DNA from: Synechocystis sp. PCC 6803 substr. PCC-P | GTDB taxonomy: Bacteria > Cyanobacteriota > Cyanobacteriia > Cyanobacteriales > Microcystaceae | Length of the DNA: 32,000 bases | Direction of reading: 5' to 3' | NCBI RefSeq assembly: GCF_000284455.1 | Contig: NC_017039.1 | Coordinates: forward strand, 1,260,001 to 1,292,000 | Shown: positions 1 to 32,000 of the stretch, piece after piece | Layout of the letters: each line of letters opens with the position of its first letter | How positions within the stretch are numbered: position 1 is the stretch's first letter | Program-made: the position numbers and the translations under genes | Notes under the pieces: model-generated | What the model saw: the letters and a program-made list of their open reading frames with translations, nothing else | The model's database searches: none | What the model was told of the DNA's origin: nothing

Positions 1-124
1 CCGCCACAGGAACCGTGGGCACATCCTGGTGGATCAGGGTTAACCCCTGGTCAAAGGTAAAAATTTTGGCCGGAAAATCCGGTTTGGTCGGGCACAGTTG
101 CACAGACACAAGGCGTATATCCAT
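1..124 (-). CDS. 5' end of a gene running off the window; possible M16 (pitrilysin-type) processing peptidase N-terminus
   Basis: Reverse-strand ATG at 122-124. My translation is MDIRLVSVQLCPTKPDFPAKIFTFDQGLTLIHQDVPTVPVA. The 'xxGLTLIHQ..P..PV' pattern resembles the start of M16 peptidases. Only 41 codons are visible. Confidence 0.3.
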   Translation of the reverse strand, partial: MDIRLVSVQLCPTKPDFPAKIFTFDQGLTLIHQDVPTVPVA

Positions 125-294
125 TGGGGTCTATGCCTTCTATCCTAGGCGATCGCCGTCTTAACCGTCGGTTAACCCCCCATCATTTTGTCTGCCTTTC
201 GTGACAAGGTTGCCGGGAGTAAAATTTTTTGTCCCCCTACAGCTAAGGCTACCTGCACAGGCCCCTGTGGAAAAAGGGAGGAAAATCCATGCTA

Positions 295-435
295 GGGTTG
301 GGGACTAAGTTTAGTTGGTTCCATTGGGTAACAGCCAGTGGAGGTAACGGGGAAAAGCTGGTGCAAAGCCAATACTGTCCCGCAACTGTGATGGGCCCAG
401 GCCCTAAGTCAGGATGCCCGCCAACGATGGCCGAT
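295..435 (+). promoter_or_regulatory. Cobalamin (B12) riboswitch in the 5' leader of hupE
   Basis: Conserved core GGTTCC..GGGAAAAGCTGGTGCAAAGCC..CTGTCCCGCAACTGTGA at 317-392. A B12-box-like AAGTCAGGATGCCCGCC lies at 406-422, directly abutting the ATG at 427. The outer boundaries are approximate. Confidence 0.75.
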
Positions 436-1065
436 TCCGTTAATCAAATCTGCGAGGTACAGGTTGTGAATGTTACAGGTTTATCTAATTTACTGACTTT
501 CCCCCGGCTCCTAGCCCACCATCCCTTTGGGGGCCATACCCCCAGTAATTTCCTGGAAGGTTTCCTCTCCGGCCTGGGGCACCCCGTCATTGGCCTAGAC
601 CACCTTGCTTTTGTCATTGCCATTGGCCTGATTGCCGCTGGGTTACGCTACGGTTGGCTAATGCCCCTCATTTTTGTCGCCACGGCGATCACCGGCACAG
701 GGTTGCATTTAATTGGGGCTAATCTGCCCCAGCCAGAATTGGTCATCGCCGGTTCCGTACTTTTATTCGGCATCTTCCTTGCTTTGGGTCGTCCTCTGCC
801 ATCTCCCCTAGTAATGGGATTAGCCGCTGTGGCCGGTATGTTCCATGGCTACGCCTATGGAGAAGCCATTGTCGGGGCGCAAATGAATCCCGTTGCCGCC
901 TATTTGCTCGGTTTTTCCTTCATTCAACTAGCGATCGCCATGGGAGTCTATGCCTTAGCCAAGGGCTGGTACGAAACCAAAGAAACCTTGCTCAATCTAA
1001 GATTTATTGGCTTTCTGCTAACAGGAGTAGGACTAGCCTTCACCTCCGGCGCCTTGTTGGGGTAA
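427..1065 (+). CDS. hupE: HupE/UreJ-family membrane protein (putative cobalt/nickel transporter)
   Basis: The motifs HHPFGGH..GFLSGLGHPVIGLDHLAFV and FHGYAYGE, plus multiple TM helices, are typical of HupE/UreJ. The first ~46 codons of the 258-aa track ORF overlap the riboswitch and are probably not coding. The start is ATG 427 or GTG 466 and is uncertain. Confidence 0.8.
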   Translation: MADSVNQICEVQVVNVTGLSNLLTFPRLLAHHPFGGHTPSNFLEGFLSGLGHPVIGLDHLAFVIAIGLIAAGLRYGWLMPLIFVATAITGTGLHLIGANLPQPELVIAGSVLLFGIFLALGRPLPSPLVMGLAAVAGMFHGYAYGEAIVGAQMNPVAAYLLGFSFIQLAIAMGVYALAKGWYETKETLLNLRFIGFLLTGVGLAFTSGALLG

Positions 1066-1120
1066 TTGCTTATGGGATAATAGGTTGCCTACAGTTTTTG
1101 ATTAAAAACTAAACCTTCCC

Positions 1121-2332
1121 ATGGTAACCGCTTCCCTGCCGACCCCTGTCCAGCCCGAGTTCGACACTACTATCCATCGCCGCAAAACCCGCCCTGTACC
1201 AGTAGGCGCTGTCACCGTTGGCGGTGGCCATCCTGTGGTGGTGCAATCCATGATTAATGAAGACACCCTCGATGTGGATGGTTCCGTCGCTGGCATTCGT
1301 CGCCTCCACGAAATTGGTTGTGAAATTGTCCGGGTAACGGTGCCCAGCATGGCCCACGCCAAAGCCCTAGCGGATATCAAGCAGAAATTACAAGCTACTT
1401 ACCAAGCCGTGCCCCTGGTGGCAGACGTACATCACAACGGCATGAAAATTGCTCTGGAAGTAGCCAAACACGTCGATAAAGTCAGGATTAACCCAGGGCT
1501 ATACGTTTTTGAAAAGCCCGATGCCCAACGGGAAGGCTACAGCGACCAGGAATTTGCTGAAATTGGCGAAAAAATTCGTGAAACCCTGGAACCATTGGTA
1601 ATTTCCCTACGAGATCAAGGGAAATCGATGCGGATCGGCGTTAACCATGGTTCTCTCTCCGAAAGAATGCTTTTTACCTACGGGGATACCCCCGAGGGCA
1701 TGGTGCAATCGGCCCTGGAATTCATCAAAATTTGTGAGTCCTTAGATTTCCGCAACCTAGTCGTTTCCATGAAAGCGTCCCGGGTACCGGTAATGTTGGC
1801 CGCCTATCGCCTCATGGTGAAACGTATGGACGAGTTGGGCATGGATTATCCCCTCCATCTAGGGGTTACCGAAGCCGGGGATGGGGAATATGGCCGCATT
1901 AAATCCACCGCTGGCATTGCCACCCTTTTAGCTGATGGCATTGGCGATACTATCCGGGTATCCCTCACCGAAGCCCCCGAAAAAGAAATTCCCGTTTGCT
2001 ACAGCATTCTCCAGGCGCTGGGTTTGCGGAAAACCATGGTGGAATATGTGGCCTGTCCTTCCTGTGGCCGCACGTTGTTCAACTTGGAAGACGTGTTACA
2101 TGAAGTCCGAGAAGCCACTAAACATCTAACGGGTTTAGACATCGCCGTCATGGGCTGTATTGTCAATGGCCCCGGGGAAATGGCCGATGCCGACTATGGC
2201 TATGTGGGTAAACAAGCCGGTTACATTGCCCTCTACCGTGGTCGGGAAGAAATTAAACGAGTACCCGAAACCGACGGCGTACAGGAATTAATTAACCTGA
2301 TCAAGGCCGATGGCCGTTGGGTTGACCCTTAA
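1121..2332 (+). CDS. ispG: 4-hydroxy-3-methylbut-2-en-1-yl diphosphate synthase (MEP pathway)
   Basis: Full-length 403-aa ORF with GcpE/IspG signatures: [14 protein letters not shown], the CPSCGRT Fe-S cysteines and GCIVNGPGE. Confidence 0.95.
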
Positions 2333-2485
2333 TCTATTCCTCAAAACTTCCCACACAAAAAACTAAGCAAGGCTCGCCAGCGGGCCCATACTTGATTTTG
2401 TTTAGCACATATCAATTGGTGGTTTTCAGGAGCAAAGGAAATAGCCAATGAAAGGTTCCAGTCTGGACTGTCCACTTGTTTTGAG

Positions 2486-2902
2486 TCAGAGTTCCCCTAT
2501 TTTTGCCAAGATTTGGCGGACAGTAAGGCTTTCTACCCGATTGATGCGGAGTAGGTTAGCTGTTACTCGCCCGATCGCCGTTTTGGGTTGAACGAGTCCG
2601 CTTATGGATTCAAGGGTGAAGTGGTTTGTCCAGATGTCTTTTCTTGGATTGTAGAGTCTAACAGTTTCCCCTGTATGGGGGTCGATAGAAGCGATATCAC
2701 TGCCTTTGGCTTGGTTACAGAGGGAAAAGGAAAAAGCTAGGTTTTCAGGGGTACTGTGGCCTCCATGTTTTTCGGCAATGATATGATCAACATGGTGGGA
2801 AGACAGAGATAGCGCTTCAGGGATGAGGCAATATTCACAGGAATGGTTAGCCCGATCACTAACGAGACGTCGTAGGGATGGGGAAATATAGCTCTTACTC
2901 AT
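2486..2902 (-). CDS. Free-standing HNH endonuclease-domain protein (138 aa)
   Basis: HNH core CEYC...HHVDHIIAEKHGG...ENLAFSFSLCNQAKG. The C-terminal 'LYNPR..W..HF' extension is common in cyanobacterial HNH proteins. Its ATG overlaps the stop of the upstream ORF (ATGAGTAA). Confidence 0.8.
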   Translation of the reverse strand: MSKSYISPSLRRLVSDRANHSCEYCLIPEALSLSSHHVDHIIAEKHGGHSTPENLAFSFSLCNQAKGSDIASIDPHTGETVRLYNPRKDIWTNHFTLESISGLVQPKTAIGRVTANLLRINRVESLTVRQILAKIGEL

Positions 2903-3251
2903 GGGGCTGGAGTTTAAGCCGGGCTTGGGCCTTTGCCAGTCGCACGAGATGTTCTATAAATTCATATTGTTGCCAAAGGCGTTGCTCTTTCTGGTTTAGA
3001 CCTTGGGTTCGATTTTTCTCCAGGAGAGTTTCGATCTCAGCCTGCAGGGTGGGAGAAAGATGGAGATCAAGGATTTGTTGCGGGCTGGGGAGTTGAGCCA
3101 AAAATTCGAGGATTTCAGTAAGTCCAGACAAACCAGTGCTGGGATTGGCGTTTAGTTGCTGTATACCGAGGGCTAATATTTGCGGCAAGTCTTCCTGGAG
3201 AGGTTGAAGCTGTTGGGCAATGTCGTCGGGGATGTCTAGAGTAATTTGCAT
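2895..3251 (-). CDS. Hypothetical 118-aa helical protein, translationally coupled to the HNH gene (antitoxin-like partner?)
   Basis: Clean ATG-initiated ORF. Its N-terminus MQITLDIPDDIAQQLQ resembles those of many cyanobacterial antitoxin-like proteins. It overlaps the downstream HNH gene by 8 nt. I recognised no domain. Confidence 0.55.
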   Translation of the reverse strand: MQITLDIPDDIAQQLQPLQEDLPQILALGIQQLNANPSTGLSGLTEILEFLAQLPSPQQILDLHLSPTLQAEIETLLEKNRTQGLNQKEQRLWQQYEFIEHLVRLAKAQARLKLQPHE

Positions 3252-3399
3252 GCTTAACCTTTACTAAATAATGGTAAATCGAGCATAGACACTTTTGGCG
3301 ATCGCCAATGTGAACCTTGCTTTTTTGCCTCCATTAACCAAATACTCCGATCCCTAGGCACAGTGTCAACACCATGCCTACATTGCCGGAGAAAAAAGG

Positions 3400-6300
3400 C
3401 TAGATATCCAAGTCAGTTAGATCCAACTTGGTGCCATAGGTTTCGATGAATTCCCGGCGGGGAGCTACCCGATCGCCCATCAACACCGTAAAAATGCGAT
3501 CGGCTTCAGCGGCATCTTCAATGTGGACACGTTTCATGGTGCGGCTTTCAGGATTCATCGTGGTATCCCAGAGTTGTTGGGGCATCATTTCCCCTAAACC
3601 TTTAAAACGCTGGATGGTGTAATTAGCATTGGGGGGAAACTGACTGATTTGCTCCTGCAATTCCCGGTCGGAATAACAATAGAAATGGTTTTTACCCCGC
3701 TCCAGTTTGTACAACGGCGGACAGGCAATGTAAATGTAGCCTTGGTCCACCAAATCCCGCTGATAACGGTAGAAGAAAGTCAACAAAAGAGTGCGTATGT
3801 GCGCTCCATCTACATCAGCATCGGTCATAATTACTACTCTGTGATAGCGGAGGGAAGATATGTCAAAATCATCACCTTTAATGCCCAGACCTAATGCTGT
3901 AATTAAGGCTTGAATTTCAGTATTTTTATAAATCTTGGCATCGTCAGTTTTTTCAATATTTAAAATCTTGCCCCGTAAAGGCAAAATTGCTTGGAAACGA
4001 CGGTCTCGACCTTGTTTTGCGCTGTTATGGACAAACACTCCGCTTGCCAAAGCAAAATTGTGGGTGTGGGGAACCTCAATATCATAAACATCGATTGTTT
4101 CTGACACAGCTTCAATATTTACAATTCTGTGATTGTAATTTAATACTGCTTCCCTTGCGAGGTTCTCATCATTCTCGAAATACCGTTCACAGAATCGATC
4201 AAAACGTAACAAGGATTTATCTTTAGTCGAAATTCGATAGCTATCGTAAGCAGATATGTCTAAATAACCATTTTCGATCTCAACTTGTTTTAGTGCCGCT
4301 AGAGTTTTGCGGTAATAGGTTTGGGCCAGAGCTTCTCGACGTTTTTCTCGAAATTCAGGAGTCCATTGTTCCTTTGTTTTTTTCTGTCGCCATTTCAACA
4401 ATTCGGGATTATTCCATTGTTTAACCGCATTCTCTGAATATTGTTGTCGTAATCCAGGATTTTGTGCGAAATGTTGACGTACCCTTTCTGCTTGAGCAGT
4501 ACGATTCTCCGCCTGCGCCCAATATTCCTGTTGAGCACGATTTAGCTGTTCTGCATTTTGCTGACGATAATCCTCATTACTGTCGTAGAAACTACGCCAA
4601 CTTTCCATCATTGTTAATTTATAGGTTTCATTTTGCCATTGGGCCTGGGCCTGTTTGGACAAAATTGCCCGTGTTTCCGGTGATTGCATCCTTGCGCTCA
4701 TTTTCCGTCGAAACTCAGGACTTTGGTGAATTCGACGACATTTCTCTACCACATCAGGGCGATGTAATGTTTTACTAATGTGCTTACGGTGAAGCGCTAA
4801 ATGTTTTTCAGGGGATAAGCGAATTAAATTATCGGGATTATTATTCCGCTTATTAAAGTCTTTGTGATGGCAATGTTGTTTTTCTTCTGCAATATAAATT
4901 CCCTGCCAACGATTATACCAGTCTGCAACTAAATGGGTAAATAGCCAGCTATCGGAACGGGGACTCCAAACCATTTCATAGCCATCAATTGTAATACCAG
5001 AATCTTCCGTAGTCGAAATTTTTCGGTGTAACGGCATTAACGAATCATCGAGAGTTAAATCCATCGCACATTTGTAGCTCCCATCCCGCAACATGAATTT
5101 ATGATCCGGGGTGCAAATAATAGACTCACCATTGTCCAACGTAACCTTGATTACCTTCGCATTAGTTTTTGTTTTGCGGGCATTGATGATTTTTTCAACC
5201 CCTATAGAACCATCATGGCGGATGGTATAACAAAAGTTTTGTTTTCCTTGTTTTTCTTCTTCAACCAATTGCTCAAAGCTAACGCTACGACCATCAGTTA
5301 AAGCGACTAATGTATCTCCAGAAAAACAGCCGCCGGCAGAGTCTCCTTCCACGATGAAAATTTCCGATTCCGAGGGATCTTTGGAGCTACAGTCTGCCAA
5401 TTTACCCGGTAAAGTTGAAGACTCTAAAACTGATTTACGGCGTACTAATTCCCTGGCTCGACGGGCTGCTTCCGCTGCTTTAAAAGCCTGCACTGCTTTT
5501 TCAATGATGGCATCGGCAACCCCAGGATTAAATTCTAAAAATTCCGTTAGAGCTTCCCCCACCAAGGTATCCACAATGCCCCGGACTTCCGTGTTGCCCA
5601 ATTTAGTTTTGGTTTGTCCTTCAAATTCTGGGTCCGGTACTTTAACGGAAATAACGCCGGTTAGGCCCTCACGAATATTTTCTCCCCCTAAATTACTATC
5701 GCCATCCTTTAACTTATTGCGCTTACGGGCAACGGAGTTGAGAGTACGGGTTAAAACCGCTTTTAGACCTTCTAAATGGGTGCCACCATCAATAGTGCGG
5801 ATATTGTTGGCAAATCCCAAGAGAGTATCACTATACGCATCCACACACCACTGGAGGGCCACCTCCACCTGGACGTCATTTTTTTCCCCGGAAGTGTAAA
5901 TAATTTCCTCGTGGAGCGGGGTTTTGTCCGTGGTCATATAGGTGACATATTCCCTAATGCCCCCTTCATAATAAAACTGCTCTTCTTTGAGGGAATCCGC
6001 CCGGCGATCGCCAAAGGTAATGCGAACCCCAGCGTTGAGGTAGGCCAACTCCTTGAGACGACTGGCCAGGGTATGGTAATCAAACTCGATGCCATCCTTA
6101 AAAATCTGGGTGTCTGGCAAAAAAGAAACCTGGGTTCCTGTGGAGTGCCCTTCGTTTGGGGTAGCTTCTAGCGTGCCAATGGGATTGCCCCGCTCAAACC
6201 GCTGGAAGTGTTCCTTCCCCTGGCGCCAAACCTTCACTTCCACCCATTCGGACAGGGCGTTAACAACGGAAACCCCTACCCCGTGCAAACCACCGGATAC

Positions 6301-6636
6301 CTTATAGCCACCGCCCCCAAACTTGCCCCCGGCATGGAGTACCGTCAACACTGTTTCCAAGGCCGATCGCCCGGTGGTGGGGTGAATATCGGTGGGAATC
6401 CCCCGGCCATTGTCCACTACGGTGACGGAACCGTCGGCATTAATGTCAATTTCAATATGGGTACAATAGCCGGCCAAAGCCTCATCAATGGCATTGTCAA
6501 CCACTTCATACACTAGGTGATGCAGACCCTTGGGCCCCGTGGAGCCAATATACATCCCTGGGCGCTTACGGACTGGTTCCAACCCTTCCAAGACTTGAAT
6601 TTGATCGGCACCGTAGTTCGTGGTCGTCATGGTCAC
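3400..6636 (-). CDS. gyrB: DNA gyrase subunit B, interrupted in frame by a 435-aa intein
   Basis: GHKL ATPase N-terminus (YEVVDNAIDEA, GLHGVGVSVVNALS). Toprim motif EGDSAGG is followed by Cys (CFSGDTLV...). The extein resumes after ...VFVHN with SAKQGRDRRFQAILPLRGKILN. C-terminal GyrB motifs are present (IMTDADVDGAHI). Confidence 0.97.
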   Translation of the reverse strand: MTMTTTNYGADQIQVLEGLEPVRKRPGMYIGSTGPKGLHHLVYEVVDNAIDEALAGYCTHIEIDINADGSVTVVDNGRGIPTDIHPTTGRSALETVLTVLHAGGKFGGGGYKVSGGLHGVGVSVVNALSEWVEVKVWRQGKEHFQRFERGNPIGTLEATPNEGHSTGTQVSFLPDTQIFKDGIEFDYHTLASRLKELAYLNAGVRITFGDRRADSLKEEQFYYEGGIREYVTYMTTDKTPLHEEIIYTSGEKNDVQVEVALQWCVDAYSDTLLGFANNIRTIDGGTHLEGLKAVLTRTLNSVARKRNKLKDGDSNLGGENIREGLTGVISVKVPDPEFEGQTKTKLGNTEVRGIVDTLVGEALTEFLEFNPGVADAIIEKAVQAFKAAEAARRARELVRRKSVLESSTLPGKLADCSSKDPSESEIFIVEGDSAGGCFSGDTLVALTDGRSVSFEQLVEEEKQGKQNFCYTIRHDGSIGVEKIINARKTKTNAKVIKVTLDNGESIICTPDHKFMLRDGSYKCAMDLTLDDSLMPLHRKISTTEDSGITIDGYEMVWSPRSDSWLFTHLVADWYNRWQGIYIAEEKQHCHHKDFNKRNNNPDNLIRLSPEKHLALHRKHISKTLHRPDVVEKCRRIHQSPEFRRKMSARMQSPETRAILSKQAQAQWQNETYKLTMMESWRSFYDSNEDYRQQNAEQLNRAQQEYWAQAENRTAQAERVRQHFAQNPGLRQQYSENAVKQWNNPELLKWRQKKTKEQWTPEFREKRREALAQTYYRKTLAALKQVEIENGYLDISAYDSYRISTKDKSLLRFDRFCERYFENDENLAREAVLNYNHRIVNIEAVSETIDVYDIEVPHTHNFALASGVFVHNSAKQGRDRRFQAILPLRGKILNIEKTDDAKIYKNTEIQALITALGLGIKGDDFDISSLRYHRVVIMTDADVDGAHIRTLLLTFFYRYQRDLVDQGYIYIACPPLYKLERGKNHFYCYSDRELQEQISQFPPNANYTIQRFKGLGEMMPQQLWDTTMNPESRTMKRVHIEDAAEADRIFTVLMGDRVAPRREFIETYGTKLDLTDLDI
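4024..5328 (-). mobile_element. GyrB intein (protein residues 437-871) with an embedded HNH-type homing endonuclease region
   Basis: N-terminal splice residue is Cys (codon ACA on the + strand at 5326-5328). C-terminal residues are His-Asn (Asn codon at 4024-4026), followed by the +1 Ser. The HNH-like segment HCHHKDFNKRNNNPDNLIRLSPEKHLALH maps to 4789-4875. The segment is visibly AT-richer than the exteins and has no GCGATCGC. Confidence 0.9.
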
Positions 6637-6764
6637 TCCAAAATCAGGCTGAGCTTAGGCATCTTTGCTGTGGGATGGCAAAAGCCCTCAAAATCTTAGC
6701 ACAAAAGGGTTAAAGGCTTTAATATCGGGGACTGAGAACTGATTTGGAGATGGGATCGATCAAG

Positions 6765-7022
6765 CTATTTTTCCAGACGTACCACATACCATTGCCAAGT
6801 ACCGCCATCCCCCCGGTCGAGGTCGCAGTAATTGTCCCGTAAATGTTCCGCTTTTGCCGCCAAAGTGGGCAATTTATCCAGTCCCTGGGGCAGGGGAAGA
6901 TCGTATTCGGCCAAAATCTCCGTCAACTTAGCAGTCATTTCCGCCGGAGTTAGGAATGTTTCTGGTTCCTGGTCCGCCAAGAACACAAACATTTCTTCTT
7001 GGTACATCAGTGGATCGACCAT
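6765..7022 (-). CDS. Small conserved cyanobacterial protein (85 aa), possibly CRR7-like
   Basis: The ATG at 7022 gives MVDPLMYQEEMFVFLADQEPETFLTPAEM... The 151-aa track ORF needs a TTG start at 7220, and its extension is low-complexity. The CRR7 (NDH assembly factor family) resemblance is from memory of the 'PLMYQE..FVVL' N-terminus only. Confidence 0.45.
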   Translation of the reverse strand: MVDPLMYQEEMFVFLADQEPETFLTPAEMTAKLTEILAEYDLPLPQGLDKLPTLAAKAEHLRDNYCDLDRGDGGTWQWYVVRLEK

Positions 7023-7260
7023 GGCAATTGCTAAAAACTGTTGTTGAGGTGGAGATTGGCACTGACTAGTCAAGTGGGGATTTAGTTTTCTGCGTTTCCT
7101 GATGGGGCACCAATCTAAAATTTCTCTAGAAATTTCTGCGGTGGAAAAACTTTGCAGTAACCAAGTAACCCCGAAAAGAGTAGCCCCCCCAGCCCAGAGC
7201 CAGGAAGGGCCATTGCACAATACTTTCTCGATTCATCGGCGATCGCCGAGACGTTGTGGC

Positions 7261-7380
7261 CTAGGCTTCGCGACCTAAAACGTCCTGTAACTGCCGGATC
7301 GCGGCGGCCCCAATATTGATAGCGGCCCAAGTTGCGGCGATCAGAAGGGGGCTAACAACTACAATTACACGCCAATCCAT
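7261..7380 (-). CDS. psbY: Photosystem II protein Y (39 aa)
   Basis: [39 protein letters not shown] is a single-TM peptide matching PsbY. It is hidden as the C-terminal half of the 77-aa track ORF. ATG at 7378-7380. Confidence 0.85.
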
Positions 7381-7585
7381 TGCTGTACCTCGTTTTGTTA
7401 AAAGAATATAAATTTTCCGAACACTCTTAATCTTATATCCTAATCCCGACCCCTTGGGAATGGAAACCGGGCCACAGGTCTGGGCAATGACCAAGCCGGC
7501 AAACAGGAAAAACTCTGTTAAGATCTCCTGTCAGAGAGGCAGTCACCGCTCCCAACTCAAACCACCGTTGTCCCCATTGGATGTA

Positions 7586-8482
7586 ATGACCATTAGCCGG
7601 TTTCGTCAGGCAGCCGAAGCGAAGGAATTTTTGATCACCGCAGAAGTTACCCCCCCCAAAGGCGGTAATCCCGAGCGGATGTTGGCGGTGGCGGCAAAGT
7701 TACGGGGCCGGGTCCATGGGGTTAACGTCACCGATGGTAGTCGGGCGGTGTTGCGTATGTCTTCCATTGCGGCCTGTGTGTTGTTGCAGCAACGGGGTAT
7801 TGAAGCCATTTGTCAGATGACCTGCCGGGACCGTAATTTGATTGGTTTGCAAGCTGATCTGATGGGGGCCTATGCCCTCGGTTTACGCAATGTTTTAGCT
7901 TTAACCGGCGATCCGCTCAAAGCAGGGGACCATGCCAAGGCCAGACCTGTCTACGATTTAGAGTCTGTCAGACTTTTAAGTTTAATCCGCTCCCTCAACC
8001 AGGGGTTAGATTTTAACCAAGCTCCTTTGGTGGATGGCAGGCTAGATTTATTTCCTGGGGCGGCGGTGGACCCCCAGCTCAAAAGTTGGTCTGGCCTACA
8101 AAGTCGTTTTGAAAGGAAACTAACAGCGGGAGCACAATTTTTCCAAAGTCAGTTAATTACGGATTTCGATCGCCTGGATAAATTTATGACCCAGGTGGCT
8201 GTGGGCTGTGGCAAACCAATTTTGGCGGGTATATTTCTGTTCAAATCGGCTAAAAATGCGACTTTTATCAAGCGGGTGGTACCGGGGGTAAATATTCCCG
8301 ATGCGCTGATTGATCGCCTGGCCCGGGCCGAAGATCCTTTAAAAGAAGGGGTGGCGATCGCCGCCGAACAGGTAAAACTGGCCAAAGAGCTATGCCAGGG
8401 AGTGCACTTGATGGCGATTAAAAAAGAAGAATTAATTCCCGAAATCCTCGACCAGGCCGGCATTGCCCCTCTGGAAAATTAA
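7586..8482 (+). CDS. metF: 5,10-methylenetetrahydrofolate reductase
   Basis: MTHFR-family motifs: ITAEVTPPKG, GVNVTDG, LALTGD. The ATG at 7586 (MTISRFRQAAE...) is preferred over the longer track ORF that starts at 7454. Confidence 0.85.
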   Translation: MTISRFRQAAEAKEFLITAEVTPPKGGNPERMLAVAAKLRGRVHGVNVTDGSRAVLRMSSIAACVLLQQRGIEAICQMTCRDRNLIGLQADLMGAYALGLRNVLALTGDPLKAGDHAKARPVYDLESVRLLSLIRSLNQGLDFNQAPLVDGRLDLFPGAAVDPQLKSWSGLQSRFERKLTAGAQFFQSQLITDFDRLDKFMTQVAVGCGKPILAGIFLFKSAKNATFIKRVVPGVNIPDALIDRLARAEDPLKEGVAIAAEQVKLAKELCQGVHLMAIKKEELIPEILDQAGIAPLEN

Positions 8483-10032
8483 GGTTTACCAACGGTAGGG
8501 CTAAAAAATAGGGTGAATTCTCTCGTCTGTCCCCGCTTTTGTAAATTGGCTAAAGCTAGTCTGCCTTGGGCATTTTGGTCGAGCAATAAATAATTTCCTT
8601 CCTTCGCCTTAGTTCGTAACTGGTCATCATCCACCGCAATCACCTGGCGATCACCATAGAAATCCAAACTGGGACGACTGTAGGCAAAGGAAGTGTAAAT
8701 TAGGGTATTAACTGGGGTGCTTTGTTTAATTAACCGCCCCACGGGCTTAACGGCAAAGGCTTCATTCACTTCCCAATTCCAGAGGGGACTGGAAAAAAGA
8801 AATAGCAAGGTTACATACAGCCCCATCACCAGGGTTTTGGCAAATTTAGGGGAAGAGTGCAAATATTGTTTGGCACTCCAACCTACACCAACAAATAGCA
8901 CTAGCCCCATGATGATAATCACCGGTTTTTGCTCGATGAAACCAGCGTACAATCCCCCCACCAGGCCCACCACAGCGGTGAGAGCAAGGAGGTAACCAAT
9001 TAGCCGGGGATAACGTGGGCGACCTTCCAAATCTGCTAAATAATATCCCCCCATCAGAGCGAAAAAGGGATAACAGGGGAGTACATACCAGGGTAACTTA
9101 GTGCCCATGGCGGAAATAATCAGCAAGAAGCCGAAGCCAAAGGTAATGGCAACCTTAGCCCAGTCCTGTCGCCATTGTTGAACAGTCATTACCGCAGCGG
9201 GAATGAGGAAAAATAGCCAGGGGGCAGTGTATTTAACAATCTCCAACAGGTAATACCAAGGGGGCCCCGTATTGCCCTCTAATTCCTGGGTAACCCGCTC
9301 AAAACTATGAAACTCAAAATGAATTTGCCAAAAGGTTTCCCCGTACTCGGCAAATTGGAGTTGGTACCACCACAGCACTGGGGCAAAACCGATCAATAGC
9401 CCCAACCAGAATTGCCAGCGTTGAAAAATTCGCCCTTCCCCCAGCCAGAAAATTACAATGCCCAACAACAGTGCCAGGGCCAGCACCAGTAAACCCTTAG
9501 CCAAGGCAATTAACCCCAAACCTATACCTATGCCCCCCAACCAATGGGGATTTTTCCGCCCCCGCAGTAAGCAAAGTAATGACCAAAGCAAACAGGCGTT
9601 GATTACCCCGTCCAACATGGTTAAACGACCCAAACGGGCAGTGGGAAGCAGGGTTAACAATATCGAACTACTCCACAGGGCCGCTCTAGGGGAAGAAAAA
9701 ATTTCCTTACCTAGCAGATATAACAACGGCACCGCCAGGGCTGACCCCAGGGCCAACGGTAAACGGGAGCTAAATTCACTGATGCCCAGCAGATGGTAAC
9801 TGCCCATCACCAACCAGGCAATGAGGGGAGGTTTGGATAAAAAAGGTTGCCCTAAATAGGTGGGAAAACGCCAATCTCCTCTGAGGAAAGTATCCTGAGC
9901 TGTAGTAGCGTAATAACCTTCGTCAAAATCCCGCAGGGGTACATTGCCCAAACCGGCGATCGCCAGAATCAGGGCCGCTCCGGTAAGCAGCAGTAAATAT
10001 TTGCGATCATCATTGAGGGCAGGAAAGTTCAA
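8479..10032 (-). CDS. Polytopic membrane glycosyltransferase, family 39 (ArnT/PMT-like)
   Basis: More than 10 predicted TM helices. The first periplasmic loop RDFDEGYYA is typical of ArnT/PMT_2 enzymes. The apparent start is TTG at 10030-10032, with no nearby in-frame ATG. Confidence 0.7.
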   Translation of the reverse strand: MNFPALNDDRKYLLLLTGAALILAIAGLGNVPLRDFDEGYYATTAQDTFLRGDWRFPTYLGQPFLSKPPLIAWLVMGSYHLLGISEFSSRLPLALGSALAVPLLYLLGKEIFSSPRAALWSSSILLTLLPTARLGRLTMLDGVINACLLWSLLCLLRGRKNPHWLGGIGIGLGLIALAKGLLVLALALLLGIVIFWLGEGRIFQRWQFWLGLLIGFAPVLWWYQLQFAEYGETFWQIHFEFHSFERVTQELEGNTGPPWYYLLEIVKYTAPWLFFLIPAAVMTVQQWRQDWAKVAITFGFGFLLIISAMGTKLPWYVLPCYPFFALMGGYYLADLEGRPRYPRLIGYLLALTAVVGLVGGLYAGFIEQKPVIIIMGLVLFVGVGWSAKQYLHSSPKFAKTLVMGLYVTLLFLFSSPLWNWEVNEAFAVKPVGRLIKQSTPVNTLIYTSFAYSRPSLDFYGDRQVIAVDDDQLRTKAKEGNYLLLDQNAQGRLALANLQKRGQTREFTLFFSPTVGKP

Positions 10033-10140
10033 GGGCGGAATCTTGGGGCATGGTAACTGTTGGACTTGGGGGGCATTTTCCCATGTTCTTGGGGGAAGTT
10101 GAGGTTTTTGTTAAGGTATTTTGTTGATGTTTCCCCACTA

Positions 10141-11346
10141 ATGGCTGACCCTGTGAACCTGATACCCGATCGCCAGCAATTTCCCGGCCTAGCGAATAAG
10201 ACCTATTTTAATTTTGGCGGCCAGGGGATTTTACCCACCGTAGCCTTGGAAGCCATTACGGCCATGTATGGCTATTTGCAGGAAAATGGCCCTTTTTCCA
10301 TTGCCGCCAACCAATACATTCAGCAATTAATTGCCCAACTGCGCCAAGCCCTGGGGGAAACCTTTAACGTTGACCCTAACACCATCACCATTACCGATAA
10401 CGTCACCACGGGCTGTGACATTGTGCTTTGGGGCATAGATTGGCAGAAGGGCGATGAAATTTTGCTCACCGACTGCGAACATCCCGGCATTATTGCCATC
10501 GTCCAGGCGATCGCCGCTCGGTTTGGGGTCACGTACCGTTTTTTCCCGGTGGCGGACACATTAAACCAGGGGGATGCGGCCGCAGTATTAGTTAATCATT
10601 TGGGGCCGAAAACCCGTTTAGTTATCCTCAGCCATTTACTCTGGAATACTGGCCAGGTATTGCCCCTAGGAGAAATTATGGCCGTTTGTCGCCGCCATCA
10701 AGGGGATTATCCAGTGCGGGTGCTAGTGGATGGGGCGCAGTCTGCCGGTTCCTTACCCTTGGATTTTTCCCGGCTAGAAGTGGATTATTACGCTTTTACA
10801 GGGCATAAATGGTTTGCTGGCCCCGCTGGGGTGGGGGGATTGTATATCCATGGCGATGCCAAAGGCACGGCGAATGCCGCACGCCTGGGGGAAATTAACC
10901 CGACCTATGTGGGCTGGCGTAGTATCACCTATGGCAGTAAAGGGGAACCCACTGGCTGGGCAGAAGGGGGCAAAAGATTTGAAGTGGCCACCTCCGCCTA
11001 TCCCCAATATGCTGGTCTGTTGGCCGCTCTCCAGTTGCACCAACGGCAGGGCACCGCCGAGGAACGTTACCAAGCCATTTGTCAACGCAGTGAACTGTTG
11101 TGGCAGGGTCTAAACCAATTACCCCATGTCCATTGTTTAGCCACATCGCCTCCCCAAGCAGGTTTGGTATCCTTCACCATAGATTCTCCCCTAGGCCACC
11201 GGGCGATCGTGCAGAAACTGGAGGAACAACGCATCTATCTCCGCACCATCGCTGACCCAGACTGTGTCCGGGCCTGTTGCCATTACATCACCAATGAAGA
11301 GGAAATTGAGCATTTATTAAGCAGACTAGCTGAATTTACCCCCTAA
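10141..11346 (+). CDS. Class-V PLP-dependent cysteine/cystine lyase (C-DES / cysteine desulfurase-like)
   Basis: Aminotransferase class V fold with PLP-lysine motif FTGHKWFAGPAG. The ATG at 10141 (MADPVNLIPDRQQFPGL) is preferred over the track start at 10060. The C-DES identification is recalled from the Synechocystis literature and not verified. Confidence 0.75.
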   Translation: MADPVNLIPDRQQFPGLANKTYFNFGGQGILPTVALEAITAMYGYLQENGPFSIAANQYIQQLIAQLRQALGETFNVDPNTITITDNVTTGCDIVLWGIDWQKGDEILLTDCEHPGIIAIVQAIAARFGVTYRFFPVADTLNQGDAAAVLVNHLGPKTRLVILSHLLWNTGQVLPLGEIMAVCRRHQGDYPVRVLVDGAQSAGSLPLDFSRLEVDYYAFTGHKWFAGPAGVGGLYIHGDAKGTANAARLGEINPTYVGWRSITYGSKGEPTGWAEGGKRFEVATSAYPQYAGLLAALQLHQRQGTAEERYQAICQRSELLWQGLNQLPHVHCLATSPPQAGLVSFTIDSPLGHRAIVQKLEEQRIYLRTIADPDCVRACCHYITNEEEIEHLLSRLAEFTP

Positions 11347-11441
11347 GACCTTGTTGATTCCGGGCTCGAATCAGCCCACTCAAGCAATAATGGGGAACTT
11401 TTACCGAAACTTGCAGATTAGGAACGCTTTTGGGAAAGGCC

Positions 11442-12320
11442 CTAAACTTGTCCAGTTTCCTGCAATAACCAAAAACCAGCAAAGGTTTCACTGTCAGGGC
11501 TGGTTTGGATGGCTAAAAAGTGAATGCCCTGGGCCAATTTTTTTGTCTGTTCAAAGCCCTGAGCTTCCTGTTCACTGGTTTTATCGGTGACGTTGGCCAC
11601 AATCCAACTATCACTGGCTCCGGTTTCCAACCGCATAATAGGGCGGGGGTCAGTGTTGTATTGCAAATAGCCCAATTCCAACCCCGATAACCAAGCGGCA
11701 AAGGGTAAAGCCCTGGGGGAAAAGAGAATCAAACCAGGAATGCGACTGTCGGGGGAAAGATTGTACGAGGAGAGGGGAAAACTTTCCCCAAAGCTAATCT
11801 CCCAATCCGGTAAATCATTAAAATCAGCCGCGGCCAAACTCACCAAGGCCCACTGGTCCCCTCGATCGCCTCTCACTGCATCGGGCAAGGCAATGGCATT
11901 AAGTTCTGGATATTGTACGGATGTGGACGAAGCTAACTTCGGGTCATAGCCCGGTTGTTGGGGATAAAAATTCTCCAGGCGATCGCCTAACCATTGTTCC
12001 AGTACATAGGTGCGACGACTGGGGGCCGGGGGAATACCAGCTTCTTCACAGGCTTTGCTGATCATGTTATTCATCTGCCGCCGGAAAAAGCGGATCTTTT
12101 GAGGCATCTGACCCGCCTCGGCGATCGCCGCTTCGATGGCCTGCCGGAGCCAAACGGAATTAACGGTAGAACTGGGACAATATTGGCTGTAGCGGAACAA
12201 ATCTCCTGGTAACTGCTGCACGGATTGGGGAGACTCACAAATTAGTACTTCCCACACCTTTTTTTCCTCGTCGTCCAACAACGGCCGTGAATAAAAATCC
12301 AATTCCCAGGTAACGCCCAT
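11442..12320 (-). CDS. Tab2/ATAB2-like (DUF1092) protein
   Basis: N-terminus MGVTWELDFYSRPLLDDEEKKVWEVLICE and a length of ~290 aa fit the cyanobacterial Tab2 homolog family. This is recognition by eye only. Confidence 0.5.
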   Translation of the reverse strand: MGVTWELDFYSRPLLDDEEKKVWEVLICESPQSVQQLPGDLFRYSQYCPSSTVNSVWLRQAIEAAIAEAGQMPQKIRFFRRQMNNMISKACEEAGIPPAPSRRTYVLEQWLGDRLENFYPQQPGYDPKLASSTSVQYPELNAIALPDAVRGDRGDQWALVSLAAADFNDLPDWEISFGESFPLSSYNLSPDSRIPGLILFSPRALPFAAWLSGLELGYLQYNTDPRPIMRLETGASDSWIVANVTDKTSEQEAQGFEQTKKLAQGIHFLAIQTSPDSETFAGFWLLQETGQV

Positions 12321-12560
12321 ATATTAATTAAATATTTGTCAAAGCCAGCCCAAAAGGGCTAATCGCTATCCTATCAAGCAATTGTCCTTGGGTTATCATC
12401 CTGCCCCGGCCAAGAGAAAGAACTGGCCATCGCCATTGTCAGCCAAAAGCCCCTGGGCTTAAGATATCCTGGAAACACGGTGCCATCTCCGCTAACCTCT
12501 CCATGGCTAATCCGGTCACACCGCCATCCATCTTCCACCGCCCTAAAATTTGACCAAAAT

Positions 12561-13385
12561 ATGATTTCCCAGCCCCAAGGATTTACCCGCCTTAGCCGTT
12601 CTTCTCATCGCTTCTTCCCAGCCCGTTGGTTAATGGCTTTTGGTTGGGGTGTCGGTCTAATGGCGTTGGGATCATTGCCCCTCAATGCCGCCACCATTGC
12701 CCAGGGGAATGTAACTGAACGTCAAGTGCGGGCTTTAATTGAACAATTTGATGCGGTGGCCAACCAACACAATACTGATCGCCTGGGGGAAATTTACAGC
12801 CCTGAATTTAGCAACAGTGACGGTCTGACCTTTGCCCAAATGGAAACGACTCTGCAACAGCTTTGGGAAACATATGGCAATTTGACCTACAGCACCGAAC
12901 TGAAAAACTGGAAACAGGATGGGCAAGCAGTGGTGGTGGAAACTTTGACCACCATTCAGGGGGAACGGCCTTGGCTGGGTCGCACCGCCCAATTGAATGG
13001 ACAAATTACCTCCCGCCAAACCTTTGTGCAAAATAAATTGGTACGCCAGGAAGTGTTAACGGAAAAAATGACCCTCACCGCCGGGGACAATCCACCGGAA
13101 GTGGACGTTAATTTGCCTCAGCAAGTGCAGGCGGGCCAAGAATTTGATTTCGATGTTGTCCTGCGTCAACCCATTGGTGATGACCTCCTGGCGGGCACAG
13201 CTTTTAGTCAAAAAATAGATCCTAATAACTACGTTGATCCTTCCCAGGTGAAATTGGAATTGTTACAGGCTGGTGGGCTATTCAAACGGGCGATCGCCGG
13301 TAATGATCCCCAGTGGTTGTCTGCCCTACTAGTTACTCCTGAAGGCATGGTATTGGTTACCCAGCGTTTGGCCGTTGTTCCCTAG
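12561..13385 (+). CDS. Hypothetical exported protein
   Basis: The ATG at 12561 gives a basic N-terminus plus hydrophobic segment (WLMAFGWGVGLMALGSLPLNAA), which looks like a signal peptide. A possible NTF2-like segment follows. The track ORF starts at GTG 12480. Confidence 0.5.
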   Translation: MISQPQGFTRLSRSSHRFFPARWLMAFGWGVGLMALGSLPLNAATIAQGNVTERQVRALIEQFDAVANQHNTDRLGEIYSPEFSNSDGLTFAQMETTLQQLWETYGNLTYSTELKNWKQDGQAVVVETLTTIQGERPWLGRTAQLNGQITSRQTFVQNKLVRQEVLTEKMTLTAGDNPPEVDVNLPQQVQAGQEFDFDVVLRQPIGDDLLAGTAFSQKIDPNNYVDPSQVKLELLQAGGLFKRAIAGNDPQWLSALLVTPEGMVLVTQRLAVVP

Positions 13386-13423
13386 GGAAACTGTAACAGC
13401 GATGAAAAAATCAGTCGGAGAAT

Positions 13424-14353
13424 GTGAAAATTAAACAAGCTATTGCCAAACCCTTTCTGAAATGGGCTGGAGGTAAGGGAAAGTTAATTGAACAATTGGT
13501 TAATTGCTTCCCCTTAGAAATCACCACTGGTCAGTTAACTAAGTATGCTGAGCCTTTTATTGGTGGCGGGGCTTTGTACTTTCATGTTGCCCAAAATTAT
13601 CCCCAGATAGAAAAATTCTTTATCTCCGACTGCAATCAGCAGTTAGTTTTGGCTTATCAGACTATTCAACAAAATGTTGATGATTTAATTGATTTTTTAA
13701 GACGGCTACAGCAGAAGTATTATTGTTTCAACCAAGATGAAAGAAAAGATTTTTTTTATCAGCAAAGACTAAAATTCAACCAGAATGTTACCGGAATAAA
13801 TTTAGAAAAATTTAGTAAATTGTGGATAGAGCAAACTGGTCTGCTTATATTTTTAAATCGTACCTGTTTTAACGGCTTATTTCGAGTTAACTCTAAAGGA
13901 GAATTTAATGTACCCTTTGGGGATTATAAAAATCCTAAGATTTGCGATGCTGAGAATCTTAAGTTAGTAGCCAACTTACTTGCCAGAACAGAAATAAGAT
14001 TTGGTGATTTTACTTCGAGTAATAACTTCATTGATGCATCCACCTTTGTTTATTTTGACCCGCCCTATCGTCCCTTAAATAAAACCTCCAGCTTTAACTC
14101 CTATGGTAAAGCGAACTTCAATGATAATGAGCAATTGAGGTTAGCTGAATATTACCAATCACTCAATAACAAAAACGCTAAGTTGATGTTGAGCAATTCC
14201 GATCCGAAAAATATTAATAGCGACGATAACTTTTTTGATGATTTATATCGGGGTTTTCAAATTGCTCGGATCGATGCCCTCCGTATGATTAACAGTCAGG
14301 CTGACAAAAGAGGTGCAATTAAAGAAATATTGGTTGTGAATTACCATCGCTGA
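13424..14353 (+). CDS. dam: Dam-family (D12 class) N6-adenine DNA methyltransferase, orphan
   Basis: Motifs PFLKWAGGKGKL, EPFIGGGALYF (SAM binding) and FDPPY (catalytic). The apparent start is GTG at 13424. No restriction endonuclease gene is adjacent. This probably corresponds to the GATC methylase known in Synechocystis. Confidence 0.85.
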   Translation: MKIKQAIAKPFLKWAGGKGKLIEQLVNCFPLEITTGQLTKYAEPFIGGGALYFHVAQNYPQIEKFFISDCNQQLVLAYQTIQQNVDDLIDFLRRLQQKYYCFNQDERKDFFYQQRLKFNQNVTGINLEKFSKLWIEQTGLLIFLNRTCFNGLFRVNSKGEFNVPFGDYKNPKICDAENLKLVANLLARTEIRFGDFTSSNNFIDASTFVYFDPPYRPLNKTSSFNSYGKANFNDNEQLRLAEYYQSLNNKNAKLMLSNSDPKNINSDDNFFDDLYRGFQIARIDALRMINSQADKRGAIKEILVVNYHR

Positions 14354-14425
14354 TTAGTACGCTGTTGGGATTTTTTTAGTAGGCTAATTGAGGGAACAAA
14401 CTAAAATTATGCCAACAAAGTCTTA

Positions 14426-15296
14426 GAAAGTGTTTGAAAAGTTTTAAGCAAGCCTTTGAAGCATGAGATGGAGCATGGCAACATGAATCATTGTCTCACT
14501 GGTGGTAGGTAAATATTCATAATCCTTGCTTAAACGACGATAGCGTCCAAACCAAGCAAAGGTGCGCTCGACTACCCAACGGCGGGGTAAGACTTCAAAA
14601 CCTTTTTGTCCCTGCTTTTTGCTGACGACATTCAAATTCCAACCAAAAGTATGCTCCACCCAATAGATAAAATCCTTTCCGCCAAAGGTGCTGTCAGTCC
14701 ATATAACTTGCAGGCACTGCCAAAGGGGAGCAAACCAGGTAGCAAGTAGAATCAGACCCTGATGGTCGGAGCGATGGGCACCATGGACGACAACATCGAG
14801 AAGTAATCCCATGGTATCCACGAGGATTGTACGTTTACGACCATTGACCTTTTTTCCGCCGTCATAGCCAGTTTCTTGGCCAGTTCCAGCCTTTTTAAGT
14901 GACTGTGAATCTAAACAACCAGCACTAGGGTGAGTATTTCTTCCAGCTTTGAGTCGAACCTTCTCACGGAAGATACGGTTTAATTTTCTCCAGGTACCAT
15001 CTTCGTGCCATTGCTGGAAATAACCATAGACCGTTCGCCATTTAGGGAAATCATGGGGTAGAAGTCGCCAGGCACACCCCGTTCTGAGCATGTAAAAAAT
15101 GGCATTGAGTATCTCCCGCAGACTAGTTTTCCGTTTTCTTCCCCCAGTTTTTGCTTTGGGTAAATGGGGTTCTACCAATTGCCACTGGCTATCAGTGATG
15201 TCCGTGCTGTAAAATTCTCGAATTATCATTAATTATGGTGAAAATTTTATTCTTTTCACCATTTTCCATTCTTCACCCTACTTTTCAAACACGCTC
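14426..15296 (-). mobile_element. IS5-family insertion sequence, 871 bp, with one intact transposase ORF
   Basis: Imperfect terminal inverted repeats: GAAAGTGTTTGAAAAGT (14426-14442) versus the reverse complement of ACTTTTCAAACACGCTC (15280-15296), 15/17 matching. It is flanked by a direct TTA at 14423-14425 and 15297-15299. The size and context recall the ISY523 type of Synechocystis, unverified. Ends are uncertain by a few bp. Confidence 0.75.
14444..15229 (-). CDS. IS5-family DDE transposase (261 aa)
   Basis: The N-terminal 'DSQWQLVEPHLP...GRKRK...REILNAIFYMLRTGCAWRLLP' (DUF4096-type HTH) followed by a DDE domain is the typical IS5/IS427-IS1031 group architecture. Confidence 0.85.
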   Translation of the reverse strand: MIIREFYSTDITDSQWQLVEPHLPKAKTGGRKRKTSLREILNAIFYMLRTGCAWRLLPHDFPKWRTVYGYFQQWHEDGTWRKLNRIFREKVRLKAGRNTHPSAGCLDSQSLKKAGTGQETGYDGGKKVNGRKRTILVDTMGLLLDVVVHGAHRSDHQGLILLATWFAPLWQCLQVIWTDSTFGGKDFIYWVEHTFGWNLNVVSKKQGQKGFEVLPRRWVVERTFAWFGRYRRLSKDYEYLPTTSETMIHVAMLHLMLQRLA

Positions 15297-15307
15297 TTAG
15301 GTAATAG

Positions 15308-16054
15308 CTAAAACTTCAAATATTCTGCTCCATCTAAACGAATGGTGGTGCCACTCAGAAAATCCTGTTGTAGCAAATATAGGGCCGCATCAGTGACTAC
15401 TTTGGGATTGCCGGTCATTTTTAAAGGAATACGTCGCTCTGCATAATCCCGCATAAACTCTTCCGGGTCCGGCGCTTCCGGAGCTTCTAAAATCTGTCCT
15501 AGGGCGAGGCCATTAACGGTGATATTGGGGGCCAATTCCAGGGCTAAAATTTCCGTCATATCCCACAAACCCCGTTTGGTAAGACGGTAAACAAAATGGT
15601 CTGGCCTTGGTCGGGGAATGCGGGCATCGTTAATGTTAATAATTTTTCCTTGGCGATCGCCGGCTACTTGTTGAGCAAAGGCCTGGGACAACTGAAAGGG
15701 GGCCCGGAGATTAACGGCAAAAATCCATTCCCACAGGTCGAGATCCACTTGAAAGAATTTATCTTCTAGGGGAAAAACCGAGGCACTGTTGATCAGAATA
15801 TCCACCTGGCCAAAGACTTCCTGGGCTTTGGGAATAATTCCTTGGGTGGCCTGGGCATCGCTCAAATCGGCGGAGTAGGTAAAAGCTTTCCTACCCAATG
15901 CTTCCACTTCTTGCTGAACCTCTAGGGCTCCGGTCTGGGAATTACCGTAGTGAATAAAGACGTTACAACCGGCTTCCGCCAGGGCCATAACTAGGGCCCG
16001 ACCAACCCTTATGCCTCCCCCGGTGACCAGGGCTGTTTTTCCAGTTAATTCCAT
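15308..16054 (-). CDS. Short-chain dehydrogenase/reductase (FabG/pteridine-reductase-like)
   Basis: Rossmann motif TALVTGGGIRVG, plus NSAS and the catalytic Y(RLT)K arrangement, which are typical of SDRs. Confidence 0.8.
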   Translation of the reverse strand: MELTGKTALVTGGGIRVGRALVMALAEAGCNVFIHYGNSQTGALEVQQEVEALGRKAFTYSADLSDAQATQGIIPKAQEVFGQVDILINSASVFPLEDKFFQVDLDLWEWIFAVNLRAPFQLSQAFAQQVAGDRQGKIININDARIPRPRPDHFVYRLTKRGLWDMTEILALELAPNITVNGLALGQILEAPEAPDPEEFMRDYAERRIPLKMTGNPKVVTDAALYLLQQDFLSGTTIRLDGAEYLKF

Positions 16055-16179
16055 CGTAGTTAGTTAAATTCCTGAGCCTTGGGCGATTACAAACTTAGTC
16101 GGGTGGAGATACAATAAAACAAAATTACCATTTTTTATGGCGATGTAGTCGAAATCATTGCCCATAATTACAAAAAAAT

Positions 16180-16464
16180 TCAGGCTTCAACCTTTACACC
16201 CCGCCAAAAAGCGATGTAGCCCTTAATATTTTCCGCCCTGGGTTTGGGATCGGGGTAATACCAAGCCGCATCCGGGTTCTCCTGGCCATCCACCACTACG
16301 GTGTAGTAACTGGCGGTGCCTTTCCAACCGCAAACGGTGTGGGTGTTACTGGGCTGGAAATACTGGGGATGGATGCTGTCGGGGGGAAAATAGTAGTTGC
16401 CCTCCACCATTTCACACTGGTCACTCTCGGCGAGGACGACCCCATTCCAGATTGCTTTGGCCAT
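16180..16464 (-). CDS. DUF427-domain protein (94 aa)
   Basis: MAKAIWNGVVLAES...EGNYYFPP...C.WKG.ASYY...NPDAAWYYP matches the DUF427 pattern. Confidence 0.7.
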   Translation of the reverse strand: MAKAIWNGVVLAESDQCEMVEGNYYFPPDSIHPQYFQPSNTHTVCGWKGTASYYTVVVDGQENPDAAWYYPDPKPRAENIKGYIAFWRGVKVEA

Positions 16465-16513
16465 GGTTTAGGACGGGTAAAGTAAACGCCTTGGATTATA
16501 GCCCCTTCTGCAA

Positions 16514-17146
16514 TCAAACCAAACCGGAACGGAGGGCAATGACGGCAGCTTGAACCCGGTCATCAACGGACAGCTTATTCATGATGCCCCGTACATGAGT
16601 TTTAATTGTGTTGGTGCTTAGATATAAAGTTTGGGCGATTTCTTGGTTACTTTTTCCTTCCACAATTAATTTCAGCACGTCAATTTCCCTTTCCGAAAGG
16701 CTAGACACGTCGGCTTGGCCTTCCGGCACGGGGGGCTTGAGGTTTTCCACCACCACCCGGGCAATTTGGGGGTCTAGGTAGGTGGCTCCATCCTGGGCGG
16801 CGGCGATCGCCAAAATTAAACGCTCTAGGGTGGCTCCTTTAACGCAGTAAGCATCGGCCCCACTGGATAGGGCAGCAATAATCTCGTTGGGCAGGGTGTG
16901 GGAAGTCAACACTACAATGTGGATCTGGGGGGAAGTTTGCTTGATTTGTTTGGTGGCTTCAATGCCATCAAGTCCAGGCAAGCCAATGTCCATCACGATC
17001 AAGTCCGGGTTGAGGACCGCTGCCTGTTGCACAGCACCATAGCCGTTATCCACTCGACCAATAATTTCAAAGCGCTCATGGGCCCCCAAGGCTTGCTCCA
17101 AACCTAATTGCATCAATGGATCATCTTCAACGATCAAAATTTTCAT
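16514..17146 (-). CDS. rre17: NarL/LuxR-type two-component response regulator
   Basis: REC domain (MKILIVEDDP, DLIVMDIGLPGLDG) plus LuxR HTH (LSEREIDVLKLIVEGKSNQEIA...TIKTHV). The ATG at 17146 is preferred over the 226-aa track ORF. The symbol comes from recalled Synechocystis gene order and is unverified. Confidence 0.8.
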   Translation of the reverse strand: MKILIVEDDPLMQLGLEQALGAHERFEIIGRVDNGYGAVQQAAVLNPDLIVMDIGLPGLDGIEATKQIKQTSPQIHIVVLTSHTLPNEIIAALSSGADAYCVKGATLERLILAIAAAQDGATYLDPQIARVVVENLKPPVPEGQADVSSLSEREIDVLKLIVEGKSNQEIAQTLYLSTNTIKTHVRGIMNKLSVDDRVQAAVIALRSGLV

Positions 17147-17364
17147 AGGCAGGCAAGGCTCGATTTTCACCCTATGGGGGGAAGTAAAATCCATTCCAGT
17201 TTAGGCAAAGTTGAGATAGTAATCTACAGTGCTTAGCAATTCTTTGTACTTCATCGGTGATTACTATCACGGTAAGGGTGCCGATGCAAAAAGGGGGTTC
17301 GCCCGCTGTTGCATTATCCCCATGGGGGGGAAAGAATATCGACCACTTTTAAGAATAAAACGGT

Positions 17365-19614
17365 GTGCCCCGTCGCCCATTGTCAGACTTTCCATTGATG
17401 CTGATCTACTTACCCAAGTCCTTACGCCGGAGGCTGGTCACCGCTTTGCCTTCTTTGGCATTGGCGATCGCCCTGGGCCTATGCACTGCCTTAGCCTACG
17501 GAATGTTGGGCCGTGGACAACAATGGCTTAGTTTGGGGTTGGGGCAGGGTATGGCGCTGGCGCTGTGGTGGCAGGGAACGAACATTATCGCCCTTGCTCT
17601 GGGTTTAACCATTGCCCCCATGGTAGTGCAGGGAGATCCACCTCTGGCATTGGCCCTAGGGATGATTAGCACGGCGGTGGTGCTGATGGCCGGTCGGGGA
17701 CTAAAAATGCTGGAGTTTTCTCCCCAGGGTCAACGACTCCAAGATGGCATGGTCTTTTTGCTGGCGGGGGTGGGGCTGGGGGCCACTCTGACGGCGATCG
17801 CCGCGCTTTTGCTATCTCTCTGGCAGGGGGATGGTCGTATTTGGTGGACAGGATCTTTGGCCTGGTTGGGCAGTGCCACCGGAATTTTGCTGGCCGCTCC
17901 TCTGCTGTTCAAGCTTAGATATGGCCGCTGGAGTTGGCCCTGGTCAGCCCGGATGGAGCGACTCCAATTGGTGGAAGCCTTAGTTTGCGCTGGCCTTTTG
18001 TTGATGTTAGCCTGGCTAATTTTTGCTGGGGATGACCTCATTCCCTTGGCGGACCGGGGAGCTATCTATACCCAGTGGTTGGAATATTTACCCTTTCCCA
18101 TTGTGGTTTGGGCCAGCATTCGTTTTCCAATCTGGGGGGGAATCCTCTCCACTTCAGGTTTGGCTCTCCTGGCGATCACCGCTACGGTGCAGGGCAATGG
18201 CTCTTTTAACGTGCAAAGTGCCGACCAAAGCGGAGCAATGATTCTCCTGCAGATGTTCTTTTTGGTTTTAGGCACCACCAGTCTATTGCTATCGGTGGCG
18301 GTGAGGGAAAGACGTCGCACCGAAGAACAATTGCGGGGCAGTTGGGAACGGGAACGGCTTTTGGCGGAGGTGGCCCTACGGGTGCGGCAATCGCTACATT
18401 TGGGCACCATTTTTCAAACTACGGTGACGGAGGTACGCCATTTGCTCCAGACCGACCGGGTTTATATCGCTCTTTTGCAGGGGAATAGTCCGTTGGCAGT
18501 GGTGGCCGAATCCTGTGGTCCCGCTTACAAAACTTCTCTCAACTCCCAGATTGCGGCTTCCCCAAACCCCGAGGAAATGATCGTTAAAACCATTCCCACC
18601 GAAGCAATGGTGGTCCATCATCCTGACCAATTGCCCAAGGGAGACCCACTGCGGCGGAGTTTTTTACGTTATCAGGTGAAAAGCTTGCTGGCCATTCCCC
18701 TCGCTACGTTGGACGGCAGGTTGGGTATGATTGTGGTCCATCATTGTCAACAGCCCCGCCATTGGCAAAAGGCCGAGGTGCGCTTACTGGAACAATTGGC
18801 CACCCAAGTGGCGATCGCCATTCAACAGGCCCAGCTTTACCAACGGGTGCAAACGCTGAATACCAATTTGGAAAAGCAAGTGGGGGAACGCACCGCCCAG
18901 CTAGAGGACAAAATGGTGGAACTCCAGGATCTCCAGCAGATGAAAGCTCTCTTTGTCCAAGCCATTTCCCACGATTTGCGTACTTCGGTGATGGGTTTAT
19001 TGATGGTGCTAAAAAATTTATCAACCACAGAGGGGGAAGCCTTGACCCTGCCCCGCCATCTCCTAGACAGCCTGATCCGCAGTGGCGATCGCCAGTTAAC
19101 CCTTCTCAATGCCCTCTGTGAAGAACAAACCGCCGAATGTCGTCCCCTCCAACTTGCGCCCCAAGCCTTGCCGCTCCAGCCTTTTTTGCAACAAATTTGT
19201 CACCAATGGCGATCGGCCTGTGAACAACATCAGGTAGTTTTGAACTTGAAATGTGATGAGACCCTGTCTCCTCTCCAGGGAGACCCCCACTACATCAAGC
19301 AGGTATTCGACAACCTTTTGGGCAACGCCCTCAACCACAATCCCCCTGGTATTACCCTCACTCTGGCGGCCCAACTCGAAGGTAATATGGTGCGTTTTAC
19401 CCTCAGCGACAACGGTAAAGGCATGGCCAAGGACCAATGTGAGCACCTTTTCCGGCTCTATTTACGCAACCGCCACAATCAACGGCTAACCGGCATTGGT
19501 TTGGGTTGTTATCAGTCCCGGCAAATTGTTGAAGCCCACGGTGGCCACATCGGCGTTACCAGCAGTCCGGGGCAAGGATCCCATTTTTGGTTTACCCTCC
19601 CGTTAGCTGTTTAG
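17365..19614 (+). CDS. hik16: Membrane sensor histidine kinase (MASE1-like TM domain, GAF, HisKA, HATPase_c)
   Basis: About 8 N-terminal TM helices, a GAF-like segment and an H-box ISHDLRTS. N/G boxes are NLLGNALNHN, DNGKGM and GIGLG. The track start is GTG 17365, and ATG 17398 is an alternative. The symbol comes from recalled gene order and is unverified. Confidence 0.8.
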   Translation: MPRRPLSDFPLMLIYLPKSLRRRLVTALPSLALAIALGLCTALAYGMLGRGQQWLSLGLGQGMALALWWQGTNIIALALGLTIAPMVVQGDPPLALALGMISTAVVLMAGRGLKMLEFSPQGQRLQDGMVFLLAGVGLGATLTAIAALLLSLWQGDGRIWWTGSLAWLGSATGILLAAPLLFKLRYGRWSWPWSARMERLQLVEALVCAGLLLMLAWLIFAGDDLIPLADRGAIYTQWLEYLPFPIVVWASIRFPIWGGILSTSGLALLAITATVQGNGSFNVQSADQSGAMILLQMFFLVLGTTSLLLSVAVRERRRTEEQLRGSWERERLLAEVALRVRQSLHLGTIFQTTVTEVRHLLQTDRVYIALLQGNSPLAVVAESCGPAYKTSLNSQIAASPNPEEMIVKTIPTEAMVVHHPDQLPKGDPLRRSFLRYQVKSLLAIPLATLDGRLGMIVVHHCQQPRHWQKAEVRLLEQLATQVAIAIQQAQLYQRVQTLNTNLEKQVGERTAQLEDKMVELQDLQQMKALFVQAISHDLRTSVMGLLMVLKNLSTTEGEALTLPRHLLDSLIRSGDRQLTLLNALCEEQTAECRPLQLAPQALPLQPFLQQICHQWRSACEQHQVVLNLKCDETLSPLQGDPHYIKQVFDNLLGNALNHNPPGITLTLAAQLEGNMVRFTLSDNGKGMAKDQCEHLFRLYLRNRHNQRLTGIGLGCYQSRQIVEAHGGHIGVTSSPGQGSHFWFTLPLAV

Positions 19615-19638
19615 TTATTTGGATCTTTTACTGACAAA

Positions 19639-20409
19639 TTACCACGGCAAAATTGTGCCATCCCAACTATAGAAAGTGCCGCTGTTTTCCGGTTTTACTT
19701 GCAATAAAATCGCCATTAATTGCTTAACAGTAAGTTCCACTGTGAAAAGCTTTTCTGGGGGGACATTTTTCTGAAATGGTTGGGACAATGACGTATCAGT
19801 GGTGCCGGGGTGGAGCAAAATTACCGCACATTGGGGCGCAACTCTGCGATATTCGATCGCCGTATTTTTGAGCAACATATTCAGCGCCGCCTTAGAAGCT
19901 CGATAACCGTACCATCCTCCCAACTGGTTATCCCCAATACTGCCCACTTTAGCGGAAATGGTGGCAAAAACACTGGGGGAAGCATGGCGCAAATGGGGTA
20001 AAAAATGTTTGGCTAACAACACTGGGCCAATGCTGTTAACGGCAAAATATTGCTGTAATTGGGATGGTTGTAAATGGCGCAGACTTTTTTCCGGTGGGTT
20101 ATCTTCTACATGGAGAATGCCCACACAATTAATTAGCCAATTGACTTCAGTTTTGCCTAATTGCTGGCTAAATTGTGCAATCTGGCTCTCTTCAGTGATA
20201 TCCAACGGCACTAGGGTTAAACGATCAGGATTTTCCTTGGCTAAATGGTCTAACTCGGCGATCGCCTGACGGTAGGTGGCCCAAATTTTGACGGGGAAAG
20301 GTACTTGTTCTAAAAAGTAACGGACAAAGCCTAAACCAATGCCCCCGGATGCCCCCACTATGACCACCGTTTGGGGATGATTTTGGGCTGGAAAATTCTG
20401 ATTTGCCAT
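19639..20409 (-). CDS. Short-chain dehydrogenase/reductase (CsgA/C-factor-like)
   Basis: VVIVGASGGIGLGF Rossmann motif and YRASKAAL catalytic motif. The ATG at 20409 is preferred over the TTG at 20424. Confidence 0.75.
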   Translation of the reverse strand: MANQNFPAQNHPQTVVIVGASGGIGLGFVRYFLEQVPFPVKIWATYRQAIAELDHLAKENPDRLTLVPLDITEESQIAQFSQQLGKTEVNWLINCVGILHVEDNPPEKSLRHLQPSQLQQYFAVNSIGPVLLAKHFLPHLRHASPSVFATISAKVGSIGDNQLGGWYGYRASKAALNMLLKNTAIEYRRVAPQCAVILLHPGTTDTSLSQPFQKNVPPEKLFTVELTVKQLMAILLQVKPENSGTFYSWDGTILPW

Positions 20410-20432
20410 GGTTTTAGCCCACAAAAAAATGG

Positions 20433-22265
20433 TTAAGGATTAAGAAAATGCCAGGAAAAGGGCAAGCGGGCGTAAATGCCTTGGGGATCATTAAATTGGG
20501 CCAACTCTGCCCATTCCCGCTCCAACTGTTGCCAATTAGTTCGCAAAAATGGCGGTAGAACCACGGAGTTAGTTTCAGTGAGACCATGGATGAGATTGTT
20601 CCAGAGGAGGGAATTTAATCCCCTGGGAGTGGGGTATTCCTTTACCTGCCATTGCTCCCCTAATTCTGCTTGGGCCGCTGCTAGGTTCACAGCCGTTTGC
20701 AATCCCCCCAGTTGATCTACTAGCCCCACTTTTTGTGCTGCCAATCCTGTCCAAACCCTGCCCTGGGCCACGGAGTCCAAAGCGGTAGGAGATAAATTGC
20801 GGGCCCTACCCACCTTATCTAAAAAGATCTCGTAAACCTGATCCACCGACCGTTGAAAAATGGCCAACTCCAACTCAGTTTTAGGTTTAATGCTGGAGCC
20901 CACATTGGCTAGTTCCCCCGTGGCCACTTCGTCCCAGTTTAACCCCAGGCGATCGCCTAAATTTTCCACGTTGAAAAGAATGCTAAAAACCCCAATGGAA
21001 CCGGTGACGGTGTTGGGTTGGGCAACAATTTTTTCCCCAGCGGTGGCAATCCAATAACCACCAGAAGCTGCCACATTGCCCATGGAAATAATCACTGGTT
21101 TTTGAGCCTGTAAAAGTTCCACTTCCCGCCAGATAATATCCGCCGCACTAGCACTGCCACCGGGACTATTAATTCTCAGCACCACCGCTTTAATGTCGTC
21201 ATCCTGGCGAATAGTTCGCAATAGTTCCCCATAACGATCGCCACCAATGTTTTCCCAGGTGCCCCGACCATTAACAATGGAGCCTTCGAGGTAAACAATG
21301 GCGATTTTAGGGTCTTGGTCGTGGTTTTCGGTTTCCCAGTTTTGTAGGCGATGGTACTCGGCCAAACTAATTTTTCTAAACTCTTTATCTTCCTCCTGCT
21401 CTTCTATTTTCTCGGGGTCATTAATCCAAACTCCCGCCTGTTTCAACTCGGCCAAAACTTCATCCCAATAGGTCACCTTGTCTACTAATTTTTCCCTTAG
21501 GGCGATGTCAGCAAAGAGCAGCCCTTGGTCACTGGCGATCGCCTGGAGTTGGGGCACCGTTAAGGAACGATTATTAGCAACACTGGTTAAATAAATTTGC
21601 CAAATTTGATTTAGCAAAAGCTGTTGTTGTTGGCGATTTTCTGGGCTGAGATTTTCCCTGGTATAGGGTTCAACGGCTCCCTTGTAACTGCCTACCCGTA
21701 GGGTCTGCACCCCAATGCCAGCCTTGGCCAACGCCCCGGTAAAAAAGATTGGCTGGGCCCCTAGTCCATTTATTTCCACTCCCCCCATGGGGTTAATTAA
21801 AATGGTATCGGCAGTGGCAGCTAAATAGTAGCCTAGTTCGCTGTAGTTGAGACCATAGGCAACAATTTTTTTGCCCGATTGTTTGAATTTAATTAGGGCC
21901 TGTTGCACTTCACTTAAATTGGCGTAACCGTCCACTTGGTTACTGCGGCGACCATCAATTAATAGGGCCACAATGCGGTCATCTTCGGCGGCCTTTTCAA
22001 TGGCATTAACCACCGTCCGCAGGGGTAATATTTCTTCCTGATTACCCAGTAAACTCTGTTGTAGACTGAGAGTAGGGCTGGTATCTTGGATGGGGATCGC
22101 TAGGTCGAGAATGAGGGCTGTTTTTTCCTCTAGCACTGGATCTGCCTCAGCCGAAACCAGTATGAACAGCAACACCAAGCCAGTGGCCCCAAGGCTAAGC
22201 AAAACCACAATGGCGGCCAATGTTCCGAAGAAACTAGCCACCATTTGTTGGAAAAAGTTCTTCAT
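20433..22265 (-). CDS. sppA: Signal peptide peptidase SppA, 67K (two-domain) type
   Basis: N-terminal TM anchor followed by two ClpP/crotonase-like S49 domains ([23 protein letters not shown]). Length is 610 aa. Confidence 0.9.
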
Positions 22266-22774
22266 GCGGCCTGGTTGCGCTCTAATTCCCGGAGGGCTTT
22301 GCGGTCAAGTTTAATCTCAATCTGATCGTTTTCTTTGGTGCCCAGGGTGCGGTAAGCAGAGCCTAAATAGAGGGGTTTAGTTAGGCCAGGCTGGGGATGA
22401 ATCAGGGTTCGGGCCCGGATCACCATTTGTTCTTTGCCGTCGGTGGAAATGCGGCCCAGGGAAAAGTAATTATTGGCGGCCTGTTTGAGGGTGGCTTCCA
22501 CTTCCGTAGCGGACACTGTCACCGGCACACTGATGACAATTTGGTTAGCACCATTGTCGTACACCCGATTGAACTTCACTGAGCCTTCCACCGTGGGGCG
22601 GTCGAACATGCCCAAACCCAGGCCAAAAATGCCTATCGTTAAAACTGTCATAAAGCTCGTCACCCCCACCAGGCGAAAGCGGAACCCCCAACGAAAAACA
22701 AAGGCCAGTACCATAAAGATAAAACTGGCGATGGTAGCGTAGGCGGACCAACGGAGATAAATGGTAACGTCCAT
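22262..22774 (-). CDS. ycf51: Ycf51-like (DUF2518) membrane protein
   Basis: Two N-terminal TM helices plus a soluble C-terminal domain. A 4-nt ATGA overlap with sppA suggests an operon. The family call comes from recalled ycf51-sppA adjacency in Synechocystis. Confidence 0.55.
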
Positions 22775-22812
22775 AGGTAGGGAGAGAATTACGTCAACAA
22801 ATCTAACAGAAA

Positions 22813-23598
22813 ATGCAGTTAGTTAATCTTCATCCCCCCGATCGCCGCAGGGCAAGTCTGCTTTATTTGCCGGGGTTGGATGGTACGGGCAAATTATTTT
22901 ATCGGCAACGACTGGAGTTGGTTGAGCACTTTAACCTACTGGCTCTGCGCCTAACTCCGGGGCCCCTTCCGGATGATTGGTCGGCGATCGCCAAGGCCCT
23001 GCACCAATTAATTCACCAACAGCAGGGATTAACATTACCCCTGTACCTCTGTGGGGAATCCTTCGGGGGATGCCTAGCCCTGGCTTATAGTTGTCTGTAC
23101 CCCCAGGAGGTAGCCAAATTAATTTTGGTTAATCCCGCCACTGCCTTTGACCGTCGCCCTTGGTTACAGTGGGGCATTCCCTTCCATCAGTGGTTACCCA
23201 ATGCCCTACAAACGGTCACTACCCTCACCGGACTGCCCTTTTTAGCCGCTGTAGAACGGTTACAGCCCCAGGATCGACGTCAGTTGCTCAATGCCATGCG
23301 CTCCATTCCCCCGGCGATCGTGGCCCAACGGTTAGCCCTATTGCAAAATTTCAACCAACAGGAATTAGATTTGGGAAAAATCAGCTCCCCCAGTTTAATT
23401 CTGGCCAGTGGTCGGGATTTACTACTGCCTTCCGTGGAAGAAGCCCATAAGTTGCAGAGGCATCTTCCCAAAGCCATGGTGAAAATATTGCCCCACAGCG
23501 GCCACGCCTGTTTGCTAGAAAAAGAATTATCCCTACAAAAGATTTTGCAAGCCGCCCAATGGTTACCGGAGCTAGTTTTGCTTAACAAAAATTCATGA
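22813..23598 (+). CDS. Alpha/beta-fold hydrolase
   Basis: Nucleophile elbow [17 protein letters not shown] oxyanion region and a late SGH catalytic histidine. Confidence 0.7.
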
Positions 23599-23731
23599 GC
23601 CCCGGCGGGATGGACCCTTGATTGTGGTCTGCCATTCGGACTACATTGCAAAGATTAGAGAAACTTGTTTAACAAAAAACGTCGTAATTTCTGCGACCAC
23701 CACCTTATTAGAGAATCCTTTAGGAGAACCC

Positions 23732-25015
23732 ATGAATATTGCCGTTGTGGGACTGAGCCATAAGACAGCCCCGGTGGAAATTCGCGAAAAACTCAGCATC
23801 CAAGAAGCTAAGTTGGAAGAAGCGCTAACCCATCTGCGGAGTTATCCCCACATCGAAGAAGTCACTGTCATTAGTACTTGTAACCGCCTGGAAATTTACG
23901 CGGTGGTGACGGACACAGAAAAGGGAGTGGTGGAAATTACCCAATTCCTTTCTGAAACTGGCAATATTCCCCTGGCAACCCTACGGCGTTATTTGTTTAC
24001 CCTCCTCCACGAAGATGCGGTGCGCCATTTGATGCGGGTGGCCGCTGGGCTGGAAAGTTTGGTGCTCGGAGAAGGACAAATCCTGGCTCAGGTGCGTACT
24101 ACCCATAAGTTGGGGCAAAAATATAAAGGGGTGGGTCGTCTGCTCGATCGCCTATTTAAACAGGCCATTACCGCCGGTCGTCGGGTCAGAACCGAAACGG
24201 ATATTGGTACAGGAGCCGTGTCCATCAGTTCCGCCGCTGTGGAGTTAGTCCATCGTCAAGTGGATTTATCGAGCCAAAAAACTGTCATCATCGGGGCTGG
24301 TAAAATGGCCTGTCTGTTGGTGAAACATCTATTAGCTAAAGGAGCCACGGACATCACCATTGTTAACCGCTCCCAACGTCGTTCCCAGGATTTAGCCAAC
24401 CAATTCCCCCAAGCCCAGTTAACCCTTTGTCCCCTGACGGATATGTTTACGGCGATCGCCGCTGGGGATATTGTCTTTACCAGCACTGGGGCCACGGAAC
24501 CAATTTTAAACTGCGAGAATTTGACTGGCTGTGTGATCAACCGCAAAAGCTTGATGTTAGTGGATATTTCCGTCCCCCGGAACGTGGCCGCTGATGTCCA
24601 CGCTATGGAACAGGTGCGGGCTTTTAATGTGGATGACCTGAAAGAAGTAGTCGCCCAAAACCAAGCCAGCCGCCGACAAATGGCACGCCAAGCTGAAGCA
24701 TTACTCGAAGAAGAAATTGCCGCCTTTGACCTCTGGTGGCGATCGCTAGAAACGGTACCCACCATCAGTTCCCTCCGCAGTAAGGTGGAAGATATCCGGG
24801 AACAGGAATTGGAAAAAGCCCTTTCCCGCCTGGGCAGCGAGTTTGCCGAAAAACATCAAGAAGTAATCGAAGCCCTCACCAGGGGCATTGTCAACAAAAT
24901 TCTCCACGAACCCATGGTGCAACTGCGGGCCCAGCAGGATATCGAAGCCCGTAAGCAATGCCTACGCTCCCTGAAGATGCTGTTTGACTTGGAAGTGGAA
25001 GAACAATTCGGTTAG
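23732..25015 (+). CDS. hemA: Glutamyl-tRNA reductase
   Basis: [22 protein letters not shown], active-site STCNRLEIY and NADPH motif IIGAGKM. TAGGAGAA lies 3 nt upstream of the ATG at 23732. The track ORF is extended 5' by 38 codons. Confidence 0.93.
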
Positions 25016-25176
25016 AACTTGTTAATGAATTTCAGCTAACTGTCAATAAATGTCCCAAAACTGGCTCTGTGTTCCCCATGGAGTCGTTTTTCCCTTTGGT
25101 GCCCCTGGCAAAAGCCCCGCCAGATTCCTAAGCTAGAATTGTCGAGAAAGACATTAGCGCCGAGGACAACTAGGCC

Positions 25177-25974
25177 ATGGCATTGGTCCACAGCGGAGTA
25201 ATCGAAAACTACATCCAACGGGTGACTGAGTTAAGCCAATCCACCCAGCGCATTCCCACCACCGCTGAATTGGAGGCGATCGCCAGCGAGTTGGGCATTG
25301 AACCGGAGGAAATCCAAGCGGCCCAAAAACAAGCCGCTGACCATTTCACCCGGGCCCAGGGTTATATGCGTTTGGGCTACTGGGACGATGCCATTGCCGA
25401 ATTAGATGACGCCATTGCCTTTAATCCTGGGGAATCAAAGTTTTTACTCTCTTCCGCTGAAGCCTACCTGGGGAAATGGAAACAGCACCACCGTGCCCCC
25501 GATGCTGACCAAATGCATTTGCGGGTGCGTCAGTGTTTATCGTTGGAACCCGGCTGTGAAGGGGCGTTGGATTTATTGGCGGAATTTCGGCGGCGGCAAA
25601 AGCGCTATTTCCGCACCATCGTGGGCAGTTTGATGTTTGCGGGGGCGATCCTCTGTGGTGGTGGCATTTATCTTTTATCCCAGGGCGGCTTACCGTTTGT
25701 GATTGAAGAAAAAGCCCGCTTGGAAAATTTGCAAAGCACCATTGAAGCCCAAAATGACACCATTGCCCAATTAATGGGCGAACAGGAAGCCCTGCGGCGG
25801 GAGTTCGATACATTGATTAGTCAACAACTCCAGGAAAACCGTCTCAATGGCGATCGCCTGGAAAATTTACAGGCCCGCTTAAAAGCACTGGAGGAGAAAA
25901 TCAAGGAATATCAAACGCCATCAATGGGAACGCCAACTCCTACTCCCCCCCAGTCCCAGGAAAATGACGATTAG
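25177..25974 (+). CDS. Hypothetical TPR-like / single-TM / coiled-coil protein with a Pro/Thr-rich tail
   Basis: The ORF has a TPR-like segment (GYMRLGYWDDAIAELDDAIAFNP), one TM helix (IVGSLMFAGAILCGGGIYLL), heptad-rich Q/E/L sequence and a PTPTPP tail. I recognised no family. Confidence 0.5.
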   Translation: MALVHSGVIENYIQRVTELSQSTQRIPTTAELEAIASELGIEPEEIQAAQKQAADHFTRAQGYMRLGYWDDAIAELDDAIAFNPGESKFLLSSAEAYLGKWKQHHRAPDADQMHLRVRQCLSLEPGCEGALDLLAEFRRRQKRYFRTIVGSLMFAGAILCGGGIYLLSQGGLPFVIEEKARLENLQSTIEAQNDTIAQLMGEQEALRREFDTLISQQLQENRLNGDRLENLQARLKALEEKIKEYQTPSMGTPTPTPPQSQENDD

Positions 25975-27835
25975 CTTGGGATGATGGCGGTGGTGGTGGA
26001 TTATCGCAAAAACTGATGGAAGGCAAATTCCAGAACGCTCCCCCTAGGGCAGAATATTCAATGCCACAGAAGCGGTTCCGCACTGCTGAAAGGGAATAGG
26101 GACTTACCAAGTAGATAAAGGGCAAATATTCCTGCACTTCCAGTTGCATTTGGTCGTAAACTAGGCTCCGTTCCTGCTGGGGAATAATTTGGGAACCTTT
26201 AAGAGCTAAATCGGCAATGTTCTGCTCCCAGGGGGCCACTGTTTGTCCCTCTAAAGGTTGGGCTCCGGCCTGGGGATGCTGATTAAACATGTGTAAATTG
26301 CCCTTAACATACCAAACATTAGGTATATGGGGATCGTTGCCGCCGGTTAGGCCCAAAACCACCGCATCCCATTCCAAACTGTTGCTTAATTTGTCCACCA
26401 ACACGCCAAAACTAATGGGGCTAAAGTCCACTTGAATGCCAAGTTTTCCCAAATCTTCTTGAATTTGGGTCCCCATGGCTTCCCGCACTTTATTGCCAGC
26501 ATTGGTATTAAGCACAAAGCGGACACGGTTACCCCGATCATCCAATAATTGCCGTTGATTGTTGTAGGTAAAGCCCCCGGCTTTCAGTAATGCTTGCGCT
26601 TTTTCTGGGTCATAGTTATAGACTTTGACATCGGGATTAAAAAAGGGAGATTGCACAGGAATAAAGGAATTTTGTTTTTCCCCCAACCCTCGGTAAATGT
26701 TATTAACCATTCTTTCCCGGTCAATGCCATAGGCGATCGCCTGACGAAAATTGAGATTATTAAACCACCGGGATTTAATCGGATCCACTAGGGGTTTACC
26801 CTGGCGCTTACCTTGGTTGAGATTAAAGGTTAAATAGCTACTGGCGTAGGTGGGACCGCCGTTATAGATGACAAAATTACCCCTTTCTTCTTCCTGTTTG
26901 AGCAGAGAAAAGGATTCTGGTGGCACTCCGAGGGAATCCAAACTGCCAGAACGAAATTGCAACAAAGATGTGTCAGTGCTTTCCACAATGGCCCACACCA
27001 CCCTGGGGATGTAGGGTAAAGACTCACCGTTGGGGCCCTTTTCCCAGTAATAGGGATTTTTACTAAAAATTACCCGTTGGCTGGTAACGTAGCGGGTTAA
27101 TTTATAGGGACCATTGACCACAATTTGGTCCGGGGGGGTATTGGTGCCCCAGGTACTCAAAAATAACGGATTACCATTTTCATCGGTTTTTTCCACTGTT
27201 TCCCGCAGAATATGGGCTGGCAAAATGGGAAATTGGGCTGTTTCTAAAAAGGGAGCAAAGGGTTCGGGAATATTAAATGCCACCTGGCGATCGCCAACTT
27301 TGGTAATCTTCGGTTCTGCTTGACTTTCTCCTACCTTTAAACTGTCCCGATAATTGTTAGGAATTTTAGGGTTTAAATAAAGATCATTATAGGAAAATAG
27401 TACATCATCTACGGTAAGGGGTTTGCCGTCAGACCAACGCAGACCTTCCTTGAGGGTAAAGGTAATGGTCAAATTGTCCGGTGATATTTCCCAACTTTCC
27501 GCCAAGGCTGGCGTTCTTTCCCCGGTGAGAGGATTTTCCCTAATTAGCCCTTCGTAGATATAACCAAAAACATTGGGGGACTCTTGGGACAGAACCGCAT
27601 TGAAAGTTTTGGGGTCACTGAGCACGGAAAAAACCACCTGGTCTTTCAGTTCCGGGGAAAAACAACCTCCCAATGAAAACGTCAGGGCAAGGCAACACAA
27701 TAAAGCACTGATTAATTTTTGCCCCCAACTTCGACCGGATAGGTAATTTTGCTGGCCTGGATTTTTTTCCCTGGCGATCGCCGTTTTTCTTTGTCCCGCC
27801 ACCCTACTCATTGCTACTTTGTTTCCCCAACGCAT
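25940..27835 (-). CDS. ABC-transporter solute-binding lipoprotein, family 5 (oligopeptide/nickel type)
   Basis: Lipobox LSLGGC after a signal sequence. Length of ~600 aa and motifs are typical of OppA/DppA-type SBPs. The start is either 27835 or the ATG at 27811. Confidence 0.85.
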   Translation of the reverse strand: MRWGNKVAMSRVAGQRKTAIAREKNPGQQNYLSGRSWGQKLISALLCCLALTFSLGGCFSPELKDQVVFSVLSDPKTFNAVLSQESPNVFGYIYEGLIRENPLTGERTPALAESWEISPDNLTITFTLKEGLRWSDGKPLTVDDVLFSYNDLYLNPKIPNNYRDSLKVGESQAEPKITKVGDRQVAFNIPEPFAPFLETAQFPILPAHILRETVEKTDENGNPLFLSTWGTNTPPDQIVVNGPYKLTRYVTSQRVIFSKNPYYWEKGPNGESLPYIPRVVWAIVESTDTSLLQFRSGSLDSLGVPPESFSLLKQEEERGNFVIYNGGPTYASSYLTFNLNQGKRQGKPLVDPIKSRWFNNLNFRQAIAYGIDRERMVNNIYRGLGEKQNSFIPVQSPFFNPDVKVYNYDPEKAQALLKAGGFTYNNQRQLLDDRGNRVRFVLNTNAGNKVREAMGTQIQEDLGKLGIQVDFSPISFGVLVDKLSNSLEWDAVVLGLTGGNDPHIPNVWYVKGNLHMFNQHPQAGAQPLEGQTVAPWEQNIADLALKGSQIIPQQERSLVYDQMQLEVQEYLPFIYLVSPYSLSAVRNRFCGIEYSALGGAFWNLPSISFCDNPPPPPSSQANRHFPGTGGE

Positions 27836-28184
27836 AAACTGCCCCTGTGAACACCGTCAATATGGCCAAGCTAATGGACCAACTTCCTCCCAATCCCCAT
27901 TTCACCCCCCAATTACAGAGGGCCCCCAGGAGAAGAAACGGCAAAATACTCATTACTGAAGCATAGAAAGCATTCTGGGCTTCCCGAGCTTCCTTGGTGC
28001 GCTCATATTCCTCCACGGAAGTGTAGAGGGAACGTTCCGCAAAATTAAACCACCGTTGCAACTGTTCGATCAGCCAATTGCGCCCACTGCCCCAGGTTAG
28101 GTACAGCCCCAATGCCCAAAGGGTAGCACCAGCAATCATCGCCGTATTAATGGGAATTTCGAAAGGAATCCAGTCCATGAGCAT
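27804..28184 (-). CDS. Small hypothetical membrane protein (126 aa)
   Basis: ATG-initiated ORF with 3 hydrophobic helices. It lies on the same strand as, and abuts, the SBP gene. Confidence 0.45.
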   Translation of the reverse strand: MLMDWIPFEIPINTAMIAGATLWALGLYLTWGSGRNWLIEQLQRWFNFAERSLYTSVEEYERTKEAREAQNAFYASVMSILPFLLLGALCNWGVKWGLGGSWSISLAILTVFTGAVYALGKQSSNE

Positions 28185-28460
28185 GGGGAGCGCTATTTGA
28201 AGTTTTTAGAATCTTAACAAAACCCCTGCCCCCACCACGGCGATCGCCCCTGGTAACCAATTACAGAAAGTTCAAATTCGTCCCAAATCGAGCAGTGCAT
28301 GGCAGCTTCTAAAGGACTAATAAACTCTAAAAAGAAAGCCGCCACTGAAGCAATGGGCGACCTCTAGCAATCGGAGGGTGATATTGACTTTATGTCTTAT
28401 CTTCAGGTTAAGGCCGGATCGGTAGGCTTTATGTAGCCTATTTGACGAAAGTTCCCGTAA

Positions 28461-29426
28461 CTAGGCTTTCCCCGTGTAGATATGTAAGGGTTCTTTGACA
28501 AAGCGAATGTAAAAGTGTTTGAACGTGGAACGCAACACCCTAGGCAGGCCAAAATCAATGGGCATCAACACTTCCGGTAGTTTCCAATTATCTACCACTA
28601 ACTCCCGGGGATGGGATAAGGGAAAGGTCAATTCAGCCGCAGTGGGATTTAGTCCTAGGCGCTCCTGGGCCGCCATGGTGGGAATAGTAGCGGGGTCTAG
28701 TTGCAAAATATCGGTAATAACAAAATCCAAGGCAAACACGTCGGGGCTAGCGGCCAATAACCCCACTTCCCTGGGGTCGCCGTGCATGGGGCCATTGCCT
28801 TCATGGGCCATAATGCCATCCAAAATACTCAAATCCGGGGCGATCGCCTTGGCCGTTTCCACCAGCATTTCCCCAAAGCGATTCGCATCTTTGCCCGCCT
28901 CCATATGCCACCAAGCTTTCATTTTGCCGGGGACGCAACCGAATAAATTTTTAACCCCCATGGTCATGGTCAATTGGGCATGGGACTTGAGTTTGGGCAG
29001 GTTAATCACCACATCCGCATCCATGGCCTCCTTGGACAAGCGCAAATGGTTAAAACTATCACTATCGGTGGCGTAGCGTCCCCCTCGGAATTCCACAATG
29101 GGAATGTCTAACGCTTGCAACAGAGGTAAGTAACCGTTATTTTCTGCCACGCCCCGAGCCGAACCAAACGCAGGACTGTCCCCCATGAAAGGTTTACCGC
29201 CCGCTTCCTGCACCAGTTGGGCCACGGCGGCCACCACTTCGGGGCGGGTAATACATTCTCTGCCCGGCCGATTGCCAGTCAACAAATTGGGCTTCAGCAA
29301 AACCCGATCGCCTGGTTTGACGAAGTTGCCCATGCCCCCCAAGGGTTCGAGTAAAGTTCTTAGGGAAGCCAGCAAACTGCCCGCTTCGTAGGATTGGGAC
29401 CGGAGCAAGCTAACGGATTTGACCAT
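28461..29426 (-). CDS. DUF362-domain protein
   Basis: The N-terminal 'VKPGDRVLLKPNLL' motif and overall length fit DUF362. Confidence 0.65.
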   Translation of the reverse strand: MVKSVSLLRSQSYEAGSLLASLRTLLEPLGGMGNFVKPGDRVLLKPNLLTGNRPGRECITRPEVVAAVAQLVQEAGGKPFMGDSPAFGSARGVAENNGYLPLLQALDIPIVEFRGGRYATDSDSFNHLRLSKEAMDADVVINLPKLKSHAQLTMTMGVKNLFGCVPGKMKAWWHMEAGKDANRFGEMLVETAKAIAPDLSILDGIMAHEGNGPMHGDPREVGLLAASPDVFALDFVITDILQLDPATIPTMAAQERLGLNPTAAELTFPLSHPRELVVDNWKLPEVLMPIDFGLPRVLRSTFKHFYIRFVKEPLHIYTGKA

Positions 29427-29506
29427 GGTGGCGGAGGTTGATTGTAAACAAATATGAATATAAACCTATTCCCGATTCTAGTCACATCCGGCTCAAGATG
29501 CCAATT

Positions 29507-29535
29507 TTGGGGACAATTTTTGCTAAGGCTACAAT
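29507..29535 (+). promoter_or_regulatory. Candidate sigma70-type promoter for the DUF29 array
   Basis: TTGGGG (29507-29512), a 17-nt spacer, then TACAAT (29530-29535), about 32 nt upstream of the first DUF29 ATG. This is sequence pattern only. Confidence 0.3.
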
Positions 29536-29567
29536 GAAGCTTAAGACAAATGATTGAGGAAGGTTGC

Positions 29568-30029
29568 ATGGTTGCTGAACTCCGCAAAACCAATACAAAT
29601 CTTTATGAGACAGACTACAATCTTTGGGTTTTAGAAACTGTCGCCAAGTTGAAAAGTCGAGACTTGGATGGTCTAGATTGGGACAATTTAATTGAGGAGG
29701 TGGAGGATTTGAGTCGGCGCGACAAAAAAAAGCTTAAAAGTCTTTTACGTCTACTGTGTGAACATCTTCTTAAACTCACATATTGGCAATCTGAGCTTCA
29801 AAGGAATGAAGGCCATTGGAGGAGAGAAATTCGTAATTTCCGGAAACAGATTAATGAAGAGTTAGAAAGTAGTCCAAGTTTACGAAACTATCTTAGTGAC
29901 ATCTTTGATAAATGTTATCGTGATGGGAGAGAATTGGCTGCTGACCAATCCGAACTTCCTCTCAGCATCTTTCCCGAACACCCCATTGCTACCCTTGAGC
30001 AGGTACTGGATGAAGATTGGTTGCCCTAG
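29568..30029 (+). CDS. DUF29-family protein, array copy 1 (153 aa)
   Basis: The start is set at MVAELRKTN by homology with the three paralogs, with GAGGAAGG upstream. DUF29-like motifs: LYETDYNLW, LDW.NLIEEV, EHLLKL.YW, SPSL and FPE.PIATLEQVLDEDWLP. Confidence 0.8.
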   Translation: MVAELRKTNTNLYETDYNLWVLETVAKLKSRDLDGLDWDNLIEEVEDLSRRDKKKLKSLLRLLCEHLLKLTYWQSELQRNEGHWRREIRNFRKQINEELESSPSLRNYLSDIFDKCYRDGRELAADQSELPLSIFPEHPIATLEQVLDEDWLP

Positions 30030-30151
30030 GCGCACCGCGTAGCGGATCTCTGCGAGATCGCCAGATAATTCATTTCGATTTATAGATGGTACTACCATTG
30101 ATTGGGTAGAAGCTAGAATAAAATTTACAACTAATTAACGAGGTCAACACT
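30030..30151 (+). repeat. 122-nt array spacer, copy A (near-identical to 31165-31286)
   Basis: By hand alignment there are 3 mismatches in 122 nt against copy B. It contains the hairpin GGATCTC-TGC-GAGATC and a TAGAAT box. Confidence 0.9.
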
Positions 30152-30628
30152 ATGGTTGCTGAACTCCGCAAAACAAATCAAAATCTTTATGAGACAGATT
30201 ACAATCTTTGGGTTTTAGAAACTGTTGTCAAACTAAAAAATAAAGATTTAGATAATCTGGATTGGGAGAATTTAATTGAGGAGGTAGAGGATTTGAGTCG
30301 GCGGGATAAAAAAAAGCTCAAAAGTCTTTTGAGGTTATTATTTGAACATTTATTAAAATTGTCCTATTGGAAAAGTGAGGAGCAGAACAATCGTAATCAT
30401 TGGGAGGCCGAGATTATTAATTTTCGTCAATTGATTGAGGATGAATTAGCAGATAGTCCTAGTCTCAAAGTTTATTTGCAAGAAATTTGGCAAGAATGTT
30501 ACCAGTATGGGCGCAAGATCGCGGCTAAGCGTTCTCAACTTCCCCTCAGTACATTTCCAGAGGAACCCATTGCTACCCTTGAACAAATATTGAATGAAGA
30601 TTGGTTGCCCTATGCGATCGCCAGATAA
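30152..30628 (+). CDS. DUF29-family protein, array copy 2 (158 aa)
   Basis: Paralog of copy 1. The C-terminus is extended by YAIAR because TAT replaces the TAG stop seen in copies 1 and 3. Confidence 0.8.
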   Translation: MVAELRKTNQNLYETDYNLWVLETVVKLKNKDLDNLDWENLIEEVEDLSRRDKKKLKSLLRLLFEHLLKLSYWKSEEQNNRNHWEAEIINFRQLIEDELADSPSLKVYLQEIWQECYQYGRKIAAKRSQLPLSTFPEEPIATLEQILNEDWLPYAIAR

Positions 30629-30702
30629 TGAGGCAAATCGTGTGCCCACTCATTGAGTGGAAGCTAAAATAAGATTGACGATTAATCATTTGGGAAAACA
30701 GC
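30629..30702 (+). repeat. Degenerate, shortened copy of the array spacer
   Basis: Shares CATTGA.TGG.AGCTA.AATAA.ATT.AC.A.TAAT with spacers A and B, but lacks the 5' hairpin part. Confidence 0.6.
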
Positions 30703-31164
30703 ATGGTTGCCGAACTCCGCAAAACTAATACAAGTCTTTATGAGACGGATTACAATCTTTGGATTCTAGAAACCGTACAAAAGTTGCAATGCCGAGATTT
30801 AGAGAATCTAGACTGGGAATATTTGATTGAGGAGGTATTAAGCTTGAGTCGGCGAGATAGGCACAAACTAGCTAGTTTGCTAACCAGACTATTCGAGCAT
30901 TTATTAAAGTTGGGCTATTGGCATTCAGAAAAAGAAAGAAACCGAAACCATTGGAGGCGAGAAATTCGCAATTTTCGTCTTCAAATTGACCGATTGCTAA
31001 GTGACAGCCCAAGCCTAAAACCTTATTTGTCAGAGATTTTTGATAAATGTTACAAAAATGGCATAAGTTTAGCTTCTGATAGTTCGGGCTTATCGATTGA
31101 AAATTTTCCCGAACAACCCATTGCTACCTTTGAACAAGTACTGGATGAAGATTGGTTGCCCTAG
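30703..31164 (+). CDS. DUF29-family protein, array copy 3 (153 aa)
   Basis: Paralog. Shares HWRREIRNFR, IFDKCY and the TAG stop context with copy 1. Confidence 0.8.
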   Translation: MVAELRKTNTSLYETDYNLWILETVQKLQCRDLENLDWEYLIEEVLSLSRRDRHKLASLLTRLFEHLLKLGYWHSEKERNRNHWRREIRNFRLQIDRLLSDSPSLKPYLSEIFDKCYKNGISLASDSSGLSIENFPEQPIATFEQVLDEDWLP

Positions 31165-31286
31165 GCGCACCGCGCAGCGGATCTCTGCGAGATCGCCAGA
31201 TAATTCATTTCGATTTATAGATGGTATTACCATTGATTGGGTAGAAGCTAGAATAAAATTTACAACTAATCAACGAGGTCAACACT
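31165..31286 (+). repeat. 122-nt array spacer, copy B
   Basis: See copy A. Confidence 0.9.
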
Positions 31287-31751
31287 ATGGTTGCTGAACT
31301 CCACAAAACCAATACAAATCTTTATGAGACAGATTACAATCTTTGGGTTTTAGAAACTGTTGCTAAACTTAAAAATCAAGACTTGGATGCTCTAGATTGG
31401 GAAAATTTAATTGAGGAGGTAGAAGATTTGAGTCGGCGCGATAAACATAAATTACAAAGTCTTCTCAATCATATTTTTGAACATCTCCTTTTGATTGTTT
31501 ACTGGCAAGCAGAATTTATCCGGAATCAAGGGCATTGGGAAAGGAAAATCTTGAATTTCCGCCTACAGCTTCTCCAGGTGTTAGAGGATAATCCGAGTTT
31601 ACGTAACTATGCAAGAGACTATTTAGTGGAGGGGTACAAAAAAGGTAGAAAATTAGCAGCTAAACATTCTCAACTTCCCCTCAGTAAATTTCCAGAGGAG
31701 CCCATTGCTACCCTTGAACAAGTACTGGATGAAGATTGGTTGCCACAGTAG
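31287..31751 (+). CDS. DUF29-family protein, array copy 4 (154 aa)
   Basis: Paralog. The 5' 75 nt are nearly identical to copies 1 and 2, and the 3' SQLPLSKFPEEPIATLEQVLDEDWLP block is nearly identical to copy 2. Confidence 0.8.
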   Translation: MVAELHKTNTNLYETDYNLWVLETVAKLKNQDLDALDWENLIEEVEDLSRRDKHKLQSLLNHIFEHLLLIVYWQAEFIRNQGHWERKILNFRLQLLQVLEDNPSLRNYARDYLVEGYKKGRKLAAKHSQLPLSKFPEEPIATLEQVLDEDWLPQ

Positions 31752-31891
31752 TCTTTAAATGGGGTCGTCATTTGGTCAGTCTTGGAAAGAGACTCTGTTA
31801 AGGTTAAGTTTTTTTGAGGACACGTTTCGCCTAAGTAAATTTGAAGCATGATATTAGAATATATGATTTTACTCGTAATAACTAAAGATTT

Positions 31892-32000
31892 ATGACTCAA
31901 ACTGAGATTATTAAGTTACACATTGGCGGCAAAGAAGTCTCCCCTGAATGGAGGATTGTTGATGTTTTAGATCGTCCAGAGGTTGATTATGTTTGCAATG
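31892..32000 (+). CDS. 5' end of an ORF running off the window (possibly methyltransferase-like)
   Basis: The ATG at 31892 gives MTQTEIIKLHIGGKEVSPEWRIVDVLDRPEVDYVCN. The 'KLHIGG......W..VD' pattern vaguely resembles the N-terminus of class I SAM methyltransferases. Only 36 codons are visible. Confidence 0.25.
   Translation, partial: MTQTEIIKLHIGGKEVSPEWRIVDVLDRPEVDYVCN

Follow-up and report, generated by a model that had tools for sequence, protein, structure and literature searches.

The stretch of DNA analyzed here, 32,000 nucleotides from Synechocystis sp. PCC 6803 and hereafter called the window, contains four DUF29 (PF01724) genes arranged in tandem on the plus strand and flanked by genes encoding a DUF362 protein and a methyltransferase (Table 1). 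An initial annotation, made from the sequence, had described four same-strand genes of 153–158 aa at periods of 584, 551, and 584 bp, and the open reading frames, with starts at positions 29568, 30152, 30703, and 31287, bear this out. The assignment to DUF29 proved equally sound. All four copies matched PF01724 along the full model (positions 1–138 of 138) with E-values of 1e-45 to 1e-51 and 155–175 bits, the Pfam gathering cut-off being 22.5 bits. Codons 1–153 of the four copies form a gap-free alignment. Tandem Repeats Finder did not report a repeat for the array, whose period is longer than the 500 nt that the program allows and whose copies have diverged too far for it.

Table 1. Positions of genes, gene segments, spacers, and promoter-like sites of the DUF29 array (window coordinates)
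Feature	Position	Strand	Basis or remark
DUF29 copy 1, core type A	29568..30029	+	153 aa ORF; PF01724 E 1.5e-51
DUF29 copy 2, core type B	30152..30628	+	158 aa ORF; PF01724 match
DUF29 copy 3 (slr1813, source name), core type C	30703..31164	+	153 aa ORF; PF01724 match
DUF29 copy 4 (slr1814), core type D	31287..31751	+	154 aa ORF; PF01724 match
Homogenized 5' tract (codons 1 to ~45), copy 1	29568..29702	+	sliding-window identity, dS, family-wide codon-identity profile
5' tract equivalents, copies 2, 3, 4	30152–30286; 30703–30837 (weaker); 31287–31421	+	
Diverged core (nt 151–375, helices 2 to 4), copy 1	29718..29942	+	identity, pS, strain-shared types
Core equivalents, copies 2, 3, 4	30302–30526; 30853–31077; 31437–31661	+	
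Homogenized 3' tract (codons ~131–153), copy 1	29958..30026	+	sliding-window identity, dS, family-wide profile
3' tract equivalents, copies 2, 3, 4	30542–30610; 31093–31161; 31677–31745	+	
TACAAT −10-like hexamer before copy 1	29530..29535	+	read from the sequence; putative promoter role
Spacer copies 1/2	30030..30151	+	40-nt 3' module GCGCACCGCGTAGCGGATCTCTGCGAGATCGCCAGATAAT (30030–30069), then alpha upstream segment
TAGAAT −10-like hexamer, alpha segment of spacer copies 1/2	30114–30119	+	33–38 nt before ATG
Spacer copies 2/3, beta upstream segment	30629..30702	+	TAAAAT −10-like hexamer 30665–30670
Spacer copies 3/4	31165..31286	+	3' module (31165–31204) and alpha segment, as in spacer copies 1/2
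TAGAAT −10-like hexamer, spacer copies 3/4	31249–31254	+	promoter-like site ending at 31254

Copy 1, which to judge from its position is probably slr1811, has an upstream ATG at 29550 as an alternative start; the start at 29568 is preceded by a GAGG-like ribosome-binding site, and an equivalent start is common to all copies. Copy 2 carries an additional tail of five residues, YAIAR, due to small deletions that abolished the usual TAG stop and also created a perfect HIP1 site, GCGATCGC, at 30614–30621. On the metagenome contig L009, the type B copies terminate at DWLP and retain the long 3' module. Copy 3 has the most divergent 5' end of the four.

The spacers (74–122 bp) contain neither a sense-strand ORF nor a partner gene, and antisense ORFs across the conserved ends had no Pfam match. 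The spacers of copies 1/2 and copies 3/4 are nearly identical, and the spacers are homogenized like the gene ends. The units have spacer modules in common, the upstream halves of which go together with certain core types: in all strains examined, cores B and D follow an alpha segment, and cores C, E, and F a beta segment. The distance from the −10-like hexamer to the ATG is equal in all four copies, and each copy appears to possess its own putative promoter. The array is indeed AT-rich, with a GC content of 39.1% versus 48.9% elsewhere and a GC3 of 0.34–0.38 versus 0.47–0.61 in the neighboring genes. The description as HIP1-poor did not hold, as one site in 2.2 kb versus approximately two expected is not a significant deficit.

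The repeat structure might in principle be an assembly artefact, and the Synechocystis sp. B12 assembly does carry frameshifts in three copies. These frameshifts are located, however, at a poly-A run, and the flanking genes of the B12 assembly are fragmented too. The copy 2 protein is encoded on 21 contigs from independent assemblies, the long loci shown (L001–L003) contain four copies at identical positions and of identical lengths, and the shorter contigs L004–L005 agree over their extent. The probability of an artefact is therefore close to nil.

Ends and cores of the four copies

Sliding windows on a codon alignment of the four copies revealed a strongly non-uniform identity, confirming the diverged core of the initial annotation. 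Nucleotide identity is 77–100% in the ends overall and 40–65% in the cores, with individual sliding windows across the core (approximately nt 150–375) ranging from 40 to 73%. The near identity claimed for the first ~75 nt is valid for copies 1, 2, and 4 (93–96%; three differences between copies 1 and 4, four between copies 2 and 4) but not for copy 3, which is 87–88% identical to the others. At the 3' end (nt 391–459), the encoded peptide PIATLEQVLDEDWLP is nearly invariant, whereas "almost identical" is too strong for the nucleotides, which agree at 77–91%.

The synonymous sites are particularly informative. The dS of the ends is 0.07–0.65 (0.07–0.22 in codons 1–25 of copies 1, 2, and 4), compared with a saturated pS of 0.74–0.91 in the core (codons 51–125), and synonymous differences are far rarer in the ends than in the core in six of six pairs (Fisher p 4e-4 to 9e-10). 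Thus, the similarity of the ends is not explained by protein constraint. At positions encoding the same amino acid, codon identity among the window copies is 0.80 in the N-end, 0.43 in the core, and 0.76 in the C-end; the corresponding values between genomes are 0.47, 0.52, and 0.45. Family-wide entropy is alike in the three segments (1.21, 1.27, and 1.22 bits for N-end, core, and C-end), and the disordered codons 1–10 have an amino-acid identity of 0.77 within a locus versus 0.39 between genomes. The ends are not simply under stronger protein constraint than the core.

The mosaic nature of the core is weakly supported. The motifs quoted for it are all present: copies 1 and 3 both contain HWRREIRNFR and IFDKCY, copies 2 and 4 SQLPLS.FPEEP, and copies 1 and 4 SLRNY as well as the N-terminal stretch. 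Each of the three site partitions possible with four taxa is represented (11, 13, and 16 sites), with an uneven distribution along the gene (permutation p = 0.027). However, no significant signal emerged (p ≥ 0.12) from a Sawyer-type run test for conversion tracts on the 53 silent polymorphic sites of the four window copies, and HWRREIRNFR is near the family consensus, so that its sharing by copies 1 and 3 may be ancestral. Since the tests confined to the window are weak, the case for recombination rests on the contrasts between segments and on the comparison between genomes.

Core types in other strains and genomes

The make-up of the array is A-B-C-D in PCC 6803, A-E-F-D in CACIAM 05, A-B-C-B in B12, and G-D in PCC 7338; (A)-B-C-B-E was found in addition. 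Each core type is 98–100% identical across Synechocystis strains and 51–67% identical to the other types, and matching types in other genomes and genera are 81–100% identical. The core of copy 1 is 100% identical to that of the first copy of CACIAM 05. Homology to four other strains stops at approximately 31744, the end of codon 153 of copy 4, and every blastn alignment to contigs L006–L010 stops at L001 position 11593, which corresponds to this window position. Strain-variable DNA, carrying methyltransferase and glycosyltransferase genes, starts exactly at the array end. Composition and copy number that vary by strain, together with the low GC content, agree with the earlier suggestion of accessory-like DNA.

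Between orthologous alleles of different strains, divergence is slower in the cores than in the ends. For copy 1 and its CACIAM 05 ortholog, dS is 0.023 in the core versus 0.21 outside it, and two further orthologous comparisons gave 0.37 in the core versus 1.0 in the rest and 0.097 versus 0.385. Furthermore, the C-end of CACIAM 05 type F is 100% identical to the type B C-end. Together with the synonymous homogenization, these observations lend good support to the proposal that the gene ends undergo recombination or gene conversion.

The cores are under purifying selection, with a dN/dS of 0.06–0.22 for most orthologous pairs; the exceptions are two pairs of almost identical alleles, which differ in the core at no more than two positions and for which dN/dS is uninformative. 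Between core types, dN/dS is unreliable because core dS is saturated. One might still suppose that a recent tandem duplication gave rise to the array and that the cores then diversified rapidly through positive selection or a mutagenic mechanism, as near-identical ends flank very different cores and the variable core residues lie on exposed faces of helices 3 and 4 (a mapping derived from helical periodicity, not from 3D coordinates). Most of the data speak against this, and we regard it as very unlikely and largely refuted already: the synonymous sites of the core are saturated, the same cores recur in other strains, genomes, and genera, orthologous alleles show the low dN/dS given above, and core variability merely follows the family-wide variability (rho 0.89). 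The core mismatches involve all four bases without adenine bias, and neither a reverse transcriptase gene, sought within ~10 kb on either side of the array, nor a recombinase gene was found nearby. On the same grounds, the notion of an active diversification of the central helices was not supported. The mismatch spectrum and the missing reverse transcriptase gene also led us to reject a diversity-generating retroelement, and an invertible shufflon or phase-variable cassette was rejected because the copies are all direct repeats and the neighborhood contains no recombinase gene.

The contrast between ends and core extends beyond Synechocystis. In 78 cyanobacterial loci, same-genome paralogs share synonymous codons at their ends only. 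The N-end pS is 0.35 within a locus versus 0.73 between loci, with equal pS in the core, and paralogs on different contigs of one genome display the same end-restricted effect. For the latter, core pS is 0.63 versus 0.79 between genomes, a somewhat lower value that is due to shared codon bias. End-restricted homogenization is general in cyanobacterial DUF29 paralogs, whether tandem or dispersed, and the end segments are more alike within a genome than between genomes at synonymous sites, the pattern that defines concerted evolution by gene conversion. A profile search for the family yielded 5,868 clusters at 50% identity, and 44 of 82 loci carry at least two copies, the longest run comprising eight.

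Instead of being overwritten by recombination, the ends could be conserved for a function at the DNA or RNA level, for example as a shared promoter, leader, translation-initiation region, sRNA target, or 3' processing signal. The −10-like hexamers equidistant from the ATG in the four copies and the shared 40-nt module after the stop codons are in line with such a function, as is the computational prediction, in one paper, of slr1813 as a target of the sRNA ApcZ (PMC8136909). Conservation of this kind is nonetheless improbable in our view, given that the ends diverge faster than the cores between orthologs and that their sequences are genome-specific rather than family-specific. Folding of the copies 1/2 spacer as RNA revealed no significant structure (z = −0.9), and an Rfam search of the array gave no match. 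Regulatory spacers are, moreover, compatible with recombination and no replacement for it.

From the observed sequence pattern and its contrasts between strains and genomes, we infer recombination as the underlying mechanism. Quite probably, the array combines old, distinct cores with ends and spacers overwritten by recombination in a tandem, independently promoted set of DUF29 genes. The four copies would then not be recent duplicates, and their cores would represent old, discrete lineages A, B, C, and D, each core type being kept intact by purifying selection. Homologous recombination would overwrite the first 135–150 nt, the last 70–85 nt, and the intergenic spacer of each unit, in the form of gene conversion between paralogs and of unequal crossing-over within the array, so that within a genome the ends would undergo concerted evolution and the cores would keep their distinctness. 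This recombination would also alter the number, order, and identity of the core cassettes between strains and make the 3' end of the last copy the border of the strain-variable region.

Protein fold, gene neighbors, and relation to known systems

The DUF29 proteins of the array are acidic and have a size of ~18 kDa. An AlphaFold2 model with a mean pLDDT of 86 comprises four long helices, and the protein is thus predicted to be a four-helix bundle; no known catalytic motif was recognizable. Residues Y13, D16, W20, D37, E44, R92, and Y117 are invariant in the family. The Foldseek top match was PDB 3fcn, with a probability of 1.00 and a TM score of 0.57 at an E-value of only 0.05. It was the only match among PDB and viral structures, as C3PO/translin, next in rank with a TM score of ~0.35, was not significant. 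Likewise, a family-profile search of PDB sequences matched only 3fcn (E 1.5e-11). This protein (Rru_A3208 of Rhodospirillum rubrum) is the only solved DUF29 structure and belongs to the same Pfam family as the array, but shares 18% identity with the array protein and is itself uncharacterized. In the literature searched, DUF29 and slr1811–slr1814 were mentioned only incidentally. Longer DUF29 family members revealed no informative domain fusions; one of them is a read-through into an IS605 OrfB gene.

The array had also been likened to arrays of immunity, antitoxin, or specificity genes. PADLOC-DB v2 returned noise-level matches only (E ≥ 0.003, 10–15 bits) and no known anti-phage defense component, NCBIfam a single noise-level match, and the spacers and flanks described above provide no partner gene; none of these results speaks positively for the comparison. 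A type II toxin–antitoxin module was rejected because a different-family partner is missing, the neighbors being DUF29 copies, DUF362, and the methyltransferase, and a polymorphic-toxin immunity array because no toxin gene or orphan toxin fragment lies in or beside the array.

Elsewhere, DUF29 genes were found on small plasmids among toxin–antitoxin-like genes, in Ralstonia inoviruses, and next to same-strand genes of the DUF2887/DUF4351 nuclease families. Of the 40 Uma2 ORFs in DUF29 flanks, 19 have a DUF29 gene within 150 bp, 18 of these 19 in the same orientation, with Uma2 on either side, so that the order of the two genes is not fixed. Examples of adjacent DUF29 and Uma2 genes are the pairs at L026 4298–5459 and L030 5001–6208. 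The Synechocystis array locus has no Uma2 gene, and a scan of IMG/VR for DUF29 gave one weak match.

These neighborhoods bear on a further explanation, in which the array would be a repertoire of specificity determinants of a conflict system, such as immunity or antitoxin proteins, nuclease inhibitors, or defense sensors, with core diversity under balancing selection. Although recombination acts on both sides, the core types have remained discrete, suggesting selection against homogenization of the core; the genes keep company with toxin–antitoxin-like and nuclease-family genes, and the array borders a strain-variable island. The lack of a toxin or partner gene within or next to the array and of Uma2 at the Synechocystis locus, the variable DUF29/Uma2 order, the noise in PADLOC, and the weak IMG/VR match count against it, and we consider it possible rather than probable. 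Equally tentative is the proposal that DUF29 acts in the cyanobacterial mobilome as a binding or adaptor protein without enzymatic activity, whose core surfaces might represent specificities, possibly together with Uma2. Rather unlikely, in our estimation, is the far-reaching idea that DUF29 termini and spacers serve as portable homology arms for a recombinase-free exchange of core modules, the cores being balanced by conflict-system specificity. If true, naturally transformable cyanobacteria would swap cores and adjacent island DNA between loci and strains, each surface variant would have its own specificity, and Uma2 and Rpn-like nucleases would be involved.

The expansion of DUF29 ranks among the large gene-family expansions of cyanobacteria that are still unexplained. 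The results that lend themselves to testing are the stable core cassettes between recombining ends, the strain-variable cassettes at a conserved island-edge position, and the interleaving with Uma2. Taken together, cassette stability, strain variation, and Uma2 interleaving suggest that selection maintains core diversity and that Uma2 is a candidate partner. The array represents a real and tidy evolutionary pattern, which is silent on the role of the protein. Annotators and phylogeneticists should be aware that whole-gene DUF29 trees mix two histories. We know of no description of end-restricted concerted evolution for DUF29 or Uma2.

Uma2/COG4636 cassettes offer the closest comparison within cyanobacteria. 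Like DUF29, they are small solo genes that are hugely expanded in cyanobacteria and occur also on mobile DNA, and both form paralog cassettes, not fixed two-gene modules. Earlier work has suggested that Uma2 is a selfish element or a solo toxin (PMC551604; PMC2701414). In the 19 cases mentioned above, Uma2 is physically interleaved with same-strand DUF29 genes, although it is missing from the array studied here. The two families are not homologous, as Uma2 has a PD-(D/E)XK nuclease fold and DUF29 a predicted four-helix bundle without a recognizable catalytic motif.

By analogy, the conserved flanks and variable core of the array resemble type I HsdS, Neisseria pilE/pilS, and the segmental (partial) gene conversion of bacterial multigene families. 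In type I HsdS and Neisseria pilE/pilS, conserved terminal homology recombines while an internal variable segment persists, which gives rise to new combinations. The array differs from the HsdS and pilE systems in that it consists of direct repeats throughout and has no recombinase or invertase gene nearby. In contrast to silent-cassette systems, all copies in the array are complete genes, each with a putative promoter of its own.

Organization of the DUF29 array and its surroundings

ORF analysis and PF01724 matches confirmed the four same-strand DUF29 genes of the initial annotation, with start-to-start periods of 584, 551, and 584 bp (see the feature table). All four are full-length DUF29 genes (155–175 bits, cut-off 22.5) encoding acidic proteins of ~18 kDa (pI 5.0–5.4), and no additional DUF29 copy was found in the window. 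The copy 2 protein is present on 21 contigs from independent assemblies, among them the 3.57-Mb chromosome CP129343.1 and AP012495.1, a Bacillus subtilis/Synechocystis chimera. According to a comparison of PCC 6803 substrains, slr1813 carries a silent G-to-A change in substrain GT-T only (PMC10068330). As proposed, the array is AT-rich, with a GC content of 39.1% versus 48.9% elsewhere and a GC3 of 0.34–0.38 versus 0.47–0.61 in neighbouring genes. The supposed paucity of HIP1 sites was not borne out: the array contains one site in 2.2 kb, and the deficit is not significant.

Features of the array, the window, and the Synechocystis loci (positions are window positions unless a locus is named; L001, PCC 6803 locus; L006–L008, loci of other strains)
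Feature	Position	Strand	Remarks
DUF29 copy 1	29568–30029	+	ORF
DUF29 copy 2	30152–30628	+	ORF
DUF29 copy 3 (slr1813)	30703–31164	+	ORF; name from source
DUF29 copy 4 (slr1814)	31287–31751	+	ORF; name from source
40-nt 3' module versions	30030–30069, 30610–30629, 31165–31204
Antisense ORFs across conserved 3' ends and spacers	29883–30098, 30449–30649, 31093–31233	–	47–72 aa
A8 runs in copies 1 and 2	29723–29730, 30308–30315		GA[C/T] AAA AAA AAG
NsiR4 (RF02677), full length	28336–28398	–	81.7 bits, gathering score 40
Cobalamin riboswitch aptamer (RF00174)	299–439	+	56.8 bits
Other AT-rich stretches	4001–5000, 13001–15000		GC 0.40–0.42, ~0.50 around
Distant DUF29 paralogue	L001 18650–19532	–	32% identical to copy 1
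Variable regions beyond the arrays	L001 11594–14472, L006 8203–12462, L007 6463–9555, L008 7020–12462
Frameshifted copies, strain B12	L008 4844–7024		three copies

Spacers 1–2 and 3–4 are nearly identical and comprise 122 bp each; spacer 2–3, of 74 bp, is unlike them. A TAnAAT hexamer lies 33–38 nt ahead of the ATG in each of the four genes, so that each is likely transcribed independently from this putative promoter. Most stop codons are followed by a common 40-nt module that occurs with small deletion variants and contains the near-HIP1 sequence GCGAGATCGC. In the PCC 6803 version after copy 2, the loss of 22 nt and 2 nt more created a perfect HIP1 site (GCGATCGC), removed the stop codon, and gave the protein a YAIAR tail; the deletion variant in other strains is a different one (TAGGAGATCGCC). 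The three antisense ORFs resemble each other (MV[VI]PSINRNELSGDLAEIR...), match no Pfam family, and can most simply be explained as a by-product of conserved DNA.

Elsewhere in the window, the match to the nitrogen-stress-induced sRNA NsiR4 is situated between a DUF362 gene and a 126-aa ORF upstream of the array. The riboswitch aptamer overlaps the listed start of ORF 289–1065, whose true start is therefore probably further downstream. The two other AT-rich stretches may represent further accessory segments. The distant paralogue, ~7 kb past the window end, overlaps the upstream DUF4351 gene by 8 bp and is without the homogenised ends of the array; such "far" type copies were seen again in other genera, for example at loci L015, L020, and L067.

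Divergence of gene ends and cores

Codons 1–153 of the four copies align without gaps, and sliding-window nucleotide identity along them is not uniform, ranging from 0.84 to 1.00 over the first 75 nt, from 0.40 to 0.73 over about nt 150–375, and from 0.71 to 0.96 over the last 70 nt. The reported near-identity thus applies to the 5' end, with copy 3 as the outlier, and less to the 3' end, where nt 391–459 are only 77–91% identical. The decisive point is that this contrast extends to synonymous sites. In codons 1–25, dS is 0.07–0.22 among copies 1, 2, and 4 and 0.53–0.65 for pairs with copy 3. In the core (codons 51–125), synonymous sites are saturated (pS 0.74–0.91), which contradicts a recent duplication with subsequent diversification of the core. 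The base spectrum of the core mismatches, with no adenine bias, contradicts it too. The contrast was found in all six pairs (Fisher p 4e-4 to 9e-10). The motifs quoted as shared between copies are real. A mosaic structure of the core is weakly indicated: all three four-taxon site partitions occur (11, 13, and 16 sites) and are distributed unevenly (permutation p = 0.027), but a run test on the 53 silent polymorphic sites of the four copies was not significant.

Several other sources also carry DUF29 arrays at this position, where a conserved DUF362 gene lies upstream. Core types were assigned by nucleotide identity over nt 151–375, which gave the following compositions.

Composition of the Synechocystis arrays (A–G, core types)
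Source	Locus	Copies	Array
PCC 6803	L001	four	A-B-C-D
CACIAM 05	L006	four	A-E-F-D
PCC 7338	L007	two, then IS element	G-D
B12	L008	four	A-B-C-B
Metagenome contig	L009	one partial + four	(A)-B-C-B-E
S. salina LEGE 00031	L010	four

Types A, B, and C recur across strains at 98–100% core identity, again at odds with recent duplication and diversification; identity is 88–93% within type D, 96% within type E, and only 51–67% between types. Cores and ends do not go together: the C-ends of the type F copy and of type B are 100% identical. In the strains compared, the segment just upstream of cores B and D is always of the alpha form (TAGAAT), and that of cores C, E, and F of the beta form (TAAAAT).

Between orthologous alleles, divergence is slower in the core than elsewhere in the gene, which is the reverse of the pattern within a genome. 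The dS values for core and rest of the gene were 0.023 and 0.21 for type A (PCC 6803 vs. CACIAM 05), 0.37 and 1.0 for type D of CACIAM 05 and PCC 7338, and 0.097 and 0.385 for type D of PCC 7338 and S. salina. By comparison, dS between PCC 6803 and CACIAM 05 is 0.079 for the flanking DUF362 gene. Selection on these alleles is purifying (dN/dS 0.06–0.22), two near-identical pairs (≤2 core differences) being uninformative. Such slow core divergence likewise speaks against recent duplication, and the faster divergence of the ends contradicts the view that they are similar purely through nucleotide-level function. The orthologue pattern is the signature of ends overwritten from paralogues of the same genome and of cores inherited vertically under purifying selection. 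As the best explanation, we propose that old lineages of paralogues undergo end-restricted gene conversion together with unequal crossing-over. Homology would be supplied by the conserved tracts at the 5' and 3' ends and by the spacers, while the cores would be too diverged to recombine and would remain distinct, probably also protected by selection. We conclude that the initial observation is real and its recombination half right; the suggested core diversification runs in the wrong direction, since the cores are old and stable and the ends dynamic.

Homology of PCC 6803 to all five other loci ends at about window position 31744, where the conserved codons of the terminal copy end. Past ~31745, every strain has different genes straight after the last DUF29 copy, namely methyltransferases and glycosyltransferases of differing families or, in PCC 7338, an IS element (Methyltransf_11 and GT41; GT1 and TPR-GT41; IS and VWA; Methyltransf_24 and GT61). 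The array borders a strain-variable island of the glycosylation type. PCC 6803 also has two pilin-like genes (N_methyl/Pilin_GH) ~2 kb further on. In the B12 assembly, the reading frame is lost directly behind the A8 run in the three copies that have one. A long-read homopolymer error is the probable cause, because flanking genes are fragmented too; slipped-strand variation is a possible alternative.

The pattern across the DUF29 family

At 50% identity, the family falls into 5,868 clusters. When one genome per species was scanned, 78 cyanobacterial loci were obtained, to which four Synechocystis loci from the strain comparison were added. Multiple DUF29 genes (at least two within 5 kb) were found in 44 of the 82 loci, with runs of up to seven or eight (L054, L085). 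Among 125 full-length genes, same-locus pairs showed an N-end pS of 0.35 (pN 0.07) and a core pS of 0.74, compared with 0.73 (pN 0.25) and 0.78 for different-locus pairs. The N-end similarity persisted when the Synechocystis arrays were excluded. It was likewise seen for paralogues on separate contigs of one genome, indicating that homogenisation is not limited to tandem neighbours.

As a stricter measure, we determined codon identity where both proteins carry the same amino acid. For N-end, core, and C-end, it was 0.47, 0.52, and 0.45 between genomes, 0.75, 0.52, and 0.65 within a locus, and 0.80, 0.43, and 0.76 among the four window copies. In 10-codon bins, the within-locus excess extends over codons 1 to ~45 and 131–153 and peaks in codons 1–10, a family-wide variable tail that is disordered in the structural model (pLDDT below 50) and whose amino-acid identity is 0.77 within a locus versus 0.39 between genomes. 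Family-wide positional entropy is alike in N-end, core, and C-end (1.21, 1.27, and 1.22 bits). Thus, stronger protein constraint does not explain the similar ends. Core types are also common to different genera, the ends often being less alike than the cores.

Protein fold and genomic company

The AlphaFold2 model (pLDDT 86) consists of four long helices (residues 12–29, 38–72, 74–101, and 105–128). Foldseek and profile searches returned only PDB 3fcn, an uncharacterised DUF29 protein, and Foldseek against viral structures returned nothing. W20 is invariant in a diverse DUF29 set (32–61% identity), and Y13, D16, D37, E44, R92, Y117, and P136 are nearly so. Residues varying between core types track family-wide variability (rho 0.89), are mostly polar, and recur with helical periodicity along helices 3 and 4 (p ≤ 0.001), which places them on exposed helix faces; invariant core residues are mostly hydrophobic. 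Exposed variable faces are the expectation for any diverged helical bundle.

An immunity, antitoxin, or specificity array had been suggested. A role in conflict systems is compatible with the persistence of the core types and with the company of DUF29, which occurs on small plasmids among toxin-antitoxin-like genes (on pACRY06 in the order RelE, DUF2283, DUF29, and two DUF4160/DUF2442 pairs), as a tandem pair on an E. coli plasmid, and in the Ralstonia inoviruses RSS1 and RSS0, where it is an accessory ORF. Specific membership tests for type II toxin-antitoxin systems, immunity arrays, retroelements, and PADLOC systems were, however, negative. Across the family, no informative domain fusions were found.

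Uma2, a putative PD-(D/E)XK nuclease, was the commonest family beside cyanobacterial DUF29 arrays, with 27 matches among 161 flanking ORFs (some counted on both sides), followed by DUF4351 and DUF2887 and then by sugar-nucleotide and methyltransferase genes. With a local Uma2 model, 40 Uma2 ORFs were detected in 27 of 78 loci and none at the Synechocystis locus. Nineteen of the 40 are no more than 150 bp away from a DUF29 gene, on either side of it, and 18 of these are co-oriented. DUF29 alternates with Uma2 in same-strand cassettes at L026 (3774–7137) and L030 (5001–9132), and a same-strand run of eight DUF29 genes at L085 (1577–6383) ends with a DUF2887-DUF4351 (Rpn-like) gene.

Segmental concerted evolution as such is known. 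What appears to be undescribed so far is that it occurs systematically in DUF29, that strains differ in their cassettes at the border of an island, and that DUF29 is interleaved with Uma2. Like DUF29, Uma2 has been described as forming cassettes of paralogues, and published proposals see in it a selfish element or a solo toxin (PMC551604; PMC2701414).
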